In this document: piece by piece, positions 1 through 64,000 of the stretch | Layout of the letters: each line of letters begins with the position of its first letter | Numbering within the stretch: the first letter of the stretch is position 1 | Assembly (NCBI GenBank): GCA_963781085.1 | Contig: CAWAES010000048.1 | Span: 112,606-176,605, forward strand | Direction of reading: 5' to 3' | From: an uncultured Actinomycetes bacterium | GTDB taxonomy: Bacteria; Actinomycetota; Actinomycetes; Streptosporangiales; Streptosporangiaceae | DNA length: 64,000 nt | Notes under the pieces: model-generated | Seen by the model: the letters and a program-made list of their open reading frames with translations, nothing else | Databases searched by the model: none | Told to the model about the DNA's origin: nothing | Position numbers and translations under genes: made by a program

Positions 1-270
<270 letters not shown>

Positions 271-285
271 CTATACGTTGAAAGT

Positions 286-310
286 GGCAGGGAGCGGGAA
301 CCTCCCTGCC
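286..310 (-). terminator. GC-rich hairpin followed on the minus strand by ACTTTCAAC, just upstream of the RAE module
   Basis: GGCAGGGAG-7 nt-CTCCCTGCC, 76 nt downstream of the stop of the co-directional 387..749 ORF. A hairpin in the same relative position but with different sequence lies at 22848..22869. Confidence 0.45.
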
Positions 311-386
311 TTTGCCTTTCGCCGGCCGCTGGTGGACGGGTGGGCGCGCCTGGCGGCGTCCCGCCCCTGGGCCAGACGGACCAGGA

Positions 387-749
387 TCAGTCCACTGCTG
401 GCTGGCCTTCAGCTGCTCCGGGCTGAAGGTCGGCGGCGAGAAGCGCGCTCCACCCGGCAGGGTGGGTACGGGCGTCCTCGCAGCGCTCCTGGAGCCGGTG
501 CAACGACTCGGTGTCGCCCAGCTGGAACGCTGCTTCCAGGCGTGCGCTGTCCCGCACCTCAGGCAGGTCCAGTACGGCGTCGACGAGGACCGCCCGGCGG
601 CCCGGCGCGATGTGGCCCGACTCCGCGTGCAACGACACCCGGGCGGTCCCCCCGGATCCCGGCGACGTGGTCACCTCAGCCATGACGACGGAGTGCTCGT
701 GGTCCTGATCGCTGAACTCGACATGCTGGCGCAGATCATGCTCGGTCAT
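387..749 (-). CDS. hypothetical protein, 120 aa
   Basis: Track ORF with ordinary amino-acid composition (MTEHDLRQHVEFSDQDHEHSVVMAEV...), unlike the Arg/Pro/Gly-rich antisense ORFs overlapping it. No family recognised. Confidence 0.5.
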   Translation of the reverse strand: MTEHDLRQHVEFSDQDHEHSVVMAEVTTSPGSGGTARVSLHAESGHIAPGRRAVLVDAVLDLPEVRDSARLEAAFQLGDTESLHRLQERCEDARTHPAGWSALLAADLQPGAAEGQPAVD

Positions 750-802
750 GTGATGCCTCCATCCGGAACGCGGACTTGGGCGAGGTGCGGGCCCCTGCCG
801 GT

Positions 803-877
803 TCAGTGCCTTCGCACGAACAACACGACAACCACAATGACGGCGATGAGGATAATCGTTCCGAATCCGAAAAACAT
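803..877 (-). CDS. 24-codon hydrophobic small ORF (MFFGFGTIILIAVIVVVVLFVRRH)
   Basis: Own translation. ATG at 877..875 is preceded by AAGGGAG with 5-nt spacing. It encodes a single predicted TM helix with an RRH tail and is below the track length cutoff. Confidence 0.45.
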   Translation of the reverse strand: MFFGFGTIILIAVIVVVVLFVRRH

Positions 878-926
878 GATGACTCCCTTGAGTGACGCGT
901 TTGCTGGGTGGGTGCGTTTGCCGGGT

Positions 927-958
927 GGTGCGCCGCCCGGGTCGCCGGGCGGCGCACC
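927..958. terminator. perfect 14-bp stem hairpin (loop GTCG) between the 1010..1435 gene and the small ORF
   Basis: GGTGCGCCGCCCGG-GTCG-CCGGGCGGCGCACC. It lies 52 nt downstream of the 1010..1435 stop. There is no clear U-tract. Confidence 0.5.
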
Positions 959-1009
959 TGACCCGTGACTTCAGCTATGCGCTGACCGGTGCGGGCCGCC
1001 GTGACGTGC

Positions 1010-1435
1010 TTAAGGCCGGCTGCCGATCGCGGGCGACTCGGAGGGCGCAGGCGAACCGGGCCCGGGCTGGCTCGTGGTGTCGCCGGGCTGACTCGCCGCC
1101 TGCGCGCGGGCGGTCTCGCGCTCGTCGATGAGGGCGTCGCGCGCCTGGCTGGCCGAAGCGGTCTCGCGGCGCGACTGCTTGAGCCCCCGCCGGGCCGCGC
1201 GGCCGCGCCGGGAGGTGCGCCGGGCGCCGGCCAGCAGCAGGCCCAGCCCGAGCACGCCGATCGCCCCGAGCACGATGCCGTAGAGGAACAGCGTCCCGGT
1301 AGAGCCGGTCACGTGATAACCGAAGACGGCGAAACCGTGGGCCAGGCCATGCGCACTGCCGCTGTTGGTGAAGATGCCGGCCAGGCCGACGATCACCGCG
1401 GCGAGCAGGATGACGAGCCCCAGGATGATGATCAT
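1010..1435 (-). CDS. small membrane protein (two or three N-terminal TM helices, charged disordered tail)
   Basis: Track ORF MIIILGLVILLAAVIVGLAGIF...GIVLGAIGVLGLGLLLAGARR followed by an Arg/Glu/Ser-rich tail; the composition is coherent. Confidence 0.7.
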   Translation of the reverse strand: MIIILGLVILLAAVIVGLAGIFTNSGSAHGLAHGFAVFGYHVTGSTGTLFLYGIVLGAIGVLGLGLLLAGARRTSRRGRAARRGLKQSRRETASASQARDALIDERETARAQAASQPGDTTSQPGPGSPAPSESPAIGSRP

Positions 1436-2196
1436 GTAGTGCTCCGTGAGTAGACGTGGTGCAGTCAGCGTGACCAGGACGGCCCGGCTGGCCTTCAGCC
1501 CCGGCGTCCGGGTGGGTCATGCTCGTGCGGGATGGGTACCCGGGCTGGCCGGGGTGGTGGCGAGGCGGCTGTCGTCAGGCTCGCTGCCGGTGAGCGGGAG
1601 GATCAGCCGCAGCCGTGCCGGTGAGGTAGACGAAAGGGGAGGGCAGTCCAGTGCCCTTGTCACAGGACTTCGCGCGGCCGGCAGGCAGGCCCCGAGGTGA
1701 GGCAGCGTCTTGCCGGCAGCGTTCCGTGACGAGAAAAATTTCCGGGCCCTTCGGTTCCGCGTGCATTTCGCGGCGGCAGCTGCCAGGGTTCGGGGCAACA
1801 TTTTTTACTGTACGCGCTTTCCCGTCACATGGGAAATTCGCGGCCAATTAACAGGAATTCCTCCAGCGGCGTTGTCCCGCAAAAAGAGCGGCGCTGGCCA
1901 GTAAAGAAATTGTGCGCCAGACCCGTTCAGCGCGGGCCAGCCGGCCCTGGGTGGTTCACGCGGGCTCCCGCACGGACTCTCACGCGGCCAGGCGTGGTCA
2001 CGGCTTCGGGCGCCCCGGATTTCGCGCCCGCCGGAGGCGGGCCAGCGTCTGCCCAGCAGACACCAGCCGGATGCCCGCTATTTCCTTCCCGGGGGAGCGG
2101 CCAGGTGATTGAGGGGGCCCATAGAGCCGGTGATTATCCCCGGGCAGCTGGATATCGAATGGCTGCTGCCGGAAATGGCGGAAGGAATTCCGGGTG

Positions 2197-3439
2197 CTAC
2201 GTGTGCACACCTGAGGTGTCACGTGGGTCCGGCACGGCGCGCTGGCCGCGGGGCCGGCTTCGCAGCACGGCGAGCATGAGCAGGCACGCGGCCGCGAGGA
2301 CCGCCGCAAACCACCGGACCGACACGGTCAGCCCGACCAGCGTGGCGAGCAGGCCGACGCCGACGGTGACCAGCCCGCTGCCCGCGTAGGTCACCACGTA
2401 GAACATGGAGACCGTCCCGGCCCGGGCCTGCGCCGGGGCGATCTCGTTGATCCGCCGCAGGCCGCCCATGAACGCCAGCCCCTGCCCGCAGCCCGCCACC
2501 GCCATCGCCGCGAACAGCACCGCCGCGCTGGCCGCCGGCCCGGCCGTGACGAGCCCCGCGGCGATGAGCCCGAGCAGGCCGCCGGCCAGGCCGGCCAGCC
2601 CGGCCGCCTGGGCCCGGGCCGGGTCCCACGACCGGCAGAGCGCCTGCGCGAGGGCCGCGACCAGCAGCAGCGAGCCCGCCGCGGCGCCGTCGACGAACAG
2701 GTTGCTGCCGCCCAGCGCCGCCGCCGCGTACGAGGGAACCAGGGCCAGCACCACGTACGCGACCGCCCAGGCCAGCAGGCTGACCACAGCCGGAGCCAGG
2801 AACGCGGCGCGGACCGGCGCCGGGAGGCTCGGCCACCGGGGCTGCCAGCGCTGCCCCGACCGGCCCAGCGAGCCGGGCAGCAGGGCGGCCACGGCCACGG
2901 CCGGGACCAGCAGCGCGATCTCCACCAGGTAGCTGAGCACCCGCGGGGCGGGGGCGTACTGCGCGAGCGCCCCGGCCAGCACCGGGCCGAACCCGACGGC
3001 CGCGGTGGTCGCCGTCGCAGCCAGGAACGACGCGCGGGCCCGCCGCCCGTGCGGTTCGGTCAGCACCAGCCCGGCGGTGAGCGCCCCCGAGCAGGTGCCC
3101 ACGGCCAGCCCCTGCACCGCCCGGCCCGCGAACAGCCAGCCCGGTCCCGCCGCCGCGGCCAGCAGCGCCGAGCCGCAGGCCGCCGCCACCAGCCCGGCCA
3201 CCAGCACCGGGCGGTAGCCGGCGGTGTCGGCGAGCGGGCCGCAGATCAGCAGGGCCGACACGACCGCGGCGGCGTAGACGGCCACCAGCAGCGTCACGTC
3301 CAGCGGCGAGAGGCCGAACACGTGCTCATACACCGCGTACAGCGGGGTGGCCAGGTTCGTCCCGGTCAGCAGGACGGTCAGGGCGTAGCCCAGCCCCGCG
3401 TACCGGATCCTGCCGCCGGCCGCGTAGCGGCCGGGTCAT
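2197..3439 (-). CDS. MFS transporter, apparent frameshift in the first ~12 codons
   Basis: The 378-aa track ORF is polytopic (Ala/Leu/Gly/Val helices). TM1 (RYAGLGYALTVLLTGTNLATPLY) continues upstream of the track start with no start codon. ATG 3439, overlapping the upstream stop as ATGA, is in another frame. This implies a 1-nt indel near 3400-3412. Confidence 0.75.
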
Positions 3440-4409
3440 CCGGGCGGCTCGGAGAGCACGTACCGGATCCCCCAGGCCCGGTACCCCGCGCGCTCGAAGG
3501 CCGCGGCCATCGGGACGTTCGTGGTGTCGGTCGTGGCGGCGATGCGGGGTTCGCCGCGCCCGGCGTGGAACCGGGTGGTCTCCGCGACCAGGTCGTCGAT
3601 GTAGCCGCGGCCGCGCATCCCCGGCACGACGCCCAGGTATCCCACCACCGCGCCGCTGGAGTTGCGGTTGGGCAGGATCATCCCGGCGAGCTGGCCTGCG
3701 GCCGCCGTCAGCGGTGTAGGCCAGCCGCCACCAGTCCCGCTCGCCCGGCATGGCCAGGTAGATACCCATGTCGTCCCGGGCCTGGCGGGCGGCGCCCAGC
3801 GCGGCGACCTCCCGCCGGGTGATCACGTCCAGGCTGCCCACCGCGATCTGGCGGAACACGTCCAGGAACGCGTCGTCGTCGGGCTCGGGCCGGAAGACCA
3901 GGCGGCCGCTGGACCGGGGGAGACCCGCGTCGGGGGTCCATTCGAAGCGGATCCGCTCGAGTTCGTCGGTCAGCCCCGCGCGGGCCGCCGCGTCACGCCG
4001 CCAGGCGAACGCGGCGGCCACGGCCGGGTCGGACCGCCAGCCGGTGGGCAGGTTGATCTCGAAGCCGGGCGCGACCGAGGGACCCGGCCTGCGCAGCGCC
4101 TCGCTGCCCGGCGGCGATCAGCCGGGCCGCCAGGACCGCCCGCCCGGAGACTGGGCCGCCGGCGGGCAGCGAGCCGTCGGCGGACACGCAGTCCAGCACC
4201 AGGGGATAGGCGGCGTCGGCGAAGCCCCACCAGATCGCGCGGGCCAGGACGCGGCCCTCGTCTTCCGCGATCCAGGTCCATTCCGGCCGGTACTGGTGGC
4301 GGTCCAGCTCCTCGCGGTAGCGGTCGGCCGGGACCACGCCGACCGGCTCGGTGACCGGCCAGGCGAGGATCTGGTCCAGGTCGGCTTCGGTGGTGGGGCG
4401 GATGAGCAC
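3436..4409 (-). CDS. two-domain GNAT-family N-acetyltransferase, interrupted by two apparent frameshifts
   Basis: Three natural-looking segments in three frames. Segment 1 (4409 to ~4110): MLIRPTTEADLDQILAW...LIAAGQ. Segment 2 (~4105 to ~3705): EALRRPGPSVAPGFEINLPTGW...WWRLAYTADG. Segment 3 (~3700 to 3436): AAAGQLAGMILPNRNSSGAVVGYLGVVPGMRGRGYIDDLV..., carrying an acetyl-CoA RGxG motif. GTG start follows GGAGG. Confidence 0.7.
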
Positions 4410-4732
4410 ACGGCCTCCGGTTGGTTCCAGGAGGCGGACCCGGGCCTGGCAGGCGGGGCTGGCCGCGGGGGCTGGCCGGTACTGGGCGGACGGTCAGCCA
4501 GCCGGGGCACGGTGGCCCGGGAACGCCTTCAGCAGACTAGTCATCTCGACGACCTCCGCGGATTCCCCGCCGCAGCCTGTCCCGGCCGCGTGCCACGGCC
4601 CGGCGGAGACACTAGGCTCGGCCTTCCCATCCGTCAACGGGTTTGCCGTCCTGCCCCGTCACGTCGTCCGCCCCGCCGCCACCAGCGCAGAACTCACCAG
4701 CGCAGACAGTCCGCCACCGCAAAGGGGATGCC

Positions 4733-5378
4733 ATGGCCAGCCGGTTCCTGTACTTAGTTCGGCACGGCGAGGCCGCGGAGGGAGGCAGGCTCAGCGACGC
4801 GGGTGAGGAACAGGCGCGGCGCACCGGCGAGCGGCTGAAGAACCTGCCGGTGACCCAGATCCACCACAGCCCCCTGCCGCGCGCCGCGCAGACGGCCCGG
4901 CTGATCGCGGGCTGGCTGCCCGGCGTGCCGGTGGCCGAGTCCGCCCTCGTCGGCGACTACATCCCCGCCGACCTCGGACCCCGACGCGCTGCCACCGTCC
5001 TACGCCCAGCTGGTCAGCAGCTATACGACTACGGAGCGTAACGAAGGGGCCGCGCGGGCCCGGGCGGCGATCGAGCAGTTCGCGGGCCCGCCGGGGGAGA
5101 GCCCGGCCGCCGGGAACACGCCGGGAGAGGACGCGGCCGCTGACGCCCACGAGCTGATCGTCACGCACAACTTCCTGATCGGCTGGTTCATCAGGCACGC
5201 GCTGGACGCGCCGGACTGGCGCTGGATCGGCCTGAACCAGCAGAACTGCGCGCTAACAGTGATCTTGTACCAGCCCGGCCTGCCGCCGTCGCTGGTCACC
5301 TTCAACGACGCCGCCCACCTGCCGGACCAGCTGCGCTGGACCGGGTTCCCGGCCCGGCTGCGGCCCCACTGCGGCTAG
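4733..5378 (+). CDS. histidine phosphatase family protein (PhoE/SixA-like), one apparent frameshift near 4965-4980
   Basis: MASRFLYLVRHGE (RHG motif) after AGGGGA. The track ORF ends in junk at 5041. Shifting frame gives SDPDALPPSYAQL...ELIVTHNFLIGWFIRHALDAPDWRWIGLNQQNCALTVI...HCG, stopping at 5378. The 646-nt length is not a multiple of 3. Confidence 0.8.
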
Positions 5379-5414
5379 TTGTTTCTCCCTAACGAGAGGG
5401 CGCCCGGCCGCCCG

Positions 5415-5955
5415 CTACTCGCCGGTGACCCCGTCCACCGACTCCCGGATGAGGTCGGCGTGGCCGTTGTGCCGCGCGTACTCCTCGATCATGTGGCAGA
5501 TGATCCAGCGCAGGCTCGGTGACCGGCCGTCCGGCCAGGTGCGCACGGCCAGCTGGTCCAGGCCGCCGCCGGCCAGCGCCTCGGTCACGCAGCCGCGGGC
5601 CCGGGCCACGTTGTCCTGCCAGAGCTCGCGGAGCTGCTCGGGCGAGTCCCCGGCCGCCGTGCGCCACTCCCAGTCCGGGTCGGCGTCCCAGTCCACCGTG
5701 TTCCACGGCGGCGCCGGGTCCCGGCCGAACAGCCATTCGGAGAACCACGAGTCCTCGACCAGGGCCAGGTGCTTGAGCATCCCGCCCAGGGTCATCGTCG
5801 AGACGCCGACCCTCGCCGCCAGGCCCGCCGCGTCCAGGCCTGCGCACTTCCAGGCGAAGGTGGCCCGCTGGTAGTCCAGGAACCCCAGGAGGGTGCCGGC
5901 CTCGTCCGCCGTGAGCGGAGGTTCCGGTCCGGCCGTGCTCGTCCACGTCAGCCAC
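5415..5955 (-). CDS. DinB/DUF664-family (mycothiol-dependent-type) protein, apparent frameshift near 5920-5930
   Basis: The track 126-aa ORF ends ...LRWIICHMIEEYARHNGHADLIRESVDG. Upstream in the same frame reads PEPPLTADEAGTLLGFLDYQRATFAWKCAGLDAAGL with no start codon. GTG 5955 (VADVDEHGR) is in the adjacent frame. Confidence 0.75.
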
Positions 5956-5983
5956 GCTCAGCGAGCCTACCGGGAGGTGGTGG

Positions 5984-6865
5984 TCAGCGGTGGGCGTCCA
6001 TGCGCTGCGTGCCGACGACGGACAGCAGCCGCAGCGCCTCCTCCGACGGTGAGCCGGGGACGGCGGTGTAGATCACGACCCGCTGATCCCGGTCGGCGAT
6101 GTCGAGGACGTCACAGTTGACGGTGACCGGGCCGACCAGCGGGTGCTGGAAGGTCTTGCGCAGGGTGGCGGGCTCGGCGCACACGTCGTGGGCGGCCCAC
6201 AGCCGGGTGAACTCCTCGCTCCCGGCGAGCAGGTCACCGACCAGCCCGGTCATCTCGGGGTCGCCAGGGTAACGGGCGGCCGCGGCGCGAAGGTCGCGGG
6301 CCGACCTGCGGGCGAACTCGTCCGCGTCGGACACCCCGTACAGCCGCCGCCCGCCGGGGTGCGGCCCGAGGAAGACCCGGCGCACCAGGTTGCGGTCGCG
6401 CCGCGGCACGGCCGAGAAGTCCTCCATGAGGGCGGCCGCCAGATCGTTCCAGGCGATCACCTCGTGCGCCGCGGACGTCACGATCGCGGCGGCCTGCGGC
6501 AGCCGGTGCAGCAGGTCGAGGATGCTCTGCCGTACCTCGCGCGAGGGTCCGGGCGGAGGGCCCGGGGGTACGCCGGCCAGGTGGTAGAGGTGGTCGCGCT
6601 CGGCGTCCGACAGGCGCAGGGCGCGGGCCAGCCCGGCCAGCACCTCGCGCGACGGCTGCGGGCCGCGGGCCTGCTCCAGCCGCGTGTAGTACTCGGCCGA
6701 GATGAACGCGAGCTGTGCCGCCTCCTCGCGGCGCAGCCCGGGGGTACGGCGGCGCGGCCCGGCGGGCAGCCCCACGTCGGCCGGGGCGATCCGCTCGCGC
6801 CTGCTGCGCAGGAAACCCGCCAGTTCTCGTCTGTCCACGCCCCCAGTGTGCCCAGGTGCCGCCAC
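5984..6865 (-). CDS. XRE-family HTH regulator, MmyB-like
   Basis: N-terminal RRELAGFLRSRRERIAPADVGL...RRTPGLRREEAAQLAFISAEYYTRLEQ is typical of MmyB-like regulators. It is divergent from an SDR gene, the usual pairing. Confidence 0.85.
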   Translation of the reverse strand: MAAPGHTGGVDRRELAGFLRSRRERIAPADVGLPAGPRRRTPGLRREEAAQLAFISAEYYTRLEQARGPQPSREVLAGLARALRLSDAERDHLYHLAGVPPGPPPGPSREVRQSILDLLHRLPQAAAIVTSAAHEVIAWNDLAAALMEDFSAVPRRDRNLVRRVFLGPHPGGRRLYGVSDADEFARRSARDLRAAAARYPGDPEMTGLVGDLLAGSEEFTRLWAAHDVCAEPATLRKTFQHPLVGPVTVNCDVLDIADRDQRVVIYTAVPGSPSEEALRLLSVVGTQRMDAHR

Positions 6866-6925
6866 GCCGATCCAGGTACCGGCGGTACCTGGATCGGCAC
6901 GGCGGTCTGGCGCAGGCTCGCTGCC

Positions 6926-7756
6926 ATGGACAACACACCTGCCACCGGCACATCCACCACGGGTCCAGCTCCCACGGGCACAGCCGCCCGGCCGGCTGCG
7001 GCCTGCTGGCGGGCAAGGTCGCCTTCGTCACCGGGGCCGGCCGCGGTATCGGCGCCGCCGCGGCCCGGCTTTTCGCCCGGGAGGGCGCCCGGGTGCTGCT
7101 CGCGGCCCGGACGGAGGCCCAGCTGAAGACGGTGACCGAGGAGGTCCGGGCCGCGGGCGGCAGTCGCGGACTACGTGCTGTGCGATCTCGCCGACCCGGC
7201 CAGCGTGCGCGCCGCCGTCGACCGCGCCGTGGACGTGTACGGCCGGCTCGACGCCGCCTTCAACAATGGCGCGGCGTTCGTGCCACCCGGCCCGATGGAC
7301 CAGGTGCGGGAGGCCGACTTCGACTACGTCTACGCCGTGAACCTCAAGGGCCCGTGGCTGGCCATGGTCGCCGAGATCGCCGCCATCCGGGCTACCGCCG
7401 GGACGGGGGCCATCGTCAACAACTCCAGCGTCGGCAGCCTGATGGGCAACCCGGAGCTGCCCGCCTACGGCGCGATGAAGCGGGCGGTCAACAGCCTCAC
7501 CGAGTCGGCGGCCATCACCTACGGCCCGGAAGGCATCCGCGTCAACGCCATCGCCCCCGGCAACACGCTGACCGAGATGATCCGGACCTGGGAGGCGGAT
7601 TCGCCTGGTCTCGCCGAGCGGCTCCAGGCGCGGACCCCGCTGCGCCGCGCAGCCGACCCCGGCGAGATCGCCCAGGCCGCCGCCTGGCTGCTCAGCGACC
7701 GGTCGTCGTTCGTGACCGGCACGGTCCTGCGGGTCAACGGCGGCGCCCGGGCCTGA
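6926..7756 (+). CDS. SDR-family oxidoreductase, two apparent frameshifts (~7000-7006 and ~7158-7166)
   Basis: MDNTPATG...AARPAAA, then a shift to GLLAGKVAFVTGAGRGIGAAAARLFAREGARVLLAAR...EEVRAAGG, then a shift to AVADYVLCDLADPASV...NNSSVGS...YGAMKRAV (TGxxxGxG, NNxS and YxxxK motifs). Confidence 0.8.
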
Positions 7757-7852
7757 GCCCGTGGATGCCGCCATGACAGTCCCTCATGCCGTCCCCAGCC
7801 TGGCTGGCACCGCGTGCGTAGCGGTGCCAGCCAGTCATCAGGGTCTGGCGGA

Positions 7853-8816
7853 TCAGCCGGCGGAGACGGGTGCCGTGCTGATCGCGTCGAGCGCCTCGTC
7901 GATCGAGCGGGGCGAGCAGTCCTTGACCGACACGCCGATGTGCGGCCCGGAGGGGAGTTGCGAGACCGCTGCCACCGCTCTTGCCGTCAGCGTCCCGTCC
8001 CGTCCGGCCTGGCCCAGGGCGAAGATTGTGGTGCCGTCCTGCAGCTGGCCCAGGCGGGCGTGGGGGACTATGACGAGCGTGTCGCCGGAGGTGGTCACCC
8101 GGAACCCGGGTTCCGCTGGACGTGACGAGGGTGAAGCCAGCGCTGCCCGCGCCCGACACCGTCCCCCGGACCGGGACGAAGCCCGGTGGGTTCACCGCGC
8201 TGAACGGCGGTCCGACGGTGACGATGGCGGCTGCGATCGTCCCGCCGGAGCTGTGGCCGCGCACCATGACTGACGCCCCGTCCGTGATGTCGCTCAGCAG
8301 CGGTCCGGACATGCTCACAAACGTGGACGGCGTCGTGGTCACGGTCACCGGCTGGCCGCTGGCCGTCTTAACGACCAGGCTGGTGCCGTTCACCTGCTCG
8401 AGCGTCCCGTCGGCCTGCTCGAGCAGGGAGCACCCGGTGACCGCGGTGAGGGCCGTCCCGGTGCCGGGACCGGATAGGTGCACGTGCACGTATCCGGTCA
8501 CCTCACCGACCCCCACGAGCAGGACGAGCGCGGCTGCCGCGCTGCCGGCGACCAGCATGGCGCGCCGCCAGGGACCCGCCAGTACACGCGGCCGGGTGTG
8601 CCGCGGCCGGGCAGGCTGGGCCGCCTCCGGCGCAGCCGCCGCCAGGCCGCGGACCCCGCCGGCGACCAGATCCCAGCGGTTCGCTTCGGTACGGCAGTGC
8701 TCGCAGTGCGTGAGGTGTTCCCGGGCCTGGTCGTCTACCGGCTGGCCGGTGACCTCGGCGATCAGGTCCGCCAGGTCCAGATGGGGGGAGCGGGTGTCAG
8801 CAGGGCTTGTGTTCAT
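7853..8816 (-). CDS. zinc-binding (HxxxCxxC) anti-sigma factor with one TM segment, apparent frameshift near 8095-8110
   Basis: N-terminus carries HLTHCEHCRTE and TM segment MLVAGSAAAALVLLVGV. The natural sequence continues from ...GFTLVTSSGTRVP into the 7853..8098 ORF frame (VTTSGDTLVIVPHARLGQLQDG...). Its start overlaps the sigma stop by 4 nt. Confidence 0.75.
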
Positions 8817-9415
8817 CGGTCCTGGCCTTTCTCGTCAAGTATCCGGCTGAGTGCGGTGCGCGCCGCGGTGAGGCGGCTCTTCACGGTCCCGAGCGGGATC
8901 TCCAGTACGCCGGCGACCTCGGGGAGGCTGAGCCCGGTGCCGAAGACCAGGCCCAGCACCTCCCGGTGGGGCGTGGCCAGTTCCCGGATCGCACCCTTCA
9001 CCTCGGCCAGTTCCGCGCGGTCCAGGGCCATGACCTCCGGCCCTGGACCGGAACTCGGCTGATCGGCCAGGTAGGTGTCGTCCACCAGCCGCAGCCGGCG
9101 GCCTCGCAGCCGGTCCCGGGTCTGCCGCCGCGCGATGGCGATCACCCAGGACCGCACCGACGACTCGCCCCGGAAGGAGCCCGCGCCGCGCCAGACGGCG
9201 AGCATCGTGTCCTGCACGATCTCCTCGGCGAGCACGCGCTCACCGGCCACCAGCAGAACCTGCGCGAGCACGATCCGGCCGTGCTCGCGGTAGAACGCGG
9301 CCATCGCGTCCTCGTCGCCCTGGCCGATCCTGCGCAGCAACTGAACGTCGTCGCAGGCACCGTCGCGGCTGACGGTGAAGATCGGTGCGCTGGCGTCCTG
9401 CTGCGGACCGTCCAT
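8813..9415 (-). CDS. ECF sigma-70 family factor
   Basis: Starts at MDGPQQD (M52 of the track ORF). Region 2 reads DAMAAFYREHGRIVLAQVLLVAGERVLAEEIVQDTMLAVW. Region 4 reads REVLGLVFGTGLSLPEVAGVLEIPLGTVKSRL. Confidence 0.9.
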   Translation of the reverse strand: MDGPQQDASAPIFTVSRDGACDDVQLLRRIGQGDEDAMAAFYREHGRIVLAQVLLVAGERVLAEEIVQDTMLAVWRGAGSFRGESSVRSWVIAIARRQTRDRLRGRRLRLVDDTYLADQPSSGPGPEVMALDRAELAEVKGAIRELATPHREVLGLVFGTGLSLPEVAGVLEIPLGTVKSRLTAARTALSRILDEKGQDR

Positions 9416-9600
9416 CTGTGACCTCCCCGAAGGCTTCCCTTTGGAGAGTAAGTAGCAACCGGTGACGACGCGGTTCGGCTTGCCGCCAAGTTTGCCCAGC
9501 CGAAGCGCGCGCGATCCAGATGGCCCGGCATGTATCTGGCCGCCGCGTCGGCGTCCTGCACAGAGCAAGGATGACCTAGCCCGGCAAAGGGGATGGAACC

Positions 9601-10324
9601 GTGAGTTACTCAGACGCGATCGTGGCGCAGGCGAAGCTGTGGGTCGGCTACATCGAGGGTCCCGGCAATCAGAACATGTTCTCCGCAGGCCTCGGGCTGC
9701 CGCCGGAAGCCTGGTGCCAGGACTTCGTGCAGTTCGTGTCGGCGTCGGCCGGCTACAAGCAGCCGCACACCACCTCGGCGGTGGTCTCCATCGGCGACTG
9801 GGCCCGCCAGCACGGCCTGTTCATCGTCTCGACCAAGGCTACGCCCGGCTGCCAGATCCTCTACGACTTCAGCGGCGGGGACGGCAAGGAGCCGGTCAAC
9901 GCGGCGAAGACCCACACCGGGATCTACATCGGCGGAAACCACACCATCGAGGGCAACTCCGGGACGCATCCCGAGGGTGTCCACCAGAACGACGTCCAGC
10001 TCGGGGGCGTCGACATCTGGGGGGCGATCAACTGGCCGAAGTACTGGGACGCGCACCCCGAGCCGTTCTCGAAGTCCGTGAGCCGGTTCCCCAGGTACCC
10101 GGTCCTGCGGCAGCACAGCGGGGAAGACGACCGGGTCAGGGGACTGCAGCGCGCCCTGAACTCCGCGCTCGGCATCAAGCTGGATGGTGGACGGGGAGTT
10201 CGGCCAGGACACCGCCAAGGCCTGCCGCCAGTTCCAGCGGGCCAGCCGCATCCAGGTCACCGGGATCGCCGACCAGGCCACCTGGGCCAGCCTGGACATC
10301 GCCTTGGACAAGCTGAGGAAGTGA
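9601..10324 (+). CDS. CHAP-like peptidoglycan hydrolase with C-terminal PG_binding_1 domain, extra G near 10183
   Basis: Carries WCQDFV (Cys) and THTGIYIGGNHTIEGNSG (His...EGN). After ...ALGIKL, shifting frame gives MVDGEFGQDTAKACRQFQRASRIQVTGIADQATWASLDIALDKLRK, stopping at 10324. Confidence 0.75.
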
Positions 10325-10343
10325 CTGCCCTGTCCCAGGCAGT

Positions 10344-10380
10344 CTGAGGCACCGCAGGCGGTTGACCTGCGGTGCCTCAG
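10344..10380 (+). terminator. 15-bp perfect-stem hairpin downstream of the hydrolase gene
   Basis: CTGAGGCACCGCAGG-CGGTTGA-CCTGCGGTGCCTCAG, 20 nt after the corrected stop. Confidence 0.6.
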
Positions 10381-10465
10381 ACGTTGGCGGGCGGAGTCTG
10401 GCAGCTAGAATCTGCTGCGGCTCCTGGGCGCCGCTGAGACCGGCGGAGGCAAGGAGTAACCAACC

Positions 10466-10984
10466 GTGATCCTCCCGAAGGTCCGGGACCTTCGCTTCGT
10501 GACGATCCGCCGCGGTGGGACCCTGACCGATTCGGATCACCAGCTCCTCGCTCTGTGGGCGGCGTCGTGCGCGGAGCACGTCCTTGGCCTCTTCGAGTCG
10601 GCTCAGCCTGAGGACCCACGACCGCGTCAGGCCATCGGGTGCGCCCGCGCCTGGGTGCGTGGCGAGGTCACGATGACCCAGGCTCGCACGGCGGCCGGCC
10701 ATGCCATGGCCGCGGCCAGAGACCTGCGTGGGGCAGCGCGGCATGCCGCGTACGCTGCTGGCCAGGCCGGGGCCGTCCCGCACGTCGCCGCGCACGAACT
10801 CGGTGCGGCCGCCTATGCGATCAAGGCCGTGCGTGCTGGCGCGCCGGGCGAAGGTGAGGGCGAGGGTGCGGGGCGACTCGAGTGCCGGTGGCAGCGCGAC
10901 CAGCTCCCGGAGCCGATTCTCGAGCTCGTACTCGACGACCAGCGGCTGCGGAACGACATCTGCTGGTCGGTGTTTGACTGCTGA
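10466..10984 (+). CDS. conserved hypothetical protein (172 aa), helical; possibly an immunity-protein-like family
   Basis: Intact track ORF MILPKVRDLRFVTIRRGGTLTDSDHQLLALWAASCAEHVL... with coherent composition. I only weakly recall similar actinobacterial proteins. Confidence 0.6.
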   Translation: MILPKVRDLRFVTIRRGGTLTDSDHQLLALWAASCAEHVLGLFESAQPEDPRPRQAIGCARAWVRGEVTMTQARTAAGHAMAAARDLRGAARHAAYAAGQAGAVPHVAAHELGAAAYAIKAVRAGAPGEGEGEGAGRLECRWQRDQLPEPILELVLDDQRLRNDICWSVFDC

Positions 10985-11095
10985 GCGCGCGCCAGGGACG
11001 CAAGCACGGCCCACAGGCGCGTGGCGCGGCCGCGGTGACCTGACTCGTGCGGACGGGCGATGTCACAGCCGGAGGCGGGGATCGCAACTAGGGAT

Positions 11096-11684
11096 ATGGG
11101 CACTGAGGCAAGAGCACCGGTGAGGACGACGCGAGAGCGGACCGGCCGCGGAGAGGGCGAGCCCGCCGGGCCTGCCGCTCGAGGAGTTCGAGCAGGTATA
11201 CCTGCGCAACGTCAACGTCCTCATGGGCTACTTCGCACGCCGGTGCCGCGATCCGCACACGGTCGCCGATCTCACCTCCGAGACGTTCGTCCGGGCCATG
11301 GACGGCTTCGCCGGGTTCGACCCTCGCCGGGGATCGGACCGGGCCTGGCTGTTCGGCATCGCCTCCCGCGTGTTCGCCCGCCACTGCGAGCAGTCGGCGG
11401 GCGGCCGGGACGCGGTCGCGCGTCTGGGCGGCCACCGGGCGCTTGACGAGGACGAGATCGAGGAGCTCGCGGAGCGGATCGACGCCGAGCGCGAGGGCGC
11501 CGCGCTCATGCGGCGATGCGCGCAACTGCCTGCAGTCGAGCGGGCGGCGATCGAGCTCGTCGACCTGGAGGGGCTCACCCCGAAGGAGGCGGCGGTGGCC
11601 CTCGGCGTCTCCCGTGTCGCATTCCGGAAGCGGTTGTCCCGGGCGAGGTCCCGGCTGATAAAGGAGCACCAAGGCAATGACTAA
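11096..11684 (+). CDS. ECF sigma-70 family factor, apparent frameshift near 11165-11172
   Basis: The track ORF from 11223 lacks the start of region 2. Upstream in frame reads LPLEEFEQVYLRNVNVL with no start codon. ATG 11096 (MGTEARAPV...) is in the adjacent frame. Region 4 reads IELVDLEGLTPKEAAVALGVSRVAFRKRLSRA. Confidence 0.75.
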
Positions 11685-12212
11685 GTTCACAGACCATCTC
11701 TGGCATGATCTCGTCCAGGAACACGGCGCGACCCTCGCGCACGCCGACCGGCCCGAGCCGGGCCGGGCCCGTCGCCTCCGGCGCCCGCGCGTTCTCGCGG
11801 GCGGCACGCTCGCGCTGGCGGGGCCGGCACGGCGCTTGCGTTCGTCCTGGGCGCCGTGGGCAGCACGCCGGCGTGGGCCGTCACGACCAGCAGCGACGGC
11901 TCGGTGCTGGTGACGATCAACCAGCTCTCGGCGCTTCCCCAGGCGAACGCTAAGCTCGCCGCAATGGGAACTCACGAGCAGGTCACGCTCTCTATGGCGT
12001 CCGGGGCAGCGGCCGTCAGCGGCCCGGTCACCTGTACGCCGGCGGCGGGTGTGACGGGGCCGGCGGTGAAGGTTCTCGTGGGCAAGAACGGCACGGAGGT
12101 CATCTCGGCGGCCAACGGAAACACCGGCGCTGGCACCTGGCACCTGGCCTCCTGCACCGTGACGGGTGACAACGGCTCGGGCAACTCCGGCAACACGGGC
12201 CCGGGCAACTGA
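11677..12212 (+). CDS. membrane-anchored protein co-transcribed with the sigma factor (anti-sigma-like position), missing base near 11821-11824
   Basis: MTKFTDHLWHDLVQEHGATL...GGTLALAG, then a shift to AGTALAFVLGAVGSTPAWAVTTSSDGSVLVTINQLSALPQANAKL... Its start overlaps the sigma stop. Confidence 0.65.
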
Positions 12213-12220
12213 GTGATCCG

Positions 12221-14428
12221 GTGACAGCCGCCGGCGCCCGCCTGGAGCGGGCGCCGGCGGCGGCCCGGCTGGCGGTCTGGCCCCCGGATGAAGGCGGGGG
12301 CCAGACCCGTGCGTGGTGGCCGTGGGCGGTCGTCGCGGCCGCGGTCGGATGGAACCTCACGAACCTGCGGGCGCTCACGCTCGGGGTCACGTACCTGAAC
12401 GACAGCTCGCTGCACGAGCAGATGGTGCGGTTCGCGACCGCGCAGCTGCGGGCCGGGCACCTGCCGCTGACCAGCTGGTTCCCGTTCCTGGGGGAGGGGT
12501 CGCCGCAGTTCCTGCACTACCAGAGCCTGCCCGCCGTCCTGACCGGCGCGCTCGGTCTGCTGACCGGGCCGGACGTGGCGTTCCGCTGGTCGCTGTACCT
12601 GCTCTTGTCGCTGTGGCCGGTCAGCGTCTACCTGTCGGCCCGCGCGTTCGGGGCGGGCAGGCCGGCCGCGGCCGCATCGGCTGCGATGGCTCCGTTCCTG
12701 GTGAGCGTCACGGGGGTCGGCTACGAGCAGCACGCCTACCTGTGGACGGGGTTCGGCGTCTGGACGCAGCTGTGGGCGTCGTGGACGCTGCCGCTCGCCT
12801 GGGGCTGGAGCTGGCGGGCGATCCGCGACGGTCGCGGCTACCTGCCGGCGGTGCTGGCGACCGCGCTCACCGTCGCGCTGCACTTCGAGACCGGCTACCT
12901 GGCGCTGTCGGTGCTGCTGGTCTGGCCGCTGGTCGCGGGCAGGCCGCTCGGGGTCCGGTTGCGGCGGGCTGGCGTCCTGCTCGGTGGGTCGCTGCTCGCG
13001 GCGGCGTGGGTGATCGTCCCGCTGGTGGAGCAGCGGCGGTGGGCGGCGGTCAACGAGCCGCTGCAGGGCAGCGGGCTCGTCAACGGCTACGGCGCGCGTC
13101 TCGTGCTCGACTGGCTGGTCTCCGGGCAGCTGCTCGACTACGGCCGGCTGCCCGTCGTGACCGTGTTCGCAGCGCTCGGGTTCGGACTGGCGTGGCTGGC
13201 CTGGTCGTCGGCCGCCGACGCCCGGGCCCTGCTGGCCGCGCTCGCGGTGTGCCTGCTGCTCGCGTTCGGCCGCACGACGTTCGGGTCGCTCGCCGGGGTG
13301 ATCCCGGGCGGCGCCGACCTCTTCTTCCGCCGGTTCATGATGGGCGTGCAGCTCGCCGCGCTGCTGCTCGCCGGCCGGGGAGCAGCGTGGCTGGCGGCGC
13401 GATGCGCACGGCTGCTCGAAGGCCGGGTCTCGCGCTGGCCGCCGGGCCTGTCCCCGGCGGCCGCGGCGGTCGTGGCGGCTGCGGTGCTCGCGCCCGCGTG
13501 GCTTCAGCTCGGCGCCTACGACCGCCATGACGGCGCCGCGATCGCCGCCCAGCGCCGCGCGGACCACACCGAGGGCGCCGACGTCGATCGCCTCGTCGCG
13601 GTGATAGAACGCGGCGGCGGCGGCCGGACGTACGCGGGGATGCCCTCGAACTGGGGCCAGGACTTCACCGTCGGGGCGGTCCCGGTGTTCAAGTACCTGG
13701 AGAGCCGCGACGTCGACGAGGTCGGCTACACCCTGCGGACGGCGTCGCTGATGACCGGCCCGGAGTACTTCCTCGACGACCGCGACCCCTCCGACTACCG
13801 GCTGTTCGGGATCCGCTACCTCATCCTTCCCGCCCGCACCCGGCCGCCGGTGCGGGCCCGGCTGACGATGCGCTCCGGCCCCTACTGGCTGTGGACGATC
13901 GACGGCGCCGGCTACGTCCAGGCCGGCCGGATCGCCGGCAGGATCCCGGCGAACCGGACCAACCTGGGCGCCCGCAGCCGTCCTGTGCTCAGCTCCGGGC
14001 TCGCCGCGGGCGGCGCGTATCTCGGCGTCAGGTACGGCGCCGCCGGTGGCGGGGACGGCCGCCTGCCGCCGGTGCGAAGCCAGCCTCCGGCCGGCCAGGT
14101 CAGCGCGGAACGCGCCGACCTCGCCGATGGGGAGGCCGCGGCGACGCTGCAGATGCGCCGTCCCGGAATCGCGGTGCTCAGCGCCTCCTACGACCCCGGG
14201 TGGACGGCCACCGTGAACGGCCGCCCGCGACCGGTCCAGATGGTGGCGCCGGCGCTCGCCGCGGTCGGCGTCCCCGCGGGCACAGACCACGTCGTGTTCC
14301 GTTTCCACGGGTACCGCGGCTACCCGGAATTGCTCGCGCTGAGCGGCCTCACCCTCGCTGGGGTCGCCCTCGCGCCGGTGTACGCGCGGCGGCGCCGCCG
14401 CGCTTCAGCGGGCGCCCAGATGCGCTGA
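12221..14428 (+). CDS. large polytopic membrane protein (735 aa); GT-C/YfhO-like glycosyltransferase architecture suspected
   Basis: Intact track ORF with about 12 or more hydrophobic segments in the first 450 aa, then a soluble C-terminal domain and a final TM segment. The family call rests on architecture only. Confidence 0.7.
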   Translation: MTAAGARLERAPAAARLAVWPPDEGGGQTRAWWPWAVVAAAVGWNLTNLRALTLGVTYLNDSSLHEQMVRFATAQLRAGHLPLTSWFPFLGEGSPQFLHYQSLPAVLTGALGLLTGPDVAFRWSLYLLLSLWPVSVYLSARAFGAGRPAAAASAAMAPFLVSVTGVGYEQHAYLWTGFGVWTQLWASWTLPLAWGWSWRAIRDGRGYLPAVLATALTVALHFETGYLALSVLLVWPLVAGRPLGVRLRRAGVLLGGSLLAAAWVIVPLVEQRRWAAVNEPLQGSGLVNGYGARLVLDWLVSGQLLDYGRLPVVTVFAALGFGLAWLAWSSAADARALLAALAVCLLLAFGRTTFGSLAGVIPGGADLFFRRFMMGVQLAALLLAGRGAAWLAARCARLLEGRVSRWPPGLSPAAAAVVAAAVLAPAWLQLGAYDRHDGAAIAAQRRADHTEGADVDRLVAVIERGGGGRTYAGMPSNWGQDFTVGAVPVFKYLESRDVDEVGYTLRTASLMTGPEYFLDDRDPSDYRLFGIRYLILPARTRPPVRARLTMRSGPYWLWTIDGAGYVQAGRIAGRIPANRTNLGARSRPVLSSGLAAGGAYLGVRYGAAGGGDGRLPPVRSQPPAGQVSAERADLADGEAAATLQMRRPGIAVLSASYDPGWTATVNGRPRPVQMVAPALAAVGVPAGTDHVVFRFHGYRGYPELLALSGLTLAGVALAPVYARRRRRASAGAQMR

Positions 14429-14472
14429 GACGACGAGCCAGACTGGCTGACAACCTGTCCCCGCGGGGGCTC

Positions 14473-14515
14473 GGCGACACTCTCGGTACGGTGGGCGACG
14501 CTCTCGGTTACGGTG
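14473..14515 (+). repeat. tandem 21/22-bp duplication
   Basis: GGCGACACTCTCGGTACGGTG followed by GGCGACGCTCTCGGTTACGGTG, directly upstream of the polycysteine sORF. Confidence 0.8.
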
Positions 14516-14520
14516 AAGGT

Positions 14521-14562
14521 ATGTGCTGCTGCACTGCCATGAACATCTGTACCGCCGCTTAG
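14521..14562 (+). CDS. 13-codon polycysteine small ORF (MCCCTAMNICTAA), candidate leader peptide
   Basis: ATG TGC TGC TGC ... TAG. Its 3' end lies inside the left arm of a 12-bp hairpin. No well-spaced SD is present, so it could be leaderless. Confidence 0.35.
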   Translation: MCCCTAMNICTAA

Positions 14563-14573
14563 CGGCGGTACAG
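14547..14573 (+). promoter_or_regulatory. 12-bp perfect hairpin overlapping the sORF stop; its right arm can alternatively pair with 14623..14631
   Basis: CTGTACCGCCGC-TTA-GCGGCGGTACAG. A third segment, GTACCGCCG at 14623..14631, repeats the left arm. Confidence 0.45.
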
Positions 14574-14704
14574 GGGCTGCCGTGACCGTGGCCTCAACGC
14601 CTGCCCGTGCCGGGGTCAGTGCGTACCGCCGGATCAGTGTCCCGCCGGCAGCCACTCGCGTATCCAACCTGCGCTGCCGGACGTCCTGCCTGATCAGGGG
14701 AGTC

Positions 14705-15208
14705 ATGTCTCAGTCGCAGCGATCCGAGTCACATCCACAGTGCGAAGAACCGTTCCTGTACCCGTACGCCACCACGATGTTCCTGATGGTCGGGCTCCCC
14801 GGGGCCGGGAAGACTACCCGGGCCAAAGAGCTCGCCGCGGCGCACCGGGCGCTGCGGCTGACCCCGGATCACTGGATGATCCCGCTGTTCGGCGATCCGA
14901 TGGCCAGCGGCAAGCGGTTCGCACTGGAAGGGCGGCTCATCTCAGTTGCCCTGCAGGCGCTGCGGCTGGGGACCAGCGTCGTGCTCGACTACGGGCTCTG
15001 GGGCCGCGATGAACGGTCGGCGCTGCGGTGGCTGGCCCGCTCAGCCGGGGCCTTCTGCCAGGTGGTCTACCTGCCCGTGGACAAGGACGTCCAGCTCGCC
15101 CGGATCGCGTACCGCCAGGAAACGGCACCGCACCAGACGTTCCCGATGAGCGAGGCCGACGTGCTGTCACGGGACCCCTTCCAGCCGCTTCCCTCAGAGT
15201 GCCGATAA
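14705..15208 (+). CDS. P-loop kinase/ATPase (AAA_33 / zeta-toxin-like fold)
   Basis: ATG follows AGGGGAG. Walker A motif MFLMVGLPGAGKTTRAKELA is present, followed by LDYGLWGRDERSALR. Confidence 0.75.
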   Translation: MSQSQRSESHPQCEEPFLYPYATTMFLMVGLPGAGKTTRAKELAAAHRALRLTPDHWMIPLFGDPMASGKRFALEGRLISVALQALRLGTSVVLDYGLWGRDERSALRWLARSAGAFCQVVYLPVDKDVQLARIAYRQETAPHQTFPMSEADVLSRDPFQPLPSECR

Positions 15209-15228
15209 TGAGCATTATGTTAAGTAGC

Positions 15229-15365
15229 GATCTGGGTACCGCCTCTTCTGCCCCCGTATCCTGTTGTGGCTTCTCACTCAAGTTTTCATTTTTCTCGTTG
15301 AGCGTTGCAAGTCTTCTCACGCAGATTTCAACTGCCGTGCCGTCACTGCGCTGTCCTAGGACACC
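15229..15365 (+). mobile_element. degenerate IS-derived remnant related to 18086..18313 (shorter, more diverged)
   Basis: Low-GC patch. It shares GATC...GTGGCTTCTCA-N-CAAG-NN-TTCATTTTT-CT and a diverged tail with the 18.1-kb copy, with about 55 nt missing internally (alignment by eye). Confidence 0.35.
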
Positions 15366-15380
15366 GAGTTGACCGTTTGC

Positions 15381-16004
15381 TCAGACGGGAAGTTCGGTGA
15401 TGCTGAGCGCGAAGTCCAGGTTCCCCACCCCGTGGTTGGCGAGGCCCACCGTGACCACGCCTGCTCCTTCCAGCCAGTGCGCCATTTTCAGGCCGCCGAC
15501 GTCCAGGGGGCGCAGCCCGAGGCTCTCGATGAACGCCTCCACACTTGCCTTGGCCTGCGCATTCTCGCCAGCGATGAAGACGTCGGGCCGGCCCTTCTCC
15601 AGGACCTGACGGAAGATGGTGTTGAACGCCTTCACCACGCTGGCGCTGGCCGGGGCCGCCTTGGCGACTTCCTGCGCGATCGAGGTCTCCTCGCGGTGGG
15701 CTAGCCCGTCGAACGTGGAATTGAAGGGATTGCTGATGTCGACGATGATCTTGCCCGCGAGAGCGTCTCCGTACTGGGCGACGACCGGCACGACGCCGTC
15801 GTGCAACAGGGCCACGATGACGATGTCCCCGGCCGGGGCGGTGCCCCACTCTCCCGTCGTGGCGCCCCCGCCGAGAGCCCTGGCCAGGTCAGCGGCCTTG
15901 GACTGATCGCGGCCCATGACCTCGACAGTGTTGCCGCCCGCTACCGCCCGCGCGCCGATGGTGCGGGCCATGTTCCCGGTGCCGATGATGCTGATGCTGC
16001 TCAT
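15381..16004 (-). CDS. NADPH-dependent F420 reductase family (NADP oxidoreductase, coenzyme F420-dependent)
   Basis: MSSISIIGTGNMARTIGARAVAGGNTVEVMGRD (Rossmann fold), with length and pattern typical of NpdG-like proteins. Confidence 0.8.
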   Translation of the reverse strand: MSSISIIGTGNMARTIGARAVAGGNTVEVMGRDQSKAADLARALGGGATTGEWGTAPAGDIVIVALLHDGVVPVVAQYGDALAGKIIVDISNPFNSTFDGLAHREETSIAQEVAKAAPASASVVKAFNTIFRQVLEKGRPDVFIAGENAQAKASVEAFIESLGLRPLDVGGLKMAHWLEGAGVVTVGLANHGVGNLDFALSITELPV

Positions 16005-16037
16005 GAGATGTCCTGCCCTGGTTGTGGGTTGCCCGGT

Positions 16038-16772
16038 TTAGATGGCGGTGGTGCCGCCGTCGGCGACGAGTTCCATGCCGTTGACGTAGCTGGAGTCGTC
16101 GGAGGCGAGGAAGAGGGCGGCGGCGGCGATTTCGTCGGGGTGGCCCATCTGGCCGCGGGGGATGAGGGACTCGAACTGGCGCTTGGTGGCCTCGTCGAAG
16201 AGTTCTTCCTGCTTGGCGGTGGCGACCTGGCCGGGGGTGAGGACGTTGACGCGGATGCGGCGGTCCTTGAGCTCGTTGAGCCAGACGCGGGCCCAGGCCT
16301 GCTGGACGGCCTTGCTGCCGGCGTAGACGCTCCAGCCGGGGAAGGCGCCGAGGGAGGCGTTGGAGCCGGTCATGAGGATGGAGCCGCCGTCGTTGAAGAG
16401 CGGGAGGGCCTTCTGGACGGTGAACAGGGTGCCGCGGGCGTTGAGCCCGAACCAGGTGTCGAACTGGGCCTCGGTGATCTCGCCGAGCGGGGCGGGCTCG
16501 CCGCCGCCGGCGCTGGCCCACAGCACGTCGAGGCTGCCCTTCTCCCGCTTGACGGTGTCGTACAGGCGGTCCAGGTCGTCCAGGTCGGCGGCGTCGCCCT
16601 GGACGCCGGTGACGTTGCGGCCGATCTGCTTCACGGCCGCCTCCAGGGCGTCCTGGCGGCGGCCGGTGATGAAGACGTACGCTCCCTCGTCGGCGAACAG
16701 CTTCGCGCCGGCCAGCGCCATGCCGGTGGTGCCGCCGGTGATGACCGCTACCTTGCCGTCAAGCTTTCCCAT
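16038..16772 (-). CDS. SDR-family oxidoreductase
   Basis: GKVAVITGGTTGMALAGAKLF..., MTGSNAS, YAGSKAV. Confidence 0.9.
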   Translation of the reverse strand: MGKLDGKVAVITGGTTGMALAGAKLFADEGAYVFITGRRQDALEAAVKQIGRNVTGVQGDAADLDDLDRLYDTVKREKGSLDVLWASAGGGEPAPLGEITEAQFDTWFGLNARGTLFTVQKALPLFNDGGSILMTGSNASLGAFPGWSVYAGSKAVQQAWARVWLNELKDRRIRVNVLTPGQVATAKQEELFDEATKRQFESLIPRGQMGHPDEIAAAALFLASDDSSYVNGMELVADGGTTAI

Positions 16773-16820
16773 AGTCGCTCCCTTGGGTCGGTGGTGCCGT
16801 GCGCACCTGGGGTGACGGTG

Positions 16821-16894
16821 TTACATATACCGATCAGTGTGCTTACCGTACCGGGCGGGCGGCCGGGACGCAAACTATGTACACCGATCGTTAC
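16821..16894. promoter_or_regulatory. two related operator-like sites in the SDR/TetR divergent promoter region
   Basis: TTACATATACCGATCAGTGT (16821..16840) and CTATGTACACCGATCGTTAC (16875..16894). Each is partly palindromic around GATC. Confidence 0.5.
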
Positions 16895-16916
16895 CCAGCT
16901 GGGGTACCATGGACCC

Positions 16917-17528
16917 ATGACGGAGTTGGAGAAGGGCCCCAAGGGCCGCCGTCGCGGCCGGGGCGCCCGCGAGCGCATCCTCAGTGCGTCCCAGCAGCTG
17001 TTTCGCGAGCAGGGCATCAACCGCACCGGCATGGACCAGCTTTGCGCGGCGGCCCAGGTGTCCAAGCGCACGGCCTACCAGCACTTCACCGGCAAGGACG
17101 AACTCGTCGCCGAGTACCTGCGCCGGTTCGACCCCTCCGTTCTGTCCGGCGTGTTCGACCGCACTGACCTCACGCCCCGCGAACGGCTCCTCGCCGCCTT
17201 CGACATCCCCCCCACCACCCCCCTGTGCCCCTACATCGCCGCCGCCGTCGAACTCCACGACCCCCAGCACCCCGCATCCCAGTACGCACGCGACTATAAG
17301 AAAGCCGTCGCCGCGCGGCTCGCCGACACCGCCCGCGAAGCCGGCGCCGCTGACCCTGAACAGCTCGGTGAGCAGCTCGCGCTGCTCATCGACGGCGCCG
17401 CGGCCCGCACCCGGGTCCTCAACGCCGACGCCTTCCCCGCCGCCGCCGCCATCGCCGTCGTCCTCATCGACAACGCCATCCCCGCCACAGCCAGCGATGA
17501 CCGGCGACGGGAGGAAGTGTCAAGTTAA
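16917..17528 (+). CDS. TetR-family transcriptional regulator
   Basis: Only the last 203 codons of the 575-aa track ORF are credible: MTELEKGPKGRRRGRGARERILSASQQLFREQGINRTGMDQLCAAAQVSKRTAYQHF. Confidence 0.9.
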   Translation: MTELEKGPKGRRRGRGARERILSASQQLFREQGINRTGMDQLCAAAQVSKRTAYQHFTGKDELVAEYLRRFDPSVLSGVFDRTDLTPRERLLAAFDIPPTTPLCPYIAAAVELHDPQHPASQYARDYKKAVAARLADTAREAGAADPEQLGEQLALLIDGAAARTRVLNADAFPAAAAIAVVLIDNAIPATASDDRRREEVSS

Positions 17529-17662
17529 CTTGGCACTCCGCGGCCGGGGCTGGCCGCCCGCCTGCTGAAGGCCGCAGCAGAAGCCGCCGGGGAGACCGGC
17601 GACTCCCGAGGACCCGCCGACGTGGTCGGGCCTGGCAGCTGCTGGCCCCGCACGCTGCCGTA

Positions 17663-18139
17663 GTGCTGAACAGCTTCAGCGCTCTGCCGGACAGCTCAGA
17701 CGAGACGATCGGGGCGGTAGCAGACGCTGCGTATATGGCGGCCCGGTACCGGGCAAGCCAGGGATCTTACGCTGCGGATGCAGCCGAATACGGCGAGATC
17801 TTCACCCAGCGGCCACCGGGAACTGCCGAGATGGGCCGGCTGATCTGGGATGTCCGGCGCCTGACCTCCAACCAGGTCAAGCGCGTTCGCGACCTGACAG
17901 AAGAACGAGCCAGAATGGCTGATGGCCACGGCCGGTGCCTACGTGTGGACACCGCCGCAGCCCGCCAGACCAGGATGCCCCAGACAGCCGGGCCAGCCGT
18001 AGCCGGACGTAACCCCCAGCAATTGAAGATCGTTAGGTTAGGCATCGAGGAACTTGCAATCTTCTGTGGGAACGAAGCTCCGAGATCGCTTAAGAAATGC
18101 CGGAAAAGTACGGCAGATCCCATGAAAACCATCTTGTAA
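17663..18139 (+). CDS. doubtful hypothetical ORF in a lower-GC patch (possibly decayed IS-associated sequence)
   Basis: The first ~90 codons look protein-like, but third-position GC is visibly lower than in neighbours and the 3' end runs into the IS remnant. Confidence 0.25.
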   Translation: MLNSFSALPDSSDETIGAVADAAYMAARYRASQGSYAADAAEYGEIFTQRPPGTAEMGRLIWDVRRLTSNQVKRVRDLTEERARMADGHGRCLRVDTAAARQTRMPQTAGPAVAGRNPQQLKIVRLGIEELAIFCGNEAPRSLKKCRKSTADPMKTIL

Positions 18140-18313
18140 CCCGACATCTCAGTGTGGCTTCTCAGGCAAGACTTCATTTTTTCTATCAACGGCCGCCTGG
18201 AGCACCTGCGCCGCTCCGTCCTCGGCTTCGCAACCTCACCAACTACATCGCCCGATCCCTACTCGAGACAGGCGGATTCAGACCCCGACTACACCCTGCA
18301 TTGGTGAAGAGCC
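18086..18313 (+). mobile_element. ISL3-family IS remnant: decayed transposase C-terminus plus terminal inverted repeat
   Basis: Translation INGRLEHLRRSVLGF, then a frameshift, then RNLTNYIARSLLETGGFRPRLHPAL. This resembles the conserved ISL3 transposase C-terminal end as I recall it. It ends with GAAGAGCC at 18306..18313 (reverse complement GGCTCTTC, the usual ISL3 end). Confidence 0.6.
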
Positions 18314-18509
18314 GCTCTTCCTGGGGGTCGGCCAAAGATACGACGGAAACCGGCAACCAGTGATCTTGAGTTGAACTTGCCGCAGGTGAGGTGCTGGGGC
18401 GGATCGGCGTGGGCTGCCCGACCAGGGACAGCGATGCGCAAACGCAGCCGGAGGCCCGATCTTGTGTCACCGTTCGCAGTGGACTTCTTCGCATACCCGC
18501 TCAGATCGG

Positions 18510-19091
18510 TCAACGGCGCACCCGATAGCGCAGGTGAAGCACCCGGTTGCCCTGAATCACCACGTCAGGATCCTCCAACATGTGCTGCGCCTGGACCGAC
18601 CCGAAGTAGCGCTTGCCGGACCCGAACACGACGGGTACGACGTCCATGCGCACCTCATCGATCAGGCCCGCGGCAAGCACCTGGCCCCCGACGTCGCCAG
18701 CGGCGACCTCGACCATGCGGTCACCCGCAAGCTGCTGCGCCTTGGCCACGGCTGCCTCGACGCCGTTGACGAAGTGAAACGGCGCCCCGGGGTCCCAGCC
18801 CTCGGGCTCCGGCCGGTGCGTGACGACGACCACGTGGTCGATCCCGCCCGGAGGCTTCCCGTCCCAGCCGTCTGTCATGTCGAAGACGTGGCGGCCGACG
18901 AGTGTCGCCCCGATCTGGTCCCAGTACGGCCGGATGTAGTCGTAGGACGTCTGCGACACCTTCACTGCGCCACTCTCGTCCAACGGGACGTCACCGCTGG
19001 ACAACCAGTTGAACAGCGGTCCAGGCTGGTCATTCTCGTCCGCGACGAAGCCGTCCACCGACACCGAGCTATACATGACCACCTTGCCCAC
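18510..19091 (-). CDS. dihydrofolate reductase family protein (RibD C-terminal domain type)
   Basis: MGKVVMYSSVSVDGFVADENDQ...LVGRHVFD...EVRMDVVPVVFGSGKRYF. Confidence 0.85.
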   Translation of the reverse strand: MGKVVMYSSVSVDGFVADENDQPGPLFNWLSSGDVPLDESGAVKVSQTSYDYIRPYWDQIGATLVGRHVFDMTDGWDGKPPGGIDHVVVVTHRPEPEGWDPGAPFHFVNGVEAAVAKAQQLAGDRMVEVAAGDVGGQVLAAGLIDEVRMDVVPVVFGSGKRYFGSVQAQHMLEDPDVVIQGNRVLHLRYRVRR

Positions 19092-19394
19092 GGGGCTCTC
19101 CTCTGCTTCGGGGTGCCCCCAAATTAGCGTGTCGTGAGCTGTCGCTCTTGTAAGAAATCAATCGGCCGGCCGCGGCCAGCTGTCCAGCACGTGGCCGGGA
19201 TGTTCGCGCAGGAACCGCCCGCCGGACTTCGACGTACAGGGTCGGCGTGAGCCCGGTGAACGCCCAGAACTCGTGGCCGACAAACTCGTGCCCGCACGGT
19301 GTCAGCCATCACACGATGGCCCGGCGGCCCGTAGATGTCTCCTGCGATCCTCGTCCATCAAAGGACAAGTCTCTCGGGGTGACCGGCAGGTTCA

Positions 19395-19450
19395 CGGAGC
19401 GGCCAGCCTGGGGCCTGACGCCCGGAGCGGCCAGCCTGGGGCCCGGACGC
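19395..19450 (+). repeat. 28-bp tandem duplication
   Basis: CGGAGCGGCCAGCCTGGGGCCTGACGCC followed by CGGAGCGGCCAGCCTGGGGCCCGGACGC. Confidence 0.85.
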
Positions 19451-19466
19451 CGTCCGGGCCCCAGGC
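19434..19466. terminator. 15-bp perfect hairpin followed by TTCTGT
   Basis: GCCTGGGGCCCGGAC-GCC-GTCCGGGCCCCAGGC, partly formed by the second repeat unit. Confidence 0.4.
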
Positions 19467-19583
19467 TTCTGTATGCCATCTGGGCGCCAGCACCGGCGGC
19501 CGAACATCACCGAACCTGGTCCTCGCAGGTCAGATCGCTGGCGCCGGGCCAGATGCGGTGAGACCGGGCACGGGGGCCGCCGG

Positions 19584-20675
19584 TCACACGGCGGCACACT
19601 CGATGATCATGTATCGCTCCGTGATGTCGTATACCGCGGTGACCTGAAGGCCGGCCTGCGCGGCGAGGGCTGAGTAGTCGTCGATGGTGCGCTCGCGGCC
19701 ACCGGCCAGGACGAGCATGCGCAGGTTCATCTCCGCGAACGCGGCGGGGTCGCTGCCGGGAGAGCCGTGCGATTCGATCACCAGCACCCGGCCGGTGCCG
19801 CCCGCCGCTTCGGCGCAGCGGCGCAGGATCGCGCTCGCGGCGGCGTCGTCCCAGTCATGGATGACGCGGCTGAGCAGGTAGGCGTCCGCCCCGGCGGGCA
19901 ACGGGTCGAAGAAGCTCTGGCCGACGACCTCGCACCGGCCGCCCAGGCCGAGCCCGGCCAGGTACTGCCGGGCGCGGGCCGCGGTCTCCGGCAGGTCGGC
20001 CAGCGTGCCGCGCAGCCGCGGGTTGCGCCGCAGCACCTCGGCGATGAGCGTCCCGGTGCCGCCGCCGATGTCGGCCACGTGCCGCACCGACGTCCAGTCG
20101 TAGCCGTCCGCCACCGCGGCGTTCCCGGCGTCTACCGCCATGGTCGCGTCGAAGGAGGCGCTGATCGGGGGGTTGGCGTCCAGGTAGGCCCAGAAAGGCT
20201 GGCCGAAAACCTGCTCCCAGGCCGGCTCGCCGGTGCGCACGGTGTGCATCAGGCCGGTGAACGCCAGATCCATCCGGCCGCCGAAACCATCCAGATCCAG
20301 CCACACCGCACCGGGCTGGCCGGTGCGCAGCAGCGCGGCGGTCTGGTTGACCGCGAACTGTCCCGGGCTCGGCTCGGTGAACACCCCGTGCTGCACCAGG
20401 TGGCGCAGCACGCGCGCCAGAGCCTCCGGGTCGGCCCCGGCGCGTCTGGCCAGATCGCCGAGGACAGCCCCCTCGCCGGTGCCGTCGTCGGGCATGAGGT
20501 CCGCGAGCCGCAGCGTCGCGGCGACCCGGAGCGCCATCGGGGTGACCAGGTCCATCAGCGGCCCCAGGGTCTGCCACGCCCCCATCACTGCCTGGCCCGT
20601 TCCCGCGTCCGGGCCTGCCCTCCCTGACTGGTCGCCGCCGTCAGCTGGTGCCTGGTCGCCCGAGGTCATCGGCAT
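19584..20675 (-). CDS. class I SAM-dependent O-methyltransferase (plant-type/COMT-like OMT family with dimerisation domain)
   Basis: ATG 20675 follows GAGGGAGGG. Motifs: VADIGGGTGTLIAEVL, LLSRVIHDWDD, RVLVIE. Confidence 0.85.
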   Translation of the reverse strand: MPMTSGDQAPADGGDQSGRAGPDAGTGQAVMGAWQTLGPLMDLVTPMALRVAATLRLADLMPDDGTGEGAVLGDLARRAGADPEALARVLRHLVQHGVFTEPSPGQFAVNQTAALLRTGQPGAVWLDLDGFGGRMDLAFTGLMHTVRTGEPAWEQVFGQPFWAYLDANPPISASFDATMAVDAGNAAVADGYDWTSVRHVADIGGGTGTLIAEVLRRNPRLRGTLADLPETAARARQYLAGLGLGGRCEVVGQSFFDPLPAGADAYLLSRVIHDWDDAAASAILRRCAEAAGGTGRVLVIESHGSPGSDPAAFAEMNLRMLVLAGGRERTIDDYSALAAQAGLQVTAVYDITERYMIIECAAV

Positions 20676-20879
20676 CCCTCCCTCATCCCGATTGTCCCCC
20701 GGTCCGGGGCGAGCGCCTTGGACAAATCGGAACCGCAGGCGCCGTCGCACTTCCGGTTCCGGTGGCCCTGCCCACCACCGTCTGGCCGGTGCGGCCACTC
20801 CCCCGCTGGCCCGGACCCGAGATTAGCGCCAGAACGAACAATGGCGGTGACCGGCTGTGCTCAGGCATAACCCTGGCCG

Positions 20880-22135
20880 TCAGCTCGCGCGCGTGTCCTG
20901 CCTGTCCCGCGGTCTCGTGGCTCCTGGTCTCACCCGGCGGGCCCGGGACTCCAGGTAGCGCTGCTCGGCGAGGCTGGCGGTGGCCTTCGCGGCACGCCGG
21001 TAGTGCTCATGCGCCCCGGCTGTGTCGCCGGTCTTCTCCAGCAGATGCGCCCGGACCGACAGCAGCCGGTGATGCCCGGACATCCGCTCGTCAGCTGTCC
21101 AAGGTGGACAGCAGGGCCAGCCCGGCCTGCGGGCCCTCGGTCTCGGCGAGCGCGATCGCCCGGTTGAGGGTGACCATCGGGTTGGGCGCGATCCGCTCCA
21201 GGATCAGGTAGAGAGCGTGCACCTGCGGCCAGTCGGTCTCCGCGGCGGTGGCTGCGTCGGCGTGCGTGGCGGCGATGGCGGCCTGCAGCTGGTAAGGCCC
21301 CAGCGCCGGGGCGGCCAGCGACGCCTTCGCCAGCTCAGTGCCCTCGTCGATCAGCCCGCGGTCCCACGTCGCACGGTCCTGCTCGTCCAGCGGCACCAGG
21401 TCGCCGGCCGCCGTCGTCCGTGCCTCCCGGCGGGCGTGGGTCAGCAGCATCAGCGCGAGCAGCCCGGACACCTCGCCGTCCCCGGGCAGTTGCGCGTGCA
21501 CCGTCCTGGCCAGCCGGATCGCCTCGTGCGCGAGGTCGGCGCGGTGCAACTCGCTGCCCGAGGAGGCGGTGTAGCCCTCGTTGAAGATCAGGTAGAGCAC
21601 GTGCAGGACGACCCGGAGCCGCTCTTCGCGCTCCGCGCCGTCCGGCAGGCTGAACGAGCTGCCGGCGGCCTTGATCCGCTGCTTGGCCCGGCTGATCCTG
21701 GCCGCCATCGTGGCCTCCGGCACCAGGAACGCGCGGGCGATCTCGGCAGTGGTCAGGCCGCCGACCGCGCGCAGCGTCAGGGCGGTCTGGGAGGCCGCGG
21801 TCAGCGTCGGGTGACAGCACAGGAACAGCAGGACCAGCGTGTCGTCGGTGTCTGGTACGTCCTCGGGCACCACGTCGGTGGCTGTCGCCCGCTCCCGCTC
21901 GCGGCGCGCGGCGTCACTGCGCATCGTGGTCGATGAGCCGCCGGGACGCGACAGTCGTCAGCCAGCCGCGCGGGTTGTCCGGCACTCCCCCGTCCGGCCA
22001 CTGCACGGTGGCGGCGAGGACGGCCTCCTGCACGGCGTCCTCACACCCTTCGAACTGGCCATGCCGGCGTACCAGCGTGCCGAGGACCTGCGGCGTGAGC
22101 TCACGCAGCAGGTCCTCGATGGCTGGTGCTGTCAT
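20880..22135 (-). CDS. ECF-type sigma factor with long C-terminal extension (DUF6596-type), two apparent frameshifts (~21086, ~21915-21925)
   Basis: Three track ORFs (21914..22135, 21091..21924, 20880..21083) join into one protein colinear with the intact paralog at 32567..33784. Removing one A gives LSTLDADERMSGHHRLLSVRAHLLE. Confidence 0.8.
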
Positions 22136-22503
22136 GCCTCCAATTGTCCGTCAGCGAACATCACCTGCCGCACCTCGACCCCCAGGCCCTCGATCGCGGC
22201 GTCCGGGATCTGCGCCGCCAGCTCGATCGCCCGCTCCTTGTTCTCGCAGTCGATCAGGTAGAAACCGCCCAGATACTCCTTGGACTCCAGGAAAGGCCCG
22301 TCGGTCACCACCGGCTGGCCGTTGCGCACCGACACCACGGCCGCCTGCGACGGGTCGACCAGCGCCTGCGTGCTGATCAGCTCGCCGGACTTCTTCAGCG
22401 CCGCGATGAACGTGCCGTGGCCCTCACCGATCGCCGCCTTCTCCTCGTCGGTCAGCGCGTCCAGCACGGCCGGGTTGATATGCAGGCTGATCAGGAACTT
22501 CAT
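22132..22503 (-). CDS. YCII-related domain protein
   Basis: MKFLISLHINPAV...VVTDGPFLESKEYLGGFYLIDCENKERAIELA. ATG follows GAGGAG. Its stop overlaps the sigma start. Confidence 0.85.
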   Translation of the reverse strand: MKFLISLHINPAVLDALTDEEKAAIGEGHGTFIAALKKSGELISTQALVDPSQAAVVSVRNGQPVVTDGPFLESKEYLGGFYLIDCENKERAIELAAQIPDAAIEGLGVEVRQVMFADGQLEA

Positions 22504-22847
22504 CTCGTACTCCTCGTGGTTCGCGGGCCCCGGCTGGGCCCTTCGACTGGTTGGTCGGAGCCGCCGCCGTCGTCTTGACATCCCCGGCCGGAAATCTCGC
22601 GCGAGTCTTCCGCCGTCGCGCCGCCCGGACCGCCAGACCGTCACCCGGCTCGGCTGCGCCCGCGGCCCGAGGGTCGACGCCGGACCGGACGACCTGGGTG
22701 GACTCAGACGCCTGGGCGTGACGACACGAGTCTTACCGGCTTCCCCTGAGCCCATCGCGTCGTCGGTGGCCGGGCGGTACCGGCACGTGCGAGGGGCCGG
22801 TGCTTCGCGAGGAGGTCGCCCGGTCTCCCGAGAGCGGCCAAGGAAAA

Positions 22848-22869
22848 GGAGGGGTACCTACTCCCCTCC
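22848..22869 (+). terminator. hairpin GGAGGGG-8 nt-CCCCTCC followed by ATTTTCAAT, directly upstream of RAE copy 2
   Basis: Same relative position and same flanking TTTCAA motif as 286..310, but with a different stem sequence. Confidence 0.45.
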
Positions 22870-22892
22870 ATTTTCAATCTATAGCGCACAGG

Positions 22893-22911
22893 GGGGCTTG
22901 CCGCAAGACCC
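22893..22911 (+). promoter_or_regulatory. RAE-like 19-bp inverted repeat (rifamycin-associated element), copy 2
   Basis: GGGGCTTGCCGCAAGACCC. The left half contains a TTGCCG -35-like hexamer. The element lies 160 nt upstream of GTG 23072. Confidence 0.8.
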
Positions 22912-22922
22912 GGGTCGTGCCG

Positions 22923-22928
22923 CATAAT
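22923..22928 (+). promoter_or_regulatory. putative -10 hexamer CATAAT of the RAE promoter
   Basis: It lies 19 nt downstream of TTGCCG within the RAE. The equivalent hexamer CAGAAT is present in copy 1. Confidence 0.5.
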
Positions 22929-23071
22929 CGCAGGCCGGGGCCACAACTTACGGAGATGGGGGACGTGACGTGCGTGTGTTGCTGCCGGCGTGCAGGTCGC
23001 GCGGGGACGCCGGCCCGGGCCAGCTGCCGGGGAAGCCGCCGGTGACAGACGACCGCGAGAGGAGTGGCCGG

Positions 23072-24640
23072 GTGACGTACACCGACGTGATCGTCGTGGG
23101 GGCCGGCCCGACTGGCCTGATGCTGGCCGCTGAGCTGTGCCTGGCCGGGGTGCGGCCGCTGGTACTGGAGCGGCAGCCGCACCTGCCGCAGACCCCGAAG
23201 GCCAACGGCTTCAACGGGCAGATCGTGGAACTGGTGCGCTACCGGGGCCTGCTGGACCGGGTCGAAGCGGCCAGCGGCCGCCCCGTCGGCCCGGCTCCCG
23301 CGGCCCCGTTCGGCGGTGTGCAGCTGGACTTCTCACACCTGGCCGATCCTCCGACACAGGCGGTGCATCTGCCGCAACCGCGGCTCGAGCGCCTGCTCGG
23401 CGAGCACGCCCGCGAACTCGGCGCCGTCATACGCCGCGGGCACGAGGTCGTCGGGGTCAGCCAGGACGACGCCACGGTGACCGCCGACGTGCGCGGCCCG
23501 GACGGGCTCTACCGGGTGACCGGCCGCTACCTGGCCGGCTGCGACGGCCCCCGCAGCACGGTCCGCGACCTGGCCGGGATCCCGTTCCCCGGCACCACCT
23601 ATCCAGAGGTCAACCGGCTAGGCGAAGTCACCGTGCCCGACTCGGTCACCCGGCTCGGTAACGGTGACCTGGCCGTCCCCGGGCTGGGCAGGATCCGCCC
23701 GGGATTCACCCGGACAGATCGCGGTGTGTTCGGGTTCGGGTCCCTCAGCTCGGGGGTTCTGCTGGTCCAGACCACCGAAGACGAGCCCGCCCGCGACGGC
23801 GGCGACGCGCCGATGACCCTGACCGAGTTCCAGGACAGCATCCGCCGGGTGCTCGGCGCGGACCTGCCCTTGGCCGACGTGACGCGCTTGTCGCGCTACG
23901 CGTTTCAGGCCCGGCAGGCCGAACGGTACCGCGACGGGCGGATCCTGCTGGCCGGCGACGCGGCCCATCAGTTTCCCGCCACCGGTATAGGCATCAACGC
24001 CGGCATGCTCGACGCGGTCAACCTGGCCTGGAAGCTGGCCGCCGCCGCCGTCGGCGGCTGGGCGCCGGCCGGCCTGCTGGACACCTATCACCGCGAACGC
24101 CACTTCGCCGGGACCCGCGCCCTGCTGCAGACCCAGGCCCAGGTGGCGCTGCGCCGCGGGCAGGACCCGGCCGCACGAGCGCTCCGGGAACTCTTCCTCG
24201 AACTGCTCGCCGACGAGCAGCCGTTGCGGCGGGTCGGGGCGCTCATCGCCGGCACCGGCACGCGCTACCCGATGCCCGGCCCCAGCCCGCACGCCCTGGC
24301 CGGCACCTTCGCACCCGACCTCGCCCTGCGCACCGGCCAGGGCATGACCAGCGTCGCCGAACTCATGCGCCCCGCGCGCCCCGTCCTCCTCGACCTGGCC
24401 GGCCGCGCAGACCTCCGCGAGGCCGCCGGCGACTGGCGGCATCGCGTCAACATCCACACCGCGGCCAGCGATCACCGGCCAGCCGACGCCCTGCTGATCC
24501 GGCCGGACGCCCACATCGCCTGGGCCGCAGCCACCGGCGAACCAGCCGCCACCGCCGGGCCCGCGCTGCGGGAAGCGCTGTCCTGCTGGTTCGGCGCGCC
24601 CCTGAAGGCGGCAGCGCCGCTCGCCGGCCAGCCTTCCTGA
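23072..24640 (+). CDS. rox: FAD-dependent monooxygenase, Rox-type rifamycin monooxygenase candidate
   Basis: GTG follows GAGAGGAG. Motifs: [22 protein letters not shown] and LLAGDAAHQFPATGIGINAGMLDAVNLAWKLA (group A flavin monooxygenase). The Rox call rests on the RAE upstream and helR downstream. Confidence 0.75.
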   Translation: MTYTDVIVVGAGPTGLMLAAELCLAGVRPLVLERQPHLPQTPKANGFNGQIVELVRYRGLLDRVEAASGRPVGPAPAAPFGGVQLDFSHLADPPTQAVHLPQPRLERLLGEHARELGAVIRRGHEVVGVSQDDATVTADVRGPDGLYRVTGRYLAGCDGPRSTVRDLAGIPFPGTTYPEVNRLGEVTVPDSVTRLGNGDLAVPGLGRIRPGFTRTDRGVFGFGSLSSGVLLVQTTEDEPARDGGDAPMTLTEFQDSIRRVLGADLPLADVTRLSRYAFQARQAERYRDGRILLAGDAAHQFPATGIGINAGMLDAVNLAWKLAAAAVGGWAPAGLLDTYHRERHFAGTRALLQTQAQVALRRGQDPAARALRELFLELLADEQPLRRVGALIAGTGTRYPMPGPSPHALAGTFAPDLALRTGQGMTSVAELMRPARPVLLDLAGRADLREAAGDWRHRVNIHTAASDHRPADALLIRPDAHIAWAAATGEPAATAGPALREALSCWFGAPLKAAAPLAGQPS

Positions 24641-24747
24641 CCAGCGGCCGGACGTCGCCAGGAGCGTCGTCCCGCGCCCAGAACACGAGAACCCGCGCCT
24701 TGCCGCGCCCCGATGACTGCCCGCGACCTCAGATCGGAGCTGATGCC

Positions 24748-26907
24748 GTGAACTCCCAGACCACCAGCGCGTTCGACCTTCCCGACCGCCTCGCCGCCAA
24801 GGCCGACCCGGCGCTGATCGCCGGTGACGAGCAGCACTTCGCGGCCATCGCATGGAGCCTGGAGCAGTCGATCGCTGACCTGTCCGGCCGCCTCGACGCC
24901 GAGCGCAGCGCGCCCGGCGGCATCGGCCAGGCAGCGATGGACCGGGACATGGAGATCCACCGGCTGGGCGCTCGCCTGCGGGTCCTGCGCCGTTTCGGCC
25001 TGGACCTGTGCCTCGGGCGGATCGTCGGCACGGACAACCCTGAGCCCGTGTACGTGGGACGGCTTGGCCTCACCGACAGCGCGGGCCGGCGGCTGCTGCT
25101 CGACTGGCGCTCCCCCGCGGCTGAGCCGTTCTTCGGAGCGACCCACGCCAACCCGATGAGCCTGGCCAGCCGCCGCAGGTATCGCTGGACCCGCGGCCGG
25201 GTCAGCGACTACTGGGACGAGGTGTTCACCGCGGACGGGCTTGAAGGGCACGCCGCGCTGGACGACCAGTCCGCCTTCGTCGCCAGCCTGGGGGCCAGCC
25301 GGTCGCCCCGGATGCGCGACGTGCTCGGCACCATCGCGGCCGACCAGGACGCCATCGTCCGCGCCGGGTCCCGGGGCGCTCTGGTCGTAGACGGCGGCCC
25401 GGGCACGGGGAAGACCGTCGTCGCCCTGCACCGTTCCGCCTACCTCCTGTACTCCGAGCCCCGCCTCGGTCACCGCCGGGGCGGTGTGCTGTTCGTCGGC
25501 CCGCACCAGCCTTACCTGGCCTATGTCGGCGACGTCCTGCCCAGCCTCGGCGAGGACGGCGTGCAGACAGCCACCTTGCGGGACCTCGTCCCCGAGGGAA
25601 CCACGGCAGCGGCCGAGACCGACCCGGACGTGGCCCGCCTGAAGTCGTCCGCGGACCTGGTGAAGGCGATCGAGCCGGCCGTCAGGTTCTACGAGCAGCC
25701 GCCTGCCCAGGGGATGACAGTCGAGACCCACTGGTCCGACGTCTGGCTGAGCGCCAGCGACTGGGCCGAGGCGTTCGGGGCACCCGACCCCGGTACCCCG
25801 CACAACGAGGCGCGCGGCCAGATCCAGGAGGCGCTGCTCGCGATCCTGATGGACTCCCGCGACGACGACGTCCCGGCTGACCTGTTCCGCAAGTCGCTGC
25901 TGGCGAACCGGGAGCTGCGCACCGCCCTGGGCCGCGCGTGGCCGCTGATCGAGGCGGCTGACCTGGTCGCAGACCTGTGGTCAGTCCCCGCCTACCTGCG
26001 GCTGTGCGCTCCCTGGCTCAGCCCCGGCGAGGTTTCGCGGCTGCAGCGCGAGGACTCCCAGGCCTGGACGGTGTCCGACCTGCCGTTCCTGGACGCGGCC
26101 CGGCAGCGGCTCGGCGACCCGGAGGCGGCCCGGCGCCAGCGCCGGCGTGACGCCGCGGTCGCCGCGGAACGCGAGCAGATGGCCCAGGTGCTCGACACCC
26201 TGATCGAGGTCGCGGACGCAGCAGACGAGTACGGCACCGGCCTGGTCACGATGCTGCGCGGCGAGGACTTCCAGGACGTCCTGGTCAATGACGCCGCGCT
26301 GCCCGGCAGCGATCCGGACGTGCTGGCCGGCCCGTTCGCGCACGTCGTCGTGGACGAGGCCCAGGAACTGACCGACGCGGAGTGGCAGATGCTGCTGCTG
26401 CGCTGCCCGTCCCGGAGCTTCACCATCGTCGGGGACCGCGCCCAGGCCCGGCACGGGTTCCCCGAGTCGTGGCCGGAACGGCTGGAGCGGGTCGGGCTGG
26501 ACCGGATCAGGGTGGCTTCGCTGAGCATCAACTACCGGACGCCGGAAGAGGTCATGACCGAAGCTGAGCCGGTCATCCGGGCCGTGCTCCCGGACGCCAA
26601 CGTGCCGACCTCCATCCGCGCCACCGGCGTTCCCGTCGGCCACGGATCCGTTTCGGATCTGGGCTCAGTGCTCGCCGCGTGGCTCGCCGCGCACGCCGAC
26701 GGGACCGCTGCCGTCATCGGCGACCCAGCGTTCGCGGCGACGTCCCGGGTCCGTTCGCTGACCCCGGAGCTGGCCAAGGGACTCGAGTTCGACCTGGTCG
26801 TCCTGGTCGATCCGGAAGCTTTCGGCGGCGGCGTCCAAGGAGCGGTCAACCGCTATGTCGCGATGACCCGGGCGACCCAGCAACTCGTCGTCCTCACGAG
26901 CCCCTGA
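24748..26907 (+). CDS. helR: HelD/HelR-family helicase-like RNA-polymerase-associated protein
   Basis: Motifs: VYVGRLGLTDSAGRRLLLDWRSPAAEPFFGAT (HelD N-terminal signature), VVDGGPGTGKTVVALHR (Walker A), VVVDEAQELTDAEWQ, EFDLVVLVDP. A start at 24700 is an alternative. Confidence 0.8.
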   Translation: MNSQTTSAFDLPDRLAAKADPALIAGDEQHFAAIAWSLEQSIADLSGRLDAERSAPGGIGQAAMDRDMEIHRLGARLRVLRRFGLDLCLGRIVGTDNPEPVYVGRLGLTDSAGRRLLLDWRSPAAEPFFGATHANPMSLASRRRYRWTRGRVSDYWDEVFTADGLEGHAALDDQSAFVASLGASRSPRMRDVLGTIAADQDAIVRAGSRGALVVDGGPGTGKTVVALHRSAYLLYSEPRLGHRRGGVLFVGPHQPYLAYVGDVLPSLGEDGVQTATLRDLVPEGTTAAAETDPDVARLKSSADLVKAIEPAVRFYEQPPAQGMTVETHWSDVWLSASDWAEAFGAPDPGTPHNEARGQIQEALLAILMDSRDDDVPADLFRKSLLANRELRTALGRAWPLIEAADLVADLWSVPAYLRLCAPWLSPGEVSRLQREDSQAWTVSDLPFLDAARQRLGDPEAARRQRRRDAAVAAEREQMAQVLDTLIEVADAADEYGTGLVTMLRGEDFQDVLVNDAALPGSDPDVLAGPFAHVVVDEAQELTDAEWQMLLLRCPSRSFTIVGDRAQARHGFPESWPERLERVGLDRIRVASLSINYRTPEEVMTEAEPVIRAVLPDANVPTSIRATGVPVGHGSVSDLGSVLAAWLAAHADGTAAVIGDPAFAATSRVRSLTPELAKGLEFDLVVLVDPEAFGGGVQGAVNRYVAMTRATQQLVVLTSP

Positions 26908-26948
26908 CGCCGGCCCGGCCAGGCCGCCCACCGCCCGCGACGGGATCG

Positions 26949-27818
26949 CTAGCCGGGCGTCCCGTCGCGCTCGCTTCTTCGGGCGAGGCCCTGGACTTGC
27001 CGGCCGTGCACGCCGGCCACCCAGTCCCAGCCGTCCTTGGCCGACGGGCCGACCCGCGGGTCGCCGGGAACATGGCCGTCACGCAAGGCGTGCACGTACG
27101 CCCGGTCCTGGTCGATCCGTGCACGCAGCTGACCAGCTCCGCCGACGGACCCGTGGCCGGGAACGAGGACGTCGGCGCCGCCCGCCACGCCCTCCAGCAG
27201 CCGCATCGCGGCGAGGTAGTCCCCGACCGGGTCCGCGGCGGCGTTCAGGTCGAGCATCGGGATCAGGACGTCAGAGAGCATGTCGCCGGTGACGAGGACC
27301 CCGCGTTCCTCAATCAGCAGCGCCGCATGGCCCGGGGCGTGCGCCTGGTGCTCGACAATCCGGACTTGAGGGCCGTCCCAGGGAATCTGCGCCGTCCCGG
27401 CGGGCAGGCCGGCAATGTGGCCGAGCAGGTCCAGCGGTACCTGCCCGGCGATGTCCGGCGGTATCAACTGCCCGGCGACACGGGCCTTCGCGCCCGGGTC
27501 TGACAGCCGGTCCCGGGCCGTGGCCGCGCAGCGCGCCGTGCCGTAACGGGGCGCCGCGCCGAGCCTGGCGTGCCAGAGCAGGTGATCCCAATGCGGATGC
27601 GTCGAGAAGCCTGCCACCACGGCCTGGCCCGAGTCGGACAGGTCGTTCGCGAGGCAGGCCATTTCGTCGCCGAGCACCCCGGGGTCGATGAGCAGCACGC
27701 CAGCCCGGCCGTGCACGGCGACGGCGTTGCTCTGGCAGAACTCGCTCTGGTGGACCAGCACACCCTCCGCGACCTGCCTCAGCACGGGTGCCAGGCTACC
27801 GTGCCCAGCGCCCGCCAC
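26949..27818 (-). CDS. MBL-fold metallo-hydrolase
   Basis: Only the C-terminal 289 codons of the 485-aa track ORF are credible: STHPHWDHLLWH (HxHxDH-type), VTGDML, VPGHG. The GTG start is tentative. Confidence 0.75.
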   Translation of the reverse strand: MAGAGHGSLAPVLRQVAEGVLVHQSEFCQSNAVAVHGRAGVLLIDPGVLGDEMACLANDLSDSGQAVVAGFSTHPHWDHLLWHARLGAAPRYGTARCAATARDRLSDPGAKARVAGQLIPPDIAGQVPLDLLGHIAGLPAGTAQIPWDGPQVRIVEHQAHAPGHAALLIEERGVLVTGDMLSDVLIPMLDLNAAADPVGDYLAAMRLLEGVAGGADVLVPGHGSVGGAGQLRARIDQDRAYVHALRDGHVPGDPRVGPSAKDGWDWVAGVHGRQVQGLARRSERDGTPG

Positions 27819-27838
27819 GCCGCAGGACGTGGCGCGCG

Positions 27839-28534
27839 TCAGGCCGTCTCTTGCGGCGCCCCGGCGTCGTCGTACGCGTCGTGCCATCTCCACCAGGAGT
27901 AGGGCGGGGTCTGCGGGTAGCCCTCGGGTGAGTCTTCCCACTCCTCCTGGCGGCCGAGCGCGGTCAGGTCGAGGTAGGCCCAGGTGCCGCCCATGACCTC
28001 GTCGCCGCGGTTGTTGACGAAGTAGGTGCGGTACACGCGGTCGCTGTCGCGGATGAACGCGTTCGTGCCGTGCCACTCGTCCACGCCGTGGTCGGCGTCG
28101 AAGCTGTCGGTCAGGGTGTACCAGGGGATGTCCCAGCCCATCGTGGCCTTGACCCGCTCGATGTCGGGTTGCGGCGCCCGGGAGGCGAAGACGAGGGTGG
28201 TGTCGCGGGCGTTCAGATGGGCGACGTGGGCGACCTGGTCGGCGACCAGGGAACAGCCGGGGCAGGCGTGCTCGGGCCAGCCGTAGACGCCGGGTTCGAA
28301 GAAGGCGCGGTAGACGATCAGCTGGCGGCGCCCCGCGAACAAGCCGGCCAGGCTCACCGCGCCCCCGGGACCCTCGAACTCGTACTCCTTGTCCACGGCC
28401 AGCCACGGCATCCGCCGCCGCTCCGCGGCCAGCGCGTCACGGGCCCGGGTCAGCTCCTTCTCCTTCACCAGCAGCTGCTGGCGCGCGGTCTCCCACTCGT
28501 GCGCGGACACGATCGGGGGTGACTTCATCTTCAT
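27839..28534 (-). CDS. DUF899 thioredoxin-like family protein
   Basis: MKMKSPPIVS follows GGTGGAG. Motifs: EKELTRARDALAAERRRMPW, CPGCS, YFVNNRGDE. Confidence 0.85.
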   Translation of the reverse strand: MKMKSPPIVSAHEWETARQQLLVKEKELTRARDALAAERRRMPWLAVDKEYEFEGPGGAVSLAGLFAGRRQLIVYRAFFEPGVYGWPEHACPGCSLVADQVAHVAHLNARDTTLVFASRAPQPDIERVKATMGWDIPWYTLTDSFDADHGVDEWHGTNAFIRDSDRVYRTYFVNNRGDEVMGGTWAYLDLTALGRQEEWEDSPEGYPQTPPYSWWRWHDAYDDAGAPQETA

Positions 28535-28543
28535 CTCCACCTT

Positions 28544-28576
28544 CTGGTTGTGTTCTGGCTGGTTGTGTTCGGGCTG
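28544..28576 (-). repeat. 15-bp tandem repeat in the leader of the DUF899 gene
   Basis: Minus strand CAGCCNGAACACAAC x2 (reads as QPEHNQPEHNQ in the extended track ORF), upstream of the SD-supported start. Confidence 0.7.
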
Positions 28577-28602
28577 GGTTTTCGTGTTCTGGGCCGCGGA
28601 GG

Positions 28603-29115
28603 TCACGCCGTGGCTCCCGTCCGGGCGGCGTCCGGCAGCAGGGACAGCAGCTGCTGGGCATGGCCGGGCAGCTCCACGTCCGCGAGGCCGGTGACGAGCT
28701 CCCTCAGCGGCACGAGCTGATCGACCAGGACCGTGTCACCGGACAGCAGCAGGGTGGGCACCGGCGTGCTCAGTTCGGCCTCGCTCAGCGCTGGCCCGCC
28801 GAGGGCGCAGAGGCAGTCCCCCTGGGCGCGGACGCGGTCCCGCAGTCCCGCGTTGCCGCCGGCCCGTGCGACGAGGCGTTCGATGGTCCAGGTGTCTAGC
28901 GCTATCCGGTTGTCGAACGTCGCGCTGGTTCCCGAGGCGACCGCAGAGACGGCAGCGATGGTGGTGGCGGTGACGATGGCCACGTGGGCCAGGATCTGGT
29001 CGGCGTTCCACTCGCCGTCCGGCGGGACAGGGCCCGGGTGGCCGGCGCCGGCCACCGCGGCGGCGGCGTCTAGCAGGCTCTGGTAGGCGTCCCGGAGCGG
29101 TTCGGTGTCCAGCAT
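28603..29115 (-). CDS. DinB-like / mycothiol-maleylpyruvate-isomerase N-terminal-domain-like protein
   Basis: Starts at MLDTEPLRDAYQSLLDAAAAV...WNADQILAHVAIV. This is a helical-bundle type pattern, so the family call is moderate. Confidence 0.6.
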   Translation of the reverse strand: MLDTEPLRDAYQSLLDAAAAVAGAGHPGPVPPDGEWNADQILAHVAIVTATTIAAVSAVASGTSATFDNRIALDTWTIERLVARAGGNAGLRDRVRAQGDCLCALGGPALSEAELSTPVPTLLLSGDTVLVDQLVPLRELVTGLADVELPGHAQQLLSLLPDAARTGATA

Positions 29116-29129
29116 GTCTTCGGCTTTCT

Positions 29130-29903
29130 CTAGGCGGGGGCGTGACCCAGGTCGTCGGAGCGTCCGGCGTCCAGGCGGGACCACTGGGCGATGGGGCGCC
29201 CGCCCGGCCACGCCTGCACCGGCGTCCAGGCGGGCGGGCCAGCGTCAGTCCGCGTGTTGGAGCAGTGCTGCGGCCAGCCAGGAGGCGAGTCCTCCCACGA
29301 TTCCTGGCGTCCGTACACGGTGAGGTCCATCAGCGCGTAGCTGTAGTCCATCGCCTCGACGCCGCGCCGGGTCGTCCAGTAGGTCTCGAAGACGCGGTCG
29401 CCGTCCCGCAGGTAGCACACCAGATGGAACAAGCCGGCCTGGCGCCCGGACAGCAGCCGGCCGGCGGAGTCCTCCGCGGAGTACCAGGGCATGTCCCAGC
29501 CCATGAAGTCCCGGTAGCGGACGCTCTGCTCGTACGGGCCCTGGGCGAAGGTGGCGTACGTGACGTCCCGCGAATGCAGGTACGACAGCTCGCCGATATG
29601 GGCGTTATAGAAAGTACAGCCCTCACACTGGGCGGCGGCGGGCTGGCCGGGGTGCCACATGAAGTAGTAGGCGATCAGCTGGCGGCGGCCCTCGAACGCG
29701 TCGAGCAGGGTCAGCGGGCCGTGCGGCCCGGTCAGCGTGAGGCTGGCGTCCATCTCGACCATGGGCAGGCGCCGGCGGGCCGCGGCGATCGCGTCGCCTT
29801 CCCGGGTGTGCGCCTTCTCCCGGGCCCGCAGCGTGTCCAGTTCAGCCTGGAAAGTGGCCCGGTCGGCCACCACCGGCAGCCCGGCAGATACGTGGTCGTT
29901 CAT
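29130..29903 (-). CDS. DUF899 thioredoxin-like family protein (paralog)
   Basis: REKAHTREGDAIAAARRRLPM, CEGCT, YWTTRRGVE. Confidence 0.85.
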   Translation of the reverse strand: MNDHVSAGLPVVADRATFQAELDTLRAREKAHTREGDAIAAARRRLPMVEMDASLTLTGPHGPLTLLDAFEGRRQLIAYYFMWHPGQPAAAQCEGCTFYNAHIGELSYLHSRDVTYATFAQGPYEQSVRYRDFMGWDMPWYSAEDSAGRLLSGRQAGLFHLVCYLRDGDRVFETYWTTRRGVEAMDYSYALMDLTVYGRQESWEDSPPGWPQHCSNTRTDAGPPAWTPVQAWPGGRPIAQWSRLDAGRSDDLGHAPA

Positions 29904-29935
29904 GTCTCCTCCAGGGTTCGCGGCTGACGGCGGGC

Positions 29936-30286
29936 TCAGCCGTTGAGGTGGTCGCGCAGGGCGTCGAGCGGGCCGTCCCAGTCGCGGGCCAGCGCGGCCA
30001 GGAACTGCTGCGCCACCTGCATCGGCGCCGAACGCAGCCGGTAGCGCACCCGGCGCCGCTCGCCCGGTTCGGCCGTCACCAGGCCAGCCTCGGCGAGCAG
30101 GGCCAGGTGCTTGGCGATGGCCTGCCGCGTGATCGGCAGGCGCCCGGCCAGGTCGGTGGCCGTGGCCGGACCGCCCTCCGCCAGCGCGGCCAGGATGGCG
30201 CGGCGGCTGGGGTCGGCCAGGGCGGCGAAGACCTGCTCGGCGATCGCCTCAATGTCAGGCGGCATCGAGGTAGTCGACCAGTTCAC
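29936..30286 (-). CDS. ArsR/SmtB-family HTH regulator
   Basis: FAALADPSRRAILAALAEGGPATATDLAGRLPITRQAIAKHLALLAEAGLV. The start may be M8 (30265). Confidence 0.9.
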   Translation of the reverse strand: MNWSTTSMPPDIEAIAEQVFAALADPSRRAILAALAEGGPATATDLAGRLPITRQAIAKHLALLAEAGLVTAEPGERRRVRYRLRSAPMQVAQQFLAALARDWDGPLDALRDHLNG

Positions 30287-30698
30287 CCAGCTCGCTGGCC
30301 CAGCCCTTGGTGTTGCCGTCGTACGCTTCGCGGAAGGCGTCGTCGGTCAGCTGGGCGAAGCCGGACTCGACCACCGTCAGGCGGGTGCCCGAGTCGTTCG
30401 GCTCGAGCGTGAACTCGACGTAGGTGCGGCGCGGGTCGTCGTCGGGCAGACCGTAGATGTGCCAGGTGAAGCCGAACACCGTGGGTTCCTCGACCCGTTC
30501 GATCCGCATGTCGGCGCGGTGACCGTGGTCCCACGTCATCTGGGCTGACCCGCCGGGGCGCAGGTCGATCGTCGCCTGGTTGCCGAACCAGGTGCCCAGG
30601 CCTTCGGCCGTGGTGAGCGCGGCCCACACGGTGGCCGGCGGGTGGGCGATGTCAACGGCCCGCTCGATACGGTCGGGGAACGCCATGAGAGCCTCCAT
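30255..30698 (-). CDS. SRPBCC/Aha1-domain protein
   Basis: IERAVDIAHPPATVWAALTTAEGLGTWFG...GTRLTVVESGF. This is the typical ArsR-SRPBCC operon arrangement. Confidence 0.85.
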   Translation of the reverse strand: MEALMAFPDRIERAVDIAHPPATVWAALTTAEGLGTWFGNQATIDLRPGGSAQMTWDHGHRADMRIERVEEPTVFGFTWHIYGLPDDDPRRTYVEFTLEPNDSGTRLTVVESGFAQLTDDAFREAYDGNTKGWASELGELVDYLDAA

Positions 30699-30702
30699 TG
30701 AG

Positions 30703-30746
30703 TAGCAACTTTCTGGTTGCTATACTATGGCAACCGGCCAGTTGCG
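30703..30746. promoter_or_regulatory. two inverted repeats upstream of the SRPBCC-ArsR operon (likely ArsR operators)
   Basis: TAGCAAC-TTTCTG-GTTGCTA (30703..30722) and TGGCAAC-CGGCCA-GTTGCG (30728..30746). Confidence 0.6.
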
Positions 30747-30805
30747 TCAATCCGGGCCCGGGGACGCCCGCGACGGTGGCCGTCCGCCGTCTGGAGAGCC
30801 CTCGG

Positions 30806-31657
30806 TCAACCAGAACGTTCGCCTGCCGCGCGGAGGGCACCGGGGCGAAGCGGGGTGCCCAGCGTCCGGCTGACGAGAGTGCGGTGGGCGGCGTGCAGGG
30901 TCCGCACCGCCGCCGGGGCGAGGCCCGGCTTGACCGGCGGCTGGCCGCCCCGGGGCCGCCCGGGCTTGACCGGGATCCACAGGTAGCCAGGGTCGCTGCC
31001 CTGCAGCTCGGCGATGATCTCTGCGCGGGCTGCGAGCCACCGGGTGAGGATCGCCACGGCCGGGCCGCTGAGGCGGCACGGACCGTCGGCGAGTTCGACG
31101 CGAGCCTCGCCGTCCAGGTGCAGCGCGCCGACCGCGAGGCCGGCCAGTTCGGGGACGCCCCGCCCGGTGTCGGCGACGAGCGCGGCCACGGCCGCGGTGC
31201 GCAGCGCGATGGCCACGTCGCCCAGGATGGGCAGGCGGGTGGTCAGGTCGTACAGGAGCCGCTGGGTGTCGGCGGGGGTCAGGTAGAAGCCCCGGGCCGG
31301 CGGCTCGTTGTCACGGCGGTCGGGCAGCCCGAGGAACTCGGCGAACGCGTTGTAGGAGCGGATGCGCACCCTCATGGAGTTCGGGTAGGAGGCGGCCTCG
31401 GGGCCGCGCAGCGTGTTGCGGGTGCGCAGCTTGCCGTCGGCTGCGTCGGCGAGCCACGCCGCGGCCCGGCTGGGGTCCATGAGCTCCCCGGCTGTCAGCT
31501 GGCCGGCACCGGCGGCCTGCTGGGCGTGCTGCAGGTACTCCTCCAGGAAGTGCCTGCGGATCCGGCGGGTACTGGCGGCGAACTGCCGGTCAGACAGATG
31601 GCGGGCGAAGTCGTCAATGGCCACGCTGGCCGGCGTGCGGGCGTCCACTTCAGGCAT
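30806..31657 (-). CDS. tyrosine-recombinase/integrase-like protein, apparently lacking the C-terminal catalytic Tyr region
   Basis: A SAM-like N-domain (IDDFARHLSDRQFAASTRRIRRHFLEEYLQ) and a core with ADTGRGVPELAGLAVGALHLD (R...E box). The protein ends ...PLRPGALRAAGERSG just where HxLRH...Y would follow. Confidence 0.5.
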   Translation of the reverse strand: MPEVDARTPASVAIDDFARHLSDRQFAASTRRIRRHFLEEYLQHAQQAAGAGQLTAGELMDPSRAAAWLADAADGKLRTRNTLRGPEAASYPNSMRVRIRSYNAFAEFLGLPDRRDNEPPARGFYLTPADTQRLLYDLTTRLPILGDVAIALRTAAVAALVADTGRGVPELAGLAVGALHLDGEARVELADGPCRLSGPAVAILTRWLAARAEIIAELQGSDPGYLWIPVKPGRPRGGQPPVKPGLAPAAVRTLHAAHRTLVSRTLGTPLRPGALRAAGERSG

Positions 31658-31679
31658 GCCCCGAGCGTATGACGTCACA

Positions 31680-31700
31680 AGCGATAACAGCAAGAAGCCG
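31680..31700 (-). repeat. 21-nt motif, inverted variant copy (minus strand CGGCTTCTTGCTGTTATCGCT)
   Basis: Core GATAACAGCAAGA at 31683..31695, 23 nt upstream of the integrase-like start. Confidence 0.8.
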
Positions 31701-31735
31701 ACGGCTCAGACACGCCGGCACGTTCTTGATGAGCC

Positions 31736-31795
31736 ATGGTCCGGGACGAAACCGGGCCGGACCGGTTCGAGCCGATCTGGTCCGGCCCGGACCAT
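31736..31795. other. cluster of four alternating GGTCCGG/CCGGACC heptamers forming mutually exclusive hairpins
   Basis: ATGGTCCGGG (31736..45), CCGGGCCGGACC (31752..63), GGTCCGGCCCGG (31779..90), CCCGGACCAT (31786..95). The inner pair forms a 12-bp stem with a 15-nt loop. Confidence 0.6.
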
Positions 31796-31832
31796 CCACT
31801 CCCCTGGGCCGGACGGGCCTGCCGTGGCTGTA

Positions 31833-31853
31833 CGAGCGCCTCTTGCTGTTATC
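31833..31853 (+). repeat. 21-nt motif CGAGCGCCTCTTGCTGTTATC, direct copy (identical to 35861..35881)
   Basis: Exact 21/21 match to the 35.86-kb copy, in the same orientation, 4028 bp apart. Confidence 0.9.
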
Positions 31854-31895
31854 GCGCCACGACCGGGGAGAGAGCGGTCCCGTGCCCTGGACGCC

Positions 31896-31916
31896 CGAGC
31901 GCATCTTGCTGTTATC
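31896..31916 (+). repeat. 21-nt motif, variant copy CGAGCGCATCTTGCTGTTATC
   Basis: 20/21 match to the perfect copies. The flanks also resemble the 31.83-kb copy (CCNTGG...CGAGCGC). Confidence 0.85.
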
Positions 31917-31961
31917 AGACGCGGCGCCCGCCGGACAAGAGCCGTCTGCCCGCCTGGCTTC

Positions 31962-32561
31962 TTATCCGGCCTGACGGGCCGCGGCGCGCGCCTGCTCCAG
32001 CTGATCCACGCTGACCGGCCCGGTCCCGGGCAGGCCAGCGGCGGCCCACGCCTGCTGGGCGCGGGCCGTGTCCCCCGCCGCCTCCTGCAGCACGATCTTC
32101 TTCGCCGCGGTGCCGGGCACGGCACCGTCCACGCCCATGTCCATCAGGTGGGCCAGCATCCTGACCGACTGATTCCGCTGCCCGGCCTTCCGCTCGTTGT
32201 AGCGGTAGACCAGGACCCAGCGCCCTTCCAGCGAGCGGGCCCGCTCGATCAGCGCCCGGCCGCGGTCGCTGTCTTTCTGCTCGGTGCGGATCGGCTCGCT
32301 CTCGCCGGACGGCAGCCGCAGCGTGAGCAGCCCGCGGCGGCTCGACTCCTCGATCTCGACCTTCTCCAGGAACGCGACGAAGGTCCGGGCTGACTCCAGC
32401 CGCTCGACGTCCTGCCTGGCCTGCTGGGCGATCAGGTGCAGGTCCACGGTCAGGCTCTGCACCCGGCGGCCCCAGGCTGCCTCGTCGCCGGGGGGACACG
32501 GTCCCGCCGCCTGCGCCGCCGCGACCACCAGGCTGTAGTGGGTGTTGTCCACGCTGCTCAT
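31962..32561 (-). CDS. hypothetical protein, 199 aa, no family recognised
   Basis: Intact track ORF with coherent composition (…RTFVAFLEKVEIEESSRRGLLTLRLPSGESEPIRTEQKDSDRGRALIERARSLEGRWVLVYRYNERKAGQRNQSVRMLAHLMDMG…). It lies 5 nt downstream of the sigma gene stop. Confidence 0.65.
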   Translation of the reverse strand: MSSVDNTHYSLVVAAAQAAGPCPPGDEAAWGRRVQSLTVDLHLIAQQARQDVERLESARTFVAFLEKVEIEESSRRGLLTLRLPSGESEPIRTEQKDSDRGRALIERARSLEGRWVLVYRYNERKAGQRNQSVRMLAHLMDMGVDGAVPGTAAKKIVLQEAAGDTARAQQAWAAAGLPGTGPVSVDQLEQARAAARQAG

Positions 32562-32566
32562 TATCG

Positions 32567-33784
32567 TCAGAGCCCGGACAGCCGGCTGGCGAGAAAACGC
32601 CGTTCCGCCTCGGTCGGCGCGAGGCCGAGGGCCTTCCGGTAGCTCTCACCCGCCTCCGGCGTCCGCCCGGCGCGCCGAAGCAGGTCGGCCCGCGTCGCGT
32701 GCAGCAGGTAGTAGCCGTCCAGCTGCCCGGTCCCGGCGATCTCGTCGACCAGGAGCAGCGCGGCCTCGGGGCCGTCCGCCATGCCGACCGCGACGGCCCG
32801 GTTCAGGTCCACGACCACGCTGGGCGCCACCCGCGCGAGCTGCCCGTACAACCCGACGATCTGCGGCCAGTCGGTCTGGTCCGCGGCGGCCGCGGTGGCA
32901 TGGCACGCCGCGATGGCCGCCTGGATCTGGAACGGGCCGGCCCACTGCCGGCGCAGGGCCCGGTCCAGGACCGCCGTCCCCTCGGCGATCTGGCCGGCGT
33001 CCCAGAGCGAGCGATCCTGTTCGTCCAGGGTGACCAGATTGCCGCTGGCGTCGGTGCGCGCCGGGCGGCGGGCGTCGTGCAGCAGCATCAGCGCGAGCAT
33101 GCCGTGCGCCTCGGGCTCGTCGGGCATCAGCGCGGCGAGCACCCGGGCCAGCCGGATGGCTTCCTGCGCCAGCCGGGTCTCCCCCGGGTGCCCGTAGCCC
33201 TCGTTGAACAGGAGATAGAGGACGTGCAGGACGGCGGGAAGACGTTCAGGCAGCAGGTGCGGGGGTGGCACCCGGAACGGGATGCCCGCGTGCGCGACCT
33301 TCTGCTTGGCCCGGAAAAGGCGCTGGCCCATGGTGCGTTCTGGCAGCAGGAACGCGCGGGCGATCTCGGCGGTGCTCATGCCGGCCAGGCTGCGCAGGGT
33401 CAGCGCCACCTGGGCGTCGAGGTTCAGCGACGGATGGCAGCAGGTGAACATGAGCTCCAGGCGCTCGTCCGGGATCTCGCTGTCCCGGGCGTACGGCGGT
33501 GGATCCGGCTGCATGGCGGCCACCTCCCGCAGCTTCGCCGCCTCGGTCAACGCGCGGCGCATCCGGTCGATGGCGCGGTGCCGCGCCGTCGTGGTGAGCC
33601 ACGCCAGCGGCTCGTCCGGGACGCCTGAGTCCGGCCACTTCTGGAGTGCCTGCGCGAAGGCGTCCTGGGCGCACTCTTCGGCCAGGTCCCAGTCGCCGCG
33701 GGTGAGCCGGATCATGGCGGCCACGACCCGGCTCCACCCGTCGGCGTAGATCCCGGCGATGCGCTCTTGAGCCTGCGTTACCAC
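32567..33784 (-). CDS. ECF-type sigma factor with long C-terminal extension (DUF6596-type), intact paralog of 20880..22135
   Basis: Motifs: AQDAFAQALQKWPDSGVPDEPLAWLTTTARHRAIDRMRR, FTCCHPSLNLDAQVALTLRSLAGMSTAEIARAFLLPERTMGQRLFRAK, HVLYLLFNEGY. Confidence 0.9.
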   Translation of the reverse strand: MVTQAQERIAGIYADGWSRVVAAMIRLTRGDWDLAEECAQDAFAQALQKWPDSGVPDEPLAWLTTTARHRAIDRMRRALTEAAKLREVAAMQPDPPPYARDSEIPDERLELMFTCCHPSLNLDAQVALTLRSLAGMSTAEIARAFLLPERTMGQRLFRAKQKVAHAGIPFRVPPPHLLPERLPAVLHVLYLLFNEGYGHPGETRLAQEAIRLARVLAALMPDEPEAHGMLALMLLHDARRPARTDASGNLVTLDEQDRSLWDAGQIAEGTAVLDRALRRQWAGPFQIQAAIAACHATAAAADQTDWPQIVGLYGQLARVAPSVVVDLNRAVAVGMADGPEAALLLVDEIAGTGQLDGYYLLHATRADLLRRAGRTPEAGESYRKALGLAPTEAERRFLASRLSGL

Positions 33785-33825
33785 TGGTCCCCGGCCTGGG
33801 CGGTCACGCCGGTCCTGGCCAGCTG

Positions 33826-34167
33826 CTAGTCCTGGTCATCAAGCCAGAACGGCCGCAGCTCGATCGCCCCGGCCCAGGCCATCGGGTGCCTGGACGCGAC
33901 CTCGATCGCCTCGTCCAGGTCGGCGCACTCGAGGACGTCGAAGCCGGCGATCAGGTCCTTGGTCTCCGCGTAGGGGCCGTCGGTCAGCAGGACCTCACGG
34001 TTGCGGACCCGCACCGTGGTGGCGTCGCTGGCCGGCCGGGTGCGGTTGCCCATCAGCCTGATCCCCTTGCCGTCCATGTCCGAGACCCAGTCCTCGACGT
34101 CCGGGGCGCCGTCGTCCTGGCCAGGCGTGTAGTCCGGGTCCGTGCAGACCAGCATCAGGTACTTCAT
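33826..34167 (-). CDS. YCII-related domain protein
   Basis: MKYLMLVCTD...LLTDGPYAETKDLIAGFDVLECADLDEAIEVA. Confidence 0.85.
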   Translation of the reverse strand: MKYLMLVCTDPDYTPGQDDGAPDVEDWVSDMDGKGIRLMGNRTRPASDATTVRVRNREVLLTDGPYAETKDLIAGFDVLECADLDEAIEVASRHPMAWAGAIELRPFWLDDQD

Positions 34168-34277
34168 GGTGTTGCCCTCCCTTTTCCGTTTGTCACGCAG
34201 ATGACGAACGGGCCGGACGCTCTACTACCGGTCGGGGTGAAGATTTTTCCCAGCTGCCGTCCTATCTGGTCGCTGCT

Positions 34278-35768
34278 TCAGCGGAAGCGCCGCCGCACCA
34301 TGCCCCGGGGACCGTAGGACATCCAGGCCCCGCCGCCGGGGCCGCGCGACAGCGCCCCGCCGGCCGGCAGGTCGGCCGGGTCCACTCCCACCCCGTGCAG
34401 GGTGCGGGTCACCGCCTGGGCCGCGTCGAGCAGGTCGTCGAGTGCGCGGGCCAGCTGCGCCCCGGTGACGGCGGTCAGCGCCGGGTCGTCCTGCAGTGAC
34501 TCCAGCACGCTCCGCCGGATCAGCTCCTTCAGGAACGACGCCGTGGTGCCGTCGGTGCGCTCGACGGCGAGGTTCACGTCGTCCTCGGTCAGGGCCAGCG
34601 GGACGGCCTGCCCGTAGAGCCGCAGCAGCTGTTCCCGGGCCGGGGCGTCCGGCAGGGCGATCTCGACGGCGACGTCGACCCGTCCCGGCCGCGCGGCCAG
34701 GGCGGGCTCCAGGAGGTCGGCGCGGTTGGTGGTCAGCAGGAACAGCAGGTCGGCGTCGGGGGCCGCCCCGTCCATGGCGTCGAGCAGGTCGAACAGCACG
34801 GGACTCGACGCCGGGCCCATCGAGCGTTCCTCGGCGACGAGGTCAACGTCCTCGAGCACCACGACGGCGGGCTGCAAGGCCCGGGCCAGGTCGGTCACCG
34901 CGCCGACGGCCACCAGGGAGCGTCCGGTCAGCACCAGGCGCGTGTAGCCGCCCATCTGTCCCAGCAGGTAGCGCATGGTGTGCGTCTTGCCGGTGCCCGG
35001 CGGCCCGTACAGCAGCAGGCCGCGCTTGAGATGCTGCCCGGCGGCCAGCAGCGCCGCCCGGTGGCTGGCTACCCCCAGGGCATGCCGCTCGACCCGCGCG
35101 AGCACGGCGGGCGGCAGCACGACGTCGTCGCGGCTGAGCCCGGGCGGGCCGGCGAACGTGAGGACGACACCACCCATCGGGTTCAGCGATACGTCGAGCA
35201 GGTGGCCGCGGTACACGTTGAGCTCGGCCCGCAGCTCGTCCAGCTCGGCGAGCAGGCGCTGGGCCAGGTCCACGGGCAGGCCAGCGACCTCGATCTCCAG
35301 AGCCCCGTGATGCTCGTTCGGGGCCTGGATCATCACGACGTACCGGCCGTTCTGATCGGTCACCAGCAGCAGGGCCAGGCGCAGGCACCCGAGGGTCGAC
35401 CCTGGCCCGTTCGGCAGGTCGGTCAGCGCGGGCGCCGTGAGCCGCAGCGGTGGCAGCCCCTCCCCCGCGACCAGCTGCTGCAGCGACAGGCCCCCGTAGT
35501 GCGGCGGCAGGGCGATGCCGCTCACCTGCACCGTGCGCCCCGCGCGCGCTGACCAGGCGTCGAGGGCGGTCTGCAGGTTGACGTGCTCGAACGGGGGCAG
35601 CTCGCGGGTCACCACCGAGTGCTGCGCGCCATCGGACCCCAGGCTGTCGCGGATCAGCACGGACACCTCGTTGGCCTCGGCGGTGCCGGGCCCGTGAATC
35701 CAGTCCAGGAAGAGGCGGAACGCCGCGGCGAACTCGCGGGCCGCTTCGTCGGGCGCCTGATCGGGCAT
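34278..35768 (-). CDS. AAA+ ATPase with ~230-aa N-terminal domain of unknown function
   Basis: Starts at MPDQAPDEAAREF (M29 of the track ORF). Motifs: LLLYGPPGTGKTHTMRYL (Walker A), VVVLEDVDL (Walker B), LLTTNRADLLEPALAARPGRVDV (sensor/Arg finger). Confidence 0.85.
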   Translation of the reverse strand: MPDQAPDEAAREFAAAFRLFLDWIHGPGTAEANEVSVLIRDSLGSDGAQHSVVTRELPPFEHVNLQTALDAWSARAGRTVQVSGIALPPHYGGLSLQQLVAGEGLPPLRLTAPALTDLPNGPGSTLGCLRLALLLVTDQNGRYVVMIQAPNEHHGALEIEVAGLPVDLAQRLLAELDELRAELNVYRGHLLDVSLNPMGGVVLTFAGPPGLSRDDVVLPPAVLARVERHALGVASHRAALLAAGQHLKRGLLLYGPPGTGKTHTMRYLLGQMGGYTRLVLTGRSLVAVGAVTDLARALQPAVVVLEDVDLVAEERSMGPASSPVLFDLLDAMDGAAPDADLLFLLTTNRADLLEPALAARPGRVDVAVEIALPDAPAREQLLRLYGQAVPLALTEDDVNLAVERTDGTTASFLKELIRRSVLESLQDDPALTAVTGAQLARALDDLLDAAQAVTRTLHGVGVDPADLPAGGALSRGPGGGAWMSYGPRGMVRRRFR

Positions 35769-35860
35769 GACCTGGACCTCCAGCCTCACTGGCCGCCGCC
35801 CACGGCCGGGACACGGAGCCGAGCCTACGCGTGACCCAGCGTTCCGCCGCATCGGTTTTC

Positions 35861-35881
35861 CGAGCGCCTCTTGCTGTTATC
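35861..35881 (+). repeat. 21-nt motif CGAGCGCCTCTTGCTGTTATC, direct copy (identical to 31833..31853)
   Basis: About 95 nt upstream of the AAA+ ATPase start. It is followed by a second TTATC (CACCGGTTATC). Confidence 0.9.
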
Positions 35882-35928
35882 ACCGGTTATCGACGTGGCC
35901 CATCCGCCTGGCTCGTCACGCCGGCCAG

Positions 35929-36330
35929 TCACAGGAGCGCCAGGTCCAGGCCGCGCAGCCGCGCGGGATCAGCGATCACGTCGTACCCGGCGATCCGGCC
36001 GTCCGCCACCGTCACGGTGAGGGCGAGCAGCAGCTCGCCCGGGGGGCGACCACGACACCGACCGCGCCGTTCCCCAGAGCTGGTTCCGCGAACCTCGCGC
36101 GCGGCCCGAGGACCAGCGTCTGCCGCGCGACCGCGCCGGCGCCGCGGACCACGGTCTCGCCGCCCGGTGGCAGCGCCGCCGGGTCGGCCCGCCGGACGAC
36201 GTCCGGGGCCAGCACGGCCAGCAGGGCCGCGAGGTCACCTCGGCGGGCGGCGGCGAGGAAGGCCTCGACGACCTGCTGCTGGCCGCCCAGCTCGGCGCGC
36301 GGGACCGCCGGGCGCCCCGGACCCGCTGCC
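35929..36330 (-). pseudogene. C-terminal fragment of a SigJ-like sigma factor (SnoaL-like domain), frameshifted and 5'-truncated
   Basis: LASRARQRVRGAPA.., ELGGQQQVVEAFLAAARRGDLAALLAVLAPDVVRRAD...GAGAVARQTLVLG...NGAVGVVVAP, then a shift in the run GCCCCCCGGG to GELLLALTVTVADGRIAGYDVIADPARLRGLDLALL, stopping at 35929. No regions 2-4 lie upstream. Confidence 0.6.
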
Positions 36331-36379
36331 GTGCCCGGCTGGCGAGGTTCCAGGAGGTGGCCCTGGGATCCGCGGCCCC

Positions 36380-36683
36380 GCGACCGTGGCCCGAGGATCC
36401 CCCCGGGAACGAGGAGGACGAGGACGCGCCCGTACACGACCACCGGCCGCCGGACGTCGTGTTCGCCTTCTACCGGGACCAGATCAGCCGGGCGAACGCC
36501 GTTGTGGCCACGACCCCGCTCTCCGCGCGGCCGGTCGGCCGGCACAACCGGGAGGGCACTGAGCACGTGACCGATCTGCGGACCATCATGCTGCACATGA
36601 TCGAGGAGACGGCCCGGCACGCGGGGCACCAGGACGCCGCCCGCGAGCTGCTCGACGGGCAGACCGGTCTCGGCCCCCGGTAG
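36380..36683 (+). pseudogene. C-terminal fragment of a DinB/DUF664-family gene (5'-truncated)
   Basis: …VVFAFYRDQISRANAVVATTPLS...VTDLRTIMLHMIEETARHAGHQDAARELLDGQTG (compare 5415..5955). No credible N-terminal half is present in any frame. Confidence 0.6.
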
Positions 36684-36904
36684 TCCCGGCTCAGGCCGTC
36701 AGTCCGCCGCTGGCTGTCCTTGACCCTCCTGAACATCACCATGACCTGCATCTTGCGCTGCCGATCGAGAGTCTTGAGCCGGGCCATGGCTTCCTGCGGC
36801 GTGCGGGCTCCGTAGCGGATACGTAGATTTCGGGGGCGCAGGCCACCACGGGCGCACCGCGGCGCCGCCACCGGGATCACCGGCCGCGGCACCGCGGGGG
36901 CCGG

Positions 36905-37519
36905 TCAGAAGCGGAGGACGGTGGTGGCCGTGCCCAGCTTCAGTCCTGCGCTGAACAGTTTGGTACCGAGCGCGGCGTCCAGGGCGCTCGCCGCGGTCTT
37001 GGTGAGGGTCACGACGATTCCGCTGGCCCGCACCGAGTGCTTGCCGGCCTTGAGGGTTGCGTGTGCGAGGCTGAGGTTGAACAGCGTCACGCGTGCTTTG
37101 GGATTCCCGTTGACGATCCCGGTCAGGTTGGCGTGGGTCAGGCTGATCACGAAGTCGCTGACCTTGACCTTTTTGCCCGTGGCGAGGTCGATGAACAAGA
37201 TCCCGCCACTGTGGGTGATGTAGCCGCCGAGCGGGCTCAGGCTGACTTTGCCGCCGGTCACCGGGAACCCGAACTTCGCGGCCACCTGACCATGCCGGTA
37301 CTTGATCACCTCACGCCCGGGCAGGGTGGCGACCGGGACGATCCCGTCCTTGAACAGGGCCACGGCGATGCCACTGGCCGTCGTGACGGAGGTCGTCCCG
37401 CCCCTGAGGTGCACAGCTGACGCCGCCGGGCGTGCTCCTGCTGAGGCGATGCCGGCCGCCGGACCTAGCAACAGGCCCGCCGCCGCGGCGATCACAGCTA
37501 GCCGCCGGAACACTCGCAT
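36905..37519 (-). CDS. secreted protein of unknown function
   Basis: MRVFRRLAVIAAAAGLLLGPAAGIASA signal peptide, then a beta-rich Thr/Gly/Val sequence. Confidence 0.7.
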   Translation of the reverse strand: MRVFRRLAVIAAAAGLLLGPAAGIASAGARPAASAVHLRGGTTSVTTASGIAVALFKDGIVPVATLPGREVIKYRHGQVAAKFGFPVTGGKVSLSPLGGYITHSGGILFIDLATGKKVKVSDFVISLTHANLTGIVNGNPKARVTLFNLSLAHATLKAGKHSVRASGIVVTLTKTAASALDAALGTKLFSAGLKLGTATTVLRF

Positions 37520-37618
37520 GGTGTCTCCCTTCCCGACCGTGCCGTGCGGCACGGTCATGTCAGCAAGGGATACCGGCGCCAGAGTCGCCGCAGATGCAGA
37601 CTCGGTGACGTATTTCGG

Positions 37619-38414
37619 TCACTGGGGCAGCGAACCGCGCACCACGCTGGTCCGCGAGTGCAGCGTGCTGCCGTTGAACGGCTGCAGCGAGACATCGATC
37701 CGCGAGTAGTTGGCCAGGTCAACACCGGGGGGCATGGTGAATTTCCCGGAGTGCCCGGGACCGAGGTCACCCAGGGAGATCATGCTGGTGCCGTTGCGGG
37801 CCAGCAGCCACACCTCGTAGAAGCCGGGCTTGCGTGGTGCGCGGAGTGACACCGTGAGCTGCTTCCCGTGCGGGCCTTCGGCCATGACCGCGGTCCCGCG
37901 GGCCGCCTGCCATTGGGGGAACTGCGGGAGCGGGCGGAGCGGGATGCTCGCCACCGCATGCGCAGCCGGTGCTGCCGTGAGCTGGTGGACTGCCGGCGGC
38001 GCCGCCGGCCCCGATGAGCAGCCCCGCGACCAGGCCCGCGGCCGCGGTGAGCAGCGGGCGGCGGCGCCACCAGGCGGGGCGGGCCTGCGATGGGCCCGGC
38101 TCCGCCGCCGGAACCGGCCCCGGACCGGCGGCCGTATCCGGTCGGTGATTGCGGCCCGTCTCCGGTGCCGTCACTGGCCCGGGCACCGGATCAACGCCGG
38201 CCGCGGCGGCCACCCGTGACCAGAGCGCGGGCGGTGGCGAGTCCAGCATCCGCAGGTCCGGACCGCTGCGCGTCACCGACACCACCTTCGTTAGCTGCCG
38301 CAATTCAGTGGCGCACTCCGGGCAACTGGCCAGATGCGCGCGGTCCTCGGCGGCGGTGTCCTCGCCCAGCGCCAGCAGCGCCAGGAGATCCGGGTCAATG
38401 TGTGGCACCGTCAC
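37619..38414 (-). CDS. RskA-type anti-sigma-K factor, apparent frameshift near 37985-37992
   Basis: N-terminus carries [12 protein letters not shown] and TM segment [21 protein letters not shown]. After a shift it continues [18 protein letters not shown]...[22 protein letters not shown] (RskA C-terminal domain). Confidence 0.75.
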
Positions 38415-39021
38415 CCTCCAGCCTGGTCCGGAGCCGCTGGAGACTGCGGCGGATGTGACTCTTCACGGTTCCGAGCGGGAGCCGGAGCGCGGCGGCGATC
38501 TGCTCGTGCGTGAGGTCGGTATAGAAGGCGAGCATCATGATCTGGCGCTGCGGCTCTCCCAGGCGGACGATCTCGTCGGTGAGGACGACCCGGTCGATGA
38601 TCTGATCAGGCTGGCCGGGACCATCCGCCGGGCCCGGCCGCCTGGTGGCCAGGCTAGCTCCCGCGGCGCGCACCCGGCCCGCCTCCCGCTCGCGGGTCCG
38701 CAGCGCGTCGACGACCTTGTTGCGGGTGATAGCCATCAGCCAGGTGGACAGCCCGCCCCGGCCGGGGTCGAACGAATCCCGGCCGCGCCACGCGGCCACG
38801 AAGACCTGCTGCGTCACGTCCTCGGCGTCGGTGGGCGCGCCGAGCGAGCGCAGCGCGACGGTGTACACCATCGCGGCATAGCGCTCATAGACCAGGGACA
38901 GGGCGTCCGACCGGCCCTTCTGGAAGGCGACGGCGATGTCGCCGTCCGCAGCGCTGCCCACGGCGCCGACAGTAGCCCACCGCACGTAGCAGCGAGAAAA
39001 CCAGTGCTCCGCGGCGGGCAT
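38395..39021 (-). CDS. ECF sigma factor (SigK-like by partner)
   Basis: Motifs: [41 protein letters not shown] and [35 protein letters not shown]. The start choice (M39) is tentative. Confidence 0.85.
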
Positions 39022-39133
39022 GCTTAGCGGCCGGTTTCTGGGTACTGCACGGGCGAACGTCAGGCTGCGGCCCGGCCCCTGGCCGCAGGAAGGAACGGAG
39101 CCTCCCATGATCCGCCCCAGTGCCCAGGCCGTC

Positions 39134-40203
39134 ATGAAGACCGCGAAGAGCCGAGAGCCCCTAAGCTCGCCGCGGCGGCCGCCGTCGCGATCCTCGCCCT
39201 GGCCGGCTGCAAGGGCCTGCCCACGGCGGGCGCCGGGGCCTCGGGCGAGGGCACCTCCGGCGGGGGCACCTCGGGCGCGGGCTCGGCAGCGGCGGCGCCC
39301 GCCCAGTCCGGCGCGCTGATCACCGAGCCGCAGGCCGGGTTCTCACCCGTCTACCAGCTGATCAAGCACGCCAGGCACAGCATCGACCTGACCATGTACG
39401 AGTTCTCCGACACCAAGGCCGAGCACGACCTGGCCGCGGCGGCCAAGCGCGGCGTGACCGTCAAGGTCATCCTGGACCAGCGGGAGAAGAGCCACAACTC
39501 CAGCACCTACGACTACCTGAAGTCACACCGGGTCAAGGTCGTCTGGTCCTCGACCCGGTTCGAGTACACCCACCAGAAGACGCTGCTCGTCGACGGGTCC
39601 ACGGCGGTCATCATGACCGCGAACCTGACCAGCGAGTACTACTCCAGCACCCGGGACTTCCTGGTCATCGACACCAAGGCGGCCGACGTGACCGCGATCG
39701 CCCAGGTCTTCAACGCGGACTTCGCCCACCGTTCCGTCAAGCCCGGCGACGGCAAGGACCTGGTCTGGTCCCCGACCGACTCCCAGGCGAAGCTGCTCGC
39801 CCTCATCGGCGGGGCGACCAAGAGCCTGCGGATCTACAGCGAGGAGATGGGCGACACCACGATTGAGGACGCGCTCATCAAGGCGGCCAAGCGCGGGGTC
39901 AACGTGAAGGTGTGCGGGGAGAACGAGAGCGGCGAGTACGACAGCGACTTCTCCCGGCTGGCCGCCGCCGGGGTGCACATCAGCTACTACAGCTCCTCCC
40001 ACGGGTTCTATATCCACGGGAAGGTGATCGAGGCCGACTACGGCACCGGCCACGCGAAGGTGTTCATCGGCTCGGAGAACTTCTCCAGCACCTCTCTCAA
40101 CCGCAACCGCGAGCTCGGCCTGATCACCTCCAACCAGAAGGTGCTGTCCGCGATCGCCCGCAGCTTCGCCGGTGACTACCGCAACGGCAAGCACTGGTCC
40201 TAG
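39134..40203 (+). CDS. phospholipase D-like (two HKD motifs) lipoprotein, missing C in a C-run near 39155-39162
   Basis: MKTAKSRE, then a shift to [17 protein letters not shown] (lipobox), then ...HQKTLLVDG and HGKVIEAD...GSENFS. Confidence 0.8.
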
Positions 40204-40354
40204 CGTTCTGGATCCGGCCCCGCCGGCGGTCGAGCTGGGCGTGGGTGCAGTTCTCGAGCGGCTCGCAATCTGACGCGCCGACGGCGAATGCCACGACGAA
40301 GCGGACATGGCGGGCATCGGCCGCTGGCTACGGCCAGCCCGGTCCCGGACCACG

Positions 40355-40837
40355 CTATTCAGTGATCTTGGTCAGGAACAGCCAGGCACTGGTAACGCCG
40401 CCGACCAGAGCCGTGAGCACGGGCGCGACCAGGACGTACAGCCCGGCGCCCAGGCCCAGAACCAGGACGATCGCGGCGGCGAGCAGCAGGACCGACGTGA
40501 CCATGTTGGGGGTGACGGCTTCCAGCACCTGCGCGATCGCCTGATCGCTCCGGCTGGCTTTCGCGCGCCGGTCCAGGACGTAGAGGCCAGCACCAGTGGC
40601 CACACCGGCGGCCAGCAACTCAGCGCCGAGCGTGCGATACCCCTGACCAGGAATCGCCATCAAGACCGCGATGACCAGGACCGTGCCGAACAAGATGAGC
40701 GTCTGGGCGGCCCGGTTCCTCAGCTCCTGCGACCTGGCGATGTAGTCGGCCCTGATCGAGACGGCCACGAACAACAGGCCGGTCAGGGCGGCCGCGGCGC
40801 CCCCGGCGATCGTGGCGAACGCGTCCCATGTCTCCAC
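40355..40837 (-). CDS. integral membrane protein (4 TM), unknown function
   Basis: Intact track ORF with hydrophobic helices separated by short charged loops. Confidence 0.7.
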   Translation of the reverse strand: METWDAFATIAGGAAAALTGLLFVAVSIRADYIARSQELRNRAAQTLILFGTVLVIAVLMAIPGQGYRTLGAELLAAGVATGAGLYVLDRRAKASRSDQAIAQVLEAVTPNMVTSVLLLAAAIVLVLGLGAGLYVLVAPVLTALVGGVTSAWLFLTKITE

Positions 40838-40985
40838 GCAAATCCCTCGATCTCAGCAAGATCATGAACCAACAGCCGCTGGCCGCGAGAATACGGGTCT
40901 GGCGCCTCCGGTGACCCGCCAGGGGCCGGACGGCGCGGTCCTGACGTCGCTGGGGGGCCGGGCCCGGAGGGGTGATGATGGCGCT

Positions 40986-41948
40986 ATGACGTTGTCTACG
41001 GTGTTCACCACGATGTTCTCGCTGCGGCACCCCATCGCGCTGGCCCCCCTGGGCGGAACGGCCGGCGGTGCGCTGAGCGCGGCGGTCTCGAACGGCGGCG
41101 GGCTGGGCCTGCTCGGCGGTGGCCCCGGGGACCTGGACTGGCTGGACCGTGAGCTGCCGATCGTCGCCGAGGGCACCGGCCAGTCCTGGGGGGTCGGTTT
41201 CCAGAGCTGGGCGGTTGACACCAGCACGGTCGAGCGTGCGCTGCGCTACCGGCCGAGGGCCGTGATGCTGTCCTTCGGCGACCCCCGCCCGTTCACCGGA
41301 CTCATCCGGCAGGCGGGCGCGGCGCTGATCATCCAGGTCACCGACCTTGAGGAGGCCAGGCAGGCCGTGGACCTCGGCGCCGACGTCATCGTGGCCCAGG
41401 GCACCGAAGCCGGCGGGCACGGGGCCCGCCGCGGCCGGTCCACGCTGCCCTTCGTGCCGGTCGTGGTGGACCTGGCCGCACCCACGCCGGTACTGGCTGC
41501 GGGCGGGATCGCCGACGGGCGGGGCGTGGCCGCGGCGCTGGCTCTCGGGGCCGCCGGGGCGCTCGTCGGAACCCGGTTCCAGGCCACAGCCGAGTCGCTG
41601 GCCGCCCCGGAGATCAAGAAGGCCATCGTCGAGGGGCACGCGGAGGACACCGAGCGCAGCCGGGTGCTCGATATCGCCCGGGGCTCCCGGTGGCCGGCGA
41701 GGTATCCGGGCCGTACTCTCGGCCACCCGTTCCTGGACGAGTGGCGGGGCCGTGAAGACGAACTCGCCGCCGACGCGGGGGCCAGGCAGGCGTACCGGGA
41801 GGGCGTGGCGCGAGGCGACCTCCCGCCGCAGCCGGTGTGGGCCGGCGAGGCCGTCGATCTCATCAGCGACCTGCCGTCCGCGGCCGACCTGGTCGGTGCG
41901 CTCGCCGGGCAGGCGGAGGAAGCACTGGCCCGCCTGGGAACGCGCTGA
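40986..41948 (+). CDS. nitronate monooxygenase (NMO / 2-nitropropane dioxygenase family)
   Basis: Starts at MTLSTVFTTMFSLRHPIALAPLGG. Motifs: DVIVAQGTEAGGHG, AAGGIADGRG. Confidence 0.85.
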   Translation: MTLSTVFTTMFSLRHPIALAPLGGTAGGALSAAVSNGGGLGLLGGGPGDLDWLDRELPIVAEGTGQSWGVGFQSWAVDTSTVERALRYRPRAVMLSFGDPRPFTGLIRQAGAALIIQVTDLEEARQAVDLGADVIVAQGTEAGGHGARRGRSTLPFVPVVVDLAAPTPVLAAGGIADGRGVAAALALGAAGALVGTRFQATAESLAAPEIKKAIVEGHAEDTERSRVLDIARGSRWPARYPGRTLGHPFLDEWRGREDELAADAGARQAYREGVARGDLPPQPVWAGEAVDLISDLPSAADLVGALAGQAEEALARLGTR

Positions 41949-41966
41949 CCGGGACGGCCGGCCCGG

Positions 41967-43085
41967 TCAGCGCAGCGGGATGGGGCTGCCGGGGACCGGG
42001 GTGAGGGGCTGCCCGGTCACCGGCCAGCCACCCGGCGCCCAGATCAGCGGGCGCACCTGGACCCACGGGTCGCCGTTGTCGAACGCGTCGTAGTAGTGGT
42101 ACACGAGATAGGACCGCGACCCCTGCGTGAAGATCGACGAGGACCCCGGGCCGACCATCCCCTCGTCGCTGCCCTGGACCTCCATGCCGCCGCTGTCCAT
42201 CATCGGCGTGCCAGGCCGGATCCACGTAGGGTCCGGTGACGCTGGCCGAACGGCCCGCCATGATGCGGTAGGTACTGCCGATGCCCGCGCAGCACGTGTC
42301 GAAGGACACGAACAGGTAGTAGTACCCGGCGTGGTAGGTGATGCCTGCGCCTTCGAGCGCGTCCGGCGCGGGCCGCTGGGCCAGTGAGTACAGGGTCGGC
42401 GAGGCGCTGGCCGGCTTCCCGGTCGTGGCGTCCAGCGCGACGAGCTTGATGCCGCTCCAGAACGATCCGAACACCAGCCACTTGGTCCCGGATGCCCCGC
42501 TGACCAGCGACGGGTCGATCGCGTTGTAGTCGTCGGTGGTGCTGGAGCGCAGTACCAGGCCGTCGTCGCTCCAGTGGTAGCGCGGGCTGCGCGGGTCCAG
42601 CGTGGGCGTCGTGGCCAGGCCGATCACCGAATTGTTCGAGCCGAAGCTGGACCCCGCGTAGTACAGGTGCCACAGCCCGCCGAAGTAGGAGATGTCCGGG
42701 GCCCACAGGTTCGGGATGCTGCCGAGAGCCGCGGTGATCCAGGCCGGCTTGTCCGCGAACACGGTGCCGTTATACGTCCAGTGCCGCAGGTCCCGGGAGG
42801 TGCGGATCTGGACGTTGCCGTTGCCGATGGTCCCGGCCGGGTCGCCGGTCGAGAACAGGTAGTACGTGCCCCCCTCCCTGGCCATGCTCGGGTCGTGCAC
42901 GAACACGTAGTTTGCCGGGGCGCCCGTGCTGGCCAGCGCGCCCGTGCCGGCCGGTGCGGCGGGGCCAGCGGCGGGCCCGTGGCGGCGGGCGCTCCTAAGG
43001 AGGCTGCCGCTCCCCCGCTGACGAGCAGGGTGGCGGCCACGGCCGAGGCCACGGCCAGGACGGCACGGCGGGCAGGGATCCTCAT
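41967..43085 (-). CDS. secreted GH43-family glycoside hydrolase (arabinanase-like), two apparent frameshifts (~42955-42975, ~42205-42215)
   Basis: MRIPARRAVLAVASAVAATLLVSGGAAAS signal peptide. After a shift: VHDPSMAREGGTYYLFSTG, WAPDISYFGGLWHLYYA, DPSLV, GAGITYHAGYYYLFVSFD. After a second shift: MMDSGGMEVQGSDEGMVGPGSSSIF...YLVYHYY. Confidence 0.8.
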
Positions 43086-43375
43086 CGGTCCTCCGAGGTG
43101 GAGTGGGGACATAACCGGCGAACTAAAACCCGAGGTAGAGACATGAGCGAACGTTCGCCCACAGGGACATTTTATGATTTTCCCGATGAATCGTCCAGGT
43201 CGCGCGGCCGCCACCGGCCTGGCAGGCCCGGACTTCGCCTGCCTCTGGCGGAGGTTGCCCGCCACCGTGCCCGCGTTCACGCTGGGAAGTGGCGACGATC
43301 GCTGCCGTCCTCAAGACTGCCGGGTACACCCGGCCCTGACCTGAGCCGGGCGCCGGCTGTGGATACCGTGGCCAC

Positions 43376-44383
43376 ATGACCAGCACGATGCGCGCGGTGG
43401 GCTACCGCAAGCCCTTGCCCAGCTCGGACCCGGCCAGCCTGGAAGACCTCGAACTCCCGGTCCCCGAGCCTGGACCCCGTGACCTCCTGGTCCAGGTCAA
43501 GGCGGTGTCGGTGAACCCCGCCGACGTCAAGATGCGCGCGGGCCTCGACCCCGGCGGGCAGCCCCGGGTGCTCGGCTTCGACGCGTCGGGCGTGGTCACC
43601 GCGATCGGCCGCGGGGTGAGCTTGTTCGCCGTGGGCGACGAGGTCTACTACGCGGGGTCCGTCAGCCGGCCGGGCAGCGACGCCCAGTTCCAGCTGGCCG
43701 ACGAGCGGATCGTCGGGCCCAAGCCACGCACGCTGACCTTCGCCCAGGCCGCAGCGCTGCCGCTGACCAGCATCACCGCCTGGGAGACGCTGTTCGACCG
43801 GTTCCGGCTGGGCGCGGAGAGCTCCGGCGTCCTGCTGGTGCTGGCCGCAGCGGGCGGCGTCGGGTCCATGGTCATCCAGCTGACCCGGGCGCTCACCGGC
43901 CTCACAGTGATCGGCACCGCGTCCCGGCCCGAGTCACGGCAGTGGGCGCTGGACCTCGGCGCGCACTATGTGGTCAACCATCACGACCTGGTGCCCGCCG
44001 TGCGGGACGTCGCGCCGGACGGCGTTGACTACGTGTTCTCCCCGCACACCGGCGGGATGATCGGTGCGTTCGCCGAGGTGCTCCGGCCGGCCGGTGAGAT
44101 CACCGCCATCGACGAGCCCAAGGGGCTGGACCTGCTCCCGCTCAAGGACAAGAGCATCACGTTCCACTGGGAGTTCATGTTCACCCGCCCGCTGTTCCAG
44201 ACCCCGGACATGATCGCCCAGCACGACGCGCTGGAGCGGGTCGCGGAACTGGTGGACGCCGGGTCCCTCCGGACCACGCTCTCCGCTGAGCTCACTCCGT
44301 TCAGTGCCGCCACGCTGCGCCGCGCACACGCCATGGTGGAAGACGGCCACATGACGGGCAAGGTCGTGGTAGCCGGCTTCTGA
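43376..44383 (+). CDS. zinc-binding alcohol dehydrogenase family / quinone oxidoreductase-like protein
   Basis: VKAVSVNPADVKMR, GFDASGVV, LVLAAAGGVGSMVIQL. Confidence 0.85.
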   Translation: MTSTMRAVGYRKPLPSSDPASLEDLELPVPEPGPRDLLVQVKAVSVNPADVKMRAGLDPGGQPRVLGFDASGVVTAIGRGVSLFAVGDEVYYAGSVSRPGSDAQFQLADERIVGPKPRTLTFAQAAALPLTSITAWETLFDRFRLGAESSGVLLVLAAAGGVGSMVIQLTRALTGLTVIGTASRPESRQWALDLGAHYVVNHHDLVPAVRDVAPDGVDYVFSPHTGGMIGAFAEVLRPAGEITAIDEPKGLDLLPLKDKSITFHWEFMFTRPLFQTPDMIAQHDALERVAELVDAGSLRTTLSAELTPFSAATLRRAHAMVEDGHMTGKVVVAGF

Positions 44384-44412
44384 GTGAACTCCCCGAGTCG
44401 GGACTCTCAGGT

Positions 44413-45751
44413 TCAGCGTGCGGGAAGGGGGCTGTCGAGGGTGAGCCAGCCGCCGGGGTGGGTGAAGTGCAGGGTGGCGTTGGGGTCGCCGGTGACGGTC
44501 CAGCCCAGGATGTGAATGAAGTAGTGGTGGTGGACGTGGCAGAACAGGGCCATGTCGCCCAGGCTGGTGGCGCCGCCGGCGCTCCAGGGTTTGATGTGGT
44601 GGGGGGTGACCCCAGGCGGCCAGCGCCCCGCACTGGGTCCACCGGCAGCCCTGGTCACGGGCTTCGAGCGCGCGGCGCAGGCCCGGGGGTTCGGTGCGGC
44701 GGTGCGGCCGGCGTCGAGGGGCAGGCCGTCGTCCCAGCGGATGGCGCCGATCTGGGCGCCCCAGCACAGGGCCAGCACCCGCCGGGCGGTCAGTATGGTG
44801 CCGTGCCCGGTCCGCCTGGCGCCGCCCCGCCGACCAGGCCAGAAGACGCCCCGGTGATCAGGCCGGGAGATGTCCCGGCCGCCGGGGCTGTCCCAGCCGT
44901 GGCCCTCGGCTGCGCCCGCCCGGATGCCGTGCGCGATGCCCGGGCCGCAGCGTCCGCCACGGCCTGGGCCAGAGTCTCGTCCTTGACCAGGACGCTGATG
45001 TGCGGCGCGGCGCCGCGCCGTTCCGGCGTCTTACCGGCGTCGAGAGCGGCTTTGCAGGCGGCGACGAGGCCGTCCATCCGCCGCTGCGCGGCGGTGCGCG
45101 CATCGGCCTGGCCGCCGGGCGGGCTGAACGCCTCCGCCGCGGTCCGCAGGATCTCGCAGGACACCGCGTTGCCGCACGTCCCTGACAGCATTCCGGTGCT
45201 GTCCAGGGTCAGGCCGAACGACAGGTGCCGCTTGTCCCAGCGCTTCTTCTCCCGCTCCTCCGCCGTCAGGATCGGCGCGGCAAGCGACCTCGTCCGCGAA
45301 CTGCCGTAACCGCGCGGTATCCAGCCCCGGCGCGTGATCCAGCAGCACCTGCTCGGCCAGGCCAGCGGCCTCACCCAGGCCGGCGGCAGCCTGGACGACG
45401 ATCTGCGCCTGGTCGAAGAAGATCACCCCGCCGTGCAAGGCCTGCTCCGTCGCCGCCAGGTCCCGTAACCCCCGGCCGGTGGCCACCACCGCCGCGGCCC
45501 GCCCGGGAGCCAGGCCGCACCGCGCCCGCAAAGACGCTGACGCGGGCTTGTGCCCGGCCTCCGCCGCCCCACCCGTGGTATCCAGGGTGGCGGTCAGCCG
45601 GGTCAGCTGCCCTTGTGCCTGGCTGATGAAGGCAGCCAGATCGGTGATCTGGCCCATCAGCGCGGCCGCGCGGCCGCGCCCAGCGCGGCCGGTCGAGGCG
45701 GGCCAGTTCGGCCGGCGCCGCGTCCCTCGCAGACTGCTCTGGTAAACACAT
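44413..45751 (-). pseudogene. DUF222/HNH endonuclease (REP13E12-like), at least four frame changes
   Basis: Segments in different frames: MCLPEQSARDAAPAELARLDRP; LMGQITDLAAFISQAQGQLTRL...RLRQFADEV; ILTAEEREKKRWDKRHLSF...AAPHISVLV; HHIKPWSAGGATSLGDMALFCHVHHHYFIH (HNH). Confidence 0.7.
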
Positions 45752-45969
45752 ATTCGAATCATCGCATCCGCCACCGACAAAACGACTCCAAGAACACCGG
45801 AGGCGAACGGCAGGCGGGGTGATCAACCCGCGGTAGAGACCACGGCGGGACCCCTGCTGGTCTACGGCAACGCGTTGATCAGTTCGTGGCGCTTAGTAGT
45901 TAGGCCCCACCGGAGCTGTCCGCGCAGACGACCGGCGCCGGCGGTGCCCCGGCGCTCCGCCCCGGTGGC

Positions 45970-46602
45970 CTACTCCGCCCGGGTGGCCTGCTCTACGGGG
46001 AGGGCCCGCCGTGAGCGGGCGCGCCGGTGCCGTGCGTGGGTGGTTGGCTGCTCGGCGGCTGGGGCGCCTCCTGCTGCGGCCGCCGGACCCGCGGGCGCCG
46101 GGCTTGCGGACGCCGCGCCCCGGAACGGCGGACCCCCGGCCGGTGAGCCCCTGCCCGCTGGGCGGACCGGGGCGAGGCGCACCAGCAGGTTGTAGGTGAC
46201 CAGGCCGATGGCCACGTGCATGACCATGAGCACGGCGACCCCCTTGGCCGGCTCGCCCATATGCAGGATGTAGAGGTCCGGCAGCAGCAAGACCAGCGTC
46301 ACCAGGATGGCCAGGCGGAGGAACAGCCAGCGCGGAGCCGAGCTGATCCTCGTCACGATCGGCCAGGCCACGCAGGCGATGATCACCCCGATGACGGTGA
46401 GCTTGGCGTAGTCGGAGAACTGGAAGTGCGCGAATCCCCTGGTGCTGGGGAAGACGGCTTTCCCGATGACGACGAGGATGGCGTCGGCGGCCAGCGATCC
46501 GGCGATCGAGGCGATCGTCGCCAGCAGGACCCGCCCGGCGGACGGCTGGCGGTGCCGAGCGGAGAAATCCACGCGGGCCAGGGACGCGAGCTGATTCAGC
46601 AT
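45970..46602 (-). CDS. membrane protein (4 TM; DUF6069-like), low-complexity tail
   Basis: LLATIASIAGSLAADAILVVIG..., VIGVIIACVAWPIV, LAILVTLVLLLPDLY, AVLMVMHVAIGLVTYNLL. Confidence 0.65.
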   Translation of the reverse strand: MLNQLASLARVDFSARHRQPSAGRVLLATIASIAGSLAADAILVVIGKAVFPSTRGFAHFQFSDYAKLTVIGVIIACVAWPIVTRISSAPRWLFLRLAILVTLVLLLPDLYILHMGEPAKGVAVLMVMHVAIGLVTYNLLVRLAPVRPAGRGSPAGGPPFRGAASASPAPAGPAAAAGGAPAAEQPTTHARHRRARSRRALPVEQATRAE

Positions 46603-46666
46603 TGCGTAACGGTAGAGGAACTAGCTACCGAGCCGTCACCCAGATCCCGAGAAACATTCCGCCGTA

Positions 46667-48091
46667 CTACGACAAGATTGCCCAGCCATGGGCTGACAGG
46701 ATCACCTGCGCCTCCGGGCCCCCAGCGCCGGCCAGCGTCCCCGGGCCGGCCAGTATCTCCCGGGCCCCCGGGACCTCGTTGCGGACCTCCTCGTCCGCCA
46801 GGCTGAGCGCCACCACCAGGTGCTGATCCCCCGCCGCCACCCGGTAGGTCATCTGCTCACCGGCCAGATGCAGCATCGTGGTCTGCGCCCGGTGCAGCCA
46901 CGGATGGCGGCGGCGCAGCCCGATGAGGTCCTGGTGCAGCCGGTAGATGGGCCAGCCGCCGGGGGGCAGGTCGTCCGGGCCGCCCGGGAACGCGGGCCGG
47001 ATCTCGTCGTCCCCGCCGGCCCGTTCCTCCTTGACTCCCCGGAAGGCCTGCTCGTCGCCGTAGTAGATGGCGGGCGTGCCGCCCACGGTGAGCAGGACGG
47101 CCAGCGCGTGGGCGAGGTGCCGGTCGTCCCGCAGGCGGCTGGCCAGCCGGGTCACGTCGTGGTTGCCCACGAAGGTCAGCGGCGCGAACGTCTCCAGGAA
47201 GTCGTTGTGCCGGCCCAGGGCGTGTCCCAGCTCGAACAGGTTGCGGTCGTTCAGCGAGCTCCAGATGGCTTTCCACAGCTCGTACTGGGTGACCGAGTCC
47301 AGGCCCGACGTGGCCACGAACTCCGGGTAGTCGCCGTGGATCACCTCGCCCACCAGGTACACCCGCGGATGCCTGGCCCGCACCTGCGCCGCCACCTGCG
47401 CCCAGAACGCCGTAGGCACCGCGTAGGCCGCGTCCAGCCGCCAGCCGTCCGCGCCCGCGTCCAGCCAGTGGTTCATTACCCCGGCGACGTCGCCGGCCAC
47501 GGCCGGTTCCTCGTGGTTGAGCGCCACCAGGGCTTCGTGGCCCTCGAACGTGCCGTACTGCGGCTTCGTCCCCGCCGCCGCGCCCGGCGGCCAGGTCAGC
47601 CGGAACCAGGAGGCCTCGGGGGCGGACGGGCCCTGCTCCAGCACCCGGCGGAAGGCCGGGAAGTCGCGGCCGACGTGGTTGAACACCCCGTCGAGCAGCA
47701 GCCGCAGCCCGCGCTCGTGCGCGGCCTGCGCCAGGGCCGCGAAGTCGTGCTCGTCCCCGAGCCGGGGGTCGATCCGGTAGTGGTCTGTCGTGTCGTACCC
47801 GTGCGTCTGGGAAGCGAAGACCGGCCCGAGCGCGATCCCCGAGGCACCCAGGTTCACCGCGTAGTCCAGCCAGCGGGCCAGCTGCCCGAGCCGGTGCGTG
47901 ACCGGCTGCGGCCCGGCCGCCTGCTCCGTGCTTCCGGGCCCGGCACCACCCGGCTCGCTGGCGGGTTCCGCCGAGGCGAAGCCGAGCGGGTAGACCTGCC
48001 ACCAGATGGCGTGCTTAACCCAGTCCGGCACGCGTCGCTCCTCAGCACTAGGCAGGTGGGCCACGCTACTCCGGCGCCCGCCGGGCGGCAC
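46667..48091 (-). CDS. GH13 alpha-amylase-family glycosidase
   Basis: Conserved regions DGVFNHVG, GWRLDAA, GEVIHGD, FVGNHD. The true start is possibly GTG near 48031. Confidence 0.9.
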   Translation of the reverse strand: MPPGGRRSSVAHLPSAEERRVPDWVKHAIWWQVYPLGFASAEPASEPGGAGPGSTEQAAGPQPVTHRLGQLARWLDYAVNLGASGIALGPVFASQTHGYDTTDHYRIDPRLGDEHDFAALAQAAHERGLRLLLDGVFNHVGRDFPAFRRVLEQGPSAPEASWFRLTWPPGAAAGTKPQYGTFEGHEALVALNHEEPAVAGDVAGVMNHWLDAGADGWRLDAAYAVPTAFWAQVAAQVRARHPRVYLVGEVIHGDYPEFVATSGLDSVTQYELWKAIWSSLNDRNLFELGHALGRHNDFLETFAPLTFVGNHDVTRLASRLRDDRHLAHALAVLLTVGGTPAIYYGDEQAFRGVKEERAGGDDEIRPAFPGGPDDLPPGGWPIYRLHQDLIGLRRRHPWLHRAQTTMLHLAGEQMTYRVAAGDQHLVVALSLADEEVRNEVPGAREILAGPGTLAGAGGPEAQVILSAHGWAILS

Positions 48092-48177
48092 GGGCTGAGC
48101 GAGGCGCGTGTGCGGCCGTGCCGGTCGGCGGATCCCGCTCCGGCTTCGCCGGGACAGGCTCGCGTACGTTACCGGGC

Positions 48178-49488
48178 ATGACTGAAGACGTACGGACCGG
48201 CCCGGTGTTCCGCCAGCCGGGCACGGTGCTCACCGACCACATCTTCACGGTGCCGCTCGACCACCAGGCACCGGACGGCGACCAGATCGAGGTGTTCGCC
48301 CGTGAGGTCGGGCCAGCCGGGCGGCGCGACGGCAGCGCCGGCCTGCCGTGGCTGGTCTACCTTCAGGGTGGTCCCGGGTTCGGCAGCCCGCGCCCCTTCG
48401 GCCGGGAGTCCTGGCTGAACCGGGCGCTGGACGACTACCGGGTGCTGCTGCTGGACCAGCGCGGCACCGGCCGGTCCACGCCGGCCTCCCGGCACACCCT
48501 GCCCCGGCTGGGCAGCCCCCGGGCGCAGGCTGACTACCTGGCCCATTTCCGGGCCGACTCGATCGCCCGAGACGCGGAGCTGATCCGGCGGCGGCTCCTC
48601 GGGGACGAGCCGTGGACGGTGCTGGGCCAGAGCTTCGGCGGCTTCTGCACGGTCAGCTACCTGTCCTTCGCGCCGGAAGGGGTCCGCGAGGCGCTGATCG
48701 GCGGCGGCCTGCCCGGCCTGGGGGCCACCGCCGACGACGTGTACCGGGTCACCTATCCGATCGTGGCGGAACGCAACCGGCGGCACTACGAGCGGTTCCC
48801 GGCGGACGCGGACCGGGCCCGGGCCGTGGCCCGCCATCTGGCCAGTCACGAGGTGATCATGCCGGGCGGCGGCCGGCTGACCGTGCCGGCCTTCCAGAGC
48901 CTGGGCCGGATGCTCGGCGCCTCCCGCGGCAGCGACACCCTGCACTACCTGCTGGAGGACGCGTTCGCCGGGGCGGTGCTGTCCGACGCGTTCCTGGCCC
49001 GCGCCGCGGCCGAGCTGTCCTTCGCCGAGGCGCCGCTGTACGCCCTGGTACACGAAGCGTGTTACGCCCAGGGGTCCGCGACCCGCTGGGCCGCAGACCG
49101 GATCATGGCCGAGTTCCCCGAATTCGACCCCGCCGCCGCCGTGGACGGGGACGTCACGTTCCTGTTCACCGGGGAGATGATCTACCCCTGGATGTTCGAC
49201 ACCGACCCGGTGCTGCGCCCGCTGCGGGACGCGGCGGCCGAACTCGCCCAGCGCGAGTCCTGGCCGCAGCTCTACGACCCGGCCCGGCTCGCGGCCAGCG
49301 ACGTGCCGGCCGCCGCCGCGGTCTACTACGAGGACATGTACGTGCCGCTGGCGCTGTCGGTGCCCACCGCCCGCGTGGTCCGCGGCCTGCGGCCCTGGAT
49401 CACGAACGAGTACCAGCACGACGGGCTGGGCAGCAGCAACGGCGCGGTGCTGGACCGGCTCATCGCGCTGGCCCGGGGCACGGCGTGA
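48178..49488 (+). CDS. alpha/beta hydrolase, prolyl aminopeptidase (S33) family
   Basis: LLLDQRGTGRSTP, GQSFGG nucleophile elbow. Start at MTEDVRTGPVF. Confidence 0.85.
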   Translation: MTEDVRTGPVFRQPGTVLTDHIFTVPLDHQAPDGDQIEVFAREVGPAGRRDGSAGLPWLVYLQGGPGFGSPRPFGRESWLNRALDDYRVLLLDQRGTGRSTPASRHTLPRLGSPRAQADYLAHFRADSIARDAELIRRRLLGDEPWTVLGQSFGGFCTVSYLSFAPEGVREALIGGGLPGLGATADDVYRVTYPIVAERNRRHYERFPADADRARAVARHLASHEVIMPGGGRLTVPAFQSLGRMLGASRGSDTLHYLLEDAFAGAVLSDAFLARAAAELSFAEAPLYALVHEACYAQGSATRWAADRIMAEFPEFDPAAAVDGDVTFLFTGEMIYPWMFDTDPVLRPLRDAAAELAQRESWPQLYDPARLAASDVPAAAAVYYEDMYVPLALSVPTARVVRGLRPWITNEYQHDGLGSSNGAVLDRLIALARGTA

Positions 49489-49548
49489 CGCCAGCCCCCG
49501 GCTTCGCCGGTCAGCCAGAACCCGCCGGGACAACTCGCCAGGATAAGT

Positions 49549-49566
49549 AGTTGCGATCAAGCAACT
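49549..49566. promoter_or_regulatory. inverted repeat AGTTGC-GATCAA-GCAACT just upstream of the MFS gene
   Basis: A low-GC palindrome 24 nt before GTG 49590. No cognate regulator gene is adjacent. Confidence 0.4.
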
Positions 49567-49589
49567 GATGCGAGGTAGCATGTATCAAC

Positions 49590-51611
49590 GTGTCGAGATT
49601 CGCTGATCGCAGCGGCGCCTCAGGCGCTGAGCCGCCGGGCCCCGGGCCATCCTCAAACGGGTCACCGTCCAACGGGTCGTCGGCCCACGCGAGCACGCTG
49701 AGCGGCCGCTCACGGGCGAACGGTAACGGCACCTCTGGCCCCGCCCGAAGCGCAGGCAGCAACGGCAGCGGCGCTGACAGCGCCGATCCCCGCTACCGGT
49801 GGATCGCGCTGTCCAACACCACGCTCAGCATGACGATGGCCACGATCGACGCCTCGATCGTGATCATCGCGATGCCCGCCATCTTCCGCGGCATCAAGCT
49901 CGATCCGCTCGCCCCGGGCAACGTCAGCTTCCTGCTCTGGATGATCATCGGGTACCTGCTGGTCACCGCCGTGGCGGTGGTCACCCTGGGCCGGCTCGGC
50001 GACATCTACGGCCGGGTGCGCATCTACAACCTGGGCTTCGTGGTCTTCACCCTGGCCTCGATCGCGCTGTCGCTGGACCCGCTGACCGGCAGCGGCGGCG
50101 CGCTGTGGCTGATCGGCTTCCGGCTGGTGCAAGCGCTCGGCGGGGCCATGCTGATGTCCAACTCGGCCGCGATCCTGACCGACGCGTTCCCGGCCGGCAA
50201 GCGCGGCATGGCGCTGGGCGTCAACCAGATCGCCGGGATCTCCGGCCAGTTCGTCGGGCTCCTGCTGGGCGGGCTGCTGGCCGCGATCGACTGGCGGCTG
50301 GTGTTCTGGGTGAACGTCCCGATCGGGATCGTCGGCACCATCTGGTCCTACAAGAGCCTGCGGGAGATCTCCACCACCCATAAGGCCAAGATCGACTGGT
50401 GGGGAAACGTCACGTTCGGCCTGGGCGCCACCGCACTGCTGGTCGCGATCACCTACGGGATCCAGCCCTACGGGGGGCATCCGACCGGCTGGATGAACCC
50501 GTGGGTGCTGGCCGGCCTGATCGGCGGCGCGGCGCTGCTCGTCGTGTTCTGCCTGATCGAGTCGCACATCGCCGAGCCCATGTTCCAGCTCGGCCTGTTC
50601 AAGATCCGGGCCTTCGCGGCCGGGAACCTGGCCAGCCTGCTCGGCTCGATCGCCCGCGGCGGGCTGCAGTTCATGCTGGTGCTCTGGCTGGCCGGGATCT
50701 GGCTGCCCTTGCACGGCTACAACTTCATCGACACGCCGCTGTGGGCGGGCATCTACATGCTGCCGCTGACCGCGGGGTTCCTGATCGCCGGGCCGATCTC
50801 CGGGACCCTGTCGGACAAGTACGGCCCGCGCCCGTTCGCCACGGCCGGCCTGCTGGTGGCCACCTGCGCGTTCATCGGCCTGATCATGCTGCCGCTGGTC
50901 TTCCCGTACTGGCTGTTCGCGACGATCATCTTCTTCAACGGGGTGGGCTCGGGCCTGTTCGCCTCGCCCAACACCTCCGCCATCATGAGCAGCGTCCCTG
51001 CCAGCCAGCGGGGCAGCGCGTCCGGCATGCGGTCCACGTTCCAGAACGCCGGCATGTCCCTGTCCATCGGCATCTTCTTCTCGCTGCTGATCGCCGGGCT
51101 GGCCAGCACCCTGCCGCGCGCGCTGATCCGCGGGCTGACCGCCCAGGGCGTGCCGCTGTCGGTCGCCAGCCAGGTCGGCCACCTGCCCCCGGTGAGCACG
51201 GTGTTCGCCGCACTGCTCGGTTTCAACCCGGTGCAGCACCTGCTGAAGCCGTCCGGGGTGCTCAGCCGGCTCCCGGCCCACAACGTGGCCACGCTGACCG
51301 GGAACCACTTCTTCCCCACGCTGATCGCCGCCCCGTTCCACCACGGCCTCGTCATCGTGTTCACCGCGGCGGCCCTCATGTCGTTCACCGGGGCGATGGT
51401 CTCGCTGCTGCGCGGCCGCCAGTTCTTCTACGACGACGCGACCGCCGGCGGCGGCGGGCTCCCGCAGCCCGCGCGGGCCTCCGCCGCCCCTGCCCCGTCT
51501 CCCGCCAGGAACACCATCAACGGCTCTAACGGAACCGGCCCCGCGCCGCGCCTCGCCCCAGATACCTCGGCCCCGGTGCCGGGCGCCGGAGGCGCGGGCC
51601 GCGCGGACTGA
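49590..51611 (+). CDS. MFS transporter, DHA2 (14-TM, EmrB/QacA-like) family
   Basis: Intact 673-aa ORF. Motifs: RWIALSNTTLSMTMATIDASIVIIAMP, GRLGDIYGR. About 14 hydrophobic segments, with disordered N- and C-tails. Confidence 0.9.
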   Translation: MSRFADRSGASGAEPPGPGPSSNGSPSNGSSAHASTLSGRSRANGNGTSGPARSAGSNGSGADSADPRYRWIALSNTTLSMTMATIDASIVIIAMPAIFRGIKLDPLAPGNVSFLLWMIIGYLLVTAVAVVTLGRLGDIYGRVRIYNLGFVVFTLASIALSLDPLTGSGGALWLIGFRLVQALGGAMLMSNSAAILTDAFPAGKRGMALGVNQIAGISGQFVGLLLGGLLAAIDWRLVFWVNVPIGIVGTIWSYKSLREISTTHKAKIDWWGNVTFGLGATALLVAITYGIQPYGGHPTGWMNPWVLAGLIGGAALLVVFCLIESHIAEPMFQLGLFKIRAFAAGNLASLLGSIARGGLQFMLVLWLAGIWLPLHGYNFIDTPLWAGIYMLPLTAGFLIAGPISGTLSDKYGPRPFATAGLLVATCAFIGLIMLPLVFPYWLFATIIFFNGVGSGLFASPNTSAIMSSVPASQRGSASGMRSTFQNAGMSLSIGIFFSLLIAGLASTLPRALIRGLTAQGVPLSVASQVGHLPPVSTVFAALLGFNPVQHLLKPSGVLSRLPAHNVATLTGNHFFPTLIAAPFHHGLVIVFTAAALMSFTGAMVSLLRGRQFFYDDATAGGGGLPQPARASAAPAPSPARNTINGSNGTGPAPRLAPDTSAPVPGAGGAGRAD

Positions 51612-52077
51612 CTCAGCGGCACTGACTCCAGCGGTACTGGCCCCGCCGCACTGGGTCAGCGGCCGAGGTACGCGGTGCTGTTCAGCGCGCAGCGCGGTGC
51701 GACGATCGGCCGCCCGGAGGGCTCCTCCCCGCTGGGCCGCCTCGCGCTGGAGATCACCCTGCACGGGATGCGGCCCGGCGACGCCCAGCAGGCCGCGGCC
51801 CGCGCGCGGGCAGATCTGCCCAGACCAGATCTGGCCTGACCGGGTCAGCCCCCCGAGCCCTCTTCACCGGATCAGCGCCGTTCACGCATCGTCACCAGCC
51901 GGCGGCCCCGCCGCGTTTACCGCGGCGCAACACGCTTTTACCTGACGTCAACATCGCGTGGCTAGCCTATTTTCGCTGATCGCGGCGGCCGGCGCAGGGG
52001 GGCATGCGCCCGGCCAGAAATTCCACCACCGAGCCCTGGGCTGATGTAGCGGCGACCTGAGCGAAAGGGCACGATAC

Positions 52078-53076
52078 ATGACGACAAACGTCCGGGAATG
52101 GTTCGAGCAGCGGTCATTTCGCCACGAGGACTTCGCCGCCCTGGGTACTGCCGGCCAGGCGCCGCGCGAGCTCAGCACGACCCTGATCTTCCCGGCCCGC
52201 AACGTGGCCGCGACCATAGGGCCGATCCTGGCCGAAGTGGCCCGGCTCAACGACCGGACCGGGCTGATTGACCAGGTCATGGTCGTCGACGCGGATTCGC
52301 CTGACGGGACCGCGGACATCGCCCGCGCCTGGGGCGCCGAGGTCTACTCCGAAAACGAGCTGCTGCCTGACTACGGCCGGGCCCAGGGCAAGGGCGACGC
52401 CATGTGGCGCAGCCTGTCCGCAGCCCGCGGTGACGTCGTCATGTTCGCGGACGCCGACACCAGCAACTTCCGTGAGCACTTTGTCTACGGCACGCTGGGG
52501 CCGCTGCTCACAATGCCGGACGTCCAGTTCACGAAGGCCGCTTACCGGCGTCCTTATACGGATGCGAGCCAATCAGTGGCGGACGGTGGGGGCCGCGTGA
52601 CCGAGCTCATGGCCAAGCCGCTGTTCAATTTCTTCTGCCCCGAACTCACCGGATTCGTGCAGCCGCTGGCCGGCGAGTTCGCTGCGTACCGTGACCTTCT
52701 GTGCGGCGTCCCGTTCCTCACCGGGTACGGGGTGGAGCTGGGCGTCATGGTTGACGTGCTGGAGGAGGCCGGCCTCGGCGCGATGGCCCAGGTCGATCTC
52801 GGGGCGCGGCAGAACCGGCATCAGCCGTTGTGGGACCTCAGCCTGATGAGCTCGGCCGTGCTGCGCGCGATGGCCAGCCGGGCGTCGCTGCCGCAGCGGG
52901 GGGCCTGTGCCCCTGGCCCCCCCGGGGTGCGGACACTGAGCCGGCCCGAGGTGTACCTTCACGCGGTGGCCACGGACTCCGGGCTGCGGCTGGACGAGCA
53001 CCTCAACGACCTGCACGAACGGCCCCCGCTGGCTCAGATCATGCCGTCCGAGCACGACCAGGAGACGGTCGCCTGA
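52078..53076 (+). CDS. gpgS: glucosyl-3-phosphoglycerate synthase (GT81)
   Basis: Colinear with mycobacterial GpgS as I recall it: IFPARN, VVDADSPDGT, GKGDAMWRSL, FADADTSNF, GGGRVTELMAKPL, QPLAGEFAAYRDLL, GYGVELGVMVD. Confidence 0.85.
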   Translation: MTTNVREWFEQRSFRHEDFAALGTAGQAPRELSTTLIFPARNVAATIGPILAEVARLNDRTGLIDQVMVVDADSPDGTADIARAWGAEVYSENELLPDYGRAQGKGDAMWRSLSAARGDVVMFADADTSNFREHFVYGTLGPLLTMPDVQFTKAAYRRPYTDASQSVADGGGRVTELMAKPLFNFFCPELTGFVQPLAGEFAAYRDLLCGVPFLTGYGVELGVMVDVLEEAGLGAMAQVDLGARQNRHQPLWDLSLMSSAVLRAMASRASLPQRGACAPGPPGVRTLSRPEVYLHAVATDSGLRLDEHLNDLHERPPLAQIMPSEHDQETVA

Positions 53077-53088
53077 CCGGGTGCCGGG

Positions 53089-53898
53089 TTACCGGGCCGC
53101 AGGGCTGGCGGCCAGTGTGACGATCGTGAACGCGGCCCCCTGCGGATCGGTGATCACCGCGAGGCGCCCGGGCGGGGCGTCGGCCGGCGGCACCGCCACC
53201 TGGCCGCCCAGCTCGGCCGCCCGGGCCGCGGCCGCGTCGCAGTCTGCTACCGCGAAGTACACGACCCAGCGCGGCGCGACCCCGGCCGGCCAGTTCTCGT
53301 CCATGTGCACCATGCCGCCGACCGCGCGGCCGCCGAGCCGCCACTCGATGTAGGTCGTCGGGCCCATCTGGCTGGTCTCGGCCTCCCAGCCGAACACGCG
53401 CCCGTAGAACCGCGTGGCCGCCCCGGTGTCCCGGCAGGCCAGTTCGCTCCAGCAGAAGCAGCCCGGCTCGTTGACCGGCCCGCAGCCGGGAAAGGCGCCC
53501 GGCTGCCAGGCCCAGATCAAGGCGCCCTGATCGTCGGCGAACATGGCCATCCGGCCCTGGCCGTCCACGTCCAGCGGGGACACGATCACCTGCCCACCCG
53601 CGTCAGTGACCTTCGCCGCCGTCGCGTCGATGTCGGTCACGCTGACGTAGGTGTTCCAGGCGGCAGCCCGCCCCGCGGCCGGGCCCGGCATCATCGCGGC
53701 CACCACCCGGCCGGGAAAGTCCGGCGGCGCCGTCCCGGCCGGGGCGAAGAAGGTATAGGCCGCGTCCCCGCCGCCGGGCGCGGCGTACGACGCCCAGCCG
53801 AACAGGCCGGTGTAGAAGGACAAGGACGCGGCAGGCTCAGCCGTGGACAGGTCCACCCAGCACGGCGCGCCGGGCGGGTACTGGCTCATCACCGGCAT
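53089..53898 (-). CDS. two-domain VOC (glyoxalase/bleomycin-resistance fold) family protein
   Basis: PCWVDLSTAEPAASLSFYTGLFGW and FCWSELACRDTGAATRFYGRVFGW repeats, with GRMAMFADDQGA and GRLAVITDPQGA. Confidence 0.85.
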   Translation of the reverse strand: MPVMSQYPPGAPCWVDLSTAEPAASLSFYTGLFGWASYAAPGGGDAAYTFFAPAGTAPPDFPGRVVAAMMPGPAAGRAAAWNTYVSVTDIDATAAKVTDAGGQVIVSPLDVDGQGRMAMFADDQGALIWAWQPGAFPGCGPVNEPGCFCWSELACRDTGAATRFYGRVFGWEAETSQMGPTTYIEWRLGGRAVGGMVHMDENWPAGVAPRWVVYFAVADCDAAAARAAELGGQVAVPPADAPPGRLAVITDPQGAAFTIVTLAASPAAR

Positions 53899-54126
53899 CG
53901 CGGCTCCTCCCCTGGCCGGCGGGACCTTCCTGGCCTGGCCCCGGGGTCCTGGCCGTCGCGGTCAGTGCGGCTGCCGCCCTCTCCTGGCCCGCCACCATGG
54001 CCCCGCTGACCCTACATCCGCCCCGGGCCGGTGCGGCGGTCGTTGCGAGGCCGGTCCGCTGGGCGGGTGCGAGCCCGCGTCCGGCACGCGCTCGCCGGGG
54101 ACAGCCCGGGCGCGTACTCTTGCGAT

Positions 54127-54345
54127 GTGCCACGTTACGAGTACCGGTGCCGGTCCTGCGGATCGACGTTCGAGCAGACCCGGCCGATGAGCGAAGCGTC
54201 CGACCCGTCCCTGTGCCCGGAAGGTCACGACGACACGGTCAAACTGCTGTCCGCGGTCTCGGTCGGCGGCCGGGCCAGTTCGCCCGGGCCGCGCTCCGGT
54301 GGCGGTGGCGGTGGCTGCTGCGGCGGCGCGTGCGGCTGCGGCTGA
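54127..54345 (+). CDS. FmdB-family zinc-ribbon protein
   Basis: GTG start. VPRYEYRCRSCGSTFE...CPEGH..., with a Gly/Cys-rich tail. Confidence 0.8.
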   Translation: MPRYEYRCRSCGSTFEQTRPMSEASDPSLCPEGHDDTVKLLSAVSVGGRASSPGPRSGGGGGGCCGGACGCG

Positions 54346-54360
54346 CCCCGGGCCGCCCGC

Positions 54361-55147
54361 GTGCTTACCGCTGACCGCTACTACGCCGAAATTGCCGCCA
54401 GCACCGGGGCCCTGGGCGCGCTGGTCGACGGGGCCGACCTCACCCTGCAGGTGCCCACCTGCCCGGACTGGACGCTGCGGCAGCTCGCCACCCACGTCGG
54501 CCGGGTCCAGCGCTGGGCTGCTGAGATCGTCAGCACCCGGTCGGCCCAGGCCGGTCGACTTCCGCGACGTGCCCGACGGGCGGATCCCCGACGATCCGGC
54601 CGAGCGCGCCGGATGGCTGCGGGCCGGCGCGGGCCGGCTCGTCGCCGCGCTCGGCCAGGCCGGAGACGTCCCGGTCTGGGCGTTCGGCCGCCAGCGGCCA
54701 GCCTCGTTCTGGGCGCGGCGGATGACCAACGAGACCGCGGTGCACTGCGCCGACGCGCAGATCACCGTGAGTGGCGCACAGGAGCAGCCCGCCCCGCCCG
54801 CCATCGCCGCTGACGTGGCCGCCGACGGGATCGACGAATGGCTGACCGAGCTGACCGCGCCCGCCGACGGCCACCCTGACGAGCGCGCGGCCGGGCTCGC
54901 CGAAGGCGAGTCCCTGCATGTGCACGCGGCCGACGTGCCGGACGGCGCCGGCGAGTGGCTGGTCACCCACGACCCGGCCGGGATCACGGTGCGCCGGGTC
55001 CACGACAAGGGCACCGTCGCCCTGCGGGGCGGCGCGTCGGACCTGCTCCTGGTCTTGCTGCGGCGGCTCCCGCCCGACTCGCCGGGCGTCCACCTGCACG
55101 GCGACCCGGCCCTCTTGCGCCGCTGGCTGGACAACATCCAGTTCTAG
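54361..55147 (+). CDS. maleylpyruvate isomerase-family mycothiol-dependent enzyme (TIGR03083-like), apparent frameshift near 54540-54555
   Basis: VLTADRYYAEIAASTGALGALV...CPDWTLRQLATHVGRVQRWAAEIV, then a shift to ...FWARRMTNETAVHCADAQI...LLLVLLRRLP. Confidence 0.75.
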
Positions 55148-55158
55148 GGCGGCCTGCC

Positions 55159-55929
55159 CTATCGGGTCGTGCGCTGGCGGGCGGCCCGGAGCAGGCTCAC
55201 CAGGTCTGCGCGTTCGCCGGTGTCCAGGCACGCGTAGGCCATCCCGGCCAGGGCGTCGGTTCGCCGTCCGGCAGCGCGCAGGCGCTGCGTGTGCTCGCCG
55301 GAGACCGACGGGTGCGGCGGCTCCCACCCGTTGGCGGCGGCCTTGGCCAGGCCTGGGCCGGCCAGGATCGCCTCGAGCGGGGTCAGGCCTTCGGCGCTCA
55401 CGGCGAGCAGGTGCCCGCCGCCTCGGTGCTCACGGAGCCGGAGCAGGGCCAGGCCGGCCCGGGCCGCGGGGTCGCAGGCCGGGTCCGGCCAGGCACGCCA
55501 CGCGGCGAACAGCCCGCGGCTGGTGGCGTCGGCGGCGTCTACCACGCGCCCGGCCAGGTCGGCCAGCCGTTCGATCCCGGGCAGGCCGGCCAGGTGACGG
55601 CGGGCCCAGGTGACGCACAACCGGACGTCGTCGCTGACCAGTGCGGCTGGTTGGGCGGCGGCCAGCGCCGCCTGCCAGGCCGGGCGGACGAAGCCGGGTG
55701 CGAAGAACCCGCAGACCGCCGTGACGACATCCGCATCGACCGGGCCTAGCACCCCGGCGCGCGCTCCGAAGTAGAACGCCCAGGGATCAAGGCCCAGCCG
55801 CCGCCCGGTCTGGGCGAACGACGCCTCGTGCCCGAACGCCGCACCCACGTCGATGACCGGCCGGCTGGCCAGGCGGGCGGTCTCTGCTGGGGTCAGGGCA
55901 GGCTCGTTCCCGGTGGCCGTCATGGCCAT
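55159..55929 (-). CDS. conserved actinobacterial hypothetical protein (256 aa)
   Basis: Credible from MAMTATGNEPALTPAE... (M132 of the track ORF); the upstream part of that ORF is Arg/Pro junk. Confidence 0.6.
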   Translation of the reverse strand: MAMTATGNEPALTPAETARLASRPVIDVGAAFGHEASFAQTGRRLGLDPWAFYFGARAGVLGPVDADVVTAVCGFFAPGFVRPAWQAALAAAQPAALVSDDVRLCVTWARRHLAGLPGIERLADLAGRVVDAADATSRGLFAAWRAWPDPACDPAARAGLALLRLREHRGGGHLLAVSAEGLTPLEAILAGPGLAKAAANGWEPPHPSVSGEHTQRLRAAGRRTDALAGMAYACLDTGERADLVSLLRAARQRTTR

Positions 55930-55994
55930 GAGACTGGCAGGTGACCCGCGGCCCGGGCCAGGGCGGGACGGCCAGCAGCGACCCGCACCGTCAC

Positions 55995-56495
55995 TCAGGC
56001 CCGTTCGAGGAGGCCCTGCACGACCCGCCGGTGCCGGGACTCGATCGCCGCCCAGAGGCCCCGGGCGACGCGGTTGTCCAGTTGCACGACGGTGGCGTAG
56101 AGCAGCCCGCGCGGCGAGCGCTGGAAGATCAGTTCGCCGGAGAGCCCCAGGCGGCCGCAGGCGCCCAGGAGCACGGCGCCCGGGTCGCTGCGGCGGATCT
56201 CCCAGCCGAGCACGTGCCGGTCCGACTGCGCCGGGCCGAGTCGCAGGCCGAGCCCGGACCATCCCCGGGTGAGTGCGCGGCGCGTGCTCGCCGGGGCGCC
56301 TTCCAGGACTTCCCGGGCCCATTGCTCCGCCGTCCGGTCCTGGGCTAGCCCGGCGTCGACGAGGAACGCATCCTCGTAGTCGATACGGGCGAGGGTGCTG
56401 AGCTCCCGGACGCCCGGCGGCAGGACGGTCTGGCGCACCCGCCCGGGCGCCTCCGCGTGCCGGCCGCCGGGATATCTGCCTGCGTCAATGGTCAT
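55995..56495 (-). CDS. hypothetical protein (DUF2867-like?)
   Basis: Coherent composition. It is divergent from a TetR gene and shares the palindromic operator with it. Confidence 0.55.
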   Translation of the reverse strand: MTIDAGRYPGGRHAEAPGRVRQTVLPPGVRELSTLARIDYEDAFLVDAGLAQDRTAEQWAREVLEGAPASTRRALTRGWSGLGLRLGPAQSDRHVLGWEIRRSDPGAVLLGACGRLGLSGELIFQRSPRGLLYATVVQLDNRVARGLWAAIESRHRRVVQGLLERA

Positions 56496-56503
56496 GTCAG
56501 CCG

Positions 56504-56533
56504 CTCCATCCATACAGTAGTGTATGGATGGAG
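56504..56533. promoter_or_regulatory. perfect 13-bp inverted repeat, probable TetR operator
   Basis: CTCCATCCATACA-GTAG-TGTATGGATGGAG, between the divergent 55995..56495 and TetR genes. Confidence 0.7.
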
Positions 56534-57145
56534 GCTAGGCAGGCCCCTGGCGCGATGTCAAACGCCGCAGCGGCGGCAGGAGGAGGCAGACGACCGATGG
56601 CCGCCCCGACCCGCACTCCCCGGAGCGCGTGGGTCGAAGCAGGGCTGCGCGCGCTGGCCGCCGGCGGCCCGGACGCCGTCCGGGTCGAGCCGCTGGCCAA
56701 GACGCTCGGCGTCACCCGGGGCGGCTTCTACTGGCACTTCGCCGACCGGCGCGCGCTGCTCGACGAGATGCTCGACACGTGGGAGCGGGCCACCATTGAC
56801 GAGGTGATCGAACGGGTCGAAGGCCAGGGCGGCGGCCCGGAGGCTAAGCTGCTGCGGCTGTCCGGGCTCACGTCCCCCGGGGTGGTCGCGGTCGACCTGG
56901 CCGTCCGCGACTGGGCCCGGCACGACCACGCGGTGGCCGGGCGCCTCCGGCGGATCGACAACCGGCGGATGGACTACCTGCGCTCGCTGTTCGCCGCGCT
57001 CTGCCCGGACGCGGACGAGGTCGAGACCCGCTGCCTGCTGTACTACTCGCTGCTGATCGGCACCCACTTCATCGCGGCCGACCACGGCGCGCTCAGCCGC
57101 CAGGACGTGGTGAAGCTGGCCATCGCCCGGCTCGGGCCCCGGTAG
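56528..57145 (+). CDS. TetR-family transcriptional regulator
   Basis: AWVEAGLRALAAGGPDAVRVEPLAKTLGVTRGGFYWHF. The real start is probably M24 (56597). Confidence 0.9.
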   Translation: MEARQAPGAMSNAAAAAGGGRRPMAAPTRTPRSAWVEAGLRALAAGGPDAVRVEPLAKTLGVTRGGFYWHFADRRALLDEMLDTWERATIDEVIERVEGQGGGPEAKLLRLSGLTSPGVVAVDLAVRDWARHDHAVAGRLRRIDNRRMDYLRSLFAALCPDADEVETRCLLYYSLLIGTHFIAADHGALSRQDVVKLAIARLGPR

Positions 57146-57232
57146 CCCGCGGCCGTGACGCGCCGGCCGGGCCGCGCTGACCCGCGGCTTAACCGGTTGC
57201 GCGGGCGGCCTGGACCAGGGTCTGGTGGAGGC

Positions 57233-58172
57233 ATGCGGCAGCCTGTCGGGCTAGCGGAAGCGGCCGGGTTCCTGGCGGAGCGGTACGCGGGCCAGGCGCG
57301 GGACGTGGCGGAGCTCGGCGGCGGGGACTGGTCGCGGGCCTTTTCGTTCCGGCTCGAGGGGCGTGACCTGGTGGCCCGCTTCGGCCGCCACGGTGAGGAC
57401 TTCGCCCGGGACCAGCAGGCCATGGCGCTGTCCGGGCCGGATCTGCCCGTCCCGGACGTCCTGGAGACAGGCCGCGCGCTGGGCGGCGCGTACGCGGTCT
57501 CCGAGCGCCGGTTCGGGGTGTTCCTGGAGACCCTGGACGCGGCCCGGTGGCACCGGCTTCTGCCCGCGCTGCTGCGCGCGCTGGACGCCCTGCGCGGACG
57601 CGCCGCCGCTGGACGCCGGCGAGCGGGCGGTCGCGGGCGCTCGCGGCCCGGCAGGCGGCTGGCGGGAGCAGCTCATGGCCGAGCTCGAAGACCGTCCTGG
57701 CCAGCGGGTCTCCGGCTGGCGGGCGGTCCTGGCCAGGTCGGCGGAGCTGGACAGCCTCTTCGTCGCGGGTGAGCGCACGGTCAGCGGGCTGCTGGACGCC
57801 TGCCCGCAGACCCGCCACGTACTGCATCGCGACCTGCTCAACCGCAACGTCCTGGTGGCCGGGGACGGCTCCCGGCTCACGGCGGTCTTCGACTGGGGGT
57901 GCTACGGCCTGGGCGACTTCCTCTACGAAGTCGCCTGGTTCACGTTCTGGGCGCCCTGGCACGCCGGGCTGGCCGCGGCCGGCTTCCGGTCCGCGATCCT
58001 GCGGCACTACCAGGCCGCGGGCCTGGACGTTCCCCGGTTCGGCGAACGGCTGCGCTGCTACGAGCTGCACGTCGGCCTGACCCACCTGGCCTACTGCACG
58101 TTCACCGGCGACCCCGGCCGCGACCTGCCCTCGATCGCCCGGCGGACCCGCGAGATCCTCGGATCCGGATGA
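57233..58172 (+). CDS. aminoglycoside/choline-kinase-type phosphotransferase (APH family), apparent frameshift near 57590-57605
   Basis: MRQPVGLAEAAGFLAERYAG...LGGGDWSRAFSF, then a shift to ...HVLHRDLLNRNVLV...AVFDWGCYGLGDFLYE (HxDxxxxN and DWG motifs). Confidence 0.8.
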
Positions 58173-58204
58173 CGCGGCGGCTCACGGGACGGCCCGGCGG
58201 GACG

Positions 58205-58999
58205 TTACCCTTCGCGGGCCGGCTCGCCGTGCTGGGCGTTCGCCTTGCCGCGGCCCCAGTAAGCCTTGGCCGAGACCTGCTCGCCGGGCACGCCGCGGGC
58301 GGCGAGCACCTCACGCAGCGCCAGTACCACCCTGGCCTCGCCGAACAGGTAGACGTGGCCGGTGCCGGGCGGCAGCTCCGCGGCCTGCAGCGCCGCGGCC
58401 AGGGCCTCCGGGTCGCCCGCCGGCCGGCCGTCCCTGGGCAGCCAGGTCAGGCCGACCCCGGCCGGGAGGTCCGGCTTCTGCTCGTCGGCGGCCTCGGGAA
58501 CCTCCAGGACCGCGGCCGCCCGGCCTCCGGGCGGCAGCGAGCCGGCCATCGCGAACACCGCGGCCAGCCCGGACTCGTCCGCGGCGAACAGGTACCAGTC
58601 CGCCTGGCGGTTCAGGAAGATCTTGCCGCGGGGGGCGATGCCCTCGATCGTGTCGCCGGGCTGGGCCGACCGGACCCACCGCTCGCCCGGGCCGTCGCCG
58701 TGCCGGACGATGTCCAGGGTGAGCAGCTGCCGGGCCGGGTCCAGGTCCCGGATCGTGTACCGGCGGCGCACCGGGCGGTTGCCGTCCACGGCCACCAGCA
58801 GCATGACGTCCTGGCCGGGCTGGTAGGCCAGGTCGGCGAGCTCCGGCGCGGTCAGCTCCAGCCGCTGCATGTGCGGGGTGAGCTGGGTGTTGCCCACGAC
58901 CTCGAGCCGCATCCGGACGGTACCGGCCAGGGGCCCTCTCAGCTCGGCGAACGGGTCATCCAGCTGCGCCGCGGTGGCGGCGGGAACAGAGTCAGGCAT
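58205..58999 (-). CDS. siderophore-interacting protein (FAD-binding 9 / SIP family)
   Basis: RRRYTIR motif, IAPRG, WYLFAADESGLAA, VYLFGEARVV. Confidence 0.85.
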   Translation of the reverse strand: MPDSVPAATAAQLDDPFAELRGPLAGTVRMRLEVVGNTQLTPHMQRLELTAPELADLAYQPGQDVMLLVAVDGNRPVRRRYTIRDLDPARQLLTLDIVRHGDGPGERWVRSAQPGDTIEGIAPRGKIFLNRQADWYLFAADESGLAAVFAMAGSLPPGGRAAAVLEVPEAADEQKPDLPAGVGLTWLPRDGRPAGDPEALAAALQAAELPPGTGHVYLFGEARVVLALREVLAARGVPGEQVSAKAYWGRGKANAQHGEPAREG

Positions 59000-59121
59000 T
59001 CCACGATCTTATGCGGGCCGCGGCGAGATCCCCGTTCGCGCGGCGCGAACACCGGGCCGCCTGGCGGTAGACGCCGGCCTGGCGGGCGCGCCGGGTGGCC
59101 GTAGCCAGCCGGGCTGGGAGG

Positions 59122-60523
59122 CTAGTCGAAGCGCGCGACCTCGCGCATCTTGTTGGTCGCGTCGAGCGCCGCGACCTTGTAGGACTCGGCCAGGGTCGGG
59201 TAGTTGAACACGGCGTCCACGAGGTAGTCCACGGTGCCGCCGCAGCCCATCACCGCCTGGCCGATGTGCACCAGCTCGGTGGCCTGCGTGCCGAACACGT
59301 GCACGCCGAGCAGCGAGTGGTCCTCGGGTGAGACCAGCAGCTTGAGCACGCCGTAGGAGTCGCCGATGATCTGCCCGCGGGCCAGCTCGCGGTACCGGGA
59401 CACGCCGACCTCGAACGGCACGCAGTCCTTGGTGAGCTGATCCTCGGTCCGGCCGATGAAGCTGATCTCCGGGATGCTGTAGATGCCGATCGGCTGGAGC
59501 AGGTGCGCGGTATGCACCGGCTCGCCGAGGGCGTGGTGGGCGGCCAGCCGGCCCTGCTCCATCGAGGTGGCGGCCAGCGCCGGGAAACCGATCACGTCGC
59601 CGACCGCGTAGACGTGCGGGACCGCGGTCCGGTAGAACTCGTCCACCTTGATCCGGCCGCGCCCGTCGGCCTCGAGCCCCGCCGCGGGCAGGTTCAGCGC
59701 GTGGGTCATGCCCTGCCGGCCCGCGGAGTACATCACGGTGTCGGCGGGGATCCGCTTCCCGCTGCGCAAGGTGGCGATCGCGCCCTCGCCCTTGGCCTCG
59801 ACCGAGTCCACGATCTCGCCGAAGCGGAAGGTCACGGCGAGGTCGCGCAGGTGGAACTTGAGCGCCTCGACCACTTCGAGGTCGCAGAACTCCAGCATCC
59901 GGTCACGTTGCTCGACCACGGTCACCTTGCAGCCCAGGGCGGCGAACATCGAGGCGTACTCGATGCCGATCACGCCGGCGCCGGCCACCACCATGGTCCG
60001 CGGGACCCTCTTGAGGTGCTGGATGCCGTCCGAGTCGATGATCGTCTTCTCGTCGAACTGCCACACTGGCGGGCCGCGCGGGCTTAGTCCCGGTGGCGAT
60101 CACCACGGAGTCGGCGGTGACCTTCCGCGCCCGGCCGTCGCCGTCGTCCACCTCGATCTCGTGCGGGCCGAGGAAGGACGCGGTGCCGCTGAGCACCGTG
60201 ACCCGGTTGCGGGACAGCTGGCTGCGCACCACGTCGTTCTCGCGGCTGACCACGTGCCGGGTCCGGTTGGCCAGGTCGGCGATGGTGATCTCGTCCTTGA
60301 CCCGGTAGCTCTGCCCGTACATCTCGCGCTGGTCGAGGCCGGTCAGGTACAGGACCGACTCGCGCATGGTCTTGGACGGGATGGTGCCGGTGTTGACGCA
60401 GACGCCGCCGAGCATGTCCGGCCGCTCGACGATCGCCACCCGGCGTTCCAGCTTGGCCGCCGCGATGGCCGCCTTCTGGCCGCCTGGCCCGGACCCGATG
60501 ACCAGCAGATCAAAGTCGTGCAC
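59122..60523 (-). CDS. sthA: soluble pyridine nucleotide transhydrogenase, one extra G near 60063
   Basis: Colinear with mycobacterial SthA as I recall it: [80 protein letters not shown]. The junction ...[18 protein letters not shown] is restored by deleting one G in GTGGCAG. Confidence 0.9.
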
Positions 60524-61224
60524 GCCTCCAGTGTGCGGGCGCGGGCGCGGGGCGTCCATGATCCTGGGCATTTCGTACGGCTATGTTCTGCTCACGGCCA
60601 GCGAGCGGCCACGGGTGGCGCCAGCCGCCGGCCAGCTGGCCGCACGGCCGGCTACAGCCAGCCGGCGCGGACGCTGGCCACGGGGCCGCCAGCGGAAGGC
60701 TGGCCTGGCTCGCCGGCGGAGGCTGGCCCAGCTCGCCGGCGGCTATCCGCTCGAGCAGCCGGTCGAGCGACTCGAGGACCTCGTGCAGGCAGTCGCGCAG
60801 GCTCTGCGCGTCGGCGGCGTCGGCCGGATCGCCGCCCACGCCCGCCTGGTCCAGCAGGGCTTCGAGGTCGGCCAGCTGGAGTCCCGACCCACTCGACGGG
60901 CGCAGCCGACAGCCCTCGTCGAACACCCGCCCGCCTGGTTCCAGGCCGCCGCGGGAGACGCCGGGGTGGTGGTGCGTCCGGTCGAAGCTGCCCGGCGGCC
61001 CGTCCACCGACTCGAGGAGGTCGGCGCGCCAGATCAGGTCGCCGATCTCGATCGGCCGCGCCGCGTAGATCGAGCCCTGCTGCGGGCCCGGGACTGATCT
61101 TCCGGACCTCGAGGCGGACCCCGTGCTCCGGGCTTTCCTGGCCTTCGAACTTAGGGTCGGGGTCCACGAAGTAGAGGTCGCTCAGCACGACGGCCGTCCG
61201 CTGGAAGCCGAAGACGTACAGCAC
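60510..61224 (-). CDS. conserved hypothetical protein, apparent frameshift near 61060-61075; 3' end uncertain
   Basis: [43 protein letters not shown], then a shift to [43 protein letters not shown]... The low-complexity tail may hide another shift. Confidence 0.55.
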
Positions 61225-61458
61225 AGCAGGCCCTCCTCAGTTCACGCCGGTGCCAGCCCGTCAGGACACTGACCCCAGTCTGCGACAGGAAGCCGCGGCC
61301 GGAAAGGTCCCGCCGCCGGAGGGTCCCGGCCGCGGGCAGCCGGGCGGCGTCGGTGGCGCACGCCGGCCTCCGGTCCTGGACGGCCGGTGAAACGCAGCCG
61401 AAACAAATACGTCATCGGGGGTAATGACAGCGGAACACGCCCCGCTTACGCTGCGCAC

Positions 61459-63034
61459 GTGGCGGACATTTTCGACTCATACCAGCTAGCTGAGGCCTGG
61501 GATGAGATGTTCGAGCGGCCGGGCCTGCCGCGGGCACCCTACGCCGGGCTGCTCGCCGCCCTGCAGCCGCTGGATCCGGCGGAGCTGCGCTTCCGGTCAG
61601 ACCAGCTGGCCCGGATGTTCACCGACCGCGGGGTCACCTACGACTACGCCGGCGAGGAACGGCCGTTCCCGCTGGACCTCATCCCCCGGGTGATGGACGC
61701 CGTGGAATGGGACCTGATCGTGCGGGGTGTCCGGCAGCGGGTACTCGCCCTGGAGGCCTTCCTCGCCGACGTCTACGGGCCCCGCCACGTCTTCGCCGAC
61801 GGCGTGCTGCCCTGGCGGGTGGTCTGCACGTCGCAGCGATTCCACCGCGAGGTAGCCGGGCTGGAGCCGCCGAACGGGGTCCGCGTCCATGTGGCCGGCA
61901 TCGACCTGGTCCGGGACGGGGCGGGCCAGGTGCGGGTGCTGGAGGACAACGTCCGGATCCCGTCCGGGGTCAGCTACGTCATCGAGAACCGGCTCGCCAT
62001 GACGCGGACCTTCCCGGCGCTGTTCTCCGAGCAGCACGTGCATCCGGTGTACAGCTATCCGGCCGAGTTGCTGGCCGCGCTGCGGGCGGCGGCGCCCGCG
62101 GGCACCCCCGACCCGGTCGTGGTGGTGCTCACCCCGGGCACCGCCAACGCGGCCTATTTCGAGCACGCCCTGCTGGCCCGCCTGATGGGCGTGGAACTCG
62201 TCGAGGGCGGCGACCTGACCTGCGCCGGCAACCGCGTGTACGTGCACACCACGCAGGGGCTGCGCCCGGTGGACGTCATCTACCGCCGGGTCGACGACGA
62301 CTTCCTGGACCCGCTGCAGTTCCGCCCCGACTCGGTGATCGGCTGCCCCGGCATCATCAACGCGGCCCGGGCCGGGCACGTGACCATCGCGAACGCGGTC
62401 GGCAACGGGGTCGCCGACGACAAGCTCCTCTACACCTGGGTCCCCGACCTGATCCGCTACTACCTCCGCGAGCAGCCGCTGCTCGAGAACGTGGAGTCCT
62501 ACCGGCTCGACGACCCCGAAAGGCTGCACTGGGTGCTCGGGCACCTGGACCAGCTGGTCCTCAAGCCGGTGGACGGGGCCGGCGGGAGCGGGATCGTCAT
62601 CGGCCCCCGGGCGGACGAGGCCACCCTCGACGCGCTGCGCGCCCGGGTGGCGGCCCGGCCCCGGGGCTGGATCGCCCAGCAGCCGGTGGCCCTGTCCACC
62701 GCGCCGGTGCTCATCGGCGAGACCCTGGCCCCCCGGCACATCGACCTGCGCCCGTTCGCGGTCAACAACGGGAACGACGTCTGGCTGCTGCCCGGCGGGC
62801 TGACCCGGGTCGCGCTGCCCGAAGGTGAACTGGTGGTCAACTCGAGCCGCGGCGGCGGGTCCAAGGACACCTGGGTGCTGGTCCCGCCCGGCGAGCCGGA
62901 CTCACCAGGCGCCGGGCCGGCCGTGGTGTCGGCGGGCGATCAGGCCGGCCCGGCGCTGGCCGTCACCTGCCCCGCTGCCGCGCGAGGCCGCGGTCGACCG
63001 GCAGAGCGGGCCGCCCATGGAAGACCAGCAATGA
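61459..63034 (+). CDS. circularly permuted type-2 ATP-grasp protein (DUF404/DUF407)
   Basis: VADIFDSYQLAEAWDEMF..., ...VVNSSRGGGSKDTWVL. The track shows a single 863-aa frame fused to the next gene. A shift into the frame of ORF 62825..63034 would end the protein at ...MEDQQ with TGA overlapping the next ATG. Confidence 0.75.
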
Positions 63035-63978
63035 CCAGCGGCCTGCTCAGCAGGATCGCCGAGACGCTGTTCTGGACCGGCCGGTACATCGAGCGTGCGG
63101 ACGACACGGCCCGCATGGTCGACGTGTACGTGCACCGGATGCTCGAGGAGCCGCACACCGACCAGGAGGCCGACTGCCGGGCCCTGCTCGCGGTCCTGGG
63201 CATGCCGGCCGCAGACGGCGCGCGGCTGGACATCGGGATGACGCTGCACCAGTCGGCGTACGACGAGCAGAACCCGAGCGCGATCGCGGGCGCGGTGATG
63301 GCCGCCCGCCGCGGCGCGCGCAGCGTGCGTGAGGTGATCTCCAGCGACATGTGGGAGTGCCTCAACGTGACCAGTCACGGACTGGTCTCGCGGCGCAAGT
63401 CCGCGGAGCGGCTCGGACCGCACGTCTTCCTCGAGTTCATCCGGGAACGGACCGCGCTGTTCTTCGGCCTGGCCGACTCGACCATGAGCCACGACGAAGC
63501 CTGGCGGTTCCTGGTGCTCGGCCGCAGCCTGGAACGGGTGGACATGACCGCCCGGCTGCTGCTGGCCCGGATGCCGGCCACCCCGTACGAGGTGGGCTGG
63601 CCGATGCTGCTGCGCTCCTGCGGGGCCTACGAGTCCTTCATCCGCACCCGCACCTGGACCGGCGACCCGCAGCAGGTGGTCGAGTTCCTGCTGATGGACC
63701 GGCTGTTCCCGCGGTCGGTGGTGCATGCGCTGGCCACCGCGGAGGAGGCACTGGCCGCCCTCGACCCGGCGGCAGGCGGCTCGGCCCTGACCGACCCGGC
63801 CCGCCGGTCGATCGGCCAGCTGCGGACCCGGCTGGAATACGCCGACCCCGAGCAGCTCCCCGGCCTGCTGCCGGACCTGCTGGCTACCCTGCAGCGCAGC
63901 TGCGGGCAGGCGAGCGAAGCGATCACCGCCCGGTACTTCATCTACGAGCAGCCCGTGATCTGGGCTCAGGAGTGCTGA
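63031..63978 (+). CDS. alpha-E domain protein (DUF403)
   Basis: MTSGLLSRIAETLFWTGRYIERADDTARMVDV...; 315 aa, the canonical partner of the ATP-grasp gene. Confidence 0.85.
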   Translation: MTSGLLSRIAETLFWTGRYIERADDTARMVDVYVHRMLEEPHTDQEADCRALLAVLGMPAADGARLDIGMTLHQSAYDEQNPSAIAGAVMAARRGARSVREVISSDMWECLNVTSHGLVSRRKSAERLGPHVFLEFIRERTALFFGLADSTMSHDEAWRFLVLGRSLERVDMTARLLLARMPATPYEVGWPMLLRSCGAYESFIRTRTWTGDPQQVVEFLLMDRLFPRSVVHALATAEEALAALDPAAGGSALTDPARRSIGQLRTRLEYADPEQLPGLLPDLLATLQRSCGQASEAITARYFIYEQPVIWAQEC

Positions 63979-63981
63979 TCG

Positions 63982-64000
63982 GTGAGCTGGCTGCTGGAGA
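63982..64000 (+). CDS. start of the next gene (transglutaminase-family protein expected by synteny), six codons only
   Basis: GTG AGC TGG CTG CTG GAG (VSWLLE) begins 4 nt after the alpha-E stop. The call is based on conserved gene order only. Confidence 0.35.

What the first reader, a model, noticed from the sequence alone, without database searches (positions are those of the whole stretch)
22848..26907. RAE-preceded rox-helR pair: a two-mechanism rifamycin resistance operon
Seen in sequence: a 19-bp inverted repeat, GGGGCTTGCCGCAAGACCC (22893..22911), overlaps a -35-like TTGCCG, with CATAAT 19 nt downstream. It sits upstream of a group-A FAD monooxygenase (23072..24640), followed about 60-110 nt later by a HelD-type helicase-like protein (24748..26907). 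Established knowledge: in actinomycetes the rifamycin-associated element (RAE) is a conserved palindrome of this type (consensus close to GGGGCTTGCGGCAAGCCCC, from my memory). It marks rifamycin-inducible resistance genes including rox (rifamycin monooxygenase) and helR (displaces rifamycin from RNA polymerase). Inference: here enzymatic inactivation and target protection appear fused into one RAE-driven transcription unit. I found no separate RAE in the 24641..24747 spacer.
Basis: partly seen in the sequence, partly recalled or inferred. Interest (0 to 1): 0.7.

Follow-up and report, generated by a model that had tools for sequence, protein, structure and literature searches.

The report
Rifamycin-inducible monooxygenase–HelR resistance operon
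A genuine rifamycin-associated promoter element sits in front of a flavin monooxygenase and the RNA-polymerase protector HelR, but the monooxygenase is only a distant relative of Rox, not an orthologue, and the real Rox gene with its own element lies at the left edge of the window.

Summary
The 19-bp RAE lies at 22893..22911, with TTGCCG, a 19-nt spacer and CATAAT. Two same-strand genes follow, separated by 107 nt that contain no second RAE.

HelR is certain: NCBIfam motor_HelR scores 1264 bits against a cut-off of 750.

The "rox" label is only partly right. The monooxygenase is a group A FAD enzyme, but it scores 334 bits against the 800-bit rif_monoox cut-off. It is 39% identical to a true Rox, and its best solved relatives are 23lo and MtmOIV. 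A true RAE-rox lies at window 1..262 on the minus strand and is cut by the window edge.

The monooxygenase belongs to a separate, unnamed family. That family carries an RAE in 17 fetched genome loci from several actinomycete genera and in a few of 80 metagenome RAE hits. A rifamycin substrate is therefore plausible but untested.

The order RAE, monooxygenase, helR recurs in four related loci. Close HelR orthologues elsewhere sit directly behind an RAE and share the same 5' UTR, which supports promoter sharing.

Seen in passing: the RAE is the core of a roughly 150-bp conserved module. The module has mirror-image -10 boxes, a covarying stem-loop and a fossil rgt start.

Verdict: a new variant of a known system, of moderate interest.

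The parts
22848..22869 (.). Stem-loop GGAGGGG-N8-CCCCTCC. On the minus strand it is followed by TTTTCC, which looks like a terminator. It is the distal end of the conserved RAE module.
   Evidence: The terminator scan reports it on both strands. The equivalent stem covaries in other loci. Over 68 modules the mean MFE is -11.6 on the gene strand and -13.2 on the opposite strand, against -7.0 for shuffles.
22873..22889 (-). Conserved box TTTCAATCTATAGCGCAC. Its reverse complement holds a -10-like TAGATT (22876..22881), 19 nt from TTGCGG (reverse complement of 22901..22906).
   Evidence: In alignment A4, A-11 and T-7 are invariant. With orientation set only by the downstream gene, TAnnnT is present in 56 of 65 loci.
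22893..22911 (.). RAE, a 19-bp imperfect palindrome: GGGGCTTGCCGCAAGACCC.
   Evidence: The same element lies upstream of rifamycin-resistance homologues in 65 metagenome orientations and in 17 genome loci.
22898..22928 (+). Sense promoter: -35-like TTGCCG (22898..22903), a 19-nt spacer, and -10 CATAAT (22923..22928).
   Evidence: In the -10 box, A-11 is conserved in 100% of 68 modules, T-7 in 99% and C at -12 in 85%.
22970..23071 (+). Leader ORF VRVLLPACRSRGDAGP..., behind SD GGAGATGGGGG (22952..22962). It is a fossil of the 5' end of an rgt glycosyltransferase gene. Here it is in frame with the monooxygenase.
   Evidence: 35 to 38 of 48 nt are identical to the 5' ends of full-length RAE-linked Rgt-like genes, at the same distance from the RAE. 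In L002, L005, L006 and L010 it is a separate uORF that ends at a TGA overlapping the monooxygenase start.
23072..24640 (+). Group A FAD-dependent monooxygenase, 522 aa (556 aa if translated from 22970). It is Rox-like but belongs to a distinct, unnamed family.
24641..24747 (+). Intergenic spacer. Its last 25 to 30 nt (GCGACCTCAGATCGGAGCTGATGCC) match the 5' UTR and SD seen where helR sits directly behind an RAE.
24748..26907 (+). helR, the RNA polymerase recycling motor ATPase HelR (719 aa). Walker A is GPGTGKT and Walker B is VVVDEAQ.
   Evidence: NCBIfam NF041254 scores 1263.8 bits against a 750-bit cut-off. PDB 6yxu, M. smegmatis HelD, scores 349 bits. The motifs are read from the translation.
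26936..26969 (+). GC-rich hairpin followed by CUCGCUUCUUC. It may mark the end of the transcription unit.
   Evidence: Fold. The evidence is weak: z = -0.94, and the terminator scan did not flag it.
1..262 (-). Context: a second RAE (244..262) faces the 5' end of a true rox gene (starts at 183, cut by the window edge). The same module flank lies at 264..320, with its stem-loop at 286..310.
   Evidence: The full-length gene recovered on contig L081 scores 900.9 bits to rif_monoox.

Best explanation
This is a rifamycin-responsive bicistronic resistance unit.

**Shown from sequence and comparison.**
- A canonical RAE overlaps the -35 of a promoter whose -10 is CATAAT.
- The transcript would carry a leader that is a relic of an rgt start, then a group A FAD monooxygenase, then helR 107 nt further on.
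- No RAE, promoter-like match or terminator-like match lies between the two genes.
- helR keeps the 5' UTR and Shine-Dalgarno sequence that abut the RAE leader directly in close orthologues.

**Inferred.**
- Sub-inhibitory rifamycin induces one mRNA from the RAE promoter.
- HelR binds RNA polymerase and displaces bound rifamycin in an ATP-dependent way, giving immediate tolerance.
- The monooxygenase oxidises and inactivates the drug, probably by hydroxylation or oxidative ring cleavage of the naphthalene core, as Rox does.

The monooxygenase is not a Rox orthologue. It is a member of a third RAE-linked flavin monooxygenase family. The same genome keeps a true RAE-rox about 23 kb away.
For: **RAE is real.** It is non-random and matches the element in front of HelR, Rox-like, Rph, Rgt-like and Arr homologues.

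**HelR.** It scores above the curated cut-off, and the ATPase motifs are intact.

**Monooxygenase.** The FAD motifs are intact and the Pfam architecture is as expected. Orthologues at 55 to 86% identity carry an RAE 60 to 205 nt upstream in 17 fetched genome loci. These come from Kutzneria, Saccharothrix, Nocardia, Kribbella, Amycolatopsis, Actinoplanes, Streptodolium, a Mycobacterium MAG and Streptosporangiaceae MAGs. It is also the best match for the gene behind the RAE in 3 to 5 of 80 metagenome hits, depending on how orientation is set.

**Operon.**
- The same order, with a single RAE, is found in L002, L005, L083 and L084.
- The spacer shows no signals.
- HelR orthologues at 83 to 84% identity (L161, L137) sit directly behind an RAE and share the CAGATCGGAGC Shine-Dalgarno region found in the window spacer.
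- Other stacked RAE units exist: helR followed by a rox-like gene in L101, and rgt followed by a helD-like gene in L095.

**Literature.** The RAE is required for rifamycin induction. HelR and Rox are both induced and act additively in S. venezuelae (bioRxiv 10.1101/2021.05.10.443488; 10.1101/2021.05.10.443476).
Against: - The monooxygenase fails the Rox equivalog threshold. Its best solved relatives are polyketide-tailoring or Baeyer-Villiger-type enzymes.
- Most fetched orthologues have no RAE, and several Streptomyces ones sit next to a divergent TetR-family regulator. The family as a whole is therefore not rifamycin-specific.
- Co-transcription is inferred only. A 107-nt spacer could hide a promoter that the simple scan misses; that scan did not flag the RAE promoter itself either.
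- No expression, MIC or enzymatic data exist.
Confidence: 0.7

Rival explanations
1. Only helR is a rifamycin-resistance gene here. The monooxygenase is an aromatic or polyketide hydroxylase with another substrate, and it merely landed between the RAE promoter and helR.
For: - rif_monoox scores 334 bits against an 800-bit cut-off.
- PDB ranking puts 23lo, MtmOIV and OxyS above Rox.
- About three quarters of fetched orthologues lack an RAE, and some are paired with a TetR regulator.
- All database names are the generic 'FAD-dependent monooxygenase'.
Against: - RAE linkage of this family recurs in distant genera, and in loci without helR.
- True Rox itself has OxyS and MtmOIV as its nearest non-Rox structures, so those neighbours are no argument against rifamycin chemistry.
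- The gene is intact and is kept in all five loci that have this arrangement.
Confidence: 0.25
2. There are two transcription units. helR has its own unrecognised promoter in the 3' end of the monooxygenase gene or in the spacer, and the RAE controls only the monooxygenase.
For: The spacer is 107 nt, and about 55 nt upstream of helR is conserved between the window, L083, L002 and L084. The promoter scan is insensitive.
Against: - There is no RAE at up to 3 mismatches and no -35/-10 pair.
- The proximal part of the conserved stretch corresponds to the 5' UTR found downstream of the RAE promoter in stand-alone helR loci.
- There is no terminator-like structure after the monooxygenase.
- According to the literature, RAE association is the hallmark that separates HelR from other HelD-like proteins.
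Confidence: 0.2
3. The palindrome is a chance inverted repeat in GC-rich DNA and not a regulatory element.
For: None, beyond the general abundance of GC-rich repeats.
Against: - 0.09 matches are expected and 4 strand-matches are seen.
- About 100 bp of flanking sequence is shared with the second copy in the window and with dozens of loci elsewhere.
Confidence: 0.01

Closest known systems
S. venezuelae RAE-rox (SVEN_0481) and RAE-helR (SVEN_6029), Surette et al. (bioRxiv 10.1101/2021.05.10.443488; Mol Cell 2022)
   Same: A 19-bp RAE lies in front of rifamycin-inducible genes. HelR belongs to the same NCBIfam family. Drug destruction is combined with target protection.
   Different: In S. venezuelae the two genes are at separate loci, each with its own RAE. 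Here one RAE precedes both. helR starts 1.85 kb from the RAE, so the 500-bp upstream rule used in that survey would miss it. The oxygenase belongs to another family.
Rox / RIFMO rifamycin monooxygenases (PDB 5kow, 5vqb; NCBIfam NF033145)
   Same: Group A FAD monooxygenase with FAD_binding_3 plus the C-terminal Rng_hyd_C domain. RAE-linked.
   Different: 39% identity. 334 bits against an 800-bit cut-off. About 45 residues longer, with insertions around residues 195 to 235. A true Rox is encoded separately at the window edge.
Atypical group A Baeyer-Villiger or ring-cleaving oxygenases: MtmOIV (PDB 4k5r, 3fmw) and PDB 23lo
   Same: They are the best sequence matches among solved structures: 387 bits and about 45% identity for 23lo, and 343 bits for MtmOIV.
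   Different: MtmOIV is a biosynthetic tailoring enzyme (from my own knowledge). The origin of 23lo could not be traced. Neither is an orthologue: family members are at least 55% identical to the window protein.
RAE-linked PRK06834-type monooxygenases (NCBIfam NF005303, named 'hypothetical protein')
   Same: A second RAE-linked flavin monooxygenase family. It is the commonest oxygenase behind the RAE in the metagenome sample.
   Different: 36 to 40% identical to the window family and 43% identical to Rox. The window gene scores only 335 bits to that model, whose cut-off is 625.
M. smegmatis / M. abscessus helR promoter (P1/P2 model; FEMS Microbiol Rev 2022, PMC10719064)
   Same: The RAE overlaps the -35 of the promoter nearest the gene.
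   Different: That model places a second, same-strand promoter upstream of the RAE. The alignments here show instead a mirror-image -10 on the opposite strand, followed by a stem-loop.
Rgt, rifamycin glycosyltransferase (NCBIfam NF000354)
   Same: The first 16 codons after the RAE leader (22970..23017) are homologous to the Rgt N-terminus MRVLLSTWGSRGDVEP.
   Different: Only a fossil remains. No glycosyltransferase is encoded here.

Membership tests
RAE (rifamycin-associated element) | A 19-bp inverted repeat of the GGGGCTTGCSGCAAGNCCC type | tested here: met
   There is an exact match at 22893..22911. The same pattern precedes rifamycin-resistance homologues elsewhere. The published logo itself could not be read, because PNAS 2014 is not held.
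RAE (rifamycin-associated element) | Lies just upstream of a rifamycin-resistance gene and overlaps its promoter's -35 | tested here: met
   TTGCCG lies inside the RAE and CATAAT lies 19 nt downstream. The -10 is conserved across 68 modules.
RAE (rifamycin-associated element) | Required for induction by rifamycins | not testable with these tools
   This needs a reporter or qRT-PCR assay.
HelR (RAE-associated class II HelD-like protein) | Sequence membership above the curated threshold | tested here: met
   NF041254 motor_HelR scores 1263.8 bits against a 750-bit cut-off, full length.
HelR (RAE-associated class II HelD-like protein) | Intact SF1 ATPase motifs, with homology to RNAP-bound HelD | tested here: met
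   GPGTGKT and VVVDEAQ are present in the translation. PDB 6yxu HelD scores 349 bits.
HelR (RAE-associated class II HelD-like protein) | RAE in its own upstream region | tested here: not met
   No RAE lies in 24641..24747. The only RAE is 1.85 kb upstream, in front of the monooxygenase, so control would be indirect through read-through.
HelR (RAE-associated class II HelD-like protein) | Displaces rifamycin from RNAP and raises the MIC | not testable with these tools
   Requires an experiment.
Rox (rifamycin monooxygenase) | NCBIfam rif_monoox equivalog score at or above the cut-off | tested here: not met
   334.5 bits against 800. The window-edge paralogue scores 900.9.
Rox (rifamycin monooxygenase) | Orthology to characterised Rox (5kow, 5vqb) | tested here: not met
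   242 and 269 bits, ranked 13th and 8th, against 783 and 778 bits for the true Rox. Identity is 39%. Identity between families is 36 to 43% and within families 62 to 76%.
Rox (rifamycin monooxygenase) | Group A flavoprotein monooxygenase architecture | tested here: met
   PF01494 plus PF21274. The GxGxxG, DG and GD motifs are present in the translation.
Rox (rifamycin monooxygenase) | Hydroxylates and linearises rifamycins | not testable with these tools
   Requires an enzyme assay with LC-MS.
Single RAE-driven operon | Same strand, short gap, and no internal promoter or terminator signal | tested here: inconclusive
   No signals were found, but the scans are insensitive for high-GC actinomycete promoters.
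Single RAE-driven operon | Gene order conserved with a single RAE | tested here: met
   L002, L005, L083 and L084.

The most novel reading that the evidence does not exclude
The RAE is not a stand-alone operator. It is the shared -35 core of two back-to-back promoters. One is a consensus TAnnnT promoter on the opposite strand that would make only a 25 to 30-nt RNA ending at a hairpin terminator. The other is a deliberately weak CAnAAT promoter for the resistance genes. On this reading, rifamycin induction would arise from RNA polymerase itself, through competition or occupancy at the two mutually exclusive sites, and not from a dedicated rifamycin-binding regulator. In the same locus, the monooxygenase would be a third, uncharacterised class of rifamycin-inactivating flavoenzyme.
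Probability: 0.25. Interest if true: 0.85.

Novelty: new variant of a known kind. Interest (0 to 1): 0.55.

Why it matters
- **RAE-guided discovery.** This approach has already yielded Rph and HelR. Here it points to a widespread, unnamed flavin monooxygenase family as a candidate rifamycin-inactivating enzyme that resistance-gene catalogues would miss.
- **Hidden helR genes.** helR can be under RAE control without an RAE in its own upstream region. Surveys that use a 500-bp upstream window therefore undercount RAE-controlled helR genes.
- **Stacked units.** The examples seen (monooxygenase then helR, helR then a rox-like gene, rgt then a helD-like gene) suggest that tolerance and drug destruction are repeatedly wired to a single promoter.
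- **How rifamycin is sensed.** The extended symmetric module gives a concrete, mutable hypothesis for how the RAE senses rifamycins. The held papers (2021 and 2022) describe that mechanism as unknown.

Tried and rejected
- **Rfam.** A gathering-threshold scan of the whole window and an E-value scan of 22500..23100 found no known RNA family.
- **Folding of the leader and spacer.** Neither the mRNA leader 22935..23080 nor the spacer folds unusually (z = +1.44 and +0.87). I found no evidence for an attenuator.
- **RAE relic in the spacer.** GCGCCTTGCCGCGCCCCGA (24695..24713) matches only 11 of 19 positions by my own count and is not palindromic. I rejected it.
- **Perfect-stem count.** A simple count of perfect stems upstream of the RAE gave weak separation from shuffles (5.8 against 4.7 pairs). 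MFE against shuffles was clearer.
- **Origin of PDB 23lo.** I tried to trace it through the literature and failed. It is about 45% identical to the window protein and is not an orthologue.
- **Original RAE paper.** PNAS 2014 is not held, so I could not check the published logo or any wider alignment it may show.
- **Small ORFs upstream.** ORFs in the 350-bp non-coding stretch 22504..22850 gave nothing recognisable.
- **Structure prediction.** Not run. It could not discriminate substrate.

Full report
**1.

The 19-mer GGGGCTTGCCGCAAGACCC is at 22893..22911. TTGCCG is at 22898..22903 and CATAAT at 22923..22928, separated by 19 nt.

With up to three mismatches the pattern occurs at just two places in the window, here and at 244..262. 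Chance predicts 0.09 matches, and none of 100 shuffles reached the observed number.

Codon-position GC supports both ORFs (GC3 of 0.90 and 0.91). The 107-nt spacer 24641..24747 has no RAE, no promoter-like or terminator-like match, and folds no better than shuffles.

A GC-rich hairpin at 26936..26969 may close the unit, but the evidence is weak.

**2. What the genes are.**

*HelR.* The second gene is HelR beyond reasonable doubt. NCBIfam motor_HelR scores 1263.8 bits against a cut-off of 750 over the full length. It scores 349 bits to M. smegmatis HelD, PDB 6yxu. Walker A and B motifs are intact.

*The monooxygenase.* The first gene is a group A FAD monooxygenase with FAD_binding_3 plus Rng_hyd_C, but it is not Rox:
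- rif_monoox scores 334.5 bits against a cut-off of 800, no better than two generic models.
- Among solved structures it ranks 23lo (387 bits, labelled a Baeyer-Villiger monooxygenase), MtmOIV (343) and OxyS (289) ahead of Rox 5vqb (269) and 5kow (242).

*The true Rox.* The second RAE in the window, at 244..262, faces a minus-strand monooxygenase that is cut after 61 codons by the window edge. I recovered the full gene from a near-identical contig, L081. It is a true Rox, with 900.9 bits to rif_monoox and 783 and 778 bits to 5kow and 5vqb. The two paralogues are 39% identical.

**3. The monooxygenase family.**

A scan of one genome per species found orthologues at 55 to 86% identity in many actinomycete genera. 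Seventeen of the fetched loci carry an RAE (up to 3 mismatches) 60 to 205 nt upstream. They come from Kutzneria, Saccharothrix, five Nocardia genomes, two Kribbella genomes, Amycolatopsis, Actinoplanes, Streptodolium, a Mycobacterium MAG and Streptosporangiaceae MAGs.

In a neighbour-joining tree the RAE-bearing members are the earlier-branching, paraphyletic ones. Some RAE-less members lie beside a divergent TetR-family regulator.

Database names are all generic.

In an independent sample of 80 metagenome RAE hits, I set orientation only by the downstream gene. The genes behind the RAE then break down as follows:

| Gene class behind the RAE | Count |
|---|---|
| Best match to the Rox reference | 24 |
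| HelR | 16 |
| Rph | 9 |
| Rgt-like | 8 |
| This monooxygenase family | 5 |
| Arr | 3 |

Most of the 24 Rox-reference matches are only 42 to 48% identical to Rox. The three I tested belong to NCBIfam PRK06834, scoring 815 to 908 bits to a model named "hypothetical protein".

The three oxygenase families are 36 to 43% identical to each other and 62 to 76% identical within a family.

Zheng et al. (PMC7283461) showed Rox activity for a homologue only 49% identical to NfRox. Sequence distance alone therefore does not exclude rifamycin turnover. The window family is still untested.

**4. The operon.**

The order RAE, leader, monooxygenase, helR, with a single RAE, recurs in L002, L005, L083 and L084. 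Their monooxygenases are 80 to 94% identical to the window protein.

The start region of helR (GGAGCTGATGCCGTG) is conserved, while the rest of the spacer varies in length.

HelR orthologues at 83 to 84% identity (L161, L137) sit directly behind an RAE. Their leaders run into the same CAGATCGGAGC segment found at 24730..24740 in the window. The simplest history is that an RAE-monooxygenase cassette displaced helR's own RAE, leaving helR dependent on read-through.

Other stacked units exist in the sample: helR followed 30 nt later by a rox-like gene (L101), and rgt followed by a helD-like gene (L095).

In S. venezuelae, rox and helR are at separate loci, each with its own RAE, and they act additively. 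The word "operon" does not occur in that preprint.

**5. The start of the monooxygenase and the leader.**

A conserved Shine-Dalgarno sequence and GTG at 22970 open the reading frame VRVLLPACRSRGDAGP. This is homologous (35 to 38 of 48 nt) to the first 16 codons of full-length RAE-linked Rgt-like glycosyltransferases, and it lies at the same distance from the RAE.

In L002, L005, L006 and L010 this fossil is a short uORF. It stops at a TGA overlapping the monooxygenase start (GTGATG). In the window a 1-nt difference puts it in frame.

A 556-aa form is also possible.

Truncated Rgt starts also precede helR, rox-like and rph genes in other loci. This suggests that the promoter-plus-leader region spread as a cassette.

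**6. Seen in passing: the RAE is the core of a larger module.**

In 68 aligned modules (A4) the conserved order is:
- a stem-loop;
- CACTTTCAAC-N-TATAGCGCAC;
- 3 nt;
- the RAE;
- GGGTCGTGCCG;
- CAkAAT;
- a conserved leader.

The conservation pattern reveals two mirror-image -10 signatures, each 19 nt from a TTGCSG hexamer inside the palindrome. In each, A-11 lies 22 nt from the dyad.

With orientation set only by the downstream gene, the two hexamers behave differently across 65 loci:

| Hexamer | Fits .A...T | Other feature |
|---|---|---|
| Opposite strand | 61 of 65 | Fits TAnnnT in 56 of 65 |
| Gene strand | 62 of 65 | Has a non-consensus C at -12 in 53 of 65 |

A transcript from the opposite-strand promoter would begin at about the first base of the stem-loop (22869 reading down to 22848). 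On that strand the stem-loop is followed by TTTTCC.

The stem region folds better than shuffles (mean -11.6 against -7.0 kcal/mol, mean z of -2.0) and slightly better on the opposite strand (-13.2). The arms differ between loci in compensatory fashion.

The two -35-like hexamers overlap, so I infer that polymerase occupancy of the two promoters would be mutually exclusive.

The held literature calls the RAE a 19-bp element of unknown mechanism. One review places a second, same-strand promoter upstream in M. smegmatis. I could not read the original 2014 paper. Whether this architecture underlies rifamycin sensing is speculation.

**7. Verdict.**

The RAE and HelR are right, and the single-promoter two-gene unit is well supported by comparative evidence but not demonstrated. 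"rox" must be replaced by [quoted passage not shown].

This is a new variant of a known system. Its interest lies in three things: the candidate new inactivating enzyme family, the hidden RAE control of helR, and the testable module architecture.

Noticed in passing
window 1..320 (minus-strand gene 1..183; RAE 244..262; stem-loop 286..310): There is a second complete RAE module. It faces a canonical rox gene that is cut by the window edge. The full-length copy on L081:11252-12691 scores 900.9 bits to NCBIfam rif_monoox. This genome therefore has two RAE-driven monooxygenases of different families about 23 kb apart.
   Followed up: yes
window 22848..22970, and alignment A4 of 68 loci: The RAE is embedded in a roughly 150-bp conserved module. 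The module has mirror-image -10 boxes: TAnnnT on the opposite strand and CAnAAT on the gene strand, each 19 nt from a TTGCSG hexamer inside the palindrome. A covarying stem-loop sits where an opposite-strand transcript would start, and on that strand it looks like a terminator.
   Followed up: partly
window 22970..23071; L097, L101, L117, L124, L128, L131, L139, L140, L144, L145, L156, L162 and L163: Truncated 5' ends of an Rgt-like glycosyltransferase gene (MRVLLSTYGSRGDVEP...) survive as leader ORFs. They lie between the RAE and unrelated resistance genes (helR, rox-like, rph, and this monooxygenase). This suggests the promoter-leader region moved as a cassette.
   Followed up: partly
metagenome loci, e.g. 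L113:3674-5125, L134:1680-3209, L148:1494-2933: The commonest monooxygenase behind RAEs in the sample is neither Rox nor the window family. It is an NCBIfam PRK06834-type protein, named 'hypothetical protein', that scores 815 to 908 bits to that model and is 43% identical to Rox.
   Followed up: partly
L101 (RAE, rgt fossil, helR, rox-like gene) and L095 (RAE, rgt, helD-like gene): Other multi-gene units lie behind a single RAE and combine target protection with an inactivating enzyme, in different gene orders.
   Followed up: partly
L012, L017, L021 and L023, about 60 to 200 nt upstream of the monooxygenase orthologue: Streptomyces orthologues lack an RAE. Instead they have repeated ACGGCACGGCACGTGCCGT-type palindromes. 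In L023 there is a divergent TetR-family gene (L023:5316-5891). This implies a different inducer for that branch of the family.
   Followed up: partly
L034:7635-8558: In Nocardia terrae the RAE-linked monooxygenase is followed about 75 nt later, on the same strand, by an alpha/beta hydrolase.
   Followed up: no
window 21091..22503 (minus strand); also L083 and L084: A YCII-domain gene and an ECF-type sigma factor with DUF6596 lie divergently upstream of the RAE. This pairing is conserved in the related loci. About 350 bp of apparently non-coding DNA (22504..22850) separates them from the module.
   Followed up: no
window 27839..28606 and 29130..29903 (minus strand): Two DUF899 genes lie close together downstream of helR. 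DUF899 genes are also present in L084.
   Followed up: no
L081:12939-13058: A 39-aa DUF6893 ORF was called about 250 nt downstream of the canonical rox gene.
   Followed up: no

Follow-up and report, generated by a model that had tools for sequence, protein, structure and literature searches.

The 21-bp direct repeat at 31833 and 35861 of the window (the whole 64-kb stretch of DNA analysed here) contains a short asymmetric motif that recurs as an inverted pair, the home site, upstream of a gene that, in soil actinomycetes, encodes a conserved, catalytically dead relative of the tyrosine recombinases (int-like). We lean towards the motif being the cognate binding site of this dead recombinase, with the home pair autoregulatory and the copy at 35861 an extra site. 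The protein would possibly act together with the co-resident p199, and the system appears to have been undescribed so far. The coordinates of the features are collected in Table 1.

Table 1. Features of the repeat region, in window coordinates
Feature	Position	Strand	Remarks
int-like gene, 283-aa tyrosine-recombinase-derived protein	30806..31657	-	GC3 0.90; proposed motif binder
TACGCT, -10-like TAnnnT hexamer	31664..31669	-	6 nt before ATG at 31657; putative assignment
Proximal core copy	31683..31695	-	reads TCTTGCTGTTATC on the gene-sense strand; 25 nt before ATG, over the -35 position
Central array, about 11 pentamers, CG every 5 bp	31738..31793	.	bounded by inverted GGTCCGGG / CCCGGACC
Distal home-pair copy (left 21-mer)	31833..31853	+	core 31841-31853
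Second, tandem distal copy, 20/21	31896..31916	+	63 bp from first distal copy
p199, 199 aa	32561..31962	-	very conserved; no family assignment
ECF sigma with DUF6596/TPR	33784..32567	-	bracketed by 21-mers
YCII protein gene	34167..33826	-	bracketed by 21-mers
AAA ATPase gene	35768..34278	-	bracketed by 21-mers
59-bp insertion with right 21-mer (35861-35881) and partial GATAAC	35861..35919	+	93 nt upstream of AAA start (35768)

The 21-mer, CGAGCGCCTCTTGCTGTTATC, is present in two exact plus-strand copies 4028 bp apart, and it had no match in 100 dinucleotide-preserving shuffles, with no chance copies expected. Its 13-bp core was found perfect four times in the window, at 31841, 31904 and 35869 on the plus strand and once on the minus strand; no further copy with fewer than two mismatches was present in these 64 kb, where the chance expectation is 0.18 with two mismatches allowed. 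These results bear out the sequence-only reading of this DNA, which had described the perfect 21/21 repeat, its 20/21 variant, the inverted core and the lack of other copies in the window, and had noted that the repeats enclose four co-directional genes, all of which lie on the minus strand. The three direct copies are alike over 34 nt (79–82 % similarity). Across copies, the motif is asymmetric, with the 13–17 bp consensus tGATAACAGCAAGAaGCg, and its conservation ends at about 17 nt.

More than 1272 homologues of int-like were found, each about 283 aa in length. The family profile matched only XerD (E 1e-4), XerA (2e-4), XerD-FtsK (7e-4) and XerH (0.4) in the PDB, the catalytic domain aligning to Xer in its N-terminal half only. 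Sub-threshold matches to PF00589 and phrog_1 were seen in distant members, and none were found for int-like in Pfam, NCBIfam, PADLOC or the literature. The best Foldseek matches of the predicted model were Cre, XerA, IntI and lambda Int, all weak (E 0.04–1, pLDDT 61). All members, down to 24 % identity, end at the box-II Arg and lack the Tyr-bearing C-terminus, the terminal ...RPGALR of int-like corresponding to ...SPHVLR of XerD. In the alignment to XerD, the catalytic Arg-I, Lys and His are absent and the Lys hairpin is missing; R148 (Arg-I) of XerD aligns with a variable residue, and the Arg-I position is not conserved. Because these residues and the Tyr are missing, no strand exchange is expected. 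Judged from its sequence, int-like is complete: it belongs to a conserved family of full-length proteins that descend from tyrosine recombinases and have lost the catalytic chemistry. The earlier description as a truncated integrase-like gene stands for its recombinase ancestry and its end before the Tyr, but it is not a remnant, since the family is full-length and never carries the Tyr.

The home site, immediately upstream of int-like, consists of an inverted pair of cores with a spacing of about 157 bp and was found at about 45 orthologous loci ranging from Streptosporangiales to Streptomyces plasmids. The core was perfect in both arms in most of the 40 loci first scanned (genome and metagenome; 31 standard pairs), and also in seven close relatives added later. 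In Streptomyces, where int-like identity is 45–53 %, the arm spacing is still 154–163 bp. The pair is kept whether the four genes are present or not, and the architecture follows int-like even where p199 lies 4.7 kb away (L141–143, L147) or 85 kb away (plasmid NZ_CP108851). Tandem distal copies at 54–63 bp also occur in L001, L016, L018, L022 and L144–146. Single motif copies without an inverted partner exist, and these, together with zero variation at 12–13 positions, indicate recognition by a protein rather than base pairing. At 31 loci, successive CG dinucleotides between the arms are 5 bp apart in 200 of 303 cases, a peak that the flanks lack, and the array spans 55 bp in most loci. The inverted 13-mers are separated by 15 helical turns, with eleven CG-phased pentamers between them.

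The TACGCT hexamer suggests a leaderless-type promoter for int-like, a TAnnnT hexamer being present 6–8 nt ahead of the start codon in every aligned int-like locus, and the conserved proximal core overlaps this putative promoter in the layout of an autoregulated operator. A scan for E. coli-style consensus promoters found none. In L017, L018 and L022, a motif copy lies 26–80 nt ahead of a GATAAT/CATAAT -10-like box and the GTG start of p199. The distance from site to -10 box differs among promoters, from 18 to 80 nt; this variability, the empty consensus scan and the pLDDT-61 model count against an operator role.

In XerC/XerD-dif and Cre-loxP, one monomer occupies each 13-bp element and inverted elements are 6–8 bp apart. 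The 13-bp core has the length of such a monomer element and int-like is homologous to the N-terminal half of the Xer catalytic domain, but its inverted elements are about 145 bp apart and it has no Tyr, Arg-I, Lys or His. The int-like protein would grip the predicted sites in the way one recombinase monomer holds its 13-bp element. Bound over the -35 position, it would act as a repressor of its own gene, probably as part of a looped complex with dyad symmetry. The p199 protein, for which helices and an OB-like barrel are predicted, with OB-type structure matches, may bind the central CG-phased array. It adjoins int-like in most loci and is the more conserved of the two, with 67–95 % identity where int-like has 49–91 %. 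It is present on 20 of the 20 top int-like plasmids, which makes it probable that the same replicon encodes the binder. In place of int-like, p199 or a host factor could be the binder.

The right-hand 21-mer has a different history. The 59-bp insertion that carries it is missing from the corresponding site of each of the four close relatives aligned (L001, L141, L143 and L147, from two lineages), in which the same genes occupy the place they have in the window. This is one of the outcomes that the sequence-only reading had set as refuting its element. Since the AAA-side copy sits in an insertion specific to the window's lineage, the four genes do not form a unit; the AAA, YCII, ECF sigma and p199 genes are also found in other combinations elsewhere. 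On this sequence comparison, the repeats bracket the ECF sigma, YCII and AAA genes in the window without forming a unit with them, and the 35861 copy is most likely an extra site recently gained in the window's lineage. It precedes the AAA-YCII-ECF-p199 operon and may now link those genes to the int-like protein. The alternative offered by the sequence-only reading, operators common to the int-like gene and the ATPase operon, comes near the explanation with the best support. The gene remnants reported to the right of the repeat were also recovered: compared with L001, a 91 %-identical relative, 3.8 kb are missing from the window, and the junction lies at 36346–36350.

Contigs of high GC content from soil metagenomes also carry the 17-mer at scattered sites, which are mostly intergenic and regionally coherent in orientation. 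The metagenome scan found at least 120 loci with the motif, and among the matches listed their GC content was 0.59–0.76, only one being below 0.66. The other refuting outcome named by the sequence-only reading, a common dispersed repeat, is partly borne out by this spread of the motif through related metagenomic DNA. Of 118 scorable copies, 97 were intergenic. Extra motif clusters have a density of roughly one per 60–75 kb, and some dispersed copies form tandem, satellite-like arrays with periods of 51–113 bp. Dispersed copies lay more often in convergent (33) than in divergent (12) intergenic regions, a preference unlike that of a classical regulon and one that counts against operators. No int-like gene was present in the stretch covered for 117 of the 120 metagenomic matches listed, which counts against int-like as the binder.

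The orientation of these copies bears on a further explanation, that the motif marks polar sites of chromosome architecture comparable to Tus-Ter, RTP-Ter or KOPS, pointing one way over long stretches and switching polarity exactly at the home site, which we regard as unlikely. All 37 copy pairs less than 300 bp apart were co-oriented, as were seven of eight separate clusters 0.36–6.3 kb apart on one contig. Genes were co-oriented with the motif arrow in 290 versus 227 cases (p 0.006) and at 42 of 61 loci (p 0.004), an effect that is regional because the immediate neighbours show no net bias. Extra copies upstream of int-like point toward the home site and those downstream of it point back (L012, L014, L189), with L034 the single exception; about 10 of 11 independent extra clusters fit this fork-trap-like polarity. 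On eight plasmids int-like lies 25–49 % of the circle from parA (at least 37 % in seven), although the backbones are related and parA is only an origin proxy.

Tus-TerB of E. coli and RTP-TerI/II of B. subtilis have asymmetric sites whose orientation matters, a site or an inverted pair upstream of the binder's gene that autoregulates it, and a few further sites with side-specific polarity around that gene. The present sites are likewise asymmetric, with an inverted pair directly upstream of the proposed binder's gene and a few further, possibly polar sites around it, and by analogy the innermost pair overlapping the promoter would resemble the rtp/TerI-II layout. By this account, which we hold doubtful, the home-bound dead recombinase would arrest forks or orient a translocase while autoregulating as Tus does at TerB. 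The motif would then serve soil actinomycetes and their large plasmids as a polar signal of genome architecture that runs along the replication direction over long stretches and converges on the dyad home; the dead recombinase and its OB-fold partner on the CG-phased array might form a fork-arrest or segregation complex; and the whole might be another Tus/RTP-like or dif/KOPS-like system, the third to have evolved independently and one that arose from the Xer machinery itself. We know of no fork-trap protein in Actinobacteria. Against such sites, there is no reversal of gene-strand bias on the right-hand side of the home site (74+ versus 76-), L035 carries a second home site 8 kb from the first, and the tandem arrays are unlike Ter sites. 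The int-like protein has no similarity to Tus or RTP, their folds being unrelated, and neither the tandem arrays nor the CG-phased array has a counterpart in those systems. The scattered copies may have a polar, Ter-like role.

It is quite unlikely that the motif is a REP/REPIN-like repeat that spreads by copying, with int-like as its single-copy cognate in the manner of RAYT and REPs, and the same low probability attaches to the 35861 copy being a new insertion without regulatory meaning. The dispersal described above, mostly intergenic and in excess at convergent gene ends, would fit, as would the tandem arrays and the presence/absence polymorphism of the 59-bp motif-bearing segment. A variant, ...AAGAGGCGCT, is common to several copies of the window/L001/L143 lineage, which suggests copying from one another. 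The REPIN-RAYT precedent likewise combines a short intergenic dispersed repeat with a single-copy domesticated recombinase or transposase gene that has inverted copies beside it (PMC3116915, PMC3337134). REPs are palindromic and form inverted doublets, and RAYTs are active HUH enzymes flanked on both sides (PMC3116915, PMC3337134), whereas the present motif is not palindromic, forms no inverted doublets and is conserved over only about 17 nt, both home copies are upstream, and int-like has no nucleophile, no relation to HUH transposases and no Pfam match. The density is also low, with none elsewhere in the window and, on a 101-kb Streptomyces plasmid of which 90 kb were read, the motif only at the int-like home site. 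Coherent orientation is not expected from random insertion.

We consider it very improbable that the inverted 13–17 bp repeats, which flank a roughly 145-bp segment beside a recombinase-like gene, form an invertible switch (fimS-like) or the arms of a long RNA hairpin. The segment has the same orientation in all close locus pairs, the few scores favouring the reverse complement come only from distant pairs of a quasi-palindromic segment, and int-like lacks catalytic residues; for a hairpin, the arms show no compensatory changes, the arm complementarity of the central palindrome is 6.07 of 12 positions within a locus and 6.12 between loci, and no Rfam family matches. Least probable of all, and to be set aside, is the main proposal of the sequence-only reading, attL/attR of an integrated, now immobilised four-gene element: perfect direct repeats next to a recombinase-like gene, with gene remnants on the right, would suit it, but relatives carry the same genes without the right-hand repeat, the control region that holds the left repeats is conserved where the four genes are absent, the int-like family never has the Tyr or a conserved Arg-I, there is no GC shift or nearby tRNA, and the viral contigs examined that carry the motif pattern have no int-like or p199 homologue.

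With the motif read as the operator of a dead recombinase, a precedent is TnsF of Tn6022, an inactivated tyrosine-recombinase-derived target selector and sequence-specific DNA binder of about 500 aa with N-terminal zinc fingers, which has comM as its target and acts as part of a Tn7-like transposon (Faure et al. 2023, PMC10293859). By description, the two share a tyrosine-recombinase fold, a lost catalytic pocket and DNA binding, the last proposed for int-like. In contrast to TnsF, int-like is about 283 aa, stand-alone and paired with the OB-like p199, and its system has its own repeated 13–17 bp site and a dyad home region.

If binding by int-like is borne out, a widespread unannotated family would join the few recombinases domesticated into pure DNA binders, and would be directly testable because its exact recognition sequence is supplied. 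The unusual home-site architecture, kept from Streptosporangiales to Streptomyces plasmids, would point to a defined nucleoprotein machine, and the regionally coherent orientation of the scattered copies would make a polar signal linked to replication or segregation conceivable. For annotation, such repeats should not be called att sites, nor the genes 'integrase/XerD', as some sources now label them.

The 21-mer CGAGCGCCTCTTGCTGTTATC was found in two exact copies and one 20/21 copy where chance would predict none, in agreement with the sequence-only reading. Its 13-bp core, TCTTGCTGTTATC, is present in four perfect copies, including the inverted one that had been described, and no fifth occurrence was found anywhere in the 64 kb of the window. 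The direct copies read GATAACAGCAAGA(G/T)GCGCTCG on the gene-sense strand. Relative to these, the copy 25 nt before the ATG of int-like, the tyrosine-recombinase-derived gene, is inverted. Gene strands and frames were set by GC3 frame analysis, which assigned every gene of the locus to the minus strand.

Features of the locus and related positions in the window
Feature	Position	Strand	Remarks
Exact 21-mer	31833, 35861
20/21 copy of the 21-mer	31896
Perfect 13-bp core	31841, 31904, 35869	+
Perfect 13-bp core, inverted	31683	-
Central array	31738-31793		~11 units CG[G/A]N[C/T]; inverted GGTCCGGG/CCCGGACC at ends, midway between motif copies; also in ~30 other loci
int-like	31657..30806	-	GC3 frames
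Invariant loop, int-like residues 221-245	~30923-30997
p199, 199 aa	32561..31962	-	GC3 frames
ECF sigma with DUF6596/TPR	inside bracket	-	GC3 frames
YCII protein	inside bracket	-	GC3 frames
AAA ATPase	true start ATG 35768	-	GGAGG in front; GC3 frames
Segment with right-hand copy	35861-35919		59 bp
Truncated sigma and DinB-like remnants	35929-36900		left by the 3.8-kb loss
Junction of the 3.8-kb loss	~36346-36350
Second YCII + ECF sigma (DUF6596) pair	~21100-22350	-	also L001:13909-15546
tRNA-Cys(GCA)	58349-58434	+	ARAGORN

It had been suggested that int-like is a truncated integrase-like gene. It is not a decayed integrase: more than 1272 homologues were found, essentially all of ~283 aa and mainly from Streptosporangiaceae and Trebonia MAGs, which identifies a conserved family. 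The family is compact, since exhaustive search gave just 126 clusters at the 50% level. A family profile that took in members down to 24% identity matched Xer recombinases alone in the PDB (XerD 1e-4, XerA 2e-4, XerD-FtsK 7e-4, XerH 0.4), the match covering the N-terminal half of the catalytic domain. Foldseek matches were weak and every one a tyrosine recombinase, and distant members had sub-threshold matches to PF00589 and phrog_1; hhalign of the profile against one Streptomyces plasmid integrase gave no signal (probability 0.13). Neither int-like nor its neighbour p199, a 199-aa protein, had an above-threshold match in Pfam, NCBIfam, PADLOC or PHROGs. The position of XerD Arg-148 is unconserved, the Lys hairpin is absent and every member either stops at ...RPGALR (corresponding to ...SPHVLR in XerD) or runs into an unrelated tail; judged on these sequence features, this is therefore an old and conserved family of predicted catalytically dead tyrosine-recombinase derivatives. 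TnsF provides a precedent for a catalytically inactive derivative of this kind (PMC10293859). An invariant loop, SDPGYLWIPxKPGRPRGG..KPG, is modelled at very low confidence; within it, GRPRGG is similar to the core of an AT-hook and could recognise the motif at its AT-rich TTAT portion.

The region upstream of int-like, here called the home region, was compared across 4 homologue-derived contigs, 36 genome loci and 7 further relatives. In almost every locus the perfect core forms an inverted pair directly upstream of int-like, 154-163 bp from start to start, and the pair is kept in Streptomyces, where int-like is just 45-53% identical. The extended consensus across loci is cGCtTCTTGCTGTTATCa, and the last base is the sole position of the core that ever varies among the loci compared. 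Downstream of the proximal copy, at a spacing of 10-13 nt (~10 nt longer in Streptomyces), comes a TAnnnT hexamer, itself 6-8 nt ahead of the int-like start codon. In actinobacteria, leaderless transcripts usually come from promoters whose -10-type hexamer stands at this distance from the start codon. We infer such a leaderless-type layout for int-like, for which a scan with the E. coli-style consensus called no promoter.

Between the paired copies lies a central array that runs from GGTCCGGG to CCCGGACC with a CG every 5 bp; in most loci its length is exactly 55 bp. Successive CG distances equal 5 in 200 of 303 cases, with no comparable peak in the flanks, and 8-11 CGs share one phase vs ~3 in shuffled sequences. 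A custom CG-phase count found the array; TRF left it undetected because the pentamer units are too degenerate. The arms are as complementary between loci (6.12/12) as within a locus (6.07/12), and the array is therefore a putative symmetric binding array rather than a stem. Rfam had no match to the window region or to any of 20 array-rich loci, and no inversion of the segment between the motif copies was seen among close relatives. The right end of the array often reads GACCCGGA, which we take to match the TraB recognition sequence of the Streptomyces plasmid pSVH1. The array is missing from two loci (L015 and L025), both of them with no p199 in the vicinity. Another locus (L035) has two p199/int-like pairs (7223-8266 and 14436-15473) 8 kb apart, each with its own inverted motif pair.

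The protein p199 is a true partner of int-like. Its gene adjoins int-like in most loci, is on 20 of the 20 best int-like plasmids at distances of up to 85 kb and is better conserved than int-like (67-95% identity in Streptosporangiales and Streptomyces plasmids). The low-confidence model consists of N-terminal helices and an OB-like barrel (pLDDT 62), with weak OB-type matches. In three loci (L017, L018 and L022) the p199 gene has a motif copy 26-80 nt ahead of its -10-like box, which favours genuine regulatory coupling of p199 expression to the motif.

Copies are also scattered beyond the home region. Scanning JGI metagenomes for exact matches to GATAACAGCAAGAAGCG gave at least 120 loci; among the matches listed, GC content was 0.59-0.76, with one locus below 0.66, and 3 loci carried an int-like gene. 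Synteny with the window or int-like loci, at 72-92% identity, was seen for some of these contigs; thus, related organisms carry dispersed copies. Among the matches listed, 97 of 118 copies were intergenic (33 convergent, 52 tandem, 12 divergent), conservation around dispersed copies ended at ~17 nt, and the copies were single or in co-oriented sets with a spacing of 17-156 bp. Extra copies within 10 kb of int-like amount to ~1 cluster per 75 kb, similar to motif-ascertained contigs (~1 per 60 kb), and in the 90 kb read of a 101-kb Streptomyces plasmid the home pair provides the only copies. A scan of viral contigs gave 97 matches, nearly all below 62% GC, and no int-like or p199 homologue in the contigs examined.

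The copies have a consistent orientation when read along the asymmetric motif (GATAAC>AAGA). Among the matches listed, neighbouring copies less than 300 bp apart were co-oriented in 37 of 37 cases and separate clusters on one contig in 7 of 8. Genes along the arrow outnumbered those against it among the same matches (290 vs 227, p 0.006), with co-orientation in 42 of 61 loci (p 0.004). This effect is regional, because immediate neighbour genes had no net bias (95 vs 99 among the matches listed). Near int-like, upstream extra copies point to the home site and three downstream copies point back, with one exception; gene strands were 127+/86- to the left of the home site and 74+/76- to the right. 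On eight plasmids whose backbones are related, the distance from parA to int-like is 25-49% of the circle. The orientation data fit a polar, Ter-like system without proving one.

The most likely reading, held with moderate confidence, takes the motif as the dead recombinase's cognate binding element, with int-like as the presumed binder. The home pair and array would form a looped, dyad-symmetric complex through which int-like may repress its own expression, and p199 may bind the central array. The scattered copies are candidates for a regulon, a selfish repeat or a polar architecture signal. Among known kinds, TnsF-type inactivated recombinases, Tus/RTP-Ter and REPIN-RAYT come closest, each sharing some of the features and failing on others; something more unusual than these is improbable. 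No description of the int-like family, p199 or the motif was found in Pfam, NCBIfam or PADLOC, and a literature search for the motif string returned unrelated primers only.

The two exact 21-mers had instead been interpreted as attL and attR of an immobilised element comprising the four genes between them. This fails the refuting test named along with it, related strains that have the genes but not the flanking repeats: the gene set is not a unit and the right repeat is absent from relatives. Two loci (L002 and L035) have YCII-ECF-p199 with AAA absent, others (L003 and L004) lack AAA as well as the YCII-ECF pair beside p199, and YCII+ECF(DUF6596) pairs recur at other places; the ECF sigma, YCII and AAA genes recombine freely. 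The left repeats belong to the conserved region upstream of int-like rather than to an element end: in the 87-88% relatives (L141-143 and L147), int-like is separated from p199 by 4.7 kb and keeps the entire 170-bp architecture. The 59-bp segment containing the copy before AAA is not at the same position in the 91%-identical relative L001 or in L141, L143 and L147. The variant ...AAGAGGCGCT, specific to the lineage, is common to this copy and others in L001 and L143; the copy before AAA is best seen as one more dispersed copy, perhaps a recent addition ahead of the AAA-YCII-ECF-p199 operon. The gene remnants noted to the right are present, left when the window lost 3.8 kb that L001 retains. 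No GC shift and no nearby tRNA were found at the bracketed region, and in the empty-site comparison with three metagenome loci (L180, L256 and L228) synteny to the window breaks.

The motif was also considered as the terminal repeat of an ISAzo13-type IS and rejected, as the IS in L022 and L225 has unrelated terminal repeats of its own and is 130-215 bp away from the motif, and the same site is present in L025 with no IS. A composite element of large palindrome and motif was likewise rejected, hairpins (stems of at least 9 bp) occurring at 44-47% near the motif vs 42% in random windows. For the int-like block, site-specific relocation between L001 and L143 was discarded: the rearrangement is real and the junction has only 7-8 bp of microhomology (TAGCGGC).

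Several further arrangements were observed. ISAzo13-family elements (PF07592) lie 60-215 bp from the motif in three independent places (L022:2638-4412, L225:97-1864 and L218:~1450-3100), and in L218 inverted motif copies flank the transposase gene. Six metagenomic loci (L161, L218, L222, L227, L232 and L245) have tandem motif arrays of period 92-113 bp with a long perfect palindrome per spacer, the stems (10-21 bp) differing in sequence between spacers. The 3.8 kb retained in L001 encodes TetR, a tautomerase and an FMN oxidoreductase, includes two motif copies and takes in the 5' portion of a sigma-70-type gene. The YCII + ECF sigma (DUF6596) pair is a common, repeated module, the second pair in the window being 47-53% identical to the bracketed one. 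In L001 (9764-18072) and the window, the int-like block, starting with motif copies, has p199 on one side and a UvrD-like helicase gene on the other; these two genes abut in L141-L143 and L147, with the block elsewhere. A UvrA-like ABC ATPase (PF17755; PADLOC mad3 E 7e-55) and a 496-aa AAA ATPase are repeatedly encoded at up to 10 kb from int-like (L002:10856-13885, L004:1-3879, L033, L035 and L141-L147), either as an AAA-UvrA-like operon or with the UvrA-like gene directly downstream of int-like; the window has the AAA gene and lacks the UvrA-like one. The tRNA-Cys, far from the locus, is unusually long at 86 nt.
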